A DNA stretch of 64,000 nt from Pseudomonadota bacterium (GTDB lineage Bacteria; Myxococcota_A; UBA796; SXON01). The stretch is from positions 22,894 through 86,893 of the forward strand of contig JAUXTN010000093.1 in the NCBI GenBank assembly GCA_030684355.1, read 5' to 3'. A program made the translations under genes and the position numbers. Shown piece after piece: positions 1 to 64,000 of the stretch (positions are counted from its first letter, which is position 1; the number at the start of each line of letters is the position of its first letter). The notes below the pieces were generated by a model that made no database searches, was not told the origin of the DNA, and saw only the letters and a list, made by a program, of their open reading frames with translations.

Positions 1-618
1 CTGCGCGGCCCACTCGCCCAGGAGCGCGAGCCAGTCGGCCGCGGGGGTGTGCGGCGGCCGGGGCGTGTCCGGGAGGCGCACGATCACGACCAGCGTGGCG
101 AGGAGCGCGACGACGACGGCCCCGAAGGCCCAGTTCCAGTCGTACTTGTCGCCGAGGATGATGGCGCCGCCCCCGCCGAGCGCCATCGCGCCGCGGTAGG
201 CCGCCACGCGGATGCCGGTGGCGCGGCCCTGCTCCTCCGCCGGGACCGCGGCGACGAGCCACCCGTCGATGGCGATGTCCTGCGTGGCGCTCGCGACGGC
301 CACCGCGACGAGCACCGCGCCGAGGAGGGCGGGGTTCGGCCCGACGAACGGCAGGAGCGCGATCGTCGACGCCGCGCCGCACAACCCCGCCGCGATCCAG
401 CCCTTGTAGGTGCCGACGCGGTCGACGGCGGGCGCCCAGAGCGCCTTGAACACCCAGGGCAGGCCCACGAGCGTCATCGCGCCGATGGCGGCGGTGTCGA
501 CGCCGTTGACCTTCAGCCAGACGGGCACCATGTCGGCCACGACGCCGTAGGGGAGGCCGGACGCGCCCTCGAGCACGACCACCGCGGCGAGGAGCTGGAA
601 TCGCGACGGGGGGGCCAT
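1..618 (-). CDS. MFS transporter, AmpG/muropeptide-permease-like (N-terminal part; gene runs off the left edge of the window)
   Basis: Own reverse-complement translation from ATG at 618 gives MAPPSRFQLLAAVVVLEGASGLPYGVVADMVPVWLKVNGVDTAAIGAMTLVGLPWVFKALWAPAVD... The frame stays open to position 1. It has a hydrophobic TM pattern and the LPW-x-FK-x-LWAP-x-D block typical of AmpG-type MFS. It is absent from the ORF track because there is no stop in the window. Confidence 0.7.
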   Translation of the reverse strand, partial: MAPPSRFQLLAAVVVLEGASGLPYGVVADMVPVWLKVNGVDTAAIGAMTLVGLPWVFKALWAPAVDRVGTYKGWIAAGLCGAASTIALLPFVGPNPALLGAVLVAVAVASATQDIAIDGWLVAAVPAEEQGRATGIRVAAYRGAMALGGGGAIILGDKYDWNWAFGAVVVALLATLVVIVRLPDTPRPPHTPAADWLALLGEWAAQ

Positions 619-678
619 GCCGGCTCGGCTGTAGCACGGCCGTGAGCGGGTCGTGGGGCCGTCGAGCAGGCGCCCGGG

Positions 679-1410
679 TCAGGCGGCCCAGGCCACCCGG
701 AGGAGCCACGTGAGCTGGTTGGGGAGCGCGAGGCCGTCGGGGAAGCGGGGGTGGGGGCCCGTGCGCAGGACCCGCTCCCCCATGGGGATGGTCCGCGCGA
801 GCGCGCCTTCGGAGGCCGCGAGCGCCGCGGCCCGGAGGGCGGGGAAGCCGAGGCGGAAGTCGCCGCGACCCGGCACCACCGTCGTGACCTCCGGGCGCCC
901 GATCGTGTCGGAGAGGCCCACGGTGACGAGCTCTACGCCCTGCGCGCCGTGGGTGAGGCGGACGCCCACGCCGGGGAGGGGGCCGCCCTCGGGGAAGAGC
1001 GGCGCCTCGCCGTCGTTGGCGCCGATGCCGAGGTCGTAGTGGGCGTTCCGGACGAGCCGCACGTGTTCGGCGGCGACGTCGGGATCGGGCCAGGGGCCGC
1101 ACCAGCCCAGCGCCGCGAGCGCCAGGATCGCACGGGCCTGCTTGCGACGGTCCGCGCCGGGACGGGCGCCGAGCGTGTACGACACCGCTCCCGACGGTGC
1201 GCGGCGCCCGGCCATGGCCGCGAGGTCGTCGGCGGAGCAGCGGATGAGGGCGTCCACGGGCTCGTCCGCGGCGAGGTGGAGCCCGCGATCGCGGATCACC
1301 CACGCCTGGGCCCCGGCGTGGAGGCCGATCACGGGATGCTCGTCCCAGAACCGCCGCCGCGTGTAGGGGCTGGTCAGCACGCGCTGGAGCAGCGCGACCT
1401 CGACGCTCAT
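679..1410 (-). CDS. hypothetical protein (C-terminal half faintly SUFU-like)
   Basis: 243-aa ORF with a non-artefactual composition. It sits 20 nt downstream of the uvrA-like stop on the same strand. The VELVTVGLSD block is reminiscent of bacterial SUFU-family proteins, but this is weak. Confidence 0.55.
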   Translation of the reverse strand: MSVEVALLQRVLTSPYTRRRFWDEHPVIGLHAGAQAWVIRDRGLHLAADEPVDALIRCSADDLAAMAGRRAPSGAVSYTLGARPGADRRKQARAILALAALGWCGPWPDPDVAAEHVRLVRNAHYDLGIGANDGEAPLFPEGGPLPGVGVRLTHGAQGVELVTVGLSDTIGRPEVTTVVPGRGDFRLGFPALRAAALAASEGALARTIPMGERVLRTGPHPRFPDGLALPNQLTWLLRVAWAA

Positions 1411-1429
1411 GGGGCGAGCCTCCGCGCGC

Positions 1430-4150
1430 TCACAGGTACCGCCCCGTCCGCGACCCCGGCGTGGCGCGGATCGTGGCGGGCGCGCCCTCGGCGATCACGC
1501 CGCCGCCCGCGGAGCCCGCCCCTGGCCCCAGCTCGACCAGCCAGTCGCACCCGCCGAGCAGCACGGGGTCGTGCTCCACCGCGAGCACGCTGCCGCCTTG
1601 CTCCACGAGCTGGCGCAGGGCCTCGACCAGCAGCGCCACGTCGGAGGGGTGGAGGCCGACGGAGGGCTCGTCGAGCAGGTAGAGCGTGCCGGGGACCTCG
1701 CCCTTGCGGCCGAGCTCCCGCGCGAGCTTGACGCGCTGGGCCTCGCCGCCGGAGAGGGTGTCGCCGGGCTGGCCGAGCGCAAGGTAGCCGAGGCCGAGGG
1801 CGTCGAGCGTCGCGAGCGGGCCGGCGATCTGGGGGACGGAGGGGAAGAGGTTGCGGGCGTCGCGGACGGGCATGGCGAGCACGTCCGCGATGCTGGCGCC
1901 CTTCCAGGTGACCGCGAGCGTGGCCTCGTCGAAGCGCCGGCCGTCGCAGACCTCGCAGGGGACGGTCACGTCGGGGAGGAAGTGCATCGCGACGCGCCGA
2001 ACGCCCTCGCCTTCGCACGCCTCGCACCGGCCGCCGGGCTGGTTGAAGAGGAAGCGCTCCGGACCGAAGCCGCGGAGCTTCGCCTCGGCGGTCTTCGCGT
2101 AGAGCTGGCGGATGGGGTCCCAGATCTTGGTGGCCGTGGCCGGGTTCGACCGCGCCGAGCGGCCCAGCGGCGCCTGGTCGACGCGCACGATGCGCGTGAT
2201 GGCGTCGGCGCCCTCGAGGCCCGTGTGGGGCAGGGGTTCGGGGCCGCCGAAGCCGAGCTTGCGGGTGAGGGCACGGCCGAGCGTGTCCTCGACGAGGGAG
2301 CTCTTGCCGGAGCCGCTCACGCCGGTCACCCCGACGAGCGCGCCGAGGGGGAAGCGGACCTCGGGGGCCCGGAGGTTGTGGCCGGTGGCGCCGCGGAGGG
2401 TGAGCCAACGGTCGAGACGTCGCGACGATGGGGGCGAGAGGGTCTCGCGGCCGGAGAGCCAGCGGCCGGTCGAGGTGTCCGCCGCGAGCAGGGCCTCGGG
2501 GGTGCCGACGAACACGATCTCGCCGCCCGCCCGCCCGGCGCCGGGCCCGAAGTCGACGACGAGGTCGGCCGCGCGCACGACGTCGAGGTCGTGCTCCACG
2601 ACGAGCACCGTGTTGCCGGCGTCCCGGAGGTCGGTGAGCACGGCGACGAGCGCGCGCGTGTCCTCGGGGTGGAGGCCGGCGGTGGGCTCGTCGAGCACGT
2701 AGAGCACGCCGGAGAGCTGGTTGCCGGCCTGGGCGGCGAGGCGGAGCCGCTGCAATTCGCCGCCGGAGAGCGTGGCGGCGCTGCGATCGAGGGTGAGGTA
2801 GCCGAGGCCGGTGCGGAGGAGGAAGTCGAGGCGGCGGCCGAGCTCTTCCTGCAGCGGGGCCACGATCGGGCCCGGGGGGAGGTCGGCGACGAACGCGCGG
2901 GTGTCGGTCAACGCGAGCGCCGAGACCTCGGCCAGGGAGCGGCCGGAGACGCGGACGGCGCGCGCGGCGGGTCCGAGGCGGGCGCCCTTGCACGCGGGGC
3001 ACGTGCGCTCTTCGACCGCGACGGTGCCCTTCTTCTCGGCGAGCGCGACCGCGCCCTCCAGCCGCGGCGCCGCGGTGGACTCGGGGGGATCTCCGTAGAG
3101 CACGAGGTGGCGCTGCTCCCACGGGAGCGCTTGCCACGGGACGTCGGTGGGGACGCCGCGGGCGCGCACCGAGGCCTCCAACGAGCGCTTCAGGGCGCCC
3201 TTCCAGCCCTCGACCGCGCCGTCCGCGAGCGACTTCGTGGGGTCGGGGACGAGGCGGTCGGGGTCGACCGAGCGGGTGACGCCGAGGCCCTGGCAGTCGG
3301 GGCAGGCGCCGACCGGCGAGTTGAAGGAGAAGAGGCGCGGAGCGGGCTCGGGGAGGTCGAGATCACAGGCGAGGCAGCGGAGGACGGCGGTGAACGCGGT
3401 GTCCTCGCCGTCGACCTCCGCGACGAGCGCGCCCCGGCCGATGCGGAGCGCGGCGTCCACCGCCTCCTGCATGCGGTCCTTGCGGTCGGGCGAGACCTTG
3501 ATGCGATCGACGACGACGTCGACGTCGTGGGGCACCCGGCCGTCGAGCGGGGGGACCTCGTCGAGCGCGACGGTGGTGCGGTCGATGCGGACGCGCGCGA
3601 AGCCCTGGGAGACGAGGCCGTCGAGGAGCGGCTTGAGGCTGCCCGTGCGCGCGCGGGCGAACGGGGCGCACACGACGAGGCGGGCGCCGACCGGGAGGCC
3701 GAGGAGCGCGCGGACGATGGCGTCGGCGGGGGTGCGCGAGACGGGGCGATCGCAGCGCGGGCAGTGCGGGGCGCCGGTGCGGGCCCACAAGACGCGGAGG
3801 AGCTCGTGGACCTCCGTGAGGGTGCCGACGGTGGCGCGCGGGGAGGGCGCGACGAGGCCGCGCTGGGCGACGCCGATGCTCGGCGTGAGGCCGGTGAGGA
3901 GCTCGTAGGCGGGCTTCTTCGTGGCCCCGAACTGCTGGCGCACGTAGCTGGAGAGGGCCTCGACGAAGCGGCGTTGGGATTCGGCGTGGAGGGTGTCGAA
4001 CGCGAGCGACGACTTGCCGCTGCCGGAGGGCCCCGTGAAGACGACGAGGCGCTCGCGGGGGAGGTCGAGATCCACCGAGCGCAGGTTGTGCTCGCTCGCG
4101 CCGCGGATCCGGATGTCGACGGTGCGGTGGGCTCGTTCCGGGGGAGGCAT
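1430..4150 (-). CDS. uvrA: excinuclease ABC subunit A family ATPase (divergent UvrA, possibly a paralogue)
   Basis: Motifs: RGASEHNL, two Walker A sites (GPSGSGKSSLAFDT and GVSGSGKSSL), Zn-finger Cys pairs (CPRCDR, CPDCQGLG, CEACEGEG), LSGGE signatures. The ATG at 4150 is preferred over the GTG at 4180. Several normally invariant blocks are altered compared with my memory of canonical UvrA. Confidence 0.9.
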   Translation of the reverse strand: MPPPERAHRTVDIRIRGASEHNLRSVDLDLPRERLVVFTGPSGSGKSSLAFDTLHAESQRRFVEALSSYVRQQFGATKKPAYELLTGLTPSIGVAQRGLVAPSPRATVGTLTEVHELLRVLWARTGAPHCPRCDRPVSRTPADAIVRALLGLPVGARLVVCAPFARARTGSLKPLLDGLVSQGFARVRIDRTTVALDEVPPLDGRVPHDVDVVVDRIKVSPDRKDRMQEAVDAALRIGRGALVAEVDGEDTAFTAVLRCLACDLDLPEPAPRLFSFNSPVGACPDCQGLGVTRSVDPDRLVPDPTKSLADGAVEGWKGALKRSLEASVRARGVPTDVPWQALPWEQRHLVLYGDPPESTAAPRLEGAVALAEKKGTVAVEERTCPACKGARLGPAARAVRVSGRSLAEVSALALTDTRAFVADLPPGPIVAPLQEELGRRLDFLLRTGLGYLTLDRSAATLSGGELQRLRLAAQAGNQLSGVLYVLDEPTAGLHPEDTRALVAVLTDLRDAGNTVLVVEHDLDVVRAADLVVDFGPGAGRAGGEIVFVGTPEALLAADTSTGRWLSGRETLSPPSSRRLDRWLTLRGATGHNLRAPEVRFPLGALVGVTGVSGSGKSSLVEDTLGRALTRKLGFGGPEPLPHTGLEGADAITRIVRVDQAPLGRSARSNPATATKIWDPIRQLYAKTAEAKLRGFGPERFLFNQPGGRCEACEGEGVRRVAMHFLPDVTVPCEVCDGRRFDEATLAVTWKGASIADVLAMPVRDARNLFPSVPQIAGPLATLDALGLGYLALGQPGDTLSGGEAQRVKLARELGRKGEVPGTLYLLDEPSVGLHPSDVALLVEALRQLVEQGGSVLAVEHDPVLLGGCDWLVELGPGAGSAGGGVIAEGAPATIRATPGSRTGRYL

Positions 4151-4247
4151 TGGCGTGCGAACGTAATCGCGACGGGGCACCTCCGGGTGTCCGCGCCGTC
4201 GGCGCGTGCGGGGCGGCGACGGCGGACCTCCGGGCTACCATCCCCGC

Positions 4248-5243
4248 ATGTTCCCCTTGCTCCTCGCCTGTGCCGCCCCCCTCGCCCCCGACAAGATCGG
4301 CCCCGACGCGCTCACCGGCGCCCACGACGGCGAATACTCCGTCCCCGACTGGAAGGACCGGGAGTTCCTGCTCCACCTCCCGCCCGGCTACGCGGTCGGG
4401 ACCGCCATCCCGGTGGTGTTCGCGTTCCATGGAGGGGGCGGCGAGAAGGAGGGCGTGGATCGCACCGGGTGCGCCGGGGGGGACACCGACGCCGACAACT
4501 GTCTGCTCGCGCTGGCCGATCGCGAGGGTTTCGCCGTGGTGATGCCCGACGGGGTGGACAAGCCCGGCATCGGGAAGCGGAGCTGGAACGCGGGCGGTGG
4601 GGAGAACGGGTTCCGCTGCGTGGGGGGCGAGGCGTGCGATTCGGGCAGTGACGACGTGGCCTACGTGGACCGGCTGCTCGCCGAGGTGCGCCGCGCCGTG
4701 TCCGTGGACGACGACCGCGTCTACGCCACCGGCATCTCCAATGGCGCCGCGATGACCCACCGCCTGGCCTGCGAGCGCGCGGACACCTTCGCCGCGATCG
4801 CGCCGGTCGCCGGTGCGAACCAGGCCGAGGCCGTGCCTGGATGCGCGCCCACGCGACCCGTGCCCGTGCTCCACATCCACGGCACGGAGGACCCGTGCTG
4901 GGGGTGGGACGGCGACATCGTGACCGCGCTCTGCGAGAACGACGGCGACGGGCGCTTCACGGACGTGGACACGTCGATGGCGGGCTGGCGCGCGCGCAAC
5001 GGGTGCACGGGCACCACCGAGGAGGCGCTCCCCGACGCCGCGGATGACGGGACGACCGCGACGCGCGTGTCCGGGACCGGGTGCGTCGCGGACACCGTGC
5101 TCGTGCGGGTCGACGGGGGCGGGCACACGTGGCCGGGCGGGTGGGCCTATCTGGGCGAGGACCTGATCGGCCTCGTCGCGCAGGACTTCTCGGGGAACGA
5201 GGAGATCTGGTCGTTCTTCGAGGGGCATCCGCGGGAGAGGTAG
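4248..5243 (+). CDS. PHB-depolymerase-family esterase (LpqC-like) lipoprotein
   Basis: MFPLLLAC lipobox at the internal ATG 4248. Motifs: VVFAFHGGGG, SWNAGGG, and YATGISNGAAM containing the G-x-S-x-G nucleophile elbow. Confidence 0.85.
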   Translation: MFPLLLACAAPLAPDKIGPDALTGAHDGEYSVPDWKDREFLLHLPPGYAVGTAIPVVFAFHGGGGEKEGVDRTGCAGGDTDADNCLLALADREGFAVVMPDGVDKPGIGKRSWNAGGGENGFRCVGGEACDSGSDDVAYVDRLLAEVRRAVSVDDDRVYATGISNGAAMTHRLACERADTFAAIAPVAGANQAEAVPGCAPTRPVPVLHIHGTEDPCWGWDGDIVTALCENDGDGRFTDVDTSMAGWRARNGCTGTTEEALPDAADDGTTATRVSGTGCVADTVLVRVDGGGHTWPGGWAYLGEDLIGLVAQDFSGNEEIWSFFEGHPRER

Positions 5244-5285
5244 GCGTGTCCGCCCGCCACCTTTGCGCGGGTTAGACCCGCCGCC

Positions 5286-6404
5286 ATGCTGAATCGCCTG
5301 TCGCTCGCCTACGGGGTCCTCGCGGGGACGTTCAAGGTCCGGTTCATCCCGCTCCTCCTCGTGTGGCTCTACGGCGGCCTCCGAGTGGCCGTGTGGGGCG
5401 CCCAGGCGCTCGACAACGTGCTGTTCCCCTCGCTTCGCCGCGCGAAGGTCGAGCGACCCATCATCATCGTGGGCAACCCGCGCACCGGGACGACGTTCCT
5501 CCACCGCTTCCTCGTCGAGAACCGGTTCGGCTCGGGCATGCACCTCTACCGGAGCTTGTACCCGTCGATCCTGCTCCAGAAGGTGCTCCGCCCCTTCCTG
5601 CCGGTGCTGGAGAAGGTGAGCCCGGCGCGGTTCCACCAGTCGGCGGCGCACGAGACCAACCTCTCGTCCGTCGAGACCGACGACGTGAGCGTGTTCTTCC
5701 GCTACTTCGACGGCTTCTTCCTCTACGGGTTCTTCCTCGCGTGGGACGCCGAGGAGCGCCTCCCGATGTTCGACCCGAACGTGCGGGACACGACCGGGCG
5801 CGACTTCGACTGGCTCGAAGCCGCGTGGCGCCGGAGCATGGTCGCCCAGGGATCGAGCCGGATCGTCGCGAAGCTCTTCTCGACCGGCCCGCGCACCCCC
5901 GCGTTCCTCAAGCGCTTCCCCGACGCCCACATCCTCTACATGGTGCGGGACCCCGTGGAGGTCATCCCCTCGACCTTCAGCCTCGTCACCGGCGTGCTCG
6001 ACAAGGCGTTCGGCTACTCGACGCTCCCGGCGGACGTGCGGGACCGCTACAACGAGCGGCTCTACCTCGCGCTGGTCGACCTCTTCCGCCGCTTCCACGC
6101 CGACTGGGCCTCCGGCCGCATCGATCGCAGCCGCGTCATGGTGGTGTCGTACGACCGGATGATGCGGGACTTCGACGGCTTGATGGCCGAGATGATCCCG
6201 TTCTTCGACATGCACCCGACCGAGGCGCAGCTCGCGGCGATCCGCACGACCGCGGCGGAGCAGCGCGCCTACAAGAGCAAGCACACGTACAAGCTCGAGA
6301 AGTACGGCCTCGACGCGGATCGCATCCGCCGGGACTGCGCGTTCGTCTACGAGACCTGGCTGCGGGACACCCCGGGCGAGCCCGCGGCAGCGCAGAAGTT
6401 GTAG
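5286..6404 (+). CDS. sulfotransferase family protein
   Basis: IIIVGNPRTGTTFLHRFL is a PAPS-binding P-loop-like 5'-PSB motif. YMVRDPVEVIPS is a 3'-PB-like block. 372 aa. Confidence 0.8.
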   Translation: MLNRLSLAYGVLAGTFKVRFIPLLLVWLYGGLRVAVWGAQALDNVLFPSLRRAKVERPIIIVGNPRTGTTFLHRFLVENRFGSGMHLYRSLYPSILLQKVLRPFLPVLEKVSPARFHQSAAHETNLSSVETDDVSVFFRYFDGFFLYGFFLAWDAEERLPMFDPNVRDTTGRDFDWLEAAWRRSMVAQGSSRIVAKLFSTGPRTPAFLKRFPDAHILYMVRDPVEVIPSTFSLVTGVLDKAFGYSTLPADVRDRYNERLYLALVDLFRRFHADWASGRIDRSRVMVVSYDRMMRDFDGLMAEMIPFFDMHPTEAQLAAIRTTAAEQRAYKSKHTYKLEKYGLDADRIRRDCAFVYETWLRDTPGEPAAAQKL

Positions 6405-6417
6405 TCTCTCCCCGAGA

Positions 6418-8466
6418 ATGGAGCCCGTGGTGACCCCCTCCGACCTCCCCGCCTACCGGGCCTTCCTCCCCGCGCCGCTCCTCTCCGCCCTCGACGCCGC
6501 GAGCGAGCCCGTGCCCGGCGTGCCCGGCCTCCGCGTGGCGGCGGGCCTCCAGGCGGAGTTCCCGCGGTTGGAGAGCCCCGAGGTGCTCGGCCTCGTCGTC
6601 GAGGTCTACCGCGCCGTGCGCGCCGATCTCCACGCGATCCTGGAGCAGCGCGTCGTCGACCGCGCGTTCGTCGACCGCGAGACCCTCGCATGCGTCGAGC
6701 AGAACATCGGTCGCGACGTGACCGATCCCGCCTACGCCACGGTCGTGGGGCGGACGGACGCCGCGGGGCGCGTGGTGGTGGGCCCGTCCGGGGTGCCGAT
6801 CGACGCGCCGCGGGTGGACGTGCCGGCCTTCATGCGGGGCTTCCAGGTGACGCTCTTCGGGCCGCCGGACTCCGCCAAGCTCTCCATCAACGCGATGAAC
6901 GCGCTCCACCGCCGGCGCACGGACGAGCCGGCTCTCGTCGCCGAGCTGGTGGATGCGTCGGGACAGGTCCCGCGTTGGGGGGCGGACAGCGAGGACAGCA
7001 AGACCCCGCGGATGCGCGACCTCCTCACCGCGAGCGAGAACCTCGCCGGCTGCTTCGACGGCACGCTGCGCGTCGACGATCCGCGCACCGGCAAGGTCTA
7101 CGCGCTCGCGGCCGAGCGGCGCTCGCTCCCCATCAAGCGCGTCGCGGGGCTCGCCCTCCCCGACGGCCACCACCTCCTCGACGGGAACCCCCTCCCGCTC
7201 CACCTCGTCGAGCTCGTGCAGCACGTGTGGCGGCACCGCGATCGCCCCGAGGCGCTCGTATTCTACCTGCCGAAGCTGGAGAACGAGGAGGAGGCCGCCT
7301 ACGTCGCCGCGCTGCTCCGCGCCACGGAGGGCGCGGTCACCGCGCGGCATCCCGCGTACCGGGCGGGCACCGTGCGCGTCGTCCTCGTGTTCGAGAACCC
7401 CCGCGCGATCTTCCGCATCCGCGAGATGGCGGCGGCGCTCGCGCCCTGGTTCCTCGGCGGGAGCCTCGGCTGGCACGACTTCCTCGCGTCGACGGCGCGG
7501 CTCTTCCGGCACGACCCCGGCTACCGCATCCCGGTCAAGGCCGACCCGAACATCGTCATCCGCCACATCCGCGAATCCCACCGCATCCTCGTGCGCGACC
7601 TCGGGGCCATGGGCGCCCTGAAGATCGGCGGGATGTACGGGGTCCTACCCACCGACGACGACCCCGCGTCGTTCTCCGTGAGCATGGTCGGCTTCATCCG
7701 CGACGTCGTGACGCAGATGAAGCGGGGCCTGGACGGCTACTGGGTGGCGCACCCGGACTTCGTGCGCATCGGCATCGCGCTCGTGGAGGCGTGGCGGCGC
7801 CAGGAGCGAAGCCCCGCGGACGACACCCTCGTTCGCCTCGTGCGCGCGCTCGTGCCCGACCCGGTGGAGCAGGCGCCGCTGCTCGCGTTCGTGGCCGGCC
7901 CCGACGCGCCGGGCCTCGCCGAGGACGATCCCCGCTACCGCCGCGCCGTGCTCGCCGCGGAGCTCGGCGGCTCCGACGTGATCGCGAACCACGACCCCGA
8001 GGAGGTCCGCTACAACGTCTTCCAGGCGGTGCAGTACCTCGCCGACTGGCTGTGCGGGAACGGCTGCGTGGCGCTGCCCGCGACGATGCGGAACGCCCGC
8101 GGCGAGACCGTGAACGTGCGCATCATGGACGACCTCGCGACCACCGAGCGCTCGCGCTGGGAGCTCTGGGCCGAGCTGCGCCACGGCCGCGTCGACCTGG
8201 CACTCTTCGACCGCATCCTCGACGAGGAGCTCGCGTTCGTGCGCGCCGGCATCGACACCCCCAGGAAGCGCGTCCAGGTGCGCTGGGAGGGCGACGCCGC
8301 GCGCTGGTACCCGCTCGCGGCGCGGATCCTGCGCCAGCTCGTCACCGAGCCGGAGCCGCCCGAGTTCGTCACCGAGCTCATCCTGCCGTTCACGTTCGAC
8401 CTCGTGCGCGACGCCGCGGACCCGTGGGCGAAGGCCCGCGAGCTGTGTCCGGGGCGCTATCGCTGA
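6418..8466 (+). CDS. malate synthase superfamily-like protein of unknown specificity
   Basis: The blocks FYLPKLE, VRVVLVFENPRAIFRIREM, GGSLGWHDFLAS, GGMYG and DGYWVAHPDF are collinear with malate synthase A blocks as I remember them. The N-terminal ~250 aa are unrecognisable. Confidence 0.6.
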   Translation: MEPVVTPSDLPAYRAFLPAPLLSALDAASEPVPGVPGLRVAAGLQAEFPRLESPEVLGLVVEVYRAVRADLHAILEQRVVDRAFVDRETLACVEQNIGRDVTDPAYATVVGRTDAAGRVVVGPSGVPIDAPRVDVPAFMRGFQVTLFGPPDSAKLSINAMNALHRRRTDEPALVAELVDASGQVPRWGADSEDSKTPRMRDLLTASENLAGCFDGTLRVDDPRTGKVYALAAERRSLPIKRVAGLALPDGHHLLDGNPLPLHLVELVQHVWRHRDRPEALVFYLPKLENEEEAAYVAALLRATEGAVTARHPAYRAGTVRVVLVFENPRAIFRIREMAAALAPWFLGGSLGWHDFLASTARLFRHDPGYRIPVKADPNIVIRHIRESHRILVRDLGAMGALKIGGMYGVLPTDDDPASFSVSMVGFIRDVVTQMKRGLDGYWVAHPDFVRIGIALVEAWRRQERSPADDTLVRLVRALVPDPVEQAPLLAFVAGPDAPGLAEDDPRYRRAVLAAELGGSDVIANHDPEEVRYNVFQAVQYLADWLCGNGCVALPATMRNARGETVNVRIMDDLATTERSRWELWAELRHGRVDLALFDRILDEELAFVRAGIDTPRKRVQVRWEGDAARWYPLAARILRQLVTEPEPPEFVTELILPFTFDLVRDAADPWAKARELCPGRYR

Positions 8467-8482
8467 CGCGTCGGAGCCCGTT

Positions 8483-9064
8483 TCAGGGCTTCCACCCCTC
8501 GAGCACGCGCGTGACCTCCTCGATCCCGTGCTCCGTCGTCTCGTCGTCGGCGGCCTCGGGGGGCGGGTCGATGATGGTGAGGATGCGCGAGTTGGCGTTC
8601 TTGAGCTGCACGCTCATCGCGCTGATGAGCAGGCGCCGGAGCGCGGAGCCGCGGGGCCCGCCGGAGTCGACGAGGCCGCGGAACCGGGTGCGGTCCATCT
8701 CCGCGACGACGCAGGGGCCGAGCGCCGTGCATGTCGCGCTGCGCGGCGAGCCGTCCACGAGGCTCATGTGGCCGAGGAGGGCCGGGGCCTCGAGCGTGGA
8801 GACGTAGAGGAGGACGCCCCGGGGGTCCCGCCGGGCGACGCCGATGCGGCCGCGCAGGAGGAAGTACGCGCCGGTGCCCTCCTCGCGTTCGCGGAAGAGC
8901 ACCTGCCGGGTCTCCAGGAGGCGGACCGCGCAGGAGGCGAGCAGGGCGGCGATGGCGGCGGTGTCCTTCGCGGGGAGCTCGTGGGCGCGCCGGAAGCCCT
9001 CCGCGAGGGCGTCGAGATCGAGGTTCGATTCGAGGTTCGATCCGGGGGTCGGAGCGGAGGCCAT
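8483..9064 (-). CDS. cyclic nucleotide-binding domain protein (no HTH seen)
   Basis: The CNB fold signature FREREEGTGAYFLLRGRIGV...LLGHMSLVDGSPRSATCTA carries the phosphate-binding-cassette-like G-x-x-S-L-x-x-x-x-x-R-S-A-T. The internal ATG at 9064 sits 1 nt after the upstream stop. Confidence 0.8.
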   Translation of the reverse strand: MASAPTPGSNLESNLDLDALAEGFRRAHELPAKDTAAIAALLASCAVRLLETRQVLFREREEGTGAYFLLRGRIGVARRDPRGVLLYVSTLEAPALLGHMSLVDGSPRSATCTALGPCVVAEMDRTRFRGLVDSGGPRGSALRRLLISAMSVQLKNANSRILTIIDPPPEAADDETTEHGIEEVTRVLEGWKP

Positions 9065-9065
9065 G

Positions 9066-9665
9066 TCAGCGCGCCAGGGCGAACCAGCGCGCGAGCCGCT
9101 GGGCGAGGGTAAGGCGCTCGGCGGCCGCGCCGGGCGGTGGAGCGGTGGGGGCGAGGTCACCGAGGCGCGGAGCGGGGGCGGCCGGAGAATCCCGTTGCTC
9201 GATGAGCACCCGGTGGAGGATCGCGTTCGTGTCGCGGATCCGCCGCGCCATCGTCTCGAGCAGGTGCAGCTCGAGCGCCACGACCGCGGGCTGATCGTCG
9301 TTCTCGACGAGCGCGGCGCGGGGCACGCGGAGCGCCGTGGAGGGGACGGTCGTGACGACGGTGGCGGAGCGGGCCCGCCCGCGGGCGTAGAGCGCGACCT
9401 CGCCGACGATCTCGCCGGGGACGACGTCGGCCATGACGCGCTGGCGCTCGCCCGTGGCGACGCAGACCGACATGTGGCCGGTGACGAGGAGCCAGGCGTC
9501 GTCGGTGGGGGCGTCCCCCTCCTTGAACACGACCTGGTCGGCGTCGAAGCGCACGAGCGTCGTCATGGCCAGGAGCGCGCGGACGGCCTCGGGCGGCACG
9601 TCGCGGAGGGGGACGAGCTGGAAGATCGCCTCTTCCATGGCGGCGGTTGTCCCGATGTCAGCCAT
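9066..9665 (-). CDS. cyclic nucleotide-binding domain protein (no HTH seen)
   Basis: FKEGDAPTDDAWLLVTGHMSV...GEIVGEVALYARGRARSATVVT is a CNB phosphate-binding cassette. The start is taken at MADIGTT (9665). Confidence 0.8.
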   Translation of the reverse strand: MADIGTTAAMEEAIFQLVPLRDVPPEAVRALLAMTTLVRFDADQVVFKEGDAPTDDAWLLVTGHMSVCVATGERQRVMADVVPGEIVGEVALYARGRARSATVVTTVPSTALRVPRAALVENDDQPAVVALELHLLETMARRIRDTNAILHRVLIEQRDSPAAPAPRLGDLAPTAPPPGAAAERLTLAQRLARWFALAR

Positions 9666-9722
9666 GTCGGGACGGTAGCTGGTCGGGCGGGGCGCCGTCA
9701 AACGCGCGCACGCCAACCCCTC

Positions 9723-10331
9723 TCAGTCGCGCCGCACCAGCGCAAAGCAGAAGGGCAGGGCGCCGAATCGGCCCCACGGCTTGCCGACGCTCACGTGGCG
9801 CGAGACGCGGCGCATGAAGTCGCGGGTGCCGGCGTACACGAGCGCCTGCGGGCCCCACCAGTTCGGCACCACCTTCGGCCAGCCCGCGGGCACGGGGCCG
9901 TCGGGCACGCGAAAGTAGTCCACGACCCAGGCGCCACGGGCCTCGAAGACGGGATCGCCCGCCGTGGGGACGACCTGGAAGTAGCCGGGGCCGATCCACT
10001 TCCGGGCGTCGCCCTCGTTGTAGCCGTACAGGCGGGGCGGACCGCCGGGCTCGGGGCGGGCGAACACCTTCTGGAAGCGTCGCGCCGCGCGGGGCAACGG
10101 GAGCGAGTTCCAGCCGTCGTGGGCGACCGGCTCGAGCGGGCCGCGGTCGAGGACGAAGTGGGCGGCGTCGATCGGGGGGGCGTCCGCGGCGAGCTCGTAG
10201 AGCCGGTTGAGCTCGGCGCGCTCGCACGCCTGGATGGCGGCGTACTGCGCGGCCGGGTCGAGGGCATCGAGCGCGTCGCGCACGGTGGCGAGGGGGGGCG
10301 CGGGGTCGCGGAGGAGGGCGGCGAGGTCCAT
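9723..10331 (-). CDS. hypothetical protein, translationally coupled to the SGNH-domain gene
   Basis: 202 aa starting MDLAALLRDP. Its ATG shares one base with the upstream TGA (TGATG). I recognise no family. The upstream part of track ORF 9723..10955 is Arg-rich artefact. Confidence 0.65.
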   Translation of the reverse strand: MDLAALLRDPAPPLATVRDALDALDPAAQYAAIQACERAELNRLYELAADAPPIDAAHFVLDRGPLEPVAHDGWNSLPLPRAARRFQKVFARPEPGGPPRLYGYNEGDARKWIGPGYFQVVPTAGDPVFEARGAWVVDYFRVPDGPVPAGWPKVVPNWWGPQALVYAGTRDFMRRVSRHVSVGKPWGRFGALPFCFALVRRD

Positions 10332-12913
10332 CAGGGGACGGCTCCGGCGCCCGCGCCACGCACGGCCGGCGCTTCGGTGGGGGGAGGCGCGGCGACGGCG
10401 ACCGGCACGCCGGGGAACGCGGCGCGGGGCGGCTCGACGAGGGAGAGCGCGGTGACCATCGCGAAGGGGGCGCCCGCCGGCGTGGAGAGCTCGACGACGA
10501 CGCCCTCGGCGGTTGCGGGGATCGGCACGGGCAGGACCCAGCTCGGCGGCGTGGCGTCGAGGGTGGCGAACGGGGCGGTCCCCTCGAACACGGTCTCGGT
10601 CCCGACGATCACCCGCGCGGTCATCGCCGCCGTCGGGTCGGTGCCCCCGAACGCGGAGACGGTGAGGTCGAGGCGCGTGGCGGCGGTGGAGAGCCGCCGG
10701 AGGGGATCGGCGCCGACGGTGAACCGGGCGATGTCTCCCGGGTAGATCCACCGCCCGGACCGGCACGCGCGGTCGGGGTTCAGGATCGCCGTGTAGGTCC
10801 GGCCGCTCTCGATCGGCGAGGCGCCGTCGGGCGCGCTGAAGAGGATCCCGAAGGCCGTGTGGGCGTAGGCGCCGCCGCCTTCCTTCACGATCCGCAGCGG
10901 GCTGTTGGGCGCGGGGAGGGGGACCCCGTCCTCCAGGACCACCACCGGCGAGCACGCGGAGATCCCCGACTGCTTGTAGACGGTGTCGCCGTCGGGCGCG
11001 CCGAGGGCCGTGGCCTCGAACCGGAAGCCCCCTTCGCGCGTGGGGAGGGCCTTCCCCAGCGGGCCGAGTGGCGGGGGCGCGGCGGCGTAGGCCAGCTCTC
11101 CCCGGAGCATCTCGACGGTGCGGCCGCTGTCGGGGGCGCCGAGGAGGTACCAGGGCGCGGCGTCGGTGCCCGCGACGATGCGCCGCACGAGGAGCCAGGG
11201 CCCGTCGGGCGGCGAGGTGACCTCGACGCCCCAGGCAGCCGTCGGCGCGGCCCCGGCCACCGTCGCACTGCCCGCGGCGCCCTCGACGGCGAGGGGCGCG
11301 CTGCCGCCGACCCAGGAGACGGTCGCGGGGGAGGTGCCGGGGATGGCGACGTGGGCCTCGACGTAGACCGCGAAGCCGTCGACCGGGGCGTCGAACCCCT
11401 GCGCGGCATCGGCGCGCAGGGTGGTGCCCGGGTACACCCAGTAGAGCTCCCGGCCGAACGGATCGCGCAGGGGGACGTCATCGCTCAAGGCGAGCGTGTA
11501 CGCGCGGCTCGGGACGACCTCCGCGGGGCCGCCGGTGGGCGAGAACTTCACGCTCCCGGCCTGGTGGCTGAACCCGCCGGCGCAGGAGAGGTCGAAGGCC
11601 TCGCGCGCCGCGTGGGGCAGGAGCGGGGTGCCGTCCTCCGCGAGGAGGAGCGGCGAGGCCGCGCCGATGCCGGCCTTGCCGAGGACCGTGTCCGAGATCC
11701 CCTCGAGGCCCTTCACGTTGAGTTGCCACCCGCATTCCCAGGGGCCGCGCTTGGGCGCCGGGGGGGCCGGGAGGGTGGGGGGCTCGCCGCGGCGCGTGAC
11801 CGTGGCGGGCGAGCGGGGCAGGGGGGCGGGCCCGAACGGGGCGGCCCCCATCGCGCCCATCGCCACGAGCCGATCGGCGAGCGCCGCCGAGAGGGTCGTG
11901 CGGCCAGAGCTGTTCATGTGGATGCCGTCGCCGTAGGCGGAGGGCGGCAGGCGGAGGTCGGCGAGGTCGAGGTAGCCGGCGCCGGCCTGGTTCAGCGCGT
12001 CGACCATCGCGCGCACGAGCGCGGGGTCGGAGCGATCGTAGACATCCACCTTCGCGGCCGAGAGCGGGGCCTGCGCGAACACGATGCGCGCGCCGTGGTC
12101 GTGCGCGAGCGCCACGAGGTCGGGGACGAGGGTGTCCGCCACGTCGGTGTCGCGCGCGGTCCGCTCGGCGGTCGCGGCCTCCGCGATGGGGATGGCGCGG
12201 TGGCGGGTGACGGCCTCCGCGCCGGCGTCGGCGCCGAGCACCTTCTCCAGGGCGGGCACGGCGTGGGCGCGGCCGGCGGCGAGCAGGCCGTCGGGGCTCG
12301 GCGGCGCGAAGAAGAGGCCCGCGATCCCGTCGCGGATGCCGTGCTGGAAGCCCTGCAGGAGCGACGTCTTGCGGGTCCGCACGCGCTGCCAGAAGGGGCT
12401 GACGGGTTCGCCGCCGAAGACCTTCTGGTCGAGCACGGGCTCGTTGTCGCCGAGGTACCTCGCGAGCGACATCCGCTCCAGCTCGCTGTCGAGGGTGGTC
12501 CGCAGCATGGCGCCCGCCGTGCCGTAGACGATGACCAGCTTCGGCGTGTGGCCGGCCTCGAAGACGCACCGCTCGAGCGACGCGTACCAGAGCGGGGCGC
12601 TGGAGCCGGGGCCGCCGACCTTCGCGATGTCCTTCACCCCGAGCGCGCGCGCGAGGACGGCGCGATCGACGTCGGTGCCCGCCTTGGAGTTGCCGACGAT
12701 CACGACATCGTCCCCCGCGCGCTCGACCGTCTGGAGGCAGGCCGTGACCTCGGGGGGCTCGGCGGCGCCCTCCCCCGGCGCGTCCGCGCGGCCCCAGTAG
12801 CCGAGCGTCCCGGCCACGATCGCCACGGGCATCAGCACCGCGAGGAGCGCGGACGCGGGCGACACCGGGGTGGACCGACGGGGGGGGCTAGAACTGGAAA
12901 TAGATGAAGTCAT
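10331..12913 (-). CDS. membrane-anchored SGNH/GDSL-type acyl-transferase/esterase-like protein with a large duplicated C-terminal region
   Basis: N-terminal RR plus TM (ASALLAVLMPVAIVAG). SGNH block I is VVIVGNSKAG and block V is YGDGIHMNSSG. It lies directly downstream of an MBOAT gene, as in AlgI/AlgJ-X, PatA/PatB and DltB/DltD pairs. The C-terminal ~470 aa contain two copies of a ~100-aa module. Confidence 0.8.
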   Translation of the reverse strand: MTSSISSSSPPRRSTPVSPASALLAVLMPVAIVAGTLGYWGRADAPGEGAAEPPEVTACLQTVERAGDDVVIVGNSKAGTDVDRAVLARALGVKDIAKVGGPGSSAPLWYASLERCVFEAGHTPKLVIVYGTAGAMLRTTLDSELERMSLARYLGDNEPVLDQKVFGGEPVSPFWQRVRTRKTSLLQGFQHGIRDGIAGLFFAPPSPDGLLAAGRAHAVPALEKVLGADAGAEAVTRHRAIPIAEAATAERTARDTDVADTLVPDLVALAHDHGARIVFAQAPLSAAKVDVYDRSDPALVRAMVDALNQAGAGYLDLADLRLPPSAYGDGIHMNSSGRTTLSAALADRLVAMGAMGAAPFGPAPLPRSPATVTRRGEPPTLPAPPAPKRGPWECGWQLNVKGLEGISDTVLGKAGIGAASPLLLAEDGTPLLPHAAREAFDLSCAGGFSHQAGSVKFSPTGGPAEVVPSRAYTLALSDDVPLRDPFGRELYWVYPGTTLRADAAQGFDAPVDGFAVYVEAHVAIPGTSPATVSWVGGSAPLAVEGAAGSATVAGAAPTAAWGVEVTSPPDGPWLLVRRIVAGTDAAPWYLLGAPDSGRTVEMLRGELAYAAAPPPLGPLGKALPTREGGFRFEATALGAPDGDTVYKQSGISACSPVVVLEDGVPLPAPNSPLRIVKEGGGAYAHTAFGILFSAPDGASPIESGRTYTAILNPDRACRSGRWIYPGDIARFTVGADPLRRLSTAATRLDLTVSAFGGTDPTAAMTARVIVGTETVFEGTAPFATLDATPPSWVLPVPIPATAEGVVVELSTPAGAPFAMVTALSLVEPPRAAFPGVPVAVAAPPPTEAPAVRGAGAGAVP

Positions 12914-14297
12914 TGGCCGACATGCGGACGAAGGTGAAGATCGCGAGGCCGAAGCTCGCCCAGGCGGCGGTCTGCATCGGGAGGTACCACCGGCTCGCCT
13001 CGACGGTGGGGAGGACCCACTTCTCCACCGCGAGCCCCAGGAACAGCGGCAGCGAGAGCACGAGCGTCATGCCCATCACGACGGCGGCGGTGAGGGTCTG
13101 CTCCGGGGTGGCGGCGAACGGGTCCTGCGTGAGGAGGGCGAACATCCGCGCGATCTCGAGCTCGCGGAAGAGGAACCACCCGAAACAGGTGAAGCCGAAC
13201 ATGATCGCGATGGCGACGTAGCGCGCCCCCGGCATCCCCCGGAGTCCCTTCGGGATCCGCGGGACGACCAGCCGGTACCCCGTCAGGAGCGCGCCATGGT
13301 AGGCGCCCCACAACGCGAAGTTCCACGAGGCGCCGTGCCAGATCCCCGAGAGCACCATCGCGGCGAACGTGTTCCGCGTGCTGAACCAGAAGCCGCCCCG
13401 CGAGCCGCCGAAGGGGATGTAGACGTAGTCCCGGATCCACGTGGAGAACGAGATGTGCCAGCGGTTCCAGAAGTCGGAGGGGTTCGTGGCCAGGTAGGGG
13501 TGCCGGAAGTTCTCCATCAGGTCGAACCCGATCATGCGGGCGGTGCCCCGCGCGATGTCGGTGTACCCGGAGAAGTCCGTCAGGATCTGGAGCGCGAACG
13601 CCACGGTGCCCGCGACGACCATGGAGGTCGAGGGGGCGTCCACCGAGAAGATCTTGTCGGTGTACGGCGAGATGCTGTCCGCGATGCACACCTTCTTGAA
13701 CGCGCCCCACATCGCGAGCGCGAAGCCGCTGCGGAGCTGCTCCCAGTCGAACTTGCGGTCGGTCTCGGCTTGCTGGAGCAGGTTGCTCGCCCGCTGGACC
13801 GGCCCGGCGACGAGGTGGCAGAAGAGGCTCACCGCGAGCAGGTAGTCGAGCAGGTTCTTCCGGGGCTTCAGCTCGCCGCGGTACACGTCGAAGGAGTAGG
13901 CCATCGACTGGAACGTGTAGAACGAGATGCCGGCCGGGAGCAGGATGCCGAGCGGCGTCAGCGAGTTCTCCACGCCGAGCGCGGTGAGCGCCGCGCCCGC
14001 GCTCTCGATGAAGAAGTCCCAGTACTTGTAGTACCCGAGCAGGCCGAGGTTGGCGGCGATGCTGACCGTGAGCACGAGCTTCTTGCGGTCGGGCCAGCGC
14101 GCCATCGCGAGGCCGGCGCCGTAGTCGAGCAGCGCCGCCACGTACATCAGGATGAGCCACGCGGGGTGCACCCAGCCGTAGAAGACCGCGCTGGCGACCA
14201 CCAGGAGGACGTTCTGGGCCAGCCGCGCGCGGACGCCCCAGTAGAGCGCGAACACCACCGCGAAGAAGGCCAGGAATTCGACCTGGACGAAGGTCAA
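12888..14297 (-). CDS. MBOAT family membrane-bound O-acyltransferase (AlgI/DltB/PatA-like)
   Basis: Motifs: GISFYTFQSMAYSFDVYRG, FWNRWHISFSTWIRDYVYIPFGGSR, and IWHGASWNFALWG with the conserved His. Multi-TM. TTG start at 14297. Confidence 0.92.
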   Translation of the reverse strand: MTFVQVEFLAFFAVVFALYWGVRARLAQNVLLVVASAVFYGWVHPAWLILMYVAALLDYGAGLAMARWPDRKKLVLTVSIAANLGLLGYYKYWDFFIESAGAALTALGVENSLTPLGILLPAGISFYTFQSMAYSFDVYRGELKPRKNLLDYLLAVSLFCHLVAGPVQRASNLLQQAETDRKFDWEQLRSGFALAMWGAFKKVCIADSISPYTDKIFSVDAPSTSMVVAGTVAFALQILTDFSGYTDIARGTARMIGFDLMENFRHPYLATNPSDFWNRWHISFSTWIRDYVYIPFGGSRGGFWFSTRNTFAAMVLSGIWHGASWNFALWGAYHGALLTGYRLVVPRIPKGLRGMPGARYVAIAIMFGFTCFGWFLFRELEIARMFALLTQDPFAATPEQTLTAAVVMGMTLVLSLPLFLGLAVEKWVLPTVEASRWYLPMQTAAWASFGLAIFTFVRMSANDFIYFQF

Positions 14298-14350
14298 GCG
14301 CGAGCTCCGGAGGGGAAGGGGAGGCTATCTCCGCATCACGTCGGGGGGAT

Positions 14351-14376
14351 GCAAAAAATGCGCGAGGCTTGCCCGC
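14351..14376 (-). terminator. possible intrinsic terminator after the DT-repeat lipoprotein gene
   Basis: The minus strand reads GCGGGCAAGCCTCGCGCATTTTTTGC immediately after the stop. This is a short imperfect GC stem followed by a T6 run, which is rare in this GC-rich context. Confidence 0.35.
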
Positions 14377-14967
14377 TCAATCGTCGATGGCGTCGCACCA
14401 GAAGGCGATGGGCTGCGGCGTGAGCGTGACGTCGCCGGTGTCCCCGGTGAGCGCGCCGGTGGTGAACGTGCCGTAGGCGCCGTTGGTGCCGAAGCCCTCG
14501 ACGACGACCTCCACGTCCACCGTGCCGCTGTTGGCGGCGTAGTAGCGGCCGCCGCTGAAGTTCTCGATGAGCTGCACCTGGACGGTCGTGTTGTAGGTGC
14601 CCCGGCCGGCGAAGGGCTCGCGCACGAAGAGGCGGAGGTTCCAGGTGAATTCGGTCGCCGAGTTCGAGTAGGTGAGCTGGAACTGGTTGTTGGGCGGGTG
14701 GGAGCACACGATCTGGTCGAACGTGGCGGGCCCCGCGGCATCGCCGGCGAGCTGCACGGTGATGGGGAGCGGGCTCGCGGGGAGCTCGATCGTGTCGTCC
14801 ATCGTGCTGGTGTCGGTGTCCGCGTCGGTATCCGTGTCCGTGTCCGCGTCGGTGTCCGTGTCCGTGTCCGCGCTGGAGGTGTCCCCCGAGTCGTCCGCCG
14901 TCTTGTCGGAGACGCAGCCGAGGAGGGCGAGGAGCGCCAGGAGGAGCGGGTAGGAGCGTGCGCGCAT
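14377..14967 (-). CDS. lipoprotein with Asp-Thr repeat linker, unknown function
   Basis: The internal ATG at 14967 gives MRARSYPLLLALLALLGC (signal plus lipobox), followed by SADTDTDTDADTDTDTDADTDT. Confidence 0.75.
   Translation of the reverse strand: MRARSYPLLLALLALLGCVSDKTADDSGDTSSADTDTDTDADTDTDTDADTDTSTMDDTIELPASPLPITVQLAGDAAGPATFDQIVCSHPPNNQFQLTYSNSATEFTWNLRLFVREPFAGRGTYNTTVQVQLIENFSGGRYYAANSGTVDVEVVVEGFGTNGAYGTFTTGALTGDTGDVTLTPQPIAFWCDAIDD
14809..14868 (-). repeat. coding (GAC-ACN)n hexanucleotide repeat encoding (DT)n/DA linker
   Basis: Codons 34-53 of the lipoprotein; gtgtcc/gtgtcg periodicity is visible on the plus strand. Confidence 0.8.
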
Positions 14968-14988
14968 GGGGATCTCCGTGTGCAGGGT

Positions 14989-15025
14989 GTAGCCAGGCCG
15001 GCTAGCGCACGGCCTGTCTATCGTT
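14989..15025 (+). repeat. 37-nt hairpin-forming intergenic repeat, copy 1
   Basis: GTAGCCAGGCCGGCTAGCGCACGGCCTGTCTATCGTT. It contains a 7-bp stem CAGGCCG/CGGCCTG around the loop GCTAGCGCA. It is identical (37/37, inverted) to 36240..36276 and matches 29656..29692 at 33/37. Confidence 0.9.
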
Positions 15026-15080
15026 GTCGGACCCGTGCCGGGATGCGGTACGCTCTCGCGTCGCACCTGGAGGCGCGCGG

Positions 15081-15971
15081 ATGGAGCTCGTCGCCCGGAA
15101 CGTGGAGGTCGCCGCGAGCGGCCGTACCATCCTCTCGGGGATCGACCTGAGGCTCCGCGCGGGGGAGCTCTGCGGCCTCATCGGGCCGTCCGGAGCGGGG
15201 AAGAGCACGTTGATCCGCGTGCTCCTCGGCCTCACGACGCCCGCGCGGGGGGACGTGACGCTCGCGGGCGCGCCGGTCGGGACCCGGGGGCCGGTCGGCT
15301 ACGTGCCGCAGGACGACGCGCTGCACACCTCGCTGCGCGTGGGGGACGCCCTCGGCTTCGCGGCGGAGCTCCGGATGCACGGCGCCCCGGACCCCTCCCG
15401 CGCGGCGCGGGTGCGCGAGGTGATCGCGCAGGTGGGCCTCTCGGAGCGGGTGGACGTGCGGATCGCACGCTTGAGCGGCGGCCAGCGCAAGCGGGTCAGC
15501 GTCGCGATGGAGCTGCTCTCCCGCCCCGAGCTCCTCATCCTCGACGAGCCGACGAGCGGGCTCGATCCGGGGCTCGAGGCGAAGATGATGGAGCTCTTCG
15601 CGGGCGTGGCGCGCTCCGGCCGCGTCGTCATCGTAGCCACGCACGCCATGCAGTCCCTCGCCTGCTGCGACGCCCTCGCCGTGCTCGCCGGCGGCCTGCT
15701 CGTCTACTTCGGCCCGCCCGCCGACGCCCCCGCGTTCTTCGGCGCCCGGGACCTCGTCGATCTCTTCGCGCGCCTCGCCACCGAGCGCCCGGAGGCCTGG
15801 GCCGCCCGCTACCGCCAGAGCGGCCTCGCCACGTCGTTCGCGGCGCGCGCGCGGCCGATGAGCCCCGCCCCGGCCTCCGGGGAGCCCGCCGCCAACCCGC
15901 TCGCCGCCCGCGCCTCGCTCGTCGCGGAGCTCGAGCGCCTGAAGGCCGCGCGCGCGAAGGGCGACGCTTGA
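15081..15971 (+). CDS. ABC transporter ATP-binding protein
   Basis: Walker A GPSGAGKST, signature LSGGQRKR, Walker B LLILDEPTSGLD. Start at MELVARN. Confidence 0.9.
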   Translation: MELVARNVEVAASGRTILSGIDLRLRAGELCGLIGPSGAGKSTLIRVLLGLTTPARGDVTLAGAPVGTRGPVGYVPQDDALHTSLRVGDALGFAAELRMHGAPDPSRAARVREVIAQVGLSERVDVRIARLSGGQRKRVSVAMELLSRPELLILDEPTSGLDPGLEAKMMELFAGVARSGRVVIVATHAMQSLACCDALAVLAGGLLVYFGPPADAPAFFGARDLVDLFARLATERPEAWAARYRQSGLATSFAARARPMSPAPASGEPAANPLAARASLVAELERLKAARAKGDA

Positions 15972-16744
15972 CCGCCCCGGCACCGCTCCGCGAGCGTCGG
16001 GCCACGGGCTACGGACCCGCGTCCGCGCAACGCCGCGTCCTGGCCGCCCGCTACCGCGCCACCCTGCTCGGGGACTGGCCCACGGTCGTCGTCCTCGTCG
16101 CCCAGGCGCCGTTCATCGGGTGGTTGTGCACGATCGTGTGGGGCTCCGTCGAGACGGACACGCCCTCGCTCCGCTTCGTGCTCGCGCTCGCCGCGGTCTG
16201 GTTCGGGTGCGTCAACGCCTGCCGGGAGATCGTGAAGGAGCGCGCGATCGTCGAGCGGGAGCGCCTCCTCGGCCTCTCGCTCGTCGCGTACGTCGCCTCG
16301 CGCATCCAGGTGCTCGCCGTGCTGGCCCTCGCGCAGGTGGTCCTGCTGCAAGGCGCGGTCGAGTGGAAGCTGGCGCTGCGGGGCAACTTCGCCGTCGAGC
16401 TGTTCGCGCTCTGGCTCGCGGCGCTCGCGGGCACCGGCATCGGCCTGTTCGTCTCGGCGCTGTCGACCAGCCAGGAGCGCGCCGTCGGGGTGGTGCCGCT
16501 CCTCCTGTTGCCGCAGATCCTGTTCTCGTCCTTCGCCATCCCCGAGTCCCAATTCAGCGACGTCGTGCGGGCGGTGGAGAAGGGGATGCCCGTACACTGG
16601 GCCTACGAGGTGTTCGACGCGCTCGCGGCGCCCGAGGTCGGGTGGGGCAGGGTCGCCCTCGCGTTGTGCGCCCTGGCAGGCATGACCACGGTGGCGGCGC
16701 TCGCTACGACGGCGGCGCTCGTACGGAGGCGATCGGTCGTATGA
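15968..16744 (+). CDS. ABC-2 type transporter permease
   Basis: 258-aa multi-TM protein in the frame of track ORF 15035..16744. Its TTG start overlaps the ATPase stop (TTGA). The upstream part of that track ORF is artefact. Confidence 0.75.
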   Translation: MTAPAPLRERRATGYGPASAQRRVLAARYRATLLGDWPTVVVLVAQAPFIGWLCTIVWGSVETDTPSLRFVLALAAVWFGCVNACREIVKERAIVERERLLGLSLVAYVASRIQVLAVLALAQVVLLQGAVEWKLALRGNFAVELFALWLAALAGTGIGLFVSALSTSQERAVGVVPLLLLPQILFSSFAIPESQFSDVVRAVEKGMPVHWAYEVFDALAAPEVGWGRVALALCALAGMTTVAALATTAALVRRRSVV

Positions 16745-17229
16745 AGAAGGCGCTCTGGACCCTCGGCCTCCTGCTCCTCCTCGGCGGCGGCTACGCCACG
16801 GCCGCGCACCTCTCGGGGGGTGCGTACCCGACCTTCGGGCTCCCCCTCGGCGGCGACCGCGGGCTCTTGCGCCGCACCGCCCTGGCTTTCTGGGAGGACA
16901 TCCAGTTCAAGGACTTCGCGCGCGCGGCGTCCTACCACGCCCCCGAGATCCAGGGCTCGGTGGACATCCCGTACCTCCTCGAGCGCCTCTTCGGCATCAA
17001 GCCCGAGATGCTCGACATCATGGAGATCGAGGTCGTCCTCTCCGACATCGACAGCACCGGGCTGCGCGCGCGCGTCAAGACGCGCCTGAAGGTGAAATTG
17101 CTGGTAGATGCCAGCATCACCGAGCGCGAGGTGATGCTCTACTTCCACCGCGGCGTGGGGGAGCCCTGGTACATGGAGCTCGAGACCTCCTTGCGGAGCA
17201 TCGAGGCGGAGAACGGGAAGAAGCACTGA
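16741..17229 (+). CDS. exported/membrane-anchored hypothetical protein coupled to the ABC-2 exporter
   Basis: MKKALWTLGLLLLLGGG signal/anchor. ATGA overlap with the permease stop. 162 aa. Confidence 0.7.
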   Translation: MKKALWTLGLLLLLGGGYATAAHLSGGAYPTFGLPLGGDRGLLRRTALAFWEDIQFKDFARAASYHAPEIQGSVDIPYLLERLFGIKPEMLDIMEIEVVLSDIDSTGLRARVKTRLKVKLLVDASITEREVMLYFHRGVGEPWYMELETSLRSIEAENGKKH

Positions 17230-17248
17230 CGTGATTCCGACGTGCGGT

Positions 17249-17276
17249 TTGACACAGTCGGCCTCGTCCCTACAGT
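17249..17276 (+). promoter_or_regulatory. candidate sigma70-type promoter for azoR
   Basis: TTGACA (17249-17254), 16-nt spacer, TACAGT (17271-17276). It ends 24 nt upstream of the ATG at 17300, with GAGG just before the start. Confidence 0.4.
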
Positions 17277-17299
17277 GTGCCTCCTTCCCCCCGAGGCTC

Positions 17300-17929
17300 A
17301 TGCCCACGCTTCTCCACATCTCCGCCAGCCCGCTCCACGAGGGGTCGTTCTCCTCCCGCATCGCCGACGCCTTCCTCGCCTCCTGGCGGGAGTCCAACCC
17401 CGGCGGCACCGTCGATACGATCAACCTGTGGACGGAGCAGCTCCCCGCGTTCGACGCCGAAGGCGCGACGTGGAAGCTGAAGACGATGGCGGGCGTGGCG
17501 CCGTCGCCGGAGGACGCGGCCGTCTACGCGCGCATCCGCGGCGTGGCCGACCGCTTCCTCGCCGCCGACAAGTACCTGATCTCCTGCCCGATGTGGAACT
17601 TCAGCGTGCCCTACACGCTCAAGCACTACATCGACGTGCTCGTCCAGCCCGGCCTCACCTACGGTTTCGACCCCGCGAAGGGCTTCTTCGGGCTCGTCCC
17701 CGACCGCCCCGTCCAGCTCGTGCTCACCCGCGGCGGCAGCTACGCCCCCGGCCAGCAGCTCGCGCACCTCGAGTTCCAGCGCAGCTACCTCGAGGGCGTG
17801 CTCGGCTTCATCGGCCTCACCGACACGCGCGCCATCGTGATGGAGTGCACGGGGTACGGGCCGGCGGTCTCCGATCCGCTCCTCGCGCAGGCGAGCGCCG
17901 AGGCCGCGGTGGCCGGGCAGACGTTCTGA
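17300..17929 (+). CDS. azoR: FMN-dependent NADH-azoreductase
   Basis: MPTLLHISASP..., DKYLISCPMWNFSVPYTLKHYIDVLVQPGLTYGF. Confidence 0.88.
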   Translation: MPTLLHISASPLHEGSFSSRIADAFLASWRESNPGGTVDTINLWTEQLPAFDAEGATWKLKTMAGVAPSPEDAAVYARIRGVADRFLAADKYLISCPMWNFSVPYTLKHYIDVLVQPGLTYGFDPAKGFFGLVPDRPVQLVLTRGGSYAPGQQLAHLEFQRSYLEGVLGFIGLTDTRAIVMECTGYGPAVSDPLLAQASAEAAVAGQTF

Positions 17930-17936
17930 TCTGGGC

Positions 17937-17966
17937 GGGGCGGGCGCCGATCCGGCGTCCCGCCCC
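17937..17966 (+). terminator. GC-rich stem-loop downstream of azoR
   Basis: GGGGCGGGCGCCG-atc-CGGCGtCCCGCCCC forms a 13-bp stem with one bulge, 8 nt after the stop. No U-tract follows. Confidence 0.35.
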
Positions 17967-18060
17967 AGCGCGCTCCCGGGCGCGAACGCCACGCGGGGAT
18001 GGGGGAACACGCACGCCGCTCTCGACGGGTCCGCACCCCTCGCGATAATGCACGGCAGCG

Positions 18061-18891
18061 ATGAAGATCCCCGACCGCCTGCTTCCGTTGCTCGAACAAG
18101 GGCTCATCCACGAGGTGGTGCGCCCGCTCATGAGCGGCAAGGAGGCCGCGGTCTACATCGTCCACAACGGGGACCGCTACTGCGTCGCGAAGGTCTACAA
18201 GGACGCCGACCACCGCAGCTTCCGCCAGCGCACCGCCTACACCGAGGGGCGGCAGGTCCGGAACAGCCGCCAGCGCCGCGCGATGGAGAAGGGATCCAAG
18301 TTCGGGAAGGAGCAGCAGGAGGCCGCCTGGCAGACCGCCGAGGTCGACGCCCTCGGCAAGCTCGGCGCCGTCGGGGTGCGCGTGCCGAAGGTGTACGCCT
18401 ACTCCGAGAACGTGCTCCTCATGGAGATCATGCTCGACCCGGAGGGCCAGCCCGCGCCCCGCCTGTGTGACTGCGACTTCACCCCCGACCAGGCCTGGAA
18501 CACGCACCAGTTCGTCGTGCGCCAGGTCGTGAAGATGCTGTGCGCGGGCCTCATTCACGGCGATCTGTCCGAGTACAACGTGCTCCTCGCGGCGGACGGC
18601 CCGGTGATCATCGATCTGCCGCAGGCCATCGACGCCGCGCACAACCAGCAGGCCCGCGCCCTGCTCATCCGCGACGTCGACAACCTGACCGCCTTCCTCG
18701 CCCGCTTCGCGCCCGACCTCGCCGAGACCCGCTTCGGCCAGGAGATCTGGGGCCTCTACGAGCGCGCCCAGCTCACGCCCGACTCCGTGCTGACGGGGCG
18801 GTGGCGCGGATCCAACCGCCGCGCGGACACCAACGCGGTCATGCGCGAGATCGAGGCGGCGGCGCGCGAAGCGCGGATGCGGCGCGGGTAG
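18061..18891 (+). CDS. RIO-type atypical serine protein kinase
   Basis: SGKEAAVY plus VAKVYK (ATP-lysine region), catalytic LIHGDLSEYNVLL, and metal-binding IIDLPQAID. Confidence 0.85.
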   Translation: MKIPDRLLPLLEQGLIHEVVRPLMSGKEAAVYIVHNGDRYCVAKVYKDADHRSFRQRTAYTEGRQVRNSRQRRAMEKGSKFGKEQQEAAWQTAEVDALGKLGAVGVRVPKVYAYSENVLLMEIMLDPEGQPAPRLCDCDFTPDQAWNTHQFVVRQVVKMLCAGLIHGDLSEYNVLLAADGPVIIDLPQAIDAAHNQQARALLIRDVDNLTAFLARFAPDLAETRFGQEIWGLYERAQLTPDSVLTGRWRGSNRRADTNAVMREIEAAAREARMRRG

Positions 18892-18929
18892 CGGCGAAGC
18901 CCGTTCTGCGACACGGTCCGCAGCCCGTT

Positions 18930-19973
18930 CTACCCGCCGATCTGCTTCTTCGCGCGCGCGCTCTTCCACCGCATGATGGCGTCGAAGAGCCGCATGTACC
19001 CGGGGGTGGCGCTCGCCTCCGACTTGGGCTGGTAGGCGTCGCACACGTAGGGCACGTACATGCTCCGACGCAGGCTGCCCCAGCCGATCTCCGGGGAGGC
19101 CTCGACGCGGTGCCACATCCGGCCGTCGTGCACGGTGAGGTCGCCCGGCCAGGTCTCGACGGCCACCTCGCGCCGGTCGGGCGCCTGGGTGACGAAGTGG
19201 ATCTTGGAGAACAACGTCGACCACACGCCTTGGGTGTGCGTGCCGGGGAGGAGGCGCAGGCCGCCGTCCTGGGGCCGGATGCGATCGAAGTGCAGGCCCA
19301 CGTTCAGCATCGGGCCGGGCATCTTGCGGTTGTAGAACACGTCGCGCAGGGCGTCGGTGTGCCACGCGAGGCTCGGGCGGAGGCTGCCCTCGGCCCGGAC
19401 GTAGCGGTTGAACACCACGCCGTCCTTCTCCTTGTCGCCGATGCGGGCGTCCTCCCCGATGAGGCGGCGGATGGGCTCGAAGCGCGCATCCCGCACGAAC
19501 GCGGCGAGGAACGCGCTGTACACGGAGGTGAACCCCATGCGGTAGAGGAAGTCCTTGCCGTCGGGGTCGAACCCGAACCACACGGGCACGCCGTAGACCT
19601 TGCGCTTGCCCTCGGCGAGCAGCTCGGCCTCGATGCGGTCGACCTCGGCGAGGATGCCGTCCACCTCCGGGCGCGTCGCGACGCGGTCGAACACGAGGTA
19701 GCCGTGGCGCTCGAGGAAGGCGTGCTGGACGGGCGTCAGGACAGAGCGGAGGCGGAAGCGCACGCCGAGCGGCAGGCTGGCGGCGATGCGCGTGGCGTCG
19801 GCCCGCGACGCCGCGAACAGGGCGTCCTCGTCGTAGACGGGGGGCGGGGCGTCGGTCGCGTCCCACCGGGGCGGGTTCTTGGGGGCCGGGAGCGCAGCGC
19901 CCGGGCCCGGGACGTCGGCCTCGGAAGCGGAGGAATGGGCCGCGGACATGGGGGAGCTCCAGGCGCTCGCCAT
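18930..19973 (-). CDS. phytanoyl-CoA dioxygenase (PhyH) family Fe(II)/2-oxoglutarate oxygenase
   Basis: FLERHGYLVFDRV, WHTD, GTH, HDGRMWHRV. The ATG at 19973 is preferred over the TTG at 19982. Confidence 0.8.
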   Translation of the reverse strand: MASAWSSPMSAAHSSASEADVPGPGAALPAPKNPPRWDATDAPPPVYDEDALFAASRADATRIAASLPLGVRFRLRSVLTPVQHAFLERHGYLVFDRVATRPEVDGILAEVDRIEAELLAEGKRKVYGVPVWFGFDPDGKDFLYRMGFTSVYSAFLAAFVRDARFEPIRRLIGEDARIGDKEKDGVVFNRYVRAEGSLRPSLAWHTDALRDVFYNRKMPGPMLNVGLHFDRIRPQDGGLRLLPGTHTQGVWSTLFSKIHFVTQAPDRREVAVETWPGDLTVHDGRMWHRVEASPEIGWGSLRRSMYVPYVCDAYQPKSEASATPGYMRLFDAIMRWKSARAKKQIGG

Positions 19974-19978
19974 ACTAA

Positions 19979-20001
19979 TCAATCGTTTGATTGACTGTCA
20001 A
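19979..20001. promoter_or_regulatory. two overlapping AT-rich palindromes (candidate operator) in the PhyH/TerC divergent region
   Basis: TCAATC-GTTT-GATTGA (19979-19994) overlaps TTGAC-T-GTCAA (19991-20001). The local GC is far below that of the surrounding sequence. Confidence 0.4.
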
Positions 20002-20087
20002 GCGGGGCACAAGACGCGCGATTCCGCGCGCTCCTCCCTCGCCCGGGGGCGTCGGTACACGCTAAGGGGCGCGTCACTGGAGTTGAT

Positions 20088-20858
<771 letters not shown>

Positions 20859-20876
20859 CGCGCGGCTGAGGGGGGT

Positions 20877-20922
20877 CCGGGGGGCGAGCCCCCCGGCGGG
20901 GCGTTGCGGGGCTGGGCCCCGC
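20877..20922. terminator. two tandem GC hairpins between convergent TerC and MbnP-like genes
   Basis: CCGGGGGG-cgag-CCCCCCGG (20877-20896) and GCGGGGC-tgg-GCCCCGC (20906-20922). Confidence 0.4.
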
Positions 20923-20945
20923 CCCACGAGCCTCCATGCGAGCGA

Positions 20946-21794
20946 TCAGAGCGGGTCCACCTCGAACGCGTCGGCCTCCGCGGCCTCCGTCCCGTCCTCC
21001 CACGCGAGCCCCAGGTGGCCGAGCAGGGCGGCGCACTCGGGGTCGCCGGGGAGCGCCGTGCAGCCGGAGACGAGGTCGGTGACGCCGTCGGCCGCGGCGT
21101 CGAGGTCGGAGTCGGCGTAGAGCGTCGCGAGGTCGAGGACGACGCGGGAGGCGCCGGGCGTGAACCCCTCGAGCGCGATGGTGGCGAGGTTGGCGCGGGG
21201 GCACGCGTCGTCGCCGGCGCAGTCGGTGGCGCCGAGGTGGAAGGCGAACGCCGGGTTGCTGCGCGTCTGCACGTCGATGCGGGTGTAGAGGTAGCCGCCG
21301 GCGGGGGAGCCGAAGAAGGCGTCGTCGTCGAGCGGGGGCGCGGCGGCGTCGTCGGGAGCGAGCGACGAGGGCACGCCGAGGGTGAAGCGGAGGGCGTCCC
21401 AATCGCCCGCCGGGGCCGTGCCGGTCACGGTCTTGTGGGTGCCCGGCGAGCCGGTCTCGCAGGCGAGCGTGCCGTTCTCGAAGTCGAGCAGCGCAACGGT
21501 GTCGCGCTGCCACACCCCGTCCGGTTCGAGGGTGACCTCCGCCTCGGTGCCGTCCGGCGCGAGGAGCGCCAGGTCGTGCACGTAGAAGCGCGCGTCGAGG
21601 ATCTCGACGATCGTGGCGCTGGTCCCGACGTTGTCGTCGGCGATGCCGCAGCCCACGTCCTCGGCGCCGAGGCGGAGCGCGAAGGGGATCTCGACCGCGA
21701 TGCTCTCCGCGGGCGGATCCTCGGGGGTGCACGCCACGAGGGGGAGCAGGAGCGGCGTGACGAGCAGGGCCCGTTCGAGGCGGGGGAGTCGCAT
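20946..21794 (-). CDS. MbnP-like (metallo-mystery-pair four-Cys type) lipoprotein
   Basis: MRLPRLERALLVTPLLLPLVAC lipobox. RFYVHDLALLAPDGTEAEV...VALLDFENGTLAC...LRFTLGVP matches my memory of the MbnP/TIGR04052-type family. Only the last 282 codons of track ORF 20946..24389 are credible. Confidence 0.7.
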   Translation of the reverse strand: MRLPRLERALLVTPLLLPLVACTPEDPPAESIAVEIPFALRLGAEDVGCGIADDNVGTSATIVEILDARFYVHDLALLAPDGTEAEVTLEPDGVWQRDTVALLDFENGTLACETGSPGTHKTVTGTAPAGDWDALRFTLGVPSSLAPDDAAAPPLDDDAFFGSPAGGYLYTRIDVQTRSNPAFAFHLGATDCAGDDACPRANLATIALEGFTPGASRVVLDLATLYADSDLDAAADGVTDLVSGCTALPGDPECAALLGHLGLAWEDGTEAAEADAFEVDPL

Positions 21795-21820
21795 GGCGCA
21801 CAATCGCACACGCGGCCGGG

Positions 21821-23194
21821 TCAGACCACCTGCTTCGTCCACTGCCCGCGCGCGGCGACGATGCCCTTGGCGAGCGCCTTGAGCACGCTCGTGAGGTTGA
21901 TCGCCCACCACACGCCCGCGGCGCCCCACCCGAGCTCGAAGGCGAGCACGAAGCCGAGCGGGACGCGGAGGAGGTTGATCGGCGCGGAGATCCAGAAGAT
22001 GGCCCGCGTGGCGCCGGCGCCCGCGAGGACGCCCTCCGCGAGGGCCTCCCAGGCGACGCAGACCTGGGTCAGCGCGAGGATGCGCGCGTAGGTGATCGCG
22101 GCGGCCAGCACGACCGGATCGCGGGTGAAGGGCGCGCAGAGGGGCTCCGCGCCGAACCAGAAGAGGGCCCCCGCCGCGAGGCCGAGCCCAGTGGCCATCG
22201 GGAAGCCGAGCCGGGCCGCGCGACGGGCCTCTTCCGGCCGACCCGCCCCGAGCTGCCGGCCGACGAGGCTCGACACGCCGAGCGAGACCCCGAGGAACAT
22301 CGGGTAGGTCAAGCCCTCCAACGCCGAGAAGCCGATGCCGAGCGCGGCGTTGACCTGGGGGCCGAGCGGCGAGATGGTCGTGCGCAGGAGCGCGGCGTAG
22401 ACCCCGGCGTACAACAACGTGTTGATCGTGATCGGCGCGCCGATGCGCATGACGCGGAGGATCGTGTCCCCCAGGGCGAAGTCGGCCCAGGTGGGGCGGA
22501 ATTCGCGCACGAGCACGTAGATGCCGATGCCGACGGTGAGCGCGCGGGAGAGGCAGGTCGCGATGCCCGTGCCGGCGATGCCGAGGTCGAACGTGTGGAT
22601 GAACAGGGGGTTCAAGAGCGCGTTGAGGACGGCGGCCGCGACCTGGAGCGCCATCATCACGCCCGGGCGGCCGATGGCGACGAAGAACGCGTCGAGGAGC
22701 GGGTGCACCGCGAGCGGGATGCCGCCGAGGGCGAGGGTGCGCAGGAACACGACGGCGTCGGCGGCGACCTCTCCCTTCAGGCCGAGCCCGGCGGCGATGG
22801 CGGGGGCGCCGACGAGCACGAGGGCGCCGAGGCCGACGCCGAGCAGCGCCGAGCCGGTGAGGGAGGCCCCGAAGACGCGACGGCGGAGGGCCATGTCGCC
22901 GGCGCCGGTCGCGCGCGCCATGAGGGGGCCGGCCCCGCCGCTGACGAGGGCGTAGACGGCCCACGCGGCGATGAGGACGAACGTGCACGAGCCGATGGCG
23001 GCCTGGGCCGAGGTGCCGATGGCGCCGGCGGCGTACTGGTCGATGACGCGGAAGGCGTTGTTGAGCACCGCGGAGGCGGCGGCGGGCGCGGCGAGCCGGA
23101 ACAGCAGGCCGTACGTGACCGGCGGCGTGGCGGCGGGCGTGACGTCGCCGGAGACGGTGCCCGGGAGGCGCGCGGGGGAGGGGGCCGATGGCAC
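21821..23194 (-). CDS. MATE family efflux transporter
   Basis: A 12-TM-like protein of 457 aa. The N-terminal LLFRLAAPAAASAVLNNAFRVIDQYAAG is typical of NorM/DinF-type MATE. Confidence 0.85.
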   Translation of the reverse strand: MPSAPSPARLPGTVSGDVTPAATPPVTYGLLFRLAAPAAASAVLNNAFRVIDQYAAGAIGTSAQAAIGSCTFVLIAAWAVYALVSGGAGPLMARATGAGDMALRRRVFGASLTGSALLGVGLGALVLVGAPAIAAGLGLKGEVAADAVVFLRTLALGGIPLAVHPLLDAFFVAIGRPGVMMALQVAAAVLNALLNPLFIHTFDLGIAGTGIATCLSRALTVGIGIYVLVREFRPTWADFALGDTILRVMRIGAPITINTLLYAGVYAALLRTTISPLGPQVNAALGIGFSALEGLTYPMFLGVSLGVSSLVGRQLGAGRPEEARRAARLGFPMATGLGLAAGALFWFGAEPLCAPFTRDPVVLAAAITYARILALTQVCVAWEALAEGVLAGAGATRAIFWISAPINLLRVPLGFVLAFELGWGAAGVWWAINLTSVLKALAKGIVAARGQWTKQVV

Positions 23195-23270
23195 GGCGCG
23201 CTCTATCGCGCGATAGGTCTGCCTCGCGCCGCCCAGCTGCTTTTGGGGCCGTCGCCCGAAGGGTCCACCG

Positions 23271-24680
23271 ATGCCGCCGTCCGAACGCTACAGCCCCGAC
23301 CCGCGCTACCTCACCCTCGGGGAGGGCTACGCGGATCCCGTGCCGCCGGCGCGCTTCCCGAAGCGGGTCCTCCGCTTCCGCAACGACCGCTACGCCGCGC
23401 GCGTGGGCCTCGACACCCTGACGGATCCCGAGTGGGAGGCCGCGTTCGGGCGCTTCGAGCCGTTGCCCCGCAACCTGCCGGAACCCCTCGCGCTTCGCTA
23501 CCACGGGCACCAGTTCCAGGGCTACAACCCCTACCTGGGGGACGGCCGCGGGTTCCTCTACGCGCAGCTGCGGGATGACCGCGGGCGGCTCCTCGACCTC
23601 GGCACGAAGGGCAGCGGGACCACCCCCTGGTCGCGCGGCGGCGACGGAAAGCTCACCCTGAAGGGAGGCGTGCGCGAGATCCTCGCGACCGAGCTTCTCG
23701 AAGCGTTGGGGGTAGATACGTCCAAGACCTTCAGTCTTTACGAGACGGGCGAGGAGCTCTGGCGCGGGGACGAGCCGTCCCCCACGAGAGCGTCGGTGCT
23801 CGTGCGCCTCTCCCACTCGCACATCCGCTTCGGCACGTTCCAGCGGCTCGCGGCCCTGCGCGACCGCCCGCGCATGGAGCGGCTCCTGGCGTACGCCGTC
23901 GCGCAGTACCACCCCACGCTCCTCGCCTCCGGTGACGCGGGCCCCGCCGCGTTCCTGCGCGCCGTGAGCGTGAAGATGGGCGTGACGTGCGGCCGGTGGA
24001 TGGCGGCGGGGTTCGTGCACGGGGTGCTCAACACCGACAACATGAACATCACCGGCGAGAGCTTCGACTACGGGCCCTGGCGCTTCCTCCCCGAGGCCGA
24101 CCCCCGCTTCACGGCGGCCTACTTCGACGCCGGCGGGCTCTACGCCTACGGGCGGCAGCCGATGGCCGTGCGCTGGAACCTCGACCAGCTTGCCCACGCC
24201 CTCGGCACCCTCGGAGAGCCGCTCGACGGCGCGCTCGACGGCTACGCCTCCGCGGTGTTCGAGGGGATGCGCAGCGGGCTCCTGCGGCGCCTGGGCCTCG
24301 CCTCCGCGGGCGAAGCCGCCGACACCGCGCTGGTCCAGGGCTGGTACGCGTTCGCCGAGCAGACCCGCGCGCCGTTCGACCAGCTCCACTTCGACTGGTA
24401 CGGCGGGCTCGAGAGCGAGGCTCGGGCGGCGCGGTCCCCGAGCGCCGCGATCTACCGCGATCCCCGCTTCGCGCGCGTCCGCGACGTGCTCGACGCCTAC
24501 GACCCCGTGGCCCCCGAGCGGCTTGCCGCTCCGTACTGGTCACGCGAGCGGCCGGTCGATCTGCGCATCGAGACGGTCGAGGCGTTGTGGGACGCGATTG
24601 CCTACAAGGACGACTGGGGGCCGCTGCATGCGCATGTGGCGGGGATTCGGGAGCTTGGGGGGCTGCTCGGGGGGGCGTAG
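23271..24680 (+). CDS. selO: protein adenylyltransferase SelO (YdiU)
   Basis: YHGHQFQGYNPYLGDGRG, KGSGTTPWSRGGDGKLTLKGGVRE, FVHGVLNTDNMNITGESFDYGPWRF. Confidence 0.92.
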   Translation: MPPSERYSPDPRYLTLGEGYADPVPPARFPKRVLRFRNDRYAARVGLDTLTDPEWEAAFGRFEPLPRNLPEPLALRYHGHQFQGYNPYLGDGRGFLYAQLRDDRGRLLDLGTKGSGTTPWSRGGDGKLTLKGGVREILATELLEALGVDTSKTFSLYETGEELWRGDEPSPTRASVLVRLSHSHIRFGTFQRLAALRDRPRMERLLAYAVAQYHPTLLASGDAGPAAFLRAVSVKMGVTCGRWMAAGFVHGVLNTDNMNITGESFDYGPWRFLPEADPRFTAAYFDAGGLYAYGRQPMAVRWNLDQLAHALGTLGEPLDGALDGYASAVFEGMRSGLLRRLGLASAGEAADTALVQGWYAFAEQTRAPFDQLHFDWYGGLESEARAARSPSAAIYRDPRFARVRDVLDAYDPVAPERLAAPYWSRERPVDLRIETVEALWDAIAYKDDWGPLHAHVAGIRELGGLLGGA

Positions 24681-24744
24681 GGGCCCAGCTTCACGCCGAG
24701 CCGCCGCCACCAAGCCCGTCAAGCGTGGCTCCGTTGATCTCTCC

Positions 24745-25815
24745 TCAGACCGAGCTGATCGTGGTGCCCAGGCCGCCGCGCTCGAGCTGGAAAGCCTGGA
24801 GGTAGGATGCCGCCCGGATCGTGTGCTTGACGCTCTTGACGTACCAGAGGCCGTCGAACGTGCTGCCCGCTCCTCGCACATTCACGAGCCGTCGGGGCCG
24901 GAGCACCGCCTGGTAGCGCCAGACGTCGAGCTCGCCGGAGCCCGTCACCTCGATGTCTTCTCCGAAGTTGCCCTGCACCACGCGGTCGACGAAGGTCGGG
25001 CTGGAGAGGTCCGCGGCGAAGGAGAGGGAACGGACGTTTGTCTCGGGGCCCAGGTTAATCGAGAGGACGGGCTGGGGAACGCCGACGCGCGGCGAGGCGC
25101 CCCAATAGGCCCGGTTCGTGCCAGGGCCCGTCGGCTCTACGAAGAACAGCGCCCCGTTTCGCTCGGCGAGGCGCTGCACGAGGGCACGGTGCGTCTCGTT
25201 CTGGCGCACTTCTACCAGTGGGTCCGGTACATAGGATCCAATCGTCGGATCGAGGTCGGGTATGATGCCGATGAAGGCGTAGCCGGCGAGCGCGGCCAGC
25301 ACGATCGCGACGTCGGGGAGCGCCGGGAAGGGGACCGAGAGTGCGACCAGGTCCATGTAGTAGCTCACGTCCTCCCCCGTGACGGGGAGTGTGGCGCCCT
25401 CGGGGCCCGGCACGAGCTGTACGTGCGTGATGACGCCGTCCATGAGCCAGGACGTCTGGCCGGACACCGTCACCGAGATCCAGACGCGGCGAAACGGCGC
25501 GAGCGCGCCCGATGCGAGAAGCGGCAGGTCGGCCGTGAGCGTCGCGCTTCGCTCAGCACGAAACTGGATTTGGAATCCGGAAGGTGCCTTGTCCGACTCA
25601 TTCACCTCCACGCTCACGACGGAGCGCATGACGTCCGCCGGGAGTGGAGACGGCGCGGCCAGACCGGTGCTCAATGTGACCCAGGCGAAGCTCACGCTGG
25701 ACCCTTGGGTAGGACAAGAAGCGTCACCGCCCTCCACGGGGCGTAGTAGGCCTGGGGGGCTGCTCACGTGGGGCTCCGAAGCTCGATGAGCTGGGGCGGG
25801 AACGTCTGGCGCCAC
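24745..25815 (-). CDS. phage late control gene D / VgrG-N-like hub protein (contractile tail/injection system family)
   Basis: VVSVEVNESDKAPSGFQIQF, ALVQRLAERNGALFFVEP, GLWYVKSVKHTIRAASYLQAFQLERGGLG are gpD-like blocks. The GTG start is uncertain. The GC content is lower than in the flanks. Confidence 0.75.
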   Translation of the reverse strand: MAPDVPAPAHRASEPHVSSPPGLLRPVEGGDASCPTQGSSVSFAWVTLSTGLAAPSPLPADVMRSVVSVEVNESDKAPSGFQIQFRAERSATLTADLPLLASGALAPFRRVWISVTVSGQTSWLMDGVITHVQLVPGPEGATLPVTGEDVSYYMDLVALSVPFPALPDVAIVLAALAGYAFIGIIPDLDPTIGSYVPDPLVEVRQNETHRALVQRLAERNGALFFVEPTGPGTNRAYWGASPRVGVPQPVLSINLGPETNVRSLSFAADLSSPTFVDRVVQGNFGEDIEVTGSGELDVWRYQAVLRPRRLVNVRGAGSTFDGLWYVKSVKHTIRAASYLQAFQLERGGLGTTISSV

Positions 25816-25822
25816 GACGCCA

Positions 25823-26296
25823 TCAGGTCGGCGGCGTGGTCTTGACGGCCGGCTCGGCGGGATCCGTGACCGAGTAGTCCCGCTGCCAACCTTCGTTCTC
25901 CAGGGTGATCGACTGGATCGCCACTGCTGTGAACGTCGAGTCGAGCTCGGGGAGCGCGATGAACTCCGACACCCAGCAGCGATAGATCGTGTAGGACATC
26001 ACCTTCTGCCCGGCGTCGTTGTAGACGTCGAGCCTGAGGTCCTTGCGGAAGTCCGAGCCCTCCTGCCCGCTCGGAAGCGGCGCATGAATGTCGGGTCGGA
26101 ACCAGGCCCTGTTCGCCCAGCGTTCAAAGGCCGGGTCGAAGGTCACCCCCCGCTCGAGCGTGAGGGGTGCGCACCCGGTCTGGCCCGGCGACAGCGGCCC
26201 CTGGGGCGTGCGGGTGAGCCCGCTCACCTTGCTGACGCCGAGGACCGGGACGCCATCCCAGGACCCCACGAACCTGGAGTTCTTGTAGGGATTCAT
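25823..26296 (-). CDS. contractile-tail tube protein (T4 gp19 / TIGR02241-like)
   Basis: YKNSRFVGSWDGVPVLGVSKVSGL, LTLERGVTFDPAFERWAN, FRKDLRLDVYNDAGQKVMSYTIYRCWVSEFIALPELDS, AIQSITLENEGWQRD. Start at the internal ATG 26296. Confidence 0.85.
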   Translation of the reverse strand: MNPYKNSRFVGSWDGVPVLGVSKVSGLTRTPQGPLSPGQTGCAPLTLERGVTFDPAFERWANRAWFRPDIHAPLPSGQEGSDFRKDLRLDVYNDAGQKVMSYTIYRCWVSEFIALPELDSTFTAVAIQSITLENEGWQRDYSVTDPAEPAVKTTPPT

Positions 26297-26466
26297 TCGA
26301 GTCTGATTCCCGGAGAAAGAGGCATGGGTCCCCCTAAGCGCTGGAGCTCTGCTGCTGCATGTAGAAAATGCGCGGCCTGGAGCCCGGCGGGCGCCGATGC
26401 CCCCACGCGCCCGGATCGGCGGCCCTCGTGCAAGCCGAGCCTCCGCCATCCCGATAAGCGGCGAGC

Positions 26467-28269
26467 ATGCTCCTGCTCGCGCTCTTCGCCTGCTCCGGCC
26501 CCGCCCCCACCGACGACACCGCCATCGCGGACGACGGCTGCGTCCACCCCCTGTGGGAGGGCGCGTGGCCCTTCCCGTCGAACCGCCTGGTGACCCGCGA
26601 CGCCGCGTCCCCCACCGGCGTGGCGCTCACCATCGACGAGTCGCTCGTGCCGCTCACGCGCAACGACGGCATCTCGCTCGACGTGGCCCACCTCGCCGAC
26701 CTCGACGGCTTCTCCCGCCTCGCCCCCGTGGTCGTCCAGCTCGACACCCCGGTCGACCCCGCGGCCTTCGGCGTCACCTCCGACGCCACCGCGCCCATCG
26801 GCATCCTCGACGTCGAGCAGGGCACGTTCGTGGCGGGCCGGCTCGCCGTCACGGCGGACGGCACCACGCTCACCGTGTGGCCCGACGTGGCGCTCCGCCC
26901 GGCCGCGCTCCACGCGATCGTGCTGCGGGCGGACCTCCCCACGAGCTCCTGCTTCTCCGCCGGCCCGGCGATCCTCGGCGCCGAGCAGGCCGGGGACGAG
27001 CTGGCCGACGAGATGGCCGCGGCCCACGCCGCGCTCGAGACCGCCGGGATCACGGACGTGGCCGCGGTGGTGCCGTTCACCACCCGCTCCGTCGAGAGCG
27101 AGTCGGTGACGATGACGGCGCTCGCGGGGCTCGTGCCCGGCCTCGTGGACAGCGACGACCTCGCGATCGACACCCTGACGGACTGCGCCCTCGCGAGCGA
27201 CGACTACTGCGGCGAGGGCGTGGCGTTCGTGGTGCGGGGCACGGCGACACTGCCGACGTGGCAGGGGGCGGACGGCACGTTCCAGGTGGACGCCGACGGC
27301 GTCCCCGCGCCCCAGGGCACCGAGGACGTCGCGTTCTGGCTCCTGGCGCCGGAGGTCGCGCGCACGGCCACCGCGCCGCTTCTCCTCCTCCAGCACGGGC
27401 TCGGCGGCTCCAAGGAGGACATGTCCTCGTTCGGGCAGCTCCTCGCCGCGGGCGGGCACGTGGTCGTCGCGATCGACGCGGTCGCCCACGGGGACCGCCC
27501 CCGCGACGGCGACACCACCATGGCCTTCTTCGGCATCGACTTCGCGCAGTGGCAGGTGGCGCGGGCGCGCGACAACGTCCGCCAGACCGCCGCGGACCAC
27601 CTCGCGTTGCGCACGATCCTCGCGGATCGGGTGGCCGGGGGCGGCTTCGACGGCCTCGGGTTCACCGTCGACGCCGAGGACGCGAGCTACGTCGGCCAGT
27701 CGCTCGGCGGCATCATCGGCTCCTCGACCTGCGCCGTCGACACGGGGATCGACCGCTGCGTGCTCAACGTGCCGGGTGGTCGGCTCATCGAGATCGTGCG
27801 GGCGAACGCCGCCTACGCGGCGCTGATGAACATCTACTTCGACCACACCGACGACGCCGCGGACATCGAGCTCTTCAGCGCCATGGGCCAGATCGTCGTG
27901 GACCCCGGCGATCCCGCCCTCGTCGCGCCCCGCATCCTCTCGGTGGCGCCCGCGCGCCCCGTGCTCGTGCAGGAGGCCATCCACGACGAGACGGTCGTGA
28001 ACCAGACGACGGAGGTGATGGTGCGCTCGATGGGGATCCCGCTCCTCGACCCGTCGCTCGAAGAGATCGCCGGGCTCTCGCACGTGGATCTGCCCGTCAC
28101 GGACAACGTCGCCGGGGCGGACGGCGCGATGGTGACGGCCGGCGTGGCCCAGTTCGACGAGGAGCACGCGTTCCTGCCGTGGGGCGGCAGCGAAGGGGCG
28201 CGGGGGCTGCGCCAGGTCCTGACGTTCCTGGAGACCGGGCGGATCGAGTCGGGCGAGACCGGCGAATAA
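26467..28269 (+). CDS. secreted alpha/beta hydrolase lipoprotein (lipase/esterase-like)
   Basis: MLLLALFAC lipobox, LLLLQHGLGGSKED, nucleophile elbow YVGQSLGG. Confidence 0.8.
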   Translation: MLLLALFACSGPAPTDDTAIADDGCVHPLWEGAWPFPSNRLVTRDAASPTGVALTIDESLVPLTRNDGISLDVAHLADLDGFSRLAPVVVQLDTPVDPAAFGVTSDATAPIGILDVEQGTFVAGRLAVTADGTTLTVWPDVALRPAALHAIVLRADLPTSSCFSAGPAILGAEQAGDELADEMAAAHAALETAGITDVAAVVPFTTRSVESESVTMTALAGLVPGLVDSDDLAIDTLTDCALASDDYCGEGVAFVVRGTATLPTWQGADGTFQVDADGVPAPQGTEDVAFWLLAPEVARTATAPLLLLQHGLGGSKEDMSSFGQLLAAGGHVVVAIDAVAHGDRPRDGDTTMAFFGIDFAQWQVARARDNVRQTAADHLALRTILADRVAGGGFDGLGFTVDAEDASYVGQSLGGIIGSSTCAVDTGIDRCVLNVPGGRLIEIVRANAAYAALMNIYFDHTDDAADIELFSAMGQIVVDPGDPALVAPRILSVAPARPVLVQEAIHDETVVNQTTEVMVRSMGIPLLDPSLEEIAGLSHVDLPVTDNVAGADGAMVTAGVAQFDEEHAFLPWGGSEGARGLRQVLTFLETGRIESGETGE

Positions 28270-28292
28270 GGGCCGGGCGCGCGTCCGCATCG

Positions 28293-28315
28293 GGCGTCGC
28301 GGCGGCGGCGACGCC
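28293..28315 (+). terminator. stem-loop downstream of the hydrolase gene
   Basis: GGCGTCGC-ggcggcg-GCGACGCC followed by ATTTC, 24 nt after the stop. Confidence 0.35.
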
Positions 28316-28393
28316 ATTTCACCACGCTTAGCAACGGGGGGCCCGGTTGGGCAGCATGCGGTCCAGGCCGCTACAGTAGGCGTACGGGGAACT

Positions 28394-29659
28394 GTGAAGA
28401 TGATCTTGCTCCTGGCCGCTGCCGCCCTCGCGGATCCCACGTTCACCGACCTGGGGCTCCTCGTCACCGCGCCGGCCGAGGGTCCGTTCGCCGGCGGGGT
28501 GAACGCGCCGACCGTCGCCTGGACCGGCACGCAGTACGTGATGTACTTCGAGTCTCCCGCGCTCGCGGCGGACGTCCCGTCGGACTGCGCCAACAGCTAC
28601 TCGATCGGCCGGGCGACCTCCCCGGACGGCCTCGCCTGGACCGTCGACGCCGCGCCCGTGCTCGCCCCGGATCGCGCCGACCCCGTGAGCCTCTACTCGT
28701 GCTCCGTGGCGTCCCCCGGGGTCGTCTACGCGGACGGCGTCTACCACCTCTTCTTCGCGATGGGGGACGAGCGCCAGGACAGCGGCAGCGCCATCAACCG
28801 CGCTGCCGGCATCGCCTACGCCACCAGCACGGACGGCGTGACGTTCGCCGTCCAGCAGGCGCCGACCCCCATCGGCGACTACGAGGACGGCATCCCGACG
28901 GGGGAGTGGCACGAGCCGGATGGCGGCGGGAGCAGCACGTCCGTCGGCATGCCGACCGTGACGCTCATCAACGACACGCTCTACCTGCTCTACCTCTCCA
29001 GCACGAGCATGTACGGCGCGAAGTACGACCTCGCGTCGAGCACGTGGAGCCTCTGGGACGACGCCGTCTCCACCGGCTGGCTCGGCACCGACTGGGCCGC
29101 GTACGGCGTCTACTCGCCCGCGCTCTACTGCTCCGACGACGAGACGCTCACCGCCCTGGTCGGCGGCTACACCGACGCCTCCTACGTCTCCCGCGGCGTC
29201 GGTGTGGCGACCTCTCCCGATCTCGTCGACTGGACCGTCGGCGCCGCGCTCGCGGCGGACTCCGTGCCCTTCGACACCATCAACCACGTCGAGGTGCTGC
29301 CCGCGGGCGCGGACCTCCTCCTGTTCTACGGCATGACGGACACCGAGAGCGGCAAGAAGGCCATCGGGATGGGCACGACGTCGACCTCGTGGGGCACCCC
29401 CGACGGGCGCGCGTGCGAGTGGGAGATCCCGGTCGACACGGGCGGCGGCGACACGGACACCGACACGGATGCCGACACCGACACCGACACGGATCCCGAC
29501 ACCGACACCGACACGGCGGAGCCCGATACCGCCTGGGACACGGGCGAGGACGTCCCGGACATGATCTGCGCCTGCACGACCGGCGGCGGGGGCGCTGGCA
29601 CCGGCGTGCTGGCGATCGCGCTGGGCGCGCTCGCGTTGGGGCGGCGTCGGCGGGGGTAG
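28394..29659 (+). CDS. secreted beta-propeller glycoside-hydrolase-like protein with DT linker and MYXO-CTERM-like sorting tail
   Basis: Signal peptide MKMILLLAAAALA. Repeated propeller-like blocks (YVMYFES, GRATSPDGLAWT, VYHLFFAMGD, AYATSTDGVTF). The C-terminus ICACTTGGGGAGTGVLAIALGALALGRRRRG has the order Cys pair, Gly-rich stretch, TM, Arg cluster. Confidence 0.8.
   Translation: MKMILLLAAAALADPTFTDLGLLVTAPAEGPFAGGVNAPTVAWTGTQYVMYFESPALAADVPSDCANSYSIGRATSPDGLAWTVDAAPVLAPDRADPVSLYSCSVASPGVVYADGVYHLFFAMGDERQDSGSAINRAAGIAYATSTDGVTFAVQQAPTPIGDYEDGIPTGEWHEPDGGGSSTSVGMPTVTLINDTLYLLYLSSTSMYGAKYDLASSTWSLWDDAVSTGWLGTDWAAYGVYSPALYCSDDETLTALVGGYTDASYVSRGVGVATSPDLVDWTVGAALAADSVPFDTINHVEVLPAGADLLLFYGMTDTESGKKAIGMGTTSTSWGTPDGRACEWEIPVDTGGGDTDTDTDADTDTDTDPDTDTDTAEPDTAWDTGEDVPDMICACTTGGGGAGTGVLAIALGALALGRRRRG
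29450..29515 (+). repeat. coding (GAC-ACN)n repeat encoding DTDTDTDADTDTDTDPDTDTDT linker
   Basis: Codons 353-374 of the 28394..29659 gene. Confidence 0.8.
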
Positions 29660-29692
29660 CCAGGCCGGCTAGCGCACGGCGTGGCGATCGTC
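29656..29692 (+). repeat. 37-nt hairpin-forming repeat, copy 2 (33/37 to copy 1)
   Basis: GTAGCCAGGCCGGCTAGCGCACGGCGTGGCGATCGTC. The TAG at 29657-29659 is the stop codon of the upstream gene. Confidence 0.85.
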
Positions 29693-29729
29693 GTCGAGTC
29701 GGCGCCCCCCCGGCGGGCGCCGCGCTCCG

Positions 29730-31127
29730 TCACATGTGCGCGCTCTTCCCCAGCGCGACGGCCACGGCCTCGTACATCGTCTCGCCCATCGTCGGGTGGG
29801 CGAACACGGTGTGGAGGATGCCTTCGGCGGTCATTTCGGCGGCGCGGGCCATCACGAAGGTCGAGAGGAGCTCGCTCGCGTCGTGGCCGATGATGTGCGC
29901 GCCGAGGATCTCGCCGTACTTCTTGTCGACGAGCACCTTCACGAAGCCCTCGGTGTGGCCGGTGCCGCGCGCCTTGCCGTTCGCGGAGAAGGGGAAGCTC
30001 CCGACGCTGAAGTCGAGCCCCTTCGCCTTGGCGGCCTCCTCGGTCAGGCCGACGCTGGCGATCTGCGGCTGGCAGTATGTCGCGGCGGGCATGTTGCCGT
30101 AGTCGACGTCGGGGCTGTGCTTGCCGGCGATGCGGTCGATGCACGTGTGGGCCTCGGCGTACGCCGTGTGCGCCAACGCGGGACCGCCGCACACGTCGCC
30201 GATGGCGTAGAAGCCCGCGACGCTCGTGCGATACGACGAGTCGTGCTGGATGAAGCCCTTCTCCAACGCGATGCCGACCTTCTCCAGGCCGATGCCCTCG
30301 GTGTTCGGCGCGATGCCGATCGCCACGAGGCACACCTCGGCCTTCAACGTGCGGCCGTCCTGGAGGGTGACGACCACGCCGTCTCCCTCGCGGGTGACGC
30401 TCTTGCAGAAGGTCCCGATCTCGGTCTTGATGCCGAGCTTCTTGTAGGCCTTCGCCAATTCGGCGGAGACCTCCGCGTCCTCCAGCGGGCAGAGGCGCCC
30501 GGCGCCCTCGACCACGGTGACGTCGGTGCCGAACGCGTTCCAGAAGTAGGCGAACTCCAGGCCGATCGCGCCGGAGCCCAGCACGATCGCGGACTTCGCC
30601 TGGGTCGGGCTGGCGATGGCCTCGCGGTAGGTGAGGATCTTCTCGCCGTCCGGCTCGATGCCCGGGAAGGTGCGCGCGCGCGCCCCCGTCGCGATGATGA
30701 TGTGCTTCGCCTCGTGGACCTCTTCGCCGTCCTTGGTCTTGACCCGCACCTGGTTCATCCCGGGAGCACCGGGCCCGTCGATCGTGGCGGTGCCGGCGAT
30801 CGAGGTGACGCCGTACTTCTGGAAGAGGAACTTCACGCCGCGCTCGGACTGGTCCGCCACGCGGCGCGAACGCTTCACGACGGCCGCGTAGTCGTGGCGC
30901 GGGTTGTCCGCGGCGAGGCCGAAGGCGGCCGTCTCGTTCTTGAGGAACAGGTAGTGCTCGGCCGCCTTCAGGAGCGCCTTCGACGGGATGCAGCCCCAGT
31001 TGAGGCAGACCCCGCCGAGCTTCTCCTTCTCGATGCACGCGGCCTTCAGCCCGAGCTGCTGGGCGCGGATGGCCGCGACGTAGCCGCCGGGGCCGGAGCC
31101 GATCACCAGGACGTCGAAGCTCGCCAT
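29730..31127 (-). CDS. lpdA: dihydrolipoyl dehydrogenase (E3)
   Basis: MASFDVLVIGSGPGGYVAAIRA, redox-active GGVCLNWGCIPSK, and HAHPT-type C-terminus (FAHPTMGE). 465 aa. TGATG coupling to E2. Confidence 0.95.
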   Translation of the reverse strand: MASFDVLVIGSGPGGYVAAIRAQQLGLKAACIEKEKLGGVCLNWGCIPSKALLKAAEHYLFLKNETAAFGLAADNPRHDYAAVVKRSRRVADQSERGVKFLFQKYGVTSIAGTATIDGPGAPGMNQVRVKTKDGEEVHEAKHIIIATGARARTFPGIEPDGEKILTYREAIASPTQAKSAIVLGSGAIGLEFAYFWNAFGTDVTVVEGAGRLCPLEDAEVSAELAKAYKKLGIKTEIGTFCKSVTREGDGVVVTLQDGRTLKAEVCLVAIGIAPNTEGIGLEKVGIALEKGFIQHDSSYRTSVAGFYAIGDVCGGPALAHTAYAEAHTCIDRIAGKHSPDVDYGNMPAATYCQPQIASVGLTEEAAKAKGLDFSVGSFPFSANGKARGTGHTEGFVKVLVDKKYGEILGAHIIGHDASELLSTFVMARAAEMTAEGILHTVFAHPTMGETMYEAVAVALGKSAHM

Positions 31128-32536
31128 CAGAGCACCAGCAGCGCGGGCAGCTCGACGTAGCCGCGGAGCGCCTGGAGGAAGCGGGCGCCGAGCGCGCCGT
31201 CGATGACGCGGTGGTCGCACGTCATCGTGACCTTCATGCGCCAGCCCACGGAGAGCGTGCCGTCCTCCACCACCGGGACCTGCTGCACGCTCCCGACGGC
31301 GAGGATGCCGGCCTCGGGGGGGTTCAGGATCGCGGTGAAGTGGTCGATGTCGAACATGCCGAGGTTCGAGATGGAGAAGCTGCCGCCGGTGTACTCCTCG
31401 GCCGCGAGCTTGCCCTCCTTGGCGCGGCCCGCCAGCTCGCGGACCTCCGCGGCGATGGCGCGGACACCCTTCTTGTCGGCGTCCCGGATGACGGGCGTGA
31501 TGAGCCCCTCGGGGAGCGCGACGGCCACGCCGAGATCGACGCTGCCGCGGCGCACGATGTGGTCGCCCTGCCACGCGGCGTTGCACTCCGGCACGTCGAC
31601 GAGCGCCTGGGCGACGGCGCGGAGCACGAGGTCGTTGTAGCTGACCTTGATGCCGCGCTTGCCCGCCTGCTCCTTCAACGCCACGAGCCCCGCGGCGTCG
31701 AACGTGACGGTCAGGTAGAACACCGGCACCGACTGGTGCACCTCGGTGAGGCGGCGCGCGATCGTCTTGCGCATCTGGGTGGCGCGGACGCTCACGTCCT
31801 CGCGACGCCCGACGGTGACCCCCCCGCCGGTCGGCTGGGGGGCCGCGGCGGCGGCCTCGATGTCGGCGGCCACGATGCGCCCGCCGGGGCCGGAGCCCTT
31901 GACCTTCGCGAGCGTCACGCCCTTGTCGGCGGCCATGGCCTTCGCGAGCGGGCTCGCGACGACGCGGGGGCCGGCGGGGACGTACGCCCCGAGGGGCTCC
32001 ATGATGGCGTCGGGGATGGGGTTCCCCATCCAGGCGAGCGTCGGGACCACGCCGGGCTTCGTCGCGGCCGCCTGGGGCGAGGGAGCGGCGGGGGCGGCCG
32101 GGGTGACCGGCCTGGCGTCCTCCTTCTGGGGGGGCGCGATCTCGGGGAGCTTCGTCTCGGCGGCGGCCGGCTGCTCGGACTCGCGGGGGCCGCCCCCGAC
32201 GGTCGGGGCGGCGGCGGGCGCGGCGGCGGGGGCCGGGGCGGCGGCGCCCGACTTGCCCTTCTCGTACTCGGCCAGGAGCGCGGCGATGTCCTCGCCCTTG
32301 CTCTTGCCGATGATGGCGATGGGCGCGCCCGGGGGCACCTCCTCGCCTTCCTTGGCGAGGTGCTTGAGCATCACGCCCTTGTCGAAGACCTCGATGTCCA
32401 TCGTCGCCTTGTCGGTCTCGACCTGGGCGATGACGCTCTGGGGGGACAGGTCCGCGCCCTCCGGGGCCACCCACTTGGCGATGACGCCCGTGGTCATGGT
32501 CGGAGAAGCCTGCGGCATCACGAAGAATTCGGCCAT
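31127..32536 (-). CDS. pdhC: pyruvate dehydrogenase complex dihydrolipoamide acetyltransferase (E2)
   Basis: Lipoyl domain ETDKATMDIE, Ala/Pro linker, and catalytic DHRVIDGA motif near the C-terminus. Confidence 0.92.
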   Translation of the reverse strand: MAEFFVMPQASPTMTTGVIAKWVAPEGADLSPQSVIAQVETDKATMDIEVFDKGVMLKHLAKEGEEVPPGAPIAIIGKSKGEDIAALLAEYEKGKSGAAAPAPAAAPAAAPTVGGGPRESEQPAAAETKLPEIAPPQKEDARPVTPAAPAAPSPQAAATKPGVVPTLAWMGNPIPDAIMEPLGAYVPAGPRVVASPLAKAMAADKGVTLAKVKGSGPGGRIVAADIEAAAAAPQPTGGGVTVGRREDVSVRATQMRKTIARRLTEVHQSVPVFYLTVTFDAAGLVALKEQAGKRGIKVSYNDLVLRAVAQALVDVPECNAAWQGDHIVRRGSVDLGVAVALPEGLITPVIRDADKKGVRAIAAEVRELAGRAKEGKLAAEEYTGGSFSISNLGMFDIDHFTAILNPPEAGILAVGSVQQVPVVEDGTLSVGWRMKVTMTCDHRVIDGALGARFLQALRGYVELPALLVL

Positions 32537-33556
<1,020 letters not shown>

Positions 33557-33557
33557 C

Positions 33558-34640
<1,083 letters not shown>

Positions 34641-34792
34641 ACGAGGCGGCAGCCCCGCGGGTGGGCCGGGAAGCTAACAAGAATTCGGGGGCCCCGGGCG
34701 CCTGGGGGAGCGCCCGCTCTCACGACGCGAGGGCCACCGCACCCCACGCCTCGCGGCCCGTCCGGGTTATGCGGTCGCCGGAGGGAATAGTG

Positions 34793-35176
34793 ATGTCCGA
34801 AGCGACGACGCGGGGCATCCGCGTCGAGGTTCGTCCCGACTACCTGGAGCACCAGTCCGACCCGCGCAGCGGGCTCTGGATGTTCGCGTACCACGTGCGA
34901 ATCCAGAACGACGGAGCGGACACCGTCCAGCTCGTGAGCCGGCACTGGATCATCACGGACGCGACCGGTCGCGTCGAAGAGGTCCGTGGGCCCGGCGTGG
35001 TCGGCGAGCAGCCCGTGTTGAAGCCCGGGCAGAGCTTCGACTACACGAGCGGCTGCCCGCTCCCGACGCCGATGGGCACGATGCACGGGGCCTACCAGAT
35101 GGTGACGCAGAAGGGCGAGCGGTTCGACGCCGAGATCGCGCCCTTCACGCTCGCCGAGCCGTACACGGTGAATTGA
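34793..35176 (+). CDS. apaG: ApaG (DUF525) protein
   Basis: IRVEVRPDYLEHQSDPRSGLWMFAYHVRIQNDG, HWIITDATGRVEEVRGPGVVGEQPVLKPG. GGAGGGA lies 7 nt upstream of the ATG. Confidence 0.9.
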   Translation: MSEATTRGIRVEVRPDYLEHQSDPRSGLWMFAYHVRIQNDGADTVQLVSRHWIITDATGRVEEVRGPGVVGEQPVLKPGQSFDYTSGCPLPTPMGTMHGAYQMVTQKGERFDAEIAPFTLAEPYTVN

Positions 35177-35517
35177 TGGGCGCCGACGATCCCGCGCTCC
35201 TGGAGCGCATCGAGGGCCTGGAGGAGATCGTCGCGGACGATCCCGAGGACTTCACCGCGCGCTTCATGCTCGCGACGGAGCTGGCCAAGGCGGGGCGGCA
35301 CGCGCAGGCGATCCCGCACTTCCAGCAGGTGATCGACGCCGACGCCGACTACACCGCCGCCTACCGCGGCCTGGGTCGGGCGCTGGTGGCCGAGGGCGAC
35401 ACCGACGGCGCGCGCGGCGTGTTCGAGCGCGGGCTCGTGGTGGCCGACCGTACCGGGGACTACCAGTCGGGGAAGGAGATGGAGGTCTTCCTCCGCCGCT
35501 ACACGACGGGGGAGTGA
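35176..35517 (+). CDS. small tetratricopeptide-repeat protein
   Basis: TPR-like helices (ARFMLATELAKAGRHAQAIPHFQQVIDADADYTAAYRGLGRAL). The ATG shares one base with the apaG TGA. Confidence 0.7.
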   Translation: MGADDPALLERIEGLEEIVADDPEDFTARFMLATELAKAGRHAQAIPHFQQVIDADADYTAAYRGLGRALVAEGDTDGARGVFERGLVVADRTGDYQSGKEMEVFLRRYTTGE

Positions 35518-35621
35518 ACGGCGGGGCCGTGCTGGTCGACGTTCCCGGGCCCGCCGCGCGCCGAGTGCCCGGTGCGCGGCCGGTGTGAACGACATAGACG
35601 GCGCCCGTCCAGAGGATCCCA

Positions 35622-36059
35622 ATGGCCGACCGCGAACCGCCCGACGAGCCTGATGATCGCCCCGCGAGCGCGGGGGCCGCGGACCGTCCGAACGATCGGG
35701 GCGGCCGCTTCCGCCGGCTCGGGCGCCGCATCATGGGGGACGCCGAGGGCGAGGGGCAGACCCGCGAGGGTCGCACCATCCTGGGGGACGCCAAGGAGGT
35801 CTTCGGCGCGGTGCTCGAGGGCGGTGACAAGGCCAAGTCCGAGGTGGTCCGCGCGGTGGCGCGCGAGGTGCGCAACTACCTGGAAGAGCTCGGCCTCAAG
35901 GACGACCTGAAGAACCTCGCCACCAACTACTCCCTCGAGCTGCACGCGAGCGTGAACCTCCGGCGCCTCGCGGAGAGCGAGAAGGCGCCCCGGGAGGAGA
36001 AGCGGGACGACAAGGCGGCGGCCAGGGACGAGAAGGGGCGGTCGGAGAAGGGCGAGTAG
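35622..36059 (+). CDS. hypothetical charged protein
   Basis: 145-aa ORF with a coherent helical central region (EVVRAVAREVRNYLEELGLKDDLKNLATNYSLEL). No family recognised. Confidence 0.55.
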   Translation: MADREPPDEPDDRPASAGAADRPNDRGGRFRRLGRRIMGDAEGEGQTREGRTILGDAKEVFGAVLEGGDKAKSEVVRAVAREVRNYLEELGLKDDLKNLATNYSLELHASVNLRRLAESEKAPREEKRDDKAAARDEKGRSEKGE

Positions 36060-36156
36060 AGCGCCTCGCACCACCGGTCCAGCGGCTACCGCGCCGAGCG
36101 GCTAGCCGATCTTCCTGGCGGGTTACCAAACCCGGCAAGAAGACTCGCGATCCGGA

Positions 36157-36231
36157 GGCGGCTCCGTTTCGAGTGCCTCCATGTTTGCGCTGGGCGCAAG
36201 CATGGAGGCGCGAAGTAAACGGAGCTTCGCC
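36157..36231. other. 75-nt extended hairpin (candidate bidirectional terminator or structured small RNA)
   Basis: The inner 15-bp stem pairs 36176-36190 with 36194-36208 (one G-U, loop TGG). The outer 9-bp stem is GCTCCGTTT/AAACGGAGC (36161-36169 with 36217-36225). A further 4 bp close at 36157-36160 with 36228-36231. Confidence 0.6.
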
Positions 36232-36239
36232 GACTAAAT

Positions 36240-36276
36240 AACGATAGACAGGCCGTGCGCTAGCCGGCCTGGCTAC
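36240..36276 (-). repeat. 37-nt hairpin-forming repeat, copy 3 (inverted, 37/37 to copy 1)
   Basis: The reverse complement equals GTAGCCAGGCCGGCTAGCGCACGGCCTGTCTATCGTT. Its TAG (36273-36275 on the minus strand) is the stop codon of the CotH-like gene. Confidence 0.9.
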
Positions 36277-37964
36277 CGCGCTTCGATCTGCGCGCGCACG
36301 GACGCCGGCCAGGTCGCGATCGTGGAGAGGGTGGCGTCGTAATAGTAGGTGTGCGAGTCGAGCCCGAACTCGCGCCGCGCGTCCGTCTCGATGTCGGGGA
36401 GGAGCCACCCGTGCAGGTCGTCGGCCTGGGCGGCCAGGTCGAGGGCGTCCATCGTCTCGGAGGTCTCCCAGAGGAGGGCGTCGTACCGGGCCGCGCAGTC
36501 GGCGTTCTCCAGGCAGAACGTGAACAGGTTCCCGTAGGCGCTCCACGGGCCGTAGTAGAGCGTCAGGAACGTCTGGTCCGTGCCCCACGGGATGATCTGG
36601 AACCGGTCCGTCGTGGGGTCGTGGTAGAGGCGGTAGTTGTTCCGCGTCGTGTAGCCGTCCCAGTGGAGCAGCAGGGCCTCGACGGCCATGTTGGCGAGCA
36701 CCTCGTCGAGGTCGACGAGCTCTTCGAGCGCGGCGATGCCGGCGTCGTCGGCCTCGCCGTCGAGCACGTCGATGACCGCGGTGAGGTCGGTGCGGTCGGT
36801 GGAGTCGGGCCCCTCGTCGTAGTCGAACGAGTCCTCGTAGCCGCTGATGAGGTCGACCCCGTAGGCGCCCTCGTAGAGCGCCCCGTCCGGGTTGGCGTAC
36901 CAGCGCTCGAGGAAACGATGGTCGAGCGTCTCCATGAACAGGTACAGGCCGTAGTCGACCCCGTTGACGGACACCCGCGCGTAGCCGACGCGGGGCGTCG
37001 GGACGTCCATCGCCCGGAAGAGCTCGTAGGCGAGGTACTCGTGGACGTAGGTGTAGTCCTGGACCATGTTGTTGAGCGTCAGCGTCTCGAGCCCGCGCCA
37101 CTCCTGGTCGACGTAGTGGTTCAGGTCGACCTTGAAGCCGGCCTTCTGGTCGATGGTGCGCGACGAGCCGACATAGGCCTTCAGCCGCACGCCGACGGAG
37201 GCGTAGTACATCCCGTCCACCGTGACCTCCCCCTCCACGTAGGTCAGGCGGTCGGCCTGGAGGCTCGCGTAGGAGGCGTCGCTGAGCAGGATGTCGACGG
37301 TGTGCAGCGTGTCGAGCTGGAACACGGTGTCCGTCGGGTCGAGCGTGGCGCTCGGGGTCGCCGGGTTGGGTGCGTCGGGCGTGGCAGCGATCGTGGGCGC
37401 CCACTCGCCGCCGTCCGGGTGGCGGGCCCAGGCCACGTCGGCGTCCAACTCGCCGAGGGAGAGCCGATCGGTGACAGCGCCCTCGAACGCCAGCGTGAGG
37501 GTGTCCCCGTCGGCGTCGAGCGAGAAGGGGACGGAGTCGTCGCCGTCCCCTTCGTCGGCATAGAGGAGCACACGTTCGCCCGGCGCGAGGTCGGCGTCGG
37601 GGCCGAGCCACACCCGGCCGCTCGCGTCCGTCAGGCTTACCCGCGCGAGGGGAACGGGGACCTCGTCGGCGTTGTACAGCTCCACCCAATCTGGGAACCC
37701 GCCGTCAACGCCGCGAAGCGCCGAGCGGTTCTTCGACATCGCCTCGTTCAGCACGATGCGCGGAGGGGGATCCTCCACGTAGACCCCGATGGCAGCCGTG
37801 TCCTCGGGGGGCGGGTCCTCCGGCGCGTCGGCGCCGCCCGTGTCGGCCGCCACTGCCAACGTGCCGAGCACGTCCGGCTCCGGCGTGACGGTGGGTAGAT
37901 AGCAGGCGAGCAGCAAGCACATGCGCCGGGGAGGGTACACCCGGCGGCCGGACACGGGGAGCAA
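36273..37964 (-). CDS. CotH kinase family protein with N-terminal lamin-tail-domain, probable lipoprotein
   Basis: LTD-like IVLNEAMSKNR...FPDWVELYN. CotH-like LTLNNMVQDYTYVHEYLAYELFRAMDVPTPRVGYARVSVNGVDYGLYLFMETLD. The alternative ATG at 37922 gives an MCLLLAC lipobox. Confidence 0.82.
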   Translation of the reverse strand: MLPVSGRRVYPPRRMCLLLACYLPTVTPEPDVLGTLAVAADTGGADAPEDPPPEDTAAIGVYVEDPPPRIVLNEAMSKNRSALRGVDGGFPDWVELYNADEVPVPLARVSLTDASGRVWLGPDADLAPGERVLLYADEGDGDDSVPFSLDADGDTLTLAFEGAVTDRLSLGELDADVAWARHPDGGEWAPTIAATPDAPNPATPSATLDPTDTVFQLDTLHTVDILLSDASYASLQADRLTYVEGEVTVDGMYYASVGVRLKAYVGSSRTIDQKAGFKVDLNHYVDQEWRGLETLTLNNMVQDYTYVHEYLAYELFRAMDVPTPRVGYARVSVNGVDYGLYLFMETLDHRFLERWYANPDGALYEGAYGVDLISGYEDSFDYDEGPDSTDRTDLTAVIDVLDGEADDAGIAALEELVDLDEVLANMAVEALLLHWDGYTTRNNYRLYHDPTTDRFQIIPWGTDQTFLTLYYGPWSAYGNLFTFCLENADCAARYDALLWETSETMDALDLAAQADDLHGWLLPDIETDARREFGLDSHTYYYDATLSTIATWPASVRAQIEAR

Positions 37965-37994
37965 CCGACGCTTCGCCGCCCGAGCGCCCCGTCG

Positions 37995-38909
37995 TCAGCG
38001 CTCGGCCTTCTTGCGCGGCACGAGGCGGATGAGCACGCCCTCCTCGCGCGCCCAGTAGGAGAGCTCGTCCGACGTGATCGCGTTTAGCTTGGCGAGGATC
38101 TCCGCGATGTCGACCGTGGAGCCGTCGAGCCGGGTCAGGACGGCGCGCCCCTCCTTGACCGCGGCGCGCAGCTCGTCGACGAGGGCGGGGAGGTCTTCCG
38201 GCGGGACGCTCCCGACGAGCGTGTCGAGGCGTGCGACCGTGCCTTCGACCTTCGTCAGGATGGGCCGCGCGGCGTCGCTCGTCTGTTTGACCGAGGCCAG
38301 GGTGGACCGTGCCTCCGTCACGAGCTCGGGCATCTCCTCCGTCGCGTCCGCCGCGTTCTTCAAGGCGCGCTCGGCGTCCGCCAGCATCCGCGCCGGGCGC
38401 TCGGGATCCGCGGCGAGGGCGTTCGAGAGCGACGTGCCGACCTGCTGGAGCACCGCCGGATCGATGGCCTCGATGAGCGGCGCCATGCGGGTCACGAGCT
38501 GGTCGATCTCCACGCTGCCCTTGCTCTTCGCGAGGGTGTCCCCGTTCTTCAGGAGCGGGGCGTCGCGGGTCTCGGGGACGATCTCCAGGTACTTCTCGCC
38601 GAGCACCGAGCGGGCGCGCATCACGACCGTGGCGTCGGTGCGGACCTCCGCGGTGGCATCGAGCGAGAGCGTGGCGCGCGCCTTGTCGAACTCCACGTCG
38701 AGCGCCGAGACGCGCCCGACCGGCACGCCCGCGATGCTCACCACCGCGCCCTCGGAGAGCCCGGCGGCGTCATCGAGCACGACGCCCACGGACACGTGCT
38801 CCCCGAAGCCCTGGATGACGCCCACCTGGAGCGCCATGAAGGCCAGGAGCCCGGCGGCCACGACCACCAGGCAGCCGACGCCCACTTCGTATCGACCGGG
38901 GATTGCCAT
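37995..38909 (-). CDS. mlaD: MlaD/Mce family substrate-binding protein
   Basis: N-terminal TM followed by an MCE fold block (VGVVLDDAAGLSEGAVVSIAGVPVGRVSAL) and a helical C-terminus. Confidence 0.85.
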   Translation of the reverse strand: MAIPGRYEVGVGCLVVVAAGLLAFMALQVGVIQGFGEHVSVGVVLDDAAGLSEGAVVSIAGVPVGRVSALDVEFDKARATLSLDATAEVRTDATVVMRARSVLGEKYLEIVPETRDAPLLKNGDTLAKSKGSVEIDQLVTRMAPLIEAIDPAVLQQVGTSLSNALAADPERPARMLADAERALKNAADATEEMPELVTEARSTLASVKQTSDAARPILTKVEGTVARLDTLVGSVPPEDLPALVDELRAAVKEGRAVLTRLDGSTVDIAEILAKLNAITSDELSYWAREEGVLIRLVPRKKAER

Positions 38910-38921
38910 TCGGGCGCGGCC

Positions 38922-39752
38922 CTATCCGATGTGGGGGAGGGTCGCCATCGCGGGATCCCCAGGTTCGGGGAGCACGAGATTGCGGCCGAGGAAGCGGCGC
39001 ACCATCGGGTGGTCGGAGTGGGTCACCTCCGCGGTGGTGCCATTGGCGACCACCTTGCCCGCGTAGAGCATGCAGATGCGATCCGCGACGTTGAGCGTCC
39101 CGACGATGTCGTGGGAGATGACCACGAACGTGACGTGGAGCTTCTCCTTCATGGAGACGATGAGGGCATCGATGGCGTCGCTCGTCATCGGGTCGAGGCC
39201 CGAGTTGGGCTCGTCGAAGAGCACGAGCTCCGGCTCGGTGACGATGGCGCGCGCGAGCCCGACGCGCTTCCGTTGGCCGCCGGAGAGCGCGCTGGTCGGC
39301 CGATTGTAGAGCCCCGGCAGCTCGACCATCTCCAGCACGTGCTCCACGCGCTCGCGACGTTCCTTGGCCGTCAAGTCGGAGCGGTGGCGCGCGAGCGGGA
39401 ACGCGATGTTGTCTCCCGTGGACAACGAGTCGAACAGGGCGCCGTCCTGGAACAACATCCCCACGCGCTTGCGCACCTCGTAGACGCGCTTCTCCGGGGC
39501 GGTCGCCATGTCGACGCCGAAGACCCGCACCTCGCCGGAGTCGGGCCGCAACAAGCCCACGATGTGCTTGAGGAGCACGCTCTTGCCGGTGCCGGAGGGG
39601 CCGATGACCGCGGTGGTCTGCCCGCGCGGCATCGTGAGGCTCACGTCGTCGAGCACGACGAGGCTGCCACCGCCGCTCGTCGGGAACTGCTTCGACACGT
39701 GGCGAAGCTCGATGGGCGGGGCGCCCCCGTCCAAGGTGGTCGAGTCGGTCAT
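38922..39752 (-). CDS. mlaF: Mla-type ABC transporter ATP-binding protein
   Basis: Walker A GPSGTGKSVL, signature LSGGQRKRVGLARA, Walker B LVLFDEPNSGLD. ATGA overlap with the upstream permease gene. Confidence 0.9.
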   Translation of the reverse strand: MTDSTTLDGGAPPIELRHVSKQFPTSGGGSLVVLDDVSLTMPRGQTTAVIGPSGTGKSVLLKHIVGLLRPDSGEVRVFGVDMATAPEKRVYEVRKRVGMLFQDGALFDSLSTGDNIAFPLARHRSDLTAKERRERVEHVLEMVELPGLYNRPTSALSGGQRKRVGLARAIVTEPELVLFDEPNSGLDPMTSDAIDALIVSMKEKLHVTFVVISHDIVGTLNVADRICMLYAGKVVANGTTAEVTHSDHPMVRRFLGRNLVLPEPGDPAMATLPHIG

Positions 39753-40489
39753 CCGCCGTAGAGTACCTGGGAGATGAGGAAGTTGAGGCTGACGCAGGTG
39801 ACGCTGGAGACGACCACCGCGGCGTTCGTGGCCTGGCCGACACCCTCGGGGCCCTTCGAGCTCTGGAAGCCGCAATAGCAGCTCACGAGGCAGATCACGA
39901 CACCGAACAACATGCCCTTGATCTCGCAGGCGACCAGATCCCGGGCGTGGATGGAGCCGCGCACGTAGTCGAGGAAGTCGGTGCCGTTGAGGCCCAACTG
40001 GGCGGTGGCGACGAGCCAGCTCGCGGCGATGGTCGTGAAGATGGCGAGGATGGTGAGCGCGGGCATCACCAGGATGATGCCGAGGAGGCGCGGGGTGACG
40101 AGCCACCAGAGCGGGTTGACCGCCATGACCTCCAACGCGTCGATCTGCTCGCGGGTGCGCATCACCGCGATCTGGCTGGCCATCTCGGTACCGGCCTTCG
40201 CCGCCACCATCGCCGCCGCGATGATCGGCGCGAGCTCGCGCACCCCGGCGAGCGCCACGAACATGCCGACGAGCCGCTGCCCGCCCATTGGCTGGAACGC
40301 GTTGTAGCCCTGGAGCGACAGGTTGGTCCCGACGAAGACGCTGATGGTGAGCAGCACGGGGAGGCTCTGGACGCCGATGCGGTAGGCCTCCTCGATGGTG
40401 CGGCCGGGCGGCGGCATCCGGAACGCGTTGGCGCGCGCGACGGCGAAGCAGAAGCCGGCGAAGCGGCCGATGGAGGCGAGCCAGCTCAT
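39749..40489 (-). CDS. mlaE: MlaE/YrbE family ABC permease
   Basis: QIAVMRTREQIDALEVMAVNP is the hallmark MlaE block. Multi-TM. 246 aa. Confidence 0.88.
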   Translation of the reverse strand: MSWLASIGRFAGFCFAVARANAFRMPPPGRTIEEAYRIGVQSLPVLLTISVFVGTNLSLQGYNAFQPMGGQRLVGMFVALAGVRELAPIIAAAMVAAKAGTEMASQIAVMRTREQIDALEVMAVNPLWWLVTPRLLGIILVMPALTILAIFTTIAASWLVATAQLGLNGTDFLDYVRGSIHARDLVACEIKGMLFGVVICLVSCYCGFQSSKGPEGVGQATNAAVVVSSVTCVSLNFLISQVLYGG

Positions 40490-40499
40490 GGGGACGCCC

Positions 40500-41249
40500 T
40501 CACAGGGCGAACATCGCGCTGGTGAGGAGGTAGTTGGCGCCGAAGAAGAGGAGCACCGCGTGGACCACGGTGTCGTTCACGCCCTTCCCGACCCCCGCGG
40601 CGCCGCCCGTCGCGTTGAACCCGTGGTAGCAGGCCACCAGCCCGATGAGGAGGCCGAAGATCGTCGTCTTGATGACGCCCGCAGCGAGGTCGAAGGGGAC
40701 GGTCAACGCCCACAGGTTGGCGAGGAACACGCCCGCCGGCTCCCCCTGGATGCCGACCGCCATCACGAACCCGCCGAGGAGCCCCGCCACCGTGCCGAGC
40801 ACGTTGAGGATCGGGCACGCGAGGACCAGCGCCAGGACCCGCGGCACGACGTGCCACCGCAAGCTGTCGACCGCCATGACCTCGGTGGCATCGAGCTCCT
40901 CCTTGATGCGCATCGCGCCGAGCTCGGCCGCGAAGGCGCTCCCGCCCTGCGCCGCGACCAGGACGCTGGCGAGCACCGGGGAGAGCTCGCGGAGCACGGC
41001 CACGCTGATGAGCGAGGGGAGCATGCGCTGGGCCCCGAAGAGCTCGAAGATCTCGAGCCCCTGGAGCCCGATGACCATCCCGAACGGGAAGGTGACCGCG
41101 GCCACGGGCAACATGCACCGGGTGGCGACGAGCCAGGTGTGGCGGAAGAAGTCGCGGACGTTCCACGGCGGGGTGACCGCGCGACGCGTGACGGCGGCGG
41201 CGAACAGGCCGAACCGTCCGATGCGGGCGAGGGTCTCTACCGGGCTCAT
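40500..41249 (-). CDS. second MlaE/YrbE family ABC permease
   Basis: ELGAMRIKEELDATEVMAVDS. 249 aa from the internal ATG at 41249. The upstream part of the track ORF is low-complexity artefact. Confidence 0.85.
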   Translation of the reverse strand: MSPVETLARIGRFGLFAAAVTRRAVTPPWNVRDFFRHTWLVATRCMLPVAAVTFPFGMVIGLQGLEIFELFGAQRMLPSLISVAVLRELSPVLASVLVAAQGGSAFAAELGAMRIKEELDATEVMAVDSLRWHVVPRVLALVLACPILNVLGTVAGLLGGFVMAVGIQGEPAGVFLANLWALTVPFDLAAGVIKTTIFGLLIGLVACYHGFNATGGAAGVGKGVNDTVVHAVLLFFGANYLLTSAMFAL

Positions 41250-41307
41250 GGGTGCACGAGAGGATCGGGGCGCGATATAGCGCGGCGTCCCGCCCCGAGA
41301 GTGCTCC

Positions 41308-41652
41308 GTGTTCCTGCTCCTCCTCTGTTCGTTCGCGTTCGCCGAAGATCTCTGGGCCACCGCTCCCGTCGAGGGCGTGCGCTGGCCCGACGTGGCGGCG
41401 GTGTCGGTGACGCTCGCCGAGGGCGATCGCGTCGAGGTGCTCGTGCGGGACGGCGAGAAGGTGCGCGTCCGCAAGGGCACGGACTTCGGGTGGGTCGCGG
41501 CGACCTCGCTCACGGACGTCGAGCCGGTGAAGCCGGTGGTCGAGGGCGCCGAGGGCGGCGAGCTGCCGACGTTCTCGTTCCCCGGCGCGGAAGAGACCAC
41601 CCCGGTCGACGCACCGGCGCCCGTGGACGCGCCCGCTTCTCCGCCCAAGTAG
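41308..41652 (+). CDS. small secreted SH3-like domain protein
   Basis: GTG start, signal MFLLLLCSFAFA, then EGDRVEVLVRDGEKVRVRKGTDFGWV (bacterial SH3-like) and a Pro/Ala-rich tail. Confidence 0.6.
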   Translation: MFLLLLCSFAFAEDLWATAPVEGVRWPDVAAVSVTLAEGDRVEVLVRDGEKVRVRKGTDFGWVAATSLTDVEPVKPVVEGAEGGELPTFSFPGAEETTPVDAPAPVDAPASPPK

Positions 41653-42002
41653 GCATCGAGGCCCGGGCGGGCGCTCCCACGCGGGGAGACCGCCCCGACA
41701 AGCTCGACTACCGCGTCATCCCGAACAGGCCGACGGCCAGCGCGAGGGCGATTCCGAGCTGAACCAGGAGCTCCGGTAGGGGCGACATGGTCCCGTTATG
41801 TCTCCGGTAGCCGCGAACGGCAAGCGGAATTCCGCGGTCCGGCAGCGGGGCGAGCCGGCGTGTACGATCGACCGCAGGGCGCTCGGCCGTTCGTCGTCAC
41901 GGGGCTGCAGACCGGCGGACCCCGGGGTAGGCTGGCCTCCCTCCCGGTCCCGCGCTCGTGGGCCCGCTGCTCCCCGCCCGGTCCTCCCTTCCCCGGCCTG
42001 CC

Positions 42003-42827
42003 ATGTCGCTCTTCCAGCGCGATGTCACCGTCTGCGTGTTGTCGTCGGGCTCGGCCGGGAACTGCACGTACGTGGGGGATGGGCACGCGGGCGTGCTGAT
42101 CGACTGCGGCGTGTCCACGAAGCAGATCCTCACGCGCATGGCGGAGGTCGGCCTCGCGGACGCCCCGATCGACGCCGTGCTCGTCACGCACGAGCACACC
42201 GATCACATCGGCGCCGCCGCGATCCTGGGGCGCGCGTTGGCGAAGCGCGGGCGCCCGGTGCCGTTCTACATGACGCGCGGCACCTCCGTCGGCGTGCCGG
42301 AGCCCTCCGTGCCCGACGGCGTCGAGATCATCGAGGCCGGCACGGGCTTTCGCGTGCGCCACCTGCACGTCGAGCCCATCCCGGTGCCGCACGACACGCG
42401 GGACCCCGTGGCCTACCGCATCAACGTGGGGGACGCCGCGGTGGCGGTCATCACCGACCTCGGCCGCCCCACCGCGCTGCTCGCGCGGCACATGCGCGAG
42501 TGCCACGCGGTGGTGCTGGAGTTCAACCACGACGAGGACATGCTGATGGAGGGGCCCTACCCGTACCCGCTCAAGCAGCGGATCAAGGGCAGCCACGGCC
42601 ACCTCTCGAACCGGCAGGCCCAGGATCTCCTGATGGACGGCCTCGGGGCGCACCTGCGCCACCTGATGCTCGCGCACCTCTCCGAGGACAACAACACCCC
42701 CACGCGCGCCCTCGTCGCCGCGCAGATGACCCTCCAGGCGGGCGGCGCCTTCGGGCGGGTGGCGGTGAACGTGTGCCTGCAGCGGGCGGCGCTGCCGCCG
42801 GTGAAGGTGCAGACGCGGACCTGGTGA
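42003..42827 (+). CDS. MBL-fold metallo-hydrolase
   Basis: VLVTHEHTDHIG (H-x-H-x-D-H), later HD and SHGHLSN. Start at MSLFQRD. Confidence 0.85.
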   Translation: MSLFQRDVTVCVLSSGSAGNCTYVGDGHAGVLIDCGVSTKQILTRMAEVGLADAPIDAVLVTHEHTDHIGAAAILGRALAKRGRPVPFYMTRGTSVGVPEPSVPDGVEIIEAGTGFRVRHLHVEPIPVPHDTRDPVAYRINVGDAAVAVITDLGRPTALLARHMRECHAVVLEFNHDEDMLMEGPYPYPLKQRIKGSHGHLSNRQAQDLLMDGLGAHLRHLMLAHLSEDNNTPTRALVAAQMTLQAGGAFGRVAVNVCLQRAALPPVKVQTRTW

Positions 42828-43022
42828 GGGGGAGGGTGGTCGAGCACGCGCGCGAGGCGACCGGACGGCGCGACGGCGCGCGAGCGACGGCGCGGTTCGG
42901 TGCCCGGCGCGGCGGCAGCCGCGACGCCGCACCAACGGAGCGGCTTTGCCGCGACCCGGGAGGGGGCCGACCGCCGCCGTCCTCGGCGGGGGACGCGCCC
43001 GGAGATTCGTCCAGACGGCGGG

Positions 43023-44735
43023 CTATTCGACGTACCCGAGGGCCCGCACCCGCGCGTCGATGCTGCCGATCGGGGTGTCGCCGAGGCGGGCGCGCTCGCC
43101 GTCCAGGGCGGCGGACAGCGTCGTGACCGCGTCGGGGTTTGCACCCGCGACGTCGAGTGCCTCGTGGGGGTCCGCGGCGAGGTCGTACAGGCGGAGCTCG
43201 TCGCCGGCGAGGGTGCGGGTGAGCTTCCACGGCCACGCCACGATGCCCTCGCGCTCGGCCGCGTAGAGGGTGTCCCCCAGGATGAGCTCGCGGGTGGCCG
43301 GCACCGCGCGGAGGTCGACGCCCGTGCCGATGGGCGCGACGCCGCCGACGGCGAGCAGCGTGGGCGCCACGTCGACGAGGGACGCGGGGCCGGCGAACGT
43401 GCCGGGGGCGATGCCGGGGCCGGCCATCGCGAGCGGGACGCGCACGATCTCCTCCCAGAGCGCGTGCCCGTGCTCCCAGCCGCCGTGCTCCCCGAGCTCC
43501 TCGCCGTGGTCGGCGGTGTAGAGCACCACGGCGTCGGGCCCCGCGGCGGCGACGAGGCGGCCGAGGGCGGCGTCCGCGAGCCGGGCCTCGTTGCGGTAGG
43601 CGGCGCGCACCTCGTCGAGGAGGGCGGGGGTCCACCGCAAGCTGCCGCGCCGCAAGAAGTCGAGGTTCAAGCGGGTGGCGTTGCCGGGGCCGAGGGCGTC
43701 GCCGAGGGCGGTGCCGGGCGAGAGGTCGGCGTGGGGGTAGGGGAGGTGGGGGCCGAGCAGGTGGACCCACAGGAACGTGGGCCGCACGCGGGCTGCGTCC
43801 CGGCCCGAGGCGACCGGGGCTGCCTCCGCGAGCCACGCGAGGGCGCGGTCGACGCGGGCCTCGGGATCGCGGCCTGCGCCACTGTTCCGGCGGGGCACGA
43901 GGGGTTGGCCGTCGAGGCCGACGCCGAGCGGATCGAGGAGGAGCGAGCGGGGCGGGTCGCGGTCGTCGGGGGAGTCCCACACGTCGAAGCCGCGCGCGAA
44001 GCCGCGGGCGCGCGTGAGCTGGGGGTTCTCGACGTAGGCGCCGGTGCGCCACCCGGCGGCCTGGAGGGCCTCGGCGAGCGTCGGCGCCGCCGCGGACCCG
44101 AGCGGGAGGCCGGCGATGCGGGTGTGCCCGGCGACCGGGGATCGCACGATGGCGCCGTGATCGTAGGGGGTGCGGCCCGTGTGGAGGGAGGCGAGCGCGG
44201 GGAGGGTCCAGGGCGCGGTCGACCACGCGGGGCCCGAGAGGCCCCGGCGCGCGAGGGCCGCGAACGTGGGGCCGGCGGCGTCGGCGCGGAGGGTGTCGAC
44301 GGTGAGGAGCAGGATGGTGGGGGCGCCCGCGGGGGCGACGGGGCGCGGCGACGAGGGGAGGGCGTCCGGGAGGGCATCCGGGAGGGCGTCGCGCGCGGCG
44401 AGGCCGACGAGGACCGCGGGGACGGCGGCGAGGGCCCCGAGCCAGGGGCGGCGGGCACCGACGGCGCGGACCGCGAGGGCGAGCATCGTGAGCGCGCCGA
44501 TGCTCGCGAGCACGACGGCGACGCCGCGGACGTCGACGGCGAGCACGGCAGCGCCGAGCACGTAGAGGAGCGCCGGGAGCCAGGGGGACGCGAGGCGGGG
44601 GACGCGCGGGGCGAGGCGAGCGAGGGCGAGCCCGGGGGTGGTCCAGGCGAGCAGGACGGCCGCGGCCGGCACGAGAGCGGCGCCTCGCGCGAGCCCCACC
44701 GCGCCCTCCACGACCCCGACAAGCACCCACGCCAT
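43023..44735 (-). CDS. membrane-anchored sulfatase-like hydrolase/transferase (alkaline phosphatase superfamily)
   Basis: N-terminal TM segments, LLLTVDTLRAD, TLPALASLHTGRTP (Thr at the nucleophile position, no C/S-x-P-x-R), YTADHGEELGEHG. Confidence 0.8.
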   Translation of the reverse strand: MAWVLVGVVEGAVGLARGAALVPAAAVLLAWTTPGLALARLAPRVPRLASPWLPALLYVLGAAVLAVDVRGVAVVLASIGALTMLALAVRAVGARRPWLGALAAVPAVLVGLAARDALPDALPDALPSSPRPVAPAGAPTILLLTVDTLRADAAGPTFAALARRGLSGPAWSTAPWTLPALASLHTGRTPYDHGAIVRSPVAGHTRIAGLPLGSAAAPTLAEALQAAGWRTGAYVENPQLTRARGFARGFDVWDSPDDRDPPRSLLLDPLGVGLDGQPLVPRRNSGAGRDPEARVDRALAWLAEAAPVASGRDAARVRPTFLWVHLLGPHLPYPHADLSPGTALGDALGPGNATRLNLDFLRRGSLRWTPALLDEVRAAYRNEARLADAALGRLVAAAGPDAVVLYTADHGEELGEHGGWEHGHALWEEIVRVPLAMAGPGIAPGTFAGPASLVDVAPTLLAVGGVAPIGTGVDLRAVPATRELILGDTLYAAEREGIVAWPWKLTRTLAGDELRLYDLAADPHEALDVAGANPDAVTTLSAALDGERARLGDTPIGSIDARVRALGYVE

Positions 44736-44746
44736 CACGACGGGCG

Positions 44747-45295
44747 CTACTCGTACCAGACCATCTCCCAGGGCACGCCGGCGATGGTCAGGTAGACGGG
44801 GCCGACGCCCTTCGCGAACACCTGGGTGCCGGCCCACGCGCCCTCCGCGACCTCGACCTCGGCGGCCTCGGGGAAGGTGCCGTAGCGGGTCTCCCAGGGG
44901 GCGACCGCGCGCACCGTGGCGCCGTCCGCCGCGGCTCCGGCCAGGATGTTCGTCGGAAGGAGGCGGGTGCCGTCGACGACGAGGCCGTCCTCCGCCGTGA
45001 GCGGCCACGTCGCGATCGCGAGGGAGTCGTCGGCGTCGGGGCCCTCGGTGAGGGTCCACGCGTCGATCGCGAGCCGGAGCCAGCGGGAGGGGGTGGCCTC
45101 CGCGGGGGCGGTGTCGGTGGGGGCGGCGGTGCCCGTGTCGGAGGAGCCCGTGTCGGCGTCGTGGGCGGCGGGCGCGCGCAATTCGTAGAGGCGCCCGGGC
45201 TCGCCGGCGAACAGGCGGAAGCTCGCGCCGGCGGTGCCGGCGGTGTCGGTGGAGCACGCCGCGAAGAGGAGGAGGAGCGTCACGCCGATTCCCAC
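44747..45295 (-). CDS. lipoprotein, unknown function
   Basis: GTG start, MGIGVTLLLLFAAC lipobox, D/T-rich linker. Lies between the TolB-like and sulfatase-like genes on the same strand. Confidence 0.65.
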   Translation of the reverse strand: MGIGVTLLLLFAACSTDTAGTAGASFRLFAGEPGRLYELRAPAAHDADTGSSDTGTAAPTDTAPAEATPSRWLRLAIDAWTLTEGPDADDSLAIATWPLTAEDGLVVDGTRLLPTNILAGAAADGATVRAVAPWETRYGTFPEAAEVEVAEGAWAGTQVFAKGVGPVYLTIAGVPWEMVWYE

Positions 45296-45310
45296 GTCAG
45301 TCCGCCCATC

Positions 45311-46906
45311 TCAGTCGGCCCAGAGCGGGATGTGGTTGTTCTGCGCGGGATCCTGGCCGGGGAGCCAGAACGCGGGCCACGAGGGGTCCTCGCCGGCACG
45401 GGCGCGGGTGGGGTCGAACGCGGCGACCCAGATCTGCGGGGCGCCGGCGGTGATCGTGCCGTAGGCGCGCTTCGACGAGAAGGCGAGCCACATCACGCTG
45501 TCGTCGGGGAGGGGGCCCCAGCGCGGCCAGGAGTTGGTGATGCCGTCGGTCTGGTTGGCCGCGGTGAGCGGGACGGCGTCTCCGCCTTCGGCCGAGATGA
45601 CGTAGACGTTGGCGTCGGGATCGTCGTAGGAGTCGCCGGTGGAGACGTTGAAGGCGATCCACTCGCCGTCCGGCGAATACACGGGGTAGTAGGCGTTGTA
45701 CCCGGCGCCGAGCACCGCGGGGTCGTAGACGACGCGCGGGTTGCCGAACACGCCGTCCCCGTGGTGCTCCATCACCGCGATGCGGCCGCCGGTGAACACC
45801 CAGTCCAGGCTCAACGCCGGCGTGAGCACGACCACCACGCTGTCGCCGTCGGGCGACCAGTCCACCTGGGTGGCCTCGCCGTCGACCGGGACCTCCCACA
45901 AGAACGTGCCCGTGGCGGCGTCGTGGAGGAGGAGCGCGCCGTTGAGCGTCGTGAGGAGGTACCGGCCGTCGGGGCTGTAGGTCTTGAAGTTGCCGAGGAG
46001 GGCCGTGCCGTAGGGCACGATGTCGGTGCCGGTCGCCATGTCGCGCACGCCGAGGGCGCCGTTGCCGCCGTCGTAGGTGAAGGCGATGGCGCCGCTCGGG
46101 GAGATGTCGTGGCAGCCGACGCAGTGCCCGGTCGTGGTGGCGGTGAGGTACTCCTCGGCGACGCCGCCGTAGGGCACGCGCAGGAAGCCCGACACCGACG
46201 TGCTCCAGTAGTAGATCGTGCCGTCGCCATCCATGCGGTTGACGTTGAGCGTGCGGCGGGGCTCGCCGAGGACCTCGCCGCCGACGATGGCGGAGAGCTC
46301 GACCTCCAACGTGGCGCCCGCGTTGGCGCCGACGAGGCGCGCCCACGTGGCCTCGTCCGCCGACCAGGACGTGGCGGTGGTGTAGACGGAGAGGTCGGTC
46401 GTCGCCGCCGTGAACCGGAGCCGGTAGGACGACGCGCCGAGGTCGTTCCACTGGAACTGGATGCTCGGCGTGTTCCGCGGGAAGTTGACGCCGTCCTCCG
46501 GGTAGAGCCAGAGGCCGGTGGTCTCGGTGGGGCGCCGATCGAAGCCGCCGGTGGGCGCGCCGTCGACCACGAGCTCCTCGTCGTAGACGACGGTGACGAC
46601 CGCGTTGGCCTCGACGCCGTCGAACCGCGCGGTCACCCAGGTGATGCCGCCGTTGTCGCTCGACGGCGTGAACAGCCCGGTCTCGTCGATGGTGCCGGAC
46701 GTGCGGTTGGACACGGTCCACTCGGCGGCGTCGAGCCGGCCCGACTTCCCGTCCGCGAAGGTCGCGACGACGCCGAACTGGAGGGCCTCCCCGCCGTCGG
46801 GACCGGTGTGGAGCTCGGCCACGTCGGGGTCGACCGCCAAGGCGGTGATCTCGGCGCCGGGCACCTCGGCCTCGTCGCCGGTTTCGGGCGCGCATCCGAA
46901 CAACAC
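45311..46906 (-). CDS. Big_2 domain plus TolB-like beta-propeller protein carrying a CXXCH motif
   Basis: Ig-like N-terminal region (LQFGVVATFADGKSGRLDAAEWTVSN), repeated SPDG propeller blocks (YSPDGRYL, WSPDGDSV, YSPDGEWIAF), and HCVGCHD at codons 261-267. The start is problematic (see findings). Confidence 0.75.
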   Translation of the reverse strand: MLFGCAPETGDEAEVPGAEITALAVDPDVAELHTGPDGGEALQFGVVATFADGKSGRLDAAEWTVSNRTSGTIDETGLFTPSSDNGGITWVTARFDGVEANAVVTVVYDEELVVDGAPTGGFDRRPTETTGLWLYPEDGVNFPRNTPSIQFQWNDLGASSYRLRFTAATTDLSVYTTATSWSADEATWARLVGANAGATLEVELSAIVGGEVLGEPRRTLNVNRMDGDGTIYYWSTSVSGFLRVPYGGVAEEYLTATTTGHCVGCHDISPSGAIAFTYDGGNGALGVRDMATGTDIVPYGTALLGNFKTYSPDGRYLLTTLNGALLLHDAATGTFLWEVPVDGEATQVDWSPDGDSVVVVLTPALSLDWVFTGGRIAVMEHHGDGVFGNPRVVYDPAVLGAGYNAYYPVYSPDGEWIAFNVSTGDSYDDPDANVYVISAEGGDAVPLTAANQTDGITNSWPRWGPLPDDSVMWLAFSSKRAYGTITAGAPQIWVAAFDPTRARAGEDPSWPAFWLPGQDPAQNNHIPLWAD

Positions 46907-46953
46907 GATGAGCAGGATTGCCGCCTCCGTCCGTGGCGCCGTAGTATACGCCC

Positions 46954-47880
46954 GTGCGCCTGCCCTTGTCCCTGCTGGTCCTGCCCCTCGCGAGCCTCGC
47001 GGCCTGCTCCGACCAGGGCTTCGGCTCGCTCACGTTCGACGACACGTTCGTCCAGCCCGACGTCGAGCTCTCGACGGACGTCCTGTTCGTGGTGGACGAC
47101 TCCGCCTCGATGGAGGAGGAGCAGGATCGCCTCGCGTCGAACTTCGGGGCGTTCGTCGAGGTGCTGGCGAGCTCGTACGCGGACTGGCAGGTGGGGGTCG
47201 TGACCACCGACGTCGACGTCGAGGGCGCCGGTGCGCTGCGCGGCGGGCTCCTCACGGCGGACACGCCCGATCTCGACGCCGCCTTTCGCGCGGCGGTCGT
47301 GGCCGGCACGGACGGCTCGCGGGACGAGCAGGGGCTCTCCGCCGCCGTGCTCGCGGTGGACGCCACGCGCAACCCCGGCTTCGTGCGCGCCGGCTCGCGG
47401 TTCAACGTGGTGTTCGTCTCGGACGAGGACGACCACAGCCCCGCCGACGTGCAGACCTACCTGGACCGCCTCGGCGCGGCGGCCGGCGCGGGGTTCGCGG
47501 CCCACGCGCTCGTCGGGGACCTGCCCGCGGGCTGCGCCTCCGGCACCTCCGCCGCCGACCCCGGCGGCCGCTACCTCGACGCCGCGGACGTGACCCTCGG
47601 GTTCGTCGAGTCCATCTGCGCGGACGACTACACCGGGCTCCTCACCCGCGTCGGCCTCGACGTGACGGGCCTCGCCGACACCTTCGCGCTCTCGCGCCTC
47701 CCGTCGGAGGACAGCCTCGAGGTGCGCGTCGAGGACGTGCTGATCCCCGAGCGCGACGAGGACGGGTGGACGTACTCGCTCGGCGACAACGCGATCGTGT
47801 TCCACGGGCGGGCCGTCCCGCGCGCCGGGATGGAGATCGTCGTCACCTACCAGAAGTGGCTGGGGCCGGCGCCGGAGTGA
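46954..47880 (+). CDS. von Willebrand factor type A domain lipoprotein
   Basis: MRLPLSLLVLPLASLAAC lipobox. MIDAS DxSxS in LFVVDDSASM, and later VVFVSDEDD. Confidence 0.85.
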   Translation: MRLPLSLLVLPLASLAACSDQGFGSLTFDDTFVQPDVELSTDVLFVVDDSASMEEEQDRLASNFGAFVEVLASSYADWQVGVVTTDVDVEGAGALRGGLLTADTPDLDAAFRAAVVAGTDGSRDEQGLSAAVLAVDATRNPGFVRAGSRFNVVFVSDEDDHSPADVQTYLDRLGAAAGAGFAAHALVGDLPAGCASGTSAADPGGRYLDAADVTLGFVESICADDYTGLLTRVGLDVTGLADTFALSRLPSEDSLEVRVEDVLIPERDEDGWTYSLGDNAIVFHGRAVPRAGMEIVVTYQKWLGPAPE

Positions 47881-49402
47881 CGAGCCCGCCGGGGAGCGGA
47901 TCGACGAAGAGGACGCGGCTGTCGGGCCGACGCTCGGCCGGGAGGGGCACGACCAGGTCCGCGGTGGGCACCTCGCGGGCGTCGCGACGCGAAGGCCACA
48001 GGTAGAGGTCGGTCCCGACCGGGAAGACGATCGTGCTGCCCACCACCCGAGGCGCGCGCCCGCGCCACCGCTCCCGGGACTTGACCGCCGCCAATTCGCG
48101 GATCTTCACGTCGCGCCCCAGGACCACGAAGCTCGCCCAGTAGCTCGTGACGTGCGCCGCCCACCGCCCGCCGCCCTTCCAGTAGGGGTTGGCGTCGCCG
48201 CGCCGGAACCACGGCTCGACGAGGAACACCTCGCCACGTTCGGGCACCTCCGCGAGGCGGGTCTCCATCGTGGCGAGCGCGGCGTCCATCCGGACGCGGA
48301 AGCGGAGGTCGTCGGCGGGGAGGCCGCGCCAGAGCGGGCTCTGCGCGAGGATCCACGCGGCGAGGGCGAGCGACGGCAGGCGCGCGAGGCGGCTGCGCGG
48401 GAACAGGCCGCCGGGGACGAGGCCCGCGGTCACGAGCAGCACGACGGGGACGGCGAACGGGTAGGCGAGACGATGGAACCAGGTGCCCGTCATGGCGACG
48501 AGGCCGGCGGCGCCGAGGGTCCAGAGCGCGAGGAGGCGCCCGGGAGCCGTGCCGGCGCCGACCAGGAGGTGCCAGAGCGCGAGGGGGACGAGCACGACGA
48601 GCGCCGCGGTCGTGACGAGGGCGGGCGCGGCGTCCGGCGCCCACACGCCGTGCAGGGCCTCCCCGACGACTCCCGCGGACCGCGCGAGGCTCCCCTTGTA
48701 GGTGCTGTAGCCGCCGACCTTCCCGACGATCGCCCACCGCGCGAGGAACACCGCGGCGGTCACGACGAACAGCGGCGCCACGGCGCGAACCCGTCTCGCC
48801 AGGGAGGGTGCCGGCGAAACGGCGGAGGACCACGCCGCGAGCAGCACGACGGGGGCGGCCACGAACCCGGTCTCGTTGGAGAGCAGCCCCGCGGCGAGGG
48901 CGAGGGCGCCGAGCCACGGGCGGCCGCGCAACACCAGCAGCAGCGCGCCGGAGACGCCGACCGCGGCGAGGACGTAGCTGCGCCGCGAGAACCACGGCAC
49001 CACCTGCGCGACGGCGGGGTGCGCCGCGAAGAGCACGGCGGCCACGAGCCCGGACGAGGGTGGCGCCGCGGGGAACAGCGCGCGGAAGAGCGGGACGAGC
49101 AAGACGACGGCGACAAGGTGCAGGAGCACGTCGGTGCCGTGGTAGACGACGGGCTCGAACCCGCCGCCGAGCCACCAGTCGAGCGTGAAGGTGAGCGCGG
49201 GGAGGGGGCGGTAGCCGACGAAGTGGGCGCGGCCGAAGAGCCAGTGGAGCCAGTCGGGGTTGCTGGGCGCGCCCCGGGAGACCCACAGCACGTCGTCCGT
49301 CTCGGTGGGGCGCAGGTGAAGGTCGGTCGCGAACATCCACACCGTCGCGACGGCGAGCGCGAGGACGCAGAGGAGCGTGACGATGCGGTCCCGGCGGGTC
49401 AT
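47843..49402 (-). CDS. GT-C fold membrane glycosyltransferase (PMT/TMTC-like)
   Basis: About 11 TM segments. The first-loop acidic pair TDDV and the GYRPLPALTFTLDWWL block resemble PMT_2/DUF1736-type O-mannosyltransferases. The 3' end overlaps the convergent VWA gene by 38 nt. Confidence 0.7.
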   Translation of the reverse strand: MTRRDRIVTLLCVLALAVATVWMFATDLHLRPTETDDVLWVSRGAPSNPDWLHWLFGRAHFVGYRPLPALTFTLDWWLGGGFEPVVYHGTDVLLHLVAVVLLVPLFRALFPAAPPSSGLVAAVLFAAHPAVAQVVPWFSRRSYVLAAVGVSGALLLVLRGRPWLGALALAAGLLSNETGFVAAPVVLLAAWSSAVSPAPSLARRVRAVAPLFVVTAAVFLARWAIVGKVGGYSTYKGSLARSAGVVGEALHGVWAPDAAPALVTTAALVVLVPLALWHLLVGAGTAPGRLLALWTLGAAGLVAMTGTWFHRLAYPFAVPVVLLVTAGLVPGGLFPRSRLARLPSLALAAWILAQSPLWRGLPADDLRFRVRMDAALATMETRLAEVPERGEVFLVEPWFRRGDANPYWKGGGRWAAHVTSYWASFVVLGRDVKIRELAAVKSRERWRGRAPRVVGSTIVFPVGTDLYLWPSRRDAREVPTADLVVPLPAERRPDSRVLFVDPLPGGLVTPAPAPATSGR

Positions 49403-49541
49403 GCGGCGGCACTGTAGCGGAGCCCGGTTCGAACGGCGCCTCCGCGGACGGTAAGGCCGCCGACGAGCGGCGGAGTCCCGGCATTCGGCGATTGACGCCC
49501 TCCCGCCCCGATGTCACCTTGGCCCACCGTCGGAGATCTGC

Positions 49542-51023
49542 ATGCGCGTGCTCGTCTGCTACCCGCCCATCGAGTCCGCCAAGGGCTCTCCGATGCTCAC
49601 GCAGAACCGCCAATTCCAGTGGTTCCACGACCCGAGCTACCTCTACCCGTGCATCCCCGCATCCGCCGCCACGCTGCTGCAGAGCAACGGCCACGAGGTG
49701 CACTGGGTCGACTGCATCGCCGAGAAGAAGAGCTGGGCGCAGTTCGATCGCATCCTCGAGGACTTCAAGCCCGAGCTCGTCGCGATGGAGACGAAGTCGC
49801 CGGTCGTGAAGATGCACTGGAAGATCGTCAAGCACATCAAGGAGCGCGTGCCCGGCGCCCAGTGCGTGCTCTTCGGGGACCACATCGCCGGCAACCCCAG
49901 CGAGACCCTCGAGGAGAGCGAGACCGACTACTGCATCCAGGGCGGCGACTACGACTTCTCGCTGCAGTCGCTGGTCGACTGGATCACGAAGGGCACCAAG
50001 CCCGGCGGCGGCATCTGGTGGAAGGAGAACGGCACCGTCAAGAACAGCGGGCCCTACACCAACGAGGGCAACCTCGAGGAGCTGCCGTTCTGGGACCGTG
50101 ACCTCACCAACGCCCACCTCTACTTCGAGAAGTGGAAGTACCGCCTGCCGTTCCTCTGGACGATGGCCGGGCGCGACTGCCCGTACGGCAAGTGCACGTT
50201 CTGCTCGTGGACCGTCACGTACCCGAAGTTCCGCACCGTCTCGCCCGAGCGCCTCGCCGACGAGATGGAGATGCTCATCACGCGCCACGGCGCGAAGAAC
50301 ATCTTCGACGACACCGGCGCGCTCCCGACGGGCAACTGGCTGACGCGCCTCTGCCACGAGATGGTCGACCGGAAGATCAACGAGAAGGTCGTCTTCGACT
50401 GCAACTTCCGCTTCGACTACTTCACCGAGAAGAACGTCCACCTGATGAAGAAGGCGGGCTTCCGCAAGCTCATCCTCGGCATCGAGTCGGCCAGCGAGCG
50501 CACGATCGACATCCTCGACAAGTCGCTCACCCGCGAGCAGATCGTCGAGGGCTGCAAGATGGCGTCCGCGGCCGGTTTGCAGCCGCACCTCACGATGATG
50601 GTCGGCTACCCGTGGGAGACGAAGGAGGACGCCTACGAGACGCTCTCCCTCGCCAAGTACCTGATGCACAACGGGTATGCGCACCACCTCCAGGCCACCG
50701 TCGTGATGCCGTACCCCGGCACCCCGCTCTTCGACCTCTGCCAGAAGAACGGCTGGATCCGCTTCGATCCCAAGGAATACGACCGCTACGACATGACCGA
50801 GCCCGCCTGCGTCCTCACGGACATGAACCAGGAGGAGGTCGTGCAGATGGCGGGCCAGTTCTACAAGCTCTACGTGCACCCGAAGTTCCTGATGCACCAG
50901 CTCCGGAACCTCAACTCGATGGACGACCTCGACTACATGACCCGCGGGGTCAAGGCGATCTGGGGCCACATCAAGGACTTCGCGAGCATCCGGCAGGACC
51001 ATGGCGGGATCTCGGCGAAGTGA
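49542..51023 (+). CDS. B12-binding-domain radical SAM protein
   Basis: N-terminal Rossmann-like B12 domain (RVLVCYPP..., PELVAMETKSP). Cys cluster CPYGKCTFC (C213, C218, C221). 493 aa. Confidence 0.85.
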   Translation: MRVLVCYPPIESAKGSPMLTQNRQFQWFHDPSYLYPCIPASAATLLQSNGHEVHWVDCIAEKKSWAQFDRILEDFKPELVAMETKSPVVKMHWKIVKHIKERVPGAQCVLFGDHIAGNPSETLEESETDYCIQGGDYDFSLQSLVDWITKGTKPGGGIWWKENGTVKNSGPYTNEGNLEELPFWDRDLTNAHLYFEKWKYRLPFLWTMAGRDCPYGKCTFCSWTVTYPKFRTVSPERLADEMEMLITRHGAKNIFDDTGALPTGNWLTRLCHEMVDRKINEKVVFDCNFRFDYFTEKNVHLMKKAGFRKLILGIESASERTIDILDKSLTREQIVEGCKMASAAGLQPHLTMMVGYPWETKEDAYETLSLAKYLMHNGYAHHLQATVVMPYPGTPLFDLCQKNGWIRFDPKEYDRYDMTEPACVLTDMNQEEVVQMAGQFYKLYVHPKFLMHQLRNLNSMDDLDYMTRGVKAIWGHIKDFASIRQDHGGISAK

Positions 51024-51078
51024 TTCGGGATGGAGGTCTTGGGGCGGGGGCTCCGCCCCCGCAACGCCCCGGAGGCAC

Positions 51079-51393
51079 GTGACGGGGGGCCGCTCGGCCC
51101 ACGCCATCCTTGTGTGCGGCCTGCTCCTCGCCCCGGCGTGCCTGACCGTCCGCAGCTACCCGGACCACTATGTCGCGGCGGCGCGGGCCCGACTGGCGCG
51201 GTGCCTGCCCGACCGCCCGATGGGGGAGCAGTGGGAGCGGGCAGAACGGGACCAGGCCGAGGTGATGGCCAGGGACCTCACGCCCTTCCAACCCGGCGCC
51301 GCTGCGCTCTGCTTGAAGGAGCTGCGGCAGACCCCGTGCGACGCCGATCCGCCGCGGCAGTGTTTCCCGGGGTTCTTCGAAGAGATCGACTGA
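51079..51393 (+). CDS. small Cys-containing lipoprotein, unknown function
   Basis: The GTG at 51079 gives M-TGGRSAHAILVCGLLLAPAC (lipobox). The ATG at 51001 is an alternative start. Confidence 0.45.
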   Translation: MTGGRSAHAILVCGLLLAPACLTVRSYPDHYVAAARARLARCLPDRPMGEQWERAERDQAEVMARDLTPFQPGAAALCLKELRQTPCDADPPRQCFPGFFEEID

Positions 51394-51541
51394 CCCGCGG
51401 GATAGGCTCGGGCCCGCGACCGAGGTCCCGCTGGTCCTGACCCCGTCCCCACTGACCCCGACGCGCTACGGCCCCGAGGGCCACGCCTGGGCTGTCCCGC
51501 TCGCCGCCGCCGCCTTCGCCGACGATCCGGGCTTCCACTGG

Positions 51542-52039
51542 ATGTTCCCAGACCCGGCGCGGCGTCCGGCCCAGCTCTTGTGGCTCGAGGGGTTCCTCGC
51601 GCGTACGAAGCCCGCGGCGTGCATCCGCGAGCACATCGACCGGCGGGCCCTCGCGATGTGGATCCCGCCCGGCGCCGACGCCGTCACGTCGTTCGCCGCG
51701 GAGGTGCGCGCTGGGATCCTGGGTGCACCGTTCGCGCTCGGCTGGGAAGGGACCGTGCGGGCGCTCAAAGGCGACGCCGCGGCGAAGCGGCGGTTGGAGC
51801 GCGTGCGTTGGCCCGCGTGGTACCTCGACACGTTGGCGGTGGATCCCTCGGCGCAGGGGCAGGGCCTAGGCGGAGAGCTCCTGCGGCACGGCCTCGCGCG
51901 CGCGGGAACCGACCCGGTCGTGCTCTTCACGGTGAAGCCGTCGAACGTCGACTTCTACCGGAAGTTCGGGTTCGAGGTGACCGAGGCGTCGATGCTGGTC
52001 GAGGGCGGACCGCCGGCGTGGACGATGCGACGGCGCTGA
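51542..52039 (+). CDS. GNAT family N-acetyltransferase (N-terminus probably longer than the ATG-defined ORF)
   Basis: YLDTLAVDPSAQGQGLGGELLRHGL is the acetyl-CoA Q/R-x-x-G-x-G/A motif. The upstream in-frame AFADDPGFHW continues the family-typical N-terminal block. Confidence 0.8.
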   Translation: MFPDPARRPAQLLWLEGFLARTKPAACIREHIDRRALAMWIPPGADAVTSFAAEVRAGILGAPFALGWEGTVRALKGDAAAKRRLERVRWPAWYLDTLAVDPSAQGQGLGGELLRHGLARAGTDPVVLFTVKPSNVDFYRKFGFEVTEASMLVEGGPPAWTMRRR

Positions 52040-52194
52040 ACCCCAACCGGCCCCCGAGCGGGCCGGCCGGGGCCCCGGCGCCGTTCGTGCCATCGCCACA
52101 CCTTCGCCTGCCGACCCGTCGGGCGCCCCTCGGGGGCGTCCTTTGGGGTCGGCCTGAACGCCGACCGCTCTACGAACGTGCGATAGTGCGCCGC

Positions 52195-52563
52195 ATGAGC
52201 GTCGTCTCCTCCATCCTCGTCGGCATCGTCGCGCTCCTCCACACGTGGTTCCTCGTCCTGGAGATGTTCCTCTGGGAGAAACCGCTCGGCCGGAAGACCT
52301 TCGGGAACTCGGCCCAGAAGGCCGCGGACACCGCGGTGCTCGCGAAGAACCAGGGGCTCTACAACGGGTTCCTCGTCGCGGGGCTCGCGTGGGGCATCGT
52401 GCTCGCCTCGCAGGGCGCCGCCCACGCGCGCGACGTCGAGACGTTCTTCCTCGCCTGCGTCGTGGTGGCGGGGGCGTACGGCGCCGCGACCGTCTCGCCG
52501 CGCATCTTCCTCATCCAGGGCGTGCCGGCGCTTCTCGCGCTCGCGGCGGTGTGGCTGGCGTAG
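52195..52563 (+). CDS. DUF1304 family membrane protein
   Basis: MSVVSSILVGIVALLHTWFLVLEMFLWEKP... 122 aa, four TM segments. Confidence 0.8.
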   Translation: MSVVSSILVGIVALLHTWFLVLEMFLWEKPLGRKTFGNSAQKAADTAVLAKNQGLYNGFLVAGLAWGIVLASQGAAHARDVETFFLACVVVAGAYGAATVSPRIFLIQGVPALLALAAVWLA

Positions 52564-52579
52564 GCGCGTTCGGGCGGGC

Positions 52580-53389
52580 TCACGCCGCCCGGATCACGTC
52601 TCCCACGACCGTCGTGATCGGGCGGCCCAGCGCGGCGAGGCCCGCGGTGTCTCGAGAAACGTGCGGGCCCTCGCCGAGGACCACGACCCGGTCCAGGGCC
52701 GCGGTGCCGTTCGGCAGCTCCCCCGTGATCGCGAAGGGCGGCCCCAGGCGGCCCGACGCCGCCGCGCGCACCCAGCCCTCGGTGGCGAAGCGATGCGCGA
52801 TCATCGTCATGCGATCCCGTACGCCGAGGCCCGGCCCCACCCCCGACAGGCGCGGCGGCGCCAACGTCACCGCGGCGGCCACCTCGCGCGCCATCGCGCC
52901 CGTGCCGCGGTGGAGCTGGAGGTAGGCGGCGGCCTGGGCGTCGAGCAGGACCCGGCCCGCGCGTCGCGCGTCGCCGTCGTAGCAGGCGGCTTCGCCGACG
53001 GGATCCCAGAGCGCGATCCAGCCCCCGACGGCCTCCGCGAGGCCACGCCCGAGCCGGTCGATCCAGCAGCCCCAGTTCGCGAGCGCGTCGGGATCGAGCC
53101 AGCCCTCGCGCGCGATCTGCCAGTCGGGGAGCGCTCCCGCGTGGGCGACCACCCACACGTCCGCGCCACGCTTCTTCGCGGCGATCACGGCGCGGCGCCA
53201 TCCCACCAGCACCCCGTCGTCGTAGCGGCCGCGCTCCGGCTCGCCGAGCGCCCAGCTCGAGAAGAGCACGAGCGTGCCCGGAGCGGCCTCTTCGGCGCCC
53301 TGGTCCCACCGTCCTCGCCAGACCTTCCCGCCGCGCACGTCCCCGGCCTCCGCGATAGGGCCGCGTATCCCGGAGATGGTGTGGGTCAT
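52580..53389 (-). CDS. short divergent glycoside hydrolase family 1-like protein
   Basis: 269 aa from MTHTISGI. WGCWIDRLGRGLAEAVGGWIALWDPVGEA resembles the GH1 region around T-x-NEP, but reads WDP here. The upstream part of the track ORF is artefact antisense to pfk. Confidence 0.45.
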   Translation of the reverse strand: MTHTISGIRGPIAEAGDVRGGKVWRGRWDQGAEEAAPGTLVLFSSWALGEPERGRYDDGVLVGWRRAVIAAKKRGADVWVVAHAGALPDWQIAREGWLDPDALANWGCWIDRLGRGLAEAVGGWIALWDPVGEAACYDGDARRAGRVLLDAQAAAYLQLHRGTGAMAREVAAAVTLAPPRLSGVGPGLGVRDRMTMIAHRFATEGWVRAAASGRLGPPFAITGELPNGTAALDRVVVLGEGPHVSRDTAGLAALGRPITTVVGDVIRAA

Positions 53390-54427
53390 AGCGTCGGCAT
53401 CCTGACAGGCGGCGGCGATGCGCCGGGTCTCAACGCGGTGATCCGCGCCGTGATCAAGTACGGCGTCGGCCGCAAGGGGTGGCGGCTCCTCGGCATCGAG
53501 GACTCGTTCAACGGGCTCCTCACGAGCCCGCTGCGCATCACGGCGCTGACCCCCGTTGCCTGCAAGGGCCTCCTCCAACGCGGTGGCACCATCCTCGGCA
53601 CCACCAACCGCGGGGACCCCTTCCACTACCCGGGCCAGCAGGGAACCGAGGCGGACCGCTCGGGAGAGGTCGCCGCCGCGATGAAGCGGCTCGGCCTGGA
53701 GGGGCTCATCGTGCTCGGGGGCGACGGCACCCAGCGCATCGTCATGGACCTGGCCTCCCGCCACGGCGTCAAGGCCGTCGGCGTCCCCAAGACCATCGAC
53801 AACGACCTCGGCGCCACCGACCTCACCTTCGGCTTCCAGAGCGCCGTCGACTGCGTCACCGACGCGCTCGACCGCCTCCACACCACCGCCGAGTCGCACG
53901 ACCGCGTGCTCGTCCTCGAGGTGATGGGCCGCGACGCCGGCTGGATCGGCCTCTCCGGCGGCGTGGCGGGCGGGGCGGACGTGATCCTCATCCCGGAGAT
54001 CCCGTGGACGCCGCAGGGCATCGTCCAGAAGATCGAGGAGCGCCGCGCGCTGGGGCGCAACTTCAGCCTGATCATCGTGTCGGAGGGCGCCCGGGTCGAC
54101 GGGAAGGTGCTCGGGGCCGGGAAGGCCGGCAGCTACGTGGCCGAGGCCATCGAGGCCATCCTGCCCGGCATCGACACGCGCGTCATCGTGCTCGGGCACC
54201 TCCAGCGCGGCGGCGGCCCCGACGCCTTCGATCGCGTGCTCGCCACGCGCTTCGGGGTGTGCGCGGTCGACCTCGTGGAGGCTGGCCGCTGGGGCGAGCT
54301 CGTGACCCTCCGCAACGGGAAGGTCGACGGCGTGCCGCTCGAGGAGGCCCGCATCAACCGGAACGTCCACCCCGACGACGAGCTCGTCCGGGCGGCGCGC
54401 GCGGTGGGGATCAGCTTCGGGGACTGA
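53381..54427 (+). CDS. pfkA: ATP-dependent 6-phosphofructokinase
   Basis: The GTG start gives MGHSVGILTGGGDAPGLNAVIRAV. Also LIVLGGDGT, PKTIDNDL, MGRDAGW, LGHLQRGG. Confidence 0.92.
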   Translation: MGHSVGILTGGGDAPGLNAVIRAVIKYGVGRKGWRLLGIEDSFNGLLTSPLRITALTPVACKGLLQRGGTILGTTNRGDPFHYPGQQGTEADRSGEVAAAMKRLGLEGLIVLGGDGTQRIVMDLASRHGVKAVGVPKTIDNDLGATDLTFGFQSAVDCVTDALDRLHTTAESHDRVLVLEVMGRDAGWIGLSGGVAGGADVILIPEIPWTPQGIVQKIEERRALGRNFSLIIVSEGARVDGKVLGAGKAGSYVAEAIEAILPGIDTRVIVLGHLQRGGGPDAFDRVLATRFGVCAVDLVEAGRWGELVTLRNGKVDGVPLEEARINRNVHPDDELVRAARAVGISFGD

Positions 54428-54436
54428 CCGGGGCGG

Positions 54437-54988
54437 TCAGACCGACGGGGCGCCGTCCGCCGCGAGCAGCCGCCCGTAGCGGACGAGCTCGCGGCCGAGC
54501 GTGCCGAGCTCGTCGCCGATGGCGGCGCGAACGGGCTGGCCCTGCGCATCGAAGGCCTCGCCCGCGCGCGGGACGCTGACCTGCGCGGGGAGCACCCACG
54601 CGCCGACCCAGCGCGAGACCTGGCGCAGGTGGTTCAGCGTGTTCATCGCGCCGGCGTCTCCGCGGGCCGTCGCGACGAGCCCGATGAGCTTGCCGCGGAG
54701 GTCCTCGGGGCCGCAGAGGTCGAGGGCGTTCTTCAGCACGCCGGTGAAGCTGCCGTGGTACTCCGGCGAGCCGACCAGGAGGGCGTCCGCCCCCGCGAGC
54801 TGCGCCCGGAAGGCGTCCACGCGGGGGCCGTAGGCGTCCACCGCGCGGCCGTCGCACCAGGGGAGCCCGTCGAGGTCGACCCAGCCGACCTCCGCGCCGC
54901 CGCTCTCGGCGGCCGCGAGGGCGATGGCGAGGGCGTTCCGGGTGGAGGAGGCGGGACGGAGGGAGCCGCAGACGGCGAGTACGCGCAT
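54437..54988 (-). CDS. NADPH-dependent FMN reductase family protein
   Basis: MRVLAVCGSLRPASSTRNAL, LLVGSPEYHGSFTGVLKNALD. Confidence 0.88.
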   Translation of the reverse strand: MRVLAVCGSLRPASSTRNALAIALAAAESGGAEVGWVDLDGLPWCDGRAVDAYGPRVDAFRAQLAGADALLVGSPEYHGSFTGVLKNALDLCGPEDLRGKLIGLVATARGDAGAMNTLNHLRQVSRWVGAWVLPAQVSVPRAGEAFDAQGQPVRAAIGDELGTLGRELVRYGRLLAADGAPSV

Positions 54989-55066
54989 GGGGCGCGGCTA
55001 TCCGTCGCGGGGCCGGGCCGCTACCCCGCGCGCGTCTCGACGCGCTGGCCGCTCCGGACCCGGCCG

Positions 55067-55792
55067 CTACGGACGGAGCGCGTAGCCGACGGCGGCGGCG
55101 TGATCCTGGAGGGCCTCGATGTAGTCCATCCCGCTCGCGGTCGGGTTGGCGGCGTAGGCCTCTTTCGCGAGGCGCAGGGCCTCGTCCAGCTCGCCCTCCC
55201 GCTCCGCGTCGACCGCCAGGTTGTGGAGCTGGCGGGAGGTGCCCGGCTCGGGGTCCGGGTAGAGCGTGCGCCGGATCGTGGCCGGGAGCGGGGCGAGCTG
55301 ATCGGCGAGGTCGGTCGCGAGGTCGCGGCGCACGGCCTGCTGGAGCGTGAAGACGCGCGGCATGTCGAGCTCGCCGTCGCTGATCCAGGGGCCGCGGACG
55401 CGGCGCTCGGAGCCGCCGGCGAGGCGGACGGTGGGCGCGGCGGGGCTGTCCACGATGAGCACGGCGTTCGCCCAGCCGCGCATGTCGTAGCGGCGGCGCT
55501 CCTGGAACACGTTCGTCCCGTAGACGATGCCGGGGAAGTTCTGCTCGAGCTCGACGATGGTGTCGATCTCCTGCTCGCAGTCCTGCACCAGGAGGCGCAC
55601 CGGCGCGTCGGGCTTCACCACGACGCCGGGGCGTGCGGAGAGGGTCTTCGCGAGGTCATCCGCGACACGCTTGCAGGGGCGCTCCCCTGCCACGACGCTG
55701 ACCTCGAGCCCCGGAAGCTCGTACGAGGGCCTCGGCTGCACGTCCCACGAGACGTGCTTTGCGCAGCCGAGCATCAAGAGGAGGACGCCCAT
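55067..55792 (-). CDS. lipoprotein, unknown function
   Basis: The internal ATG at 55792 gives MGVLLLMLGC (lipobox). 241 aa. The C-terminal helices are TPR-like. Confidence 0.65.
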   Translation of the reverse strand: MGVLLLMLGCAKHVSWDVQPRPSYELPGLEVSVVAGERPCKRVADDLAKTLSARPGVVVKPDAPVRLLVQDCEQEIDTIVELEQNFPGIVYGTNVFQERRRYDMRGWANAVLIVDSPAAPTVRLAGGSERRVRGPWISDGELDMPRVFTLQQAVRRDLATDLADQLAPLPATIRRTLYPDPEPGTSRQLHNLAVDAEREGELDEALRLAKEAYAANPTASGMDYIEALQDHAAAVGYALRP

Positions 55793-55835
55793 GCAGACAG
55801 CATGTGGTCCTCTGTCCCCAACGGCAAGCGTTTCC

Positions 55836-57137
55836 CTACAACTTGTTGCCGAACACACGCTCCAGGACGGTGGAGGCGTGGCGCACGTACCAGACGGGGT
55901 CGCACGCGGCGCGGAGCGTGGCCTCGCCGAGCACGCCCGCGACCTCCGGATCGAGCAGGAGGAGGTCGAGGAGCGGGGTGCCCTCGGCCCAGGTGCGCAT
56001 CGCGTTGCGCTGGACGCGCGCGTAGGCCTCTTCGCGGGTGAGGCCGCTCTCGACCAGCGCGAGCATGACGCGCTGGCTGTAGAACAGGCCGCCCGTGAGG
56101 TCGAGGTTGCGCTGCATGTTCTCGGGGTAGACCACCAGCCCGTCGAGGAGCCCGCGGAGGCGCACCAGCATGAAGTGGAGCGTGATCGTCGCGTCCGGCG
56201 CGATCACCCGCTCGACGCTGGAGTGCGAGATGTCGCGCTCGTGCCAGAGCGGCACGTCCTCCGTCGCCGCCTGCGCCCACCCGCGCATGAGGCGGGCGAG
56301 CCCGGTCAGGTTCTCGGAGAGGATGGGGTTCCGCTTGTGGGGCATCGCGCTCGAGCCCTTCTGCCCGGCGGTGAACGGCTCCTCGGCCTCCAGGACCTCG
56401 GTGCGCTGGAGGTGGCGGATCTCCACGGCGATCTTCTCGATGGAGGTCGCGATGAGCGCGAGCACCGTGAAGTAGAACGCGTGGCGGTCGCGCTGGATCA
56501 CCTGGTTCGAGGCCGGGGCCGGCGTGAGCCCGAGCTTCGCGCACACGTAGGCCTCCACCGAGGGGTCGAGGTGCGCGAACGTGCCGACGGCGCCGCTGAT
56601 CTTGCCGACGGAGATGTCCGCGATCGCGTGGTCGAGCCGCTCGCGGCCGCGTCGGAGCTCGTCCCACAGGATGGCGAGCTTCCACCCGAAGGTCGTCGGC
56701 TCGGCGTGGATGCCGTGGGAGCGGCCGATGCAGAGGGTGTGGGTGTGCTCGCGGGCGCGCCGCTCGAGCACGACGAGGACCTCGTCCAGCGCGCCGCGGA
56801 TGAGGAGCCCGGCCTCGCGGAGCTGGGCGGCGAGGGCGGTGTCGAGCACGTCGCTCGAGGTCATGCCCTTGTGGAGGTGCCGCGCGGGCTCGCCGACGTG
56901 CTCGGTGACGTTGGTGAGGAACGCGATGACGTCGTGCTTCAGCGTCTTCTCGAGCTCGTCGATGCGCGCGATGTCGAAGCCGGCCTTCGCGCGGCAGGCG
57001 GCGGAGGTGCCGACGGGGACCTCGCCCCGGGCCTCCATCGCCTCGCAGGCGAGGAGCTCGACCTCCAGCATCACCTGCAGGCGGCGCTCGGGGGTCCAGA
57101 CGGCGACCATTTCGGGACGGCTATAGCGGGAGATCAT
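55836..57137 (-). CDS. purB: adenylosuccinate lyase
   Basis: MISRYSRPEM, GSSAMPHKRNP (fumarate-lyase signature), 433 aa. Confidence 0.95.
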   Translation of the reverse strand: MISRYSRPEMVAVWTPERRLQVMLEVELLACEAMEARGEVPVGTSAACRAKAGFDIARIDELEKTLKHDVIAFLTNVTEHVGEPARHLHKGMTSSDVLDTALAAQLREAGLLIRGALDEVLVVLERRAREHTHTLCIGRSHGIHAEPTTFGWKLAILWDELRRGRERLDHAIADISVGKISGAVGTFAHLDPSVEAYVCAKLGLTPAPASNQVIQRDRHAFYFTVLALIATSIEKIAVEIRHLQRTEVLEAEEPFTAGQKGSSAMPHKRNPILSENLTGLARLMRGWAQAATEDVPLWHERDISHSSVERVIAPDATITLHFMLVRLRGLLDGLVVYPENMQRNLDLTGGLFYSQRVMLALVESGLTREEAYARVQRNAMRTWAEGTPLLDLLLLDPEVAGVLGEATLRAACDPVWYVRHASTVLERVFGNKL

Positions 57138-57245
57138 GGGGCTCTCGGGGCGGGCGGGCTTCTATCCGGAAGTGGGGAGCCGGGCGCGGATCCGGAGGCC
57201 ATCGGCGGGGGAGGGCGGGGGCGTGGCGGTCAGGCGGTGTCCCGA

Positions 57246-58043
57246 TCAGAGCGCGCCTTCGTACCGGAGGGTGCGGAGCCCCACCGTCGCGCCGGCGGCC
57301 TCGAGCACGGCGGCGAGGGGCGGGTTCGCCTCCGCGCGCACCTCGACGTGCGCGAGGTCGGGGCGGCGGAAGGGGCGGAGGGCCCGCAACAGCGCGCCCG
57401 CGAGCGAGGGGGTCGCCACGGCGAACGGCGTGATCCCGGGGACGTCGGGATCGAGGACCCCGGCGCCTACGAAGCGAACGCCGTCGCGGAGCACCCGCAT
57501 GGTGCGCGCGGCGCGGGCCCGGGCGTCGGCGAGGGTGCCGGGGATCAAGCCCAGCTCGGCCTCGGCGCGGGCGTCCTCGTCCGGGGCGCACGTCCCGGCG
57601 GTCACGCCGGGCGGGTCCGCGGGGAGGGCGTCGATGTCGGCCCAGTCGGCGAACTTCAGGAAGACGGACTCGAAGATCGGCGCCATGCCGACGGACGCGT
57701 AGAGCCGCAGCGCGGCGACGTTGTCGGGCCGCACGTTGAGGCACCACCGGGTGAGCCCCCGGGCGCGGAAGCCCTCGCCCGCGGTGTCGAGGAGCGCCTT
57801 GCCGACGCCCCGCCCCCGCGCGTGGGGCGCCACGACCACGTGGCGGATGTACGCGGTGTCGACCAGCGGCTGCCCGTACAGGTAGCCGACCGCGGCGCCG
57901 CCCTCGTCCGCGATGAGCGTGGTCGCGACCATCTCGGCGGTCCACCGCGCCTCGGACGGCGGCGCGTGGTGCGCGGTGAGCTCGGGGAAGAGCCGAGCGA
58001 AGTCGGGGTAGTCGGCGGGAAGCGCGGGGCGGATGCGGAGCAT
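57246..58043 (-). CDS. GNAT family N-acetyltransferase with a C-terminal extension
   Basis: MLRIRPALPADYPDF, and VVVAPHARGRGVGKALL (acetyl-CoA motif). Confidence 0.8.
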   Translation of the reverse strand: MLRIRPALPADYPDFARLFPELTAHHAPPSEARWTAEMVATTLIADEGGAAVGYLYGQPLVDTAYIRHVVVAPHARGRGVGKALLDTAGEGFRARGLTRWCLNVRPDNVAALRLYASVGMAPIFESVFLKFADWADIDALPADPPGVTAGTCAPDEDARAEAELGLIPGTLADARARAARTMRVLRDGVRFVGAGVLDPDVPGITPFAVATPSLAGALLRALRPFRRPDLAHVEVRAEANPPLAAVLEAAGATVGLRTLRYEGAL

Positions 58044-58120
58044 GTGCGCTTGTACCGCGACCCGCGCGGGCGCGCGCTCGGAATCCGTGCGGCAACGACG
58101 AGCCCGGATACGACGGTCGT

Positions 58121-59320
58121 ATGTCCACCTCCCCACGCCTCGGCGACCGCTCCCTCTTCCCCGATCTCGAGCCGCGCGCCTACCTCGCCCATTGCGCGAT
58201 CTCGCCGGTCTCCGCGCCCGTCCGCGCCGCGGTGGTCGACTACGTCGACAGCTACGCCCGCCACGGCGTCGGGGCGCTCGGCACGTGGTTGGAGCAGCGG
58301 GCCCGGCTCCGCGGCTCCCTCGCGCGGCTCATCGGTGCGGGCCCCGAGGACATCGGGCTCGTCGCCAACACGACCACCGGCGTCATCGACATCGCCTTCG
58401 GCATCGCGTGGAAGCGCGGCGACAAGGTCGTGGTGTTCGACGGCGAGTTCCCGGCCAACGTGACCCCCTGGCAGCAGGCCGCGGAGACCTTCGGGCTCGA
58501 GATCGTGCGGCTCCCGCTCACCGGGTTCGGGCTCCCGGGCGAGGCCCTGGACGGGCTCGCGCGGCTCCGGGCCTGCTTGCGCGACGGCGTGCGGCTCGTC
58601 GCGGTGAGCGCCGTCCAATTCCAGACCGGCCTGGCGATGCCGCTCGCGGAGATCGCCGCGCTCTGCCGCGGCTCCGGCGCCGAGCTGTTCGTGGACGCGA
58701 TCCAGGCCGTCGGCGTCGTGCCGATCGATGTCTCCGTCGGCATCGACTACCTCGCCTGCGGCAGCCACAAGTGGCTCATGGGGATCGACGGGTGCGCGTT
58801 CGTCTACGTGTCCCCGGAGCGCGTCGGGGCGCTGGTCCCCCGGCTCGGCGGCTGGCTCTCCCACGAGGACCCTGTCGGCTTCCTCCTGGGCGCGAGCCCG
58901 CTCCGCTACGACCGTCCCCTCCGCGCGCGTGCCGACGTCTTCGAGGGCGGCGCGGCCAACGGTGCCGGGCTCGCGGCGCTCGGCGCGGGGGTCGAGGTCC
59001 TCGAGGCGCTCGGCGTCGGCGCCGTCCACGCCCACGTCCAGCGCTGGCACGATGCCATCGAGCCCGAGCTCGGTCGGTTCGGCCTGGCGTCGCTGCGGAG
59101 CCCGAACCCGGGCGGTCGGTCCGGCATCCTCGCGCTGCGGCTCATGGGGCTCGGCGACGTGCAGCGCCTCGTCAAGGCGCTCGGCACCCGGGGCATCGTC
59201 GTGAGCGCCCCCGAGAACAACCTGCGGATCGCCCCGAGCTGGCCGAACGCGCTCGACGAGGTCCCCGTGGTCGTCGACGCCCTCGACGGCGCCGTCCGCG
59301 AGGCCCTCGGCCTGTCGTGA
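58121..59320 (+). CDS. class V aminotransferase-fold PLP-dependent enzyme (cysteine desulfurase/isopenicillin-N epimerase-like)
   Basis: YLACGSHKWLMG (PLP lysine in SHK). 399 aa. Confidence 0.82.
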   Translation: MSTSPRLGDRSLFPDLEPRAYLAHCAISPVSAPVRAAVVDYVDSYARHGVGALGTWLEQRARLRGSLARLIGAGPEDIGLVANTTTGVIDIAFGIAWKRGDKVVVFDGEFPANVTPWQQAAETFGLEIVRLPLTGFGLPGEALDGLARLRACLRDGVRLVAVSAVQFQTGLAMPLAEIAALCRGSGAELFVDAIQAVGVVPIDVSVGIDYLACGSHKWLMGIDGCAFVYVSPERVGALVPRLGGWLSHEDPVGFLLGASPLRYDRPLRARADVFEGGAANGAGLAALGAGVEVLEALGVGAVHAHVQRWHDAIEPELGRFGLASLRSPNPGGRSGILALRLMGLGDVQRLVKALGTRGIVVSAPENNLRIAPSWPNALDEVPVVVDALDGAVREALGLS

Positions 59321-59383
59321 GGACAATCGAATAAACGTGACGCCGGAGCGTGGAGGCGTGTCTACGTTCCCGCCCTCACCGGA

Positions 59384-60400
59384 GTGGCGTTGGCCGACAT
59401 CGTGGTGCTCGGTGCCGGCCTGTCCGGGTTGGCTTGTGCGGGAGCGCTCGTGCGCGCCGGCCGCGACGTCGTGGTGCTCGAGAAGGCGCGCGGCGTCGGC
59501 GGGCGTTGTGCCACCCGGCGCATCGAAGGGCAGGCCGTCGACCATGGGCTCGGCTTCCTGCACGGCACCGATCCGGAGTTCCTCGCCGCCATCGACGGCG
59601 TGCGTGCCCTGCGCGTCCCCGGGTGGCCGCGCGTCGTGTCCGGCCAGGGCACGCCCTGCCACCCCGCGGCCTTCGACCCCGCCACGCGGCGCCTCGCGTT
59701 CGCCGACGGCGTGAACGTGCTCGCGAAGCACCTCGCGCAGGGGCTCGACGTGCGCCTGAAGACGAAGGTGACGGCGATCGAGCTCGCGGAGGGTGCGGTC
59801 ACGGTCACCGCCGACAATGGCGAGCGCCACACCGCGCCCACCCTCGTCCTCGCGCTCCCGGTCGAGCAGTCGGCCGCCCTCCTCGACGGGATCGAGGCGT
59901 TGGCGCCCGCGCGCGCCCTGCTCGGCACCGTGCGCACCCATCCGTGCTGGACCGTCATCGCGCGGTACGACGGCCCGGACGACGCCCTCGACGCCGAGAT
60001 CGTCTACCCGGCGGGCGGTGCCCTCCAGCTCGTCGCGCACGACTCGTCCAAGCGGCCGCATCCCCGCGTGCGGACACTCGTGCTGCAGGCCCGTCCGTCG
60101 TGGTCCGCGCGGCACCTGGCGGACCCTCCCGAGCACGTGGTGGCCGCGCTCGTCGCGGAAGCCTCCGAGCAACTGGGCCCCTGGGCCGCGGCGCCGGTCC
60201 TGACCGTCGCGCACCGATGGCGGTACGCTCGGATGGACCGCGGCGCCGGCCTCGCGGCGCCCTACCTGGTGGCGCTCCCCGGCGGCGCGCGGATAGGAAT
60301 TGCAGGCGAGGCGTTCGACCCCGTGGGCGGCGCCGAGGCGGCCTTCCGATCGGGGCGTCGTCTGGCGCGGCGCATCGCCGGAGGAGGAACCGATGAGTGA
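59384..60400 (+). CDS. NAD(P)/FAD-dependent oxidoreductase (renalase/COG3380-like)
   Basis: DIVVLGAGLSGLACAGALVRAGRDVVVLEKARGVGGR (dinucleotide fold). GTG start. Confidence 0.82.
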   Translation: MALADIVVLGAGLSGLACAGALVRAGRDVVVLEKARGVGGRCATRRIEGQAVDHGLGFLHGTDPEFLAAIDGVRALRVPGWPRVVSGQGTPCHPAAFDPATRRLAFADGVNVLAKHLAQGLDVRLKTKVTAIELAEGAVTVTADNGERHTAPTLVLALPVEQSAALLDGIEALAPARALLGTVRTHPCWTVIARYDGPDDALDAEIVYPAGGALQLVAHDSSKRPHPRVRTLVLQARPSWSARHLADPPEHVVAALVAEASEQLGPWAAAPVLTVAHRWRYARMDRGAGLAAPYLVALPGGARIGIAGEAFDPVGGAEAAFRSGRRLARRIAGGGTDE

Positions 60401-61118
60401 GCTCGAGGAGCTGGTCGAACGCGACCGGGACCACGAGTGTGGCGGCCTGGGCGCCGACCACGTGTGTGTGCGCCTGGTGGGGGTGGCCGAGCTGCCGACC
60501 CGCTTCGGGCATTTCCGGATCGCCGCGTTCTGGAACAACCGGGACGGCAAGGATCACGTCGCCATCATCAAGGGGAACGTCCGCGGGGGCGAGGACGTGC
60601 CGACGCGCCTGCACAGCGAGTGCCTCACCGGCGATGCCCTGGGATCGTTGCGCTGCGATTGCCGTGATCAGTTGGAGTCGTCGCTCTCCAAGATTGGCGA
60701 GTTGGATCGCGGCATCGTGCTGTACCTCCGCCAGGAGGGCCGTGGCATCGGGCTGATGAACAAGGTGCGCGCCTACGCGCTCCAGGACCGCGGGCTCGAC
60801 ACCGTCGAGGCCAACCTCGCGCTCGGATTCGGGGACGACGAGCGCGACTACGCGATCGCCGCCCACATGCTCCAGAGCCTGGAGGTGGGCTCCATCCAGC
60901 TCATGACCAACAACCCGAACAAGATCAAGCAACTGGAACAGTTGGGCGTACGTGTCAGCGGGCGCCTGCCCCATTTGTTGCCACCCAACCCGTACAACCA
61001 GTTCTACCTGGAGACCAAGGCGAAGCGCTCCGGGCACTACATCGACTTCGGCGTGCGCCTGCCCGAACAGGCCGAGCCGGTCGTGGTCGAGGGGATGCCC
61101 GAGCCCGACCTGAAGTAG
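60393..61118 (+). CDS. ribA: GTP cyclohydrolase II
   Basis: RLHSECLTGDALGSLRCDCRDQL (Zn site), YLRQEGRGIGL, EANLALGF, LMTNNPNK. It overlaps the upstream gene by 8 nt. GGAGGAGG lies upstream of the start. Confidence 0.93.
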   Translation: MSELEELVERDRDHECGGLGADHVCVRLVGVAELPTRFGHFRIAAFWNNRDGKDHVAIIKGNVRGGEDVPTRLHSECLTGDALGSLRCDCRDQLESSLSKIGELDRGIVLYLRQEGRGIGLMNKVRAYALQDRGLDTVEANLALGFGDDERDYAIAAHMLQSLEVGSIQLMTNNPNKIKQLEQLGVRVSGRLPHLLPPNPYNQFYLETKAKRSGHYIDFGVRLPEQAEPVVVEGMPEPDLK

Positions 61119-61164
61119 GCGGACCGGGGGCGGGTGGCGTAGTATCCGCGGGCCTGGAGCTCCC

Positions 61165-61662
61165 GTGTCCGATGCCGCGCCCCCCAAGAGGGCATCCGCC
61201 GCGCTGATCATCCTGCTGGTGGTCGCGGGCGGGGTGTGCTTCCTGCTCCTCCCGTTCATCGGGATCGTGGCGGCCATTGCCATCCCCAACTTCCTCACGA
61301 TGCAGATGAAGGCGAAGCGCTCGGAGATCCCCGCCAACGTCGACGGGATCAAGACCGCGGAGCTCTCCTACGACGCCGCCTTCGACGAGTTCATCTCCGT
61401 GTCGAGCCGTAGGGAGGCGGAGGCCGAGCTTGCCCAGGGCGGGGGTGAGCAGCGCCCCTGGCGCGGCGGATCCCAGTGGGAGAAGCTCGGGTGGCGGCCG
61501 GACGGGACGGTGCGCGGCGTCTACTGGGTCGAGGCCTCGAGCGACCAGCGGTCGTTCACCGTGTACGGGCTCTGCGACGTGGACGGCGACGGCGACTACG
61601 CCGAGTTCAAGGCCTCTGACGAAGCGAACGCGCGCATGACGACGCCCGCGGGCGTGTACTGA
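61165..61662 (+). CDS. type IV pilin-like protein lacking a canonical prepilin leader/cleavage motif
   Basis: GIVAAIAIPNFLTMQMKAKRSE...IKTAELSY matches the pilin alpha1-C region onward. The N-terminus is a different TM segment, without G/FTLIE or Glu5. Confidence 0.75.
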   Translation: MSDAAPPKRASAALIILLVVAGGVCFLLLPFIGIVAAIAIPNFLTMQMKAKRSEIPANVDGIKTAELSYDAAFDEFISVSSRREAEAELAQGGGEQRPWRGGSQWEKLGWRPDGTVRGVYWVEASSDQRSFTVYGLCDVDGDGDYAEFKASDEANARMTTPAGVY

Positions 61663-62666
61663 TGCTGTTCGCCTTGTTCGCGGCGTGCACCGGCCCCACG
61701 GTGGACGACACCGCGCCGGAGCCGCCGGTCACCTGCGCCGCAACCGGCGCGATGGACGACGTGTTGAGCCTCCCGGACGTGCAGGCGCTCGGGACTCACA
61801 ACAGCTACCACATCGAGCCCGACAACGTCGTAGACGCGTCTCACGCCTACACGCAGCCGACGCTCGACGCGCAGGCCGACGTGGGGGTGCGCGCCTTCGA
61901 GCTGGACGTCCACCTGGACGAGGAGGGCGTGTTCCAGGTCTTCCACCTGCCGGTCGTCGACCAGGAGTCCACCTGCTCGACGCTGGGGGCGTGCCTCGAC
62001 GTGCTGCTCACGTGGTCCCACGCCCATCCGTGTCACAGCCCGCTCACGGTCTGGATCGAGCCGAAGGACGACATCGACGCGGCGGTCGAGGGGCTCGTCC
62101 CGCTCGCCGGGCACCTCGCCGAGCTCGACGCCGCCATCACCGACGTGTGGCCTCGCGACGCCCTCCTCGTGCCCGACGACGTGCGGGGTGGGCGCGCGAC
62201 GCTCGCCGAGGGGGTCGCCGCCGGCTGGCCGTTGCTCGCGGACACCCGTGGCCGGCTGCTCCTGGCGCTCCTGGACAACGACGAGCACCGGACCGAGTAC
62301 CTCGCGGGGGCGCCGGCGCTGGAGGGCCGCGTGCTCTTCGTGAAGAGCGACAGCGCGGACGATGCCTTCGCCGCCACCTTCAAGATCGACGATGCGCCCG
62401 GGAACGCCGCGCTCGTGCAGGACCTCGTCGCCCGGAACTTCCTCGTGACCTCCAACGTCGACAGCAACGAGGCCGACGATGCGACGAACGCCGCCCGGTT
62501 CGCGGCGGCGTTGGACGCCGGTCCGCACAACTTCGCGTCGGACCAGGTCGTGGCCGTGGCCGGGTCGGCCTACGTCGCCGAGCTCCCGGGTGGCACCCCG
62601 CGCTGCCACCCGAGCCGGGTCGCCGAGGGCTGTGGGCCCGAGATCGTCGAGCCACCGGAGCCCTGA
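61662..62666 (+). CDS. PI-PLC X-domain-like (Ca-dependent phosphoinositide phospholipase C-like) lipoprotein
   Basis: MLFALFAAC lipobox, LGTHNSYH, RAFELDVH, TVWIEPKDD. TGATG coupling to the pilin-like gene. Confidence 0.75.
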   Translation: MLFALFAACTGPTVDDTAPEPPVTCAATGAMDDVLSLPDVQALGTHNSYHIEPDNVVDASHAYTQPTLDAQADVGVRAFELDVHLDEEGVFQVFHLPVVDQESTCSTLGACLDVLLTWSHAHPCHSPLTVWIEPKDDIDAAVEGLVPLAGHLAELDAAITDVWPRDALLVPDDVRGGRATLAEGVAAGWPLLADTRGRLLLALLDNDEHRTEYLAGAPALEGRVLFVKSDSADDAFAATFKIDDAPGNAALVQDLVARNFLVTSNVDSNEADDATNAARFAAALDAGPHNFASDQVVAVAGSAYVAELPGGTPRCHPSRVAEGCGPEIVEPPEP

Positions 62667-62737
62667 CGGCTGGGGGGCACCCGCCACCCCGGCTCTCTGC
62701 CTGCGTGACGAACGAGCAACGGGCTACGCTGCGCCCG

Positions 62738-63733
62738 ATGTTCCCGCTGCTCGTTCTCCTTGCTTGCACCGCCACGGATGGCCCCTGGAAGGACGAGGTC
62801 GGTGACACCGCCCCTCCGCGCGTGGACTCGGTCCCCACCGACACGGACCCGGACACGGAGCGGGACACCGCCGACACCGCCGACAGCGGGGGGGCCCCGG
62901 GCCCGGTCCTGCCCGTGCCGTGCGACACCTGGGCCGAGCCCCGCGACGTGGGCTACCTCGCCGACCCCGAGCGCGAGGAGGTCTCCGGGGTCGCACCGTC
63001 GCTCGTGAACCCGGGCGTCCTCTGGATGCTCGAGGACCACGGCAACGCCCCCGCGTTCTACGCCATCGACCTGACCGGCGCGGCGCTCGGGACGCTCACC
63101 CTCGAGGGGATCGAGAACGACGACTGGGAGGCCATCGCGCTGGGGCCGTGCCCGACGGGGAGCTGCCTGTGGGCGGCCGACGTGGGCGACAACTCCGCGG
63201 TGCGCACGGAGGTGCAGCTCTACCGCGTACCGGAGCCCGCCGTCGGGTGGGGCGGCGGGCTCGACGCCACCGTGGTCGCCGAGCGCTTTCCGCTCGTCTA
63301 CGCGGACGGCCCGGTCAACGTCGAGGCCATGTTCCTCACGCCCGAAGGCCTGCCCGTGTTCCTCTCCAAGCGGGGCGACGGGACCTCCCGGGTCTACGTC
63401 GTCGACACGCTCGTGGCCGACGAGGTCGCCGCGCCCCGCTACGTCGGTGAGCTCGCGACGTTCGCCGACGGCAGCGAGACCGGCGGGCTCGTCACCTCGG
63501 CAGACCTCTGGCCGGACGGCTCGCGCCTCCTCGTGCGCACCTACGACGGCGCGTGGGAGCTCGATCTCGGCGACGGCGGCATCGAGGGCATCCCGACCGC
63601 CCCGCGCATCGCGCTCCCGTTCGCGGACGAGCGGCAGGTGGAGTCCGTCGCCTACGACACCGTGCTCGGCGGCTACTGGCAGATCCCCGAGGGCGTCAAC
63701 GTGCCGATCTCGTTCGTGGCCTGCCTGGACTGA
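62738..63733 (+). CDS. lipoprotein with D/T-rich linker and propeller-like body, unknown function
   Basis: MFPLLVLLAC lipobox, PTDTDPDTERDTADTAD linker. 331 aa taken from the tail of track ORF 61685..63733. Confidence 0.7.
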   Translation: MFPLLVLLACTATDGPWKDEVGDTAPPRVDSVPTDTDPDTERDTADTADSGGAPGPVLPVPCDTWAEPRDVGYLADPEREEVSGVAPSLVNPGVLWMLEDHGNAPAFYAIDLTGAALGTLTLEGIENDDWEAIALGPCPTGSCLWAADVGDNSAVRTEVQLYRVPEPAVGWGGGLDATVVAERFPLVYADGPVNVEAMFLTPEGLPVFLSKRGDGTSRVYVVDTLVADEVAAPRYVGELATFADGSETGGLVTSADLWPDGSRLLVRTYDGAWELDLGDGGIEGIPTAPRIALPFADERQVESVAYDTVLGGYWQIPEGVNVPISFVACLD

Positions 63734-64000
63734 CTACGGCGGATCCGCCGGCGCGCCCGGGAGCCGCCAGCCGCGCGTGGCCTCGTCGGCGGGCGGCGTG
63801 AGCGTGACCCGGGCGGGCTCGAAGGCGGTCCCGGCCGGCAGCGGCGCCGCGGCCGCGATGATCCCGGCGAGCAGCACGTTCCCGGGGAGCGTGGGGTGCA
63901 CGCGGTCCATGAAGAGGGCGTCGTCGAGGCCGAGGTAGCGAGCGTCCGGCAGGAACGCGGGCTCCGTGCGCACGGCGGTCGCGCCGCACCCGGCGGCCAC
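63734..64000 (-). CDS. SGNH/GDSL hydrolase family protein (C-terminal part; gene continues beyond the right edge)
   Basis: MDRVHPTLPGNVLLAGII is an SGNH block V (D-x-x-H). The stop is at 63734-63736. The true start lies outside the window. Confidence 0.6.
   Translation of the reverse strand: MAAGCGATAVRTEPAFLPDARYLGLDDALFMDRVHPTLPGNVLLAGIIAAAAPLPAGTAFEPARVTLTPPADEATRGWRLPGAPADPP

Follow-up and report, generated by a model that had tools for sequence, protein, structure and literature searches.

Introduction

REP families have, as a rule, tens to hundreds of copies, and a cognate gene for a RAYT (Y1 HUH transposase) is flanked by REPs. In the GTAG-tagged type a conserved tetranucleotide, GTAG (GT[A/G]G), forms one end. 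The GTAG-tagged REPs are extragenic sequences of 20-40 nt with a G+C-rich palindromic stem of 6-9 bp (as a criterion, 6-13 bp), located mostly 3' of ORFs or between convergent ORFs (PMC3733652, PMC2817692). The TAG of the head can terminate the preceding reading frame, as described by Di Nocera et al. (2013, PMC3733652). The GTAG-3 REPs of E. coli possess GC/GC inner loops, and a REP of P. mendocina, GTAGCCCGGATGCAATCCGGG, has the same shape as the element described here (Nunvar et al. 2010, PMC2817692).

The element is a short hairpin-forming repeat in a 64-kb stretch of DNA, which was analysed as a whole and is called the window below. Since its GTAG head, 7-bp G+C stem, complex loop, extragenic placement and occurrence at convergent gene ends match the published definition of GTAG-tagged REPs, we consider with moderate confidence that it represents a lineage-specific family of REP-like palindromes of this type, with a unit of about 37-50 nt. 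The core of 37 nt is within the size range of 20-40 nt, GTAG is terminal in all three copies, and the G+C stem is in range (7 bp plus a 2-bp inner stem). The loop is complex and carries GC/GC inner pairs as in GTAG-3, two of the three extragenic copies are located between convergent genes with the TAG serving as stop codon, and the sequence is species-specific. Of six GTAG-REP criteria, four apply to the element (size, GTAG end, stem and extragenic placement).

There are also differences from the described families. The element occurs as three single copies in 73 kb, with no dimers or clusters, and no RAYT gene was found in the accessible DNA of its source. Its conserved 3' tail (about 10-20 nt) is longer than in the described families. 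Further, GTAG is described as unpaired, whereas the head TAG of copies 1 and 3 can pair with the CTA of the tail. The host apparently belongs to the Myxococcota, a group that is unmentioned in the two papers (PMC3733652, PMC2817692).

Copies of the repeat and their assembly

An earlier note on this DNA had reported three sites, and its coordinates and identities were exact. Copy 1 of the 37-mer GTAGCCAGGCCGGCTAGCGCACGGCCTGTCTATCGTT, composed of the GTAG head, the hairpin and a tail, lies at 14989-15025 (+ strand, 37/37). Copy 2 is found at 29656-29704 (+ strand), where the 37-mer part (29656-29692) is identical at 33 of 37 positions; its first 25 nt (29656-29680) are unchanged, the substitutions are at element positions 26, 29, 31 and 37, and the tail runs on through AGTCGGCG. 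Copy 3 occupies 36228-36276 on the - strand, with a 37-mer part (36240-36276) that is a 37/37 reverse complement and is followed by the tail ATTTAGTCGGCG. The orientations of the three copies are mixed, and copies 1 and 3 are perfect inverted repeats at a distance of 21.2 kb. An inverted pair of 37 nt is able to break or flip short-read assemblies of the source genome.

A loose similarity of the 3' flanks had also been claimed. It holds for copies 2 and 3, which are alike over 50 nt at 86%, AGTCGGCG included, but copy 1 has beyond the 37-mer only GTCGG in common with the other two, after a gap of 5 nt. The shared core is 37 nt, and up to 50 nt between copies 2 and 3. At the 5' side the border is sharp and identical (GTAG) in three unrelated contexts, and there is no similarity upstream of GTAG. 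A segmental duplication is ruled out since the similarity ends at the element borders.

The repeat is real. A search for the 37-mer gave 0 matches in 100 dinucleotide-preserving shuffles, the chance expectation being 0, and the element is the sole substantial dispersed repeat of the window. A covariance model comprising sequence and hairpin, used with the filters off, recovered the three copies in the window, together with the antisense image of each, and detected no fourth one; the same model found no extra copy in the 9.3 kb past the window start (contig L015). In the 73 kb of the source genome formed by the window and this contig together, three copies were seen.

An apparent repeat could arise if the MAG contig was joined chimerically or contained a duplicated k-mer. 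Logan contigs of sequencing run SRR13727518 indeed end inside copies 1 and 3, so that the MAG assembly is the single source for those two junctions. Nevertheless, an assembly artefact is very improbable. The separately assembled Logan contigs are 100% identical to the window, copy 2 is intact inside one of them (L009), and others carry 27 and 29 nt of the element on the same flanks as in the window. Furthermore, the genes for MlaD and a 145-aa protein, which are direct neighbours in relatives, stay close in the window, with nothing but the CotH gene and the copy-3 region between them. That two independently assembled contigs break inside the 37-mer is as expected for a repeat that is longer than k. 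The breaks are at element positions 27 (copy 1) and 9 (copy 3) instead of the positions 30 and 8 expected for three copies at k = 31, an offset that may be due to more variant copies or to trimming by the assembler.

Hairpin structure

In the element, GTAG and one spacer base are followed by the 7-bp G+C stem, which encloses a GC/TAGC/GC mini-stem with one bulged A, and then by a short tail. Copies 1 and 3 fold as TAG. CAGGCCG GC [TAGC] GC A CGGCCTG. CTA, with an RNA folding energy of -19.2 kcal/mol (z = -3.7). As DNA, the energies of these copies are -9.9 and -12.8 kcal/mol on the two strands. Over the copies the fold z-scores range from -2.7 to -4.6. The stem CAGGCCG/CGGCCTG with a 9-nt loop had been proposed earlier for each copy. 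This stem is present in copies 1 and 3 and approximate in copy 2, where a G.G mismatch leaves six of the seven pairs, and the proposed loop encloses an inner 2-bp GC/GC stem around TAGC. In copy 2 the pairs G8-C26 and A3-T31 are lost and the pairs C5-G29 and G4-C30 (outer) are gained. Its RNA energy of -19.4 kcal/mol is unchanged compared to the -19.2 kcal/mol of the other copies, despite four substitutions.

The rarity of CTAG in the window that had been noticed earlier was confirmed: six sites are observed in 64 kb (12888, 15002, 29669, 36102, 36260 and 51866), while about 75 are expected from the di- and trinucleotide content, which corresponds to a roughly 12-fold under-representation. Three of the six are in the loops of the element and a fourth is in the intergenic region of copy 3, 160 nt from that copy.

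Gene context

The window has a G+C content of 70-77%, and genes were called from third-codon-position G+C. There are about 61 genes, and non-coding DNA amounts to just 3,690 nt (5.8%) of the window. All three copies are within this 5.8%, for which the chance is about 2e-4 with three random placements.

Copy 1 is in a 113-nt divergent intergenic region between the genes for an Asp-Thr-repeat lipoprotein (ATG at 14967, - strand) and an ABC ATPase (ATG at 15081, + strand). The TAG of copy 2 (29657-29659) is the stop codon of a 421-aa gene (28394-29659) that encodes a MYXO-CTERM-like C-terminus and converges on lpd (29730-31127, - strand), with which the pdh operon ends. Similarly, the CotH/LTD gene (36273-37922, - strand) ends with the TAG of copy 3 (36275-36273) as stop codon and is convergent with the gene for the 145-aa protein (35622-36059, + strand). 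In both cases the G of GTAG is the third base of the last sense codon of the upstream gene, and TAG is the stop of that gene. The description of the element as intergenic in the earlier note is thus correct for copy 1 but not fully for copies 2 and 3, where GTAG overlaps the end of the upstream gene. Between copy 2 and the stop codon of lpd there is a separate G+C hairpin, GGCGCCC...GGGCGCC (29696-29727, + strand), which is probably a native gene-end hairpin.

Next to every copy there is a gene whose product is secreted or lipid-anchored, i.e. the Asp-Thr-repeat lipoprotein, the MYXO-CTERM-like protein and the CotH/LTD protein. This would be consistent with a lineage-specific functional cis-element that is selected at three loci, acting either as a protein binding site or as an RNA hairpin that terminates or stabilises transcripts of secreted proteins. 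Such a role would agree with the position of copy 1, which is in the promoter region of two divergent genes and immediately precedes a promoter-like stretch conserved in a relative (L018), and with the hairpin energy of copy 2, which is kept despite four changes. However, the element is at a gene 5' end in one case and at 3' ends in two, and the intergenic region of copy 2 has a strong hairpin of its own. The three copies were scanned for sigma-70 promoters and U-tract terminators and none was called; the window gave 0 Rfam matches at gathering score, and searches by E-value yielded only generic hairpins far below threshold. The element is also not conserved at the orthologous sites of relatives with 84-90% lpd identity, and exact identity over 25-37 nt suggests recent copying rather than convergent selection. 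In view of this we consider selection as a cis-element rather improbable.

An intrinsic (Rho-independent) terminator would resemble the element in having a G+C hairpin right after a stop codon, as found at two of the three sites. Here the hairpin is followed by TCTATCGTT or GCGATCGTC and not by a U-tract, one copy is located at gene 5' ends, and unrelated terminators would not have 37 nt in common. Sigma-54 and ECF-sigma sites, integron attC sites (R'/R'') and a solo CRISPR repeat were considered by eye, and none fits.

Some other features were observed around the copies. Asp-Thr (DT) repeat linkers are encoded in three secreted-protein genes (14798-14888, 29430-29520 and 62836-62879), and copies 1 and 2 are each flanked by one of these genes. 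One of the DT repeats forms the end of the Logan contig L009. The 3' end of copy 1 falls within the putative -35 region (TTGTCG) of the promoter-like stretch at 15036-15080.

Comparison with relatives

The lpd protein of the window is identical to MDP2313500.1 from a MAG labelled 'Pseudomonadota bacterium'. More distant lpd homologues, with 77% identity and below, carry the labels Myxococcota or Myxococcales. As judged from these sequences, the host genome is probably myxobacterial (Myxococcota). Three MAGs of relatives with 84-90% lpd identity were used for comparison: L010 (GCA_030685065.1), L011 (GCA_975651895.1) and L018/L020 (GCA_964457335.1). All three keep the order Mla - small gene - ApaG - pdh - lpd - 420/430-aa gene. 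With the covariance model the element was not found at the orthologous sites, nor across about 90 kb of syntenic DNA of relatives (L010, L011, L016, L018 and L020).

Copy 2 is within the conserved gene order, which allows a direct comparison of its insertion site. The corresponding sequences are ...CGTCGGGGGTAG in L020 and ...CCCTGGGGTAG in L010; both keep GGGGTAG, followed by an unrelated strong hairpin. In the window the site reads ...CGGCGGGGGTAG, then the element, and then the second hairpin that belongs to the window itself. The retention of GGGGTAG in both relatives indicates that the TAG stop and the preceding G are ancestral and that the element was gained directly 3' of an existing GTAG.

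At copy 3 the gene content differs. The CotH gene and the structured intergenic region are absent between MlaD and the small convergent gene (145-146 aa) in all three relatives. The junction of these two genes spans 36060-37994 in the window, where it contains CotH and the structured region, and is 51 nt long in L010 (4984-5034), occupied by an NTase/HEPN pair in L011 (4380-5221), and 0 nt in L020 (3581/3582). The closest homologue of the CotH protein is P0121 with 76% identity; a homologue in L016 is 67% identical and has the same terminal arginine, but its gene ends with a TGA stop.

At copy 1, the similarity to L018 upstream of the ABC ATPase begins right after the 3' end of the element, and the gene on the other side differs. 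A promoter-like sequence GAT(G/T)CG(G/C)TACGCT upstream of the ABC ATPase is conserved between the window (15036-15080) and L018 (8990-9023).

The copies could also have spread passively between intergenic regions, by short-patch duplication or gene conversion, or be remnants of local rearrangements; in either case the element would have neither a dedicated mobility nor a function. Just three copies are seen, all of them within 21 kb, copies 1 and 3 are at positions where the gene order departs from that of relatives, and the neighbourhood is heavily rearranged among relatives. Yet copy 2 is in a region of conserved gene order, the three copies have a sharp and identical GTAG boundary at the 5' side in unrelated contexts, and their orientations are mixed. 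The exact fit to GTAG-tagged REPs would then be a coincidence. Passive duplication is unlikely for these reasons.

Another explanation, which we regard as quite improbable, is that this lineage has a system for recombination or insertion by which blocks the size of genes are brought to gene ends, and that the element is the site that this system recognises or uses as a junction. Three observations would fit. The block that ends with copy 3, made up of the CotH gene and the structured 213 nt, is missing in the three relatives and has an 11-nt direct repeat as its boundary; upstream of the ABC operon, the similarity to a relative stops exactly at copy 1; and copies 1 and 3 form a perfect inverted pair at a distance of 21 kb. 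An inversion between copies 1 and 3 is ruled out, as the order Mla - pdh - 421-aa gene is collinear with that of relatives across copy 3. The direct pair of copies 1 and 2 is ruled out as attL/attR of an island since the genes beside copy 2 are syntenic in relatives.

Variable gene content is also seen elsewhere in the window. A conserved UvrA-like ABC protein of 916 aa (1430-4180, - strand) adjoins variable gene content, and the genes between it and the ABC operon differ between the window and L018. A lone gene for a T4 gp19-like tail-tube protein (PF06841; 25823-26296, - strand) is located beside a non-coding stretch of 349 nt (25474-25822); at this site the relative L020 has two cNMP-binding genes instead.

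The copy-3 intergenic region

The intergenic region that contains copy 3 is 213 nt long and unusually structured (fold z = -5.2). Apart from the element it contains two hairpins and a palindrome (36099-36232, - strand). The first hairpin, of about 75 nt, is near-perfect (36232-36156, - strand) and has no Rfam match and no second copy in the window; it is followed by the second hairpin (36143-36110, - strand) and by the palindrome CGGCTAGCCG (36108-36099, - strand). The region is bordered by an 11-nt direct repeat. The first occurrence of GCGCGGTAGCC, at 36281-36271, spans the end of the CotH gene and the head of the element, and the second, at 36084-36094 (- strand), is 187 nt downstream on the same strand. 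The alignment score of this repeat was reached in only 12 of 2000 shuffles, but the likeness of the two sites is confined to the 11 nt. For the recurrence of GCGCGGTAGCC, a larger MITE-like element and a degenerate second copy are both in play, and the direct repeat makes the MITE remnant suggested in the earlier note conceivable.

If a larger element is assumed, the unit of 37-50 nt would be one end of a non-autonomous element (a MITE or a palindrome-associated element of the IS200/IS605 type), with copy 3 as the most complete form (about 176-187 nt) and copies 1 and 2 as truncated remnants. The direct repeat at copy 3 would then delimit a segment that is very structured (z = -5.2) and has CGGCTAGC at both ends, although there are only six CTAGs per 64 kb, and the absence of the CotH gene and the intergenic region from the same junction in three relatives would be consistent with insertion. 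MITEs are similarly short, structured and non-coding. However, the copies have no terminal inverted repeats in common, and the flanking direct repeat of copy 3 has no equivalent at copies 1 and 2, which are without flanking duplication. Neither the window nor the DNA of the relatives contains the interior (36099-36232) a second time, and plasmids and phages yielded no blastn match to the copy-3 intergenic region. In addition, GTAGCC would be derived from the target if the direct repeat was a target duplication, but it is present in copies 1 and 2 too, and the similarity at the distal site ends at 11 nt. A larger element is therefore unlikely, if somewhat less so than the other alternatives.

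Likely origin of the element

The exact 20-nt core gave two hits in GTDB representative genomes, six in JGI metagenomes and 0 in viral contigs. All hits share just the 20-mer and no flanking sequence, and were judged to be due to chance. Plasmids and phages lack the core as well, so that these collections document no wider family. Neither a Y1_Tnp (RAYT) domain nor another transposase domain was found among the approximately 50 window proteins scanned. The likeness to REP elements that the earlier note had proposed is in part supported, by the build (GTAG head and G+C hairpin), the extragenic placement, the TAG stops and the absence from syntenic sites of relatives, with the reservations that three copies were seen in 73 kb and that no RAYT was among these proteins. 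Its suggested likeness to BIMEs did not hold, since neither dimers in inverted orientation nor clusters of the BIME type are present in the window. REPINs and BIMEs, which consist of two or more REPs in alternating orientation at short, regular spacing, are built from hairpins of this type, but no copy of the element has an inverted partner within 100 nt.

The ends of IS200/IS605 elements and their transposase-less derivatives share with the element a subterminal hairpin beside a fixed tetranucleotide on the 5' side. In agreement with this, copy 2 was inserted just 3' of a pre-existing tetranucleotide with no obvious duplication. A transposase gene or a recognisable second end is missing, and we infer the link to these elements, as well as mobility and the enzyme involved, from the features of the copies.

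With the element regarded as a GTAG-tagged REP-like family, the most likely history of the copies would be duplicative insertion of a single-stranded hairpin element just 3' of GTAG. The ancestral GTAG at copy 2 fits such an insertion, as expected for hairpins handled by HUH enzymes of the IS200/IS605 type. Insertion adjacent to GTAG would correspond to the behaviour of elements that are processed by IS200/IS605-type HUH Y1 transposases (RAYT/TnpA-REP). Copies would survive only where they are harmless, which means chiefly at sites composed of G and a TAG stop, and in promoter-distal intergenic DNA. At copies 2 and 3 the inserted hairpin belongs to the 3' UTR of the gene before it, where it may hinder 3' exonucleases or weakly signal pausing or termination, and effects at the RNA level, such as on transcript ends and stability, would be conceivable. 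A function is not needed to explain the element.

If a multi-copy family and a cognate RAYT are confirmed, REPs of the GTAG type would be extended to a probable Myxococcota lineage. Copy 2 would then be a clear example of a GTAG that was at the insertion site before the element, which bears on the site choice of REPs.

Two other types of structured sequence were encountered in the window. No real tRNA is present near the element. A tRNA-Leu(CAG) called by ARAGORN at 12258-12344 (+ strand) lies within an 844-aa ORF of the other strand and is probably a false call, as there is no Rfam tRNA match at gathering score. Two intergenic hairpins, at 52147-52173 and 20906-20927 (both - strand), combine a GTAG or GTGG head with a perfect 7-bp stem that is unrelated to that of the element. 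Each could belong, as a single member, to another REP-like family or be an ordinary hairpin at a gene end.
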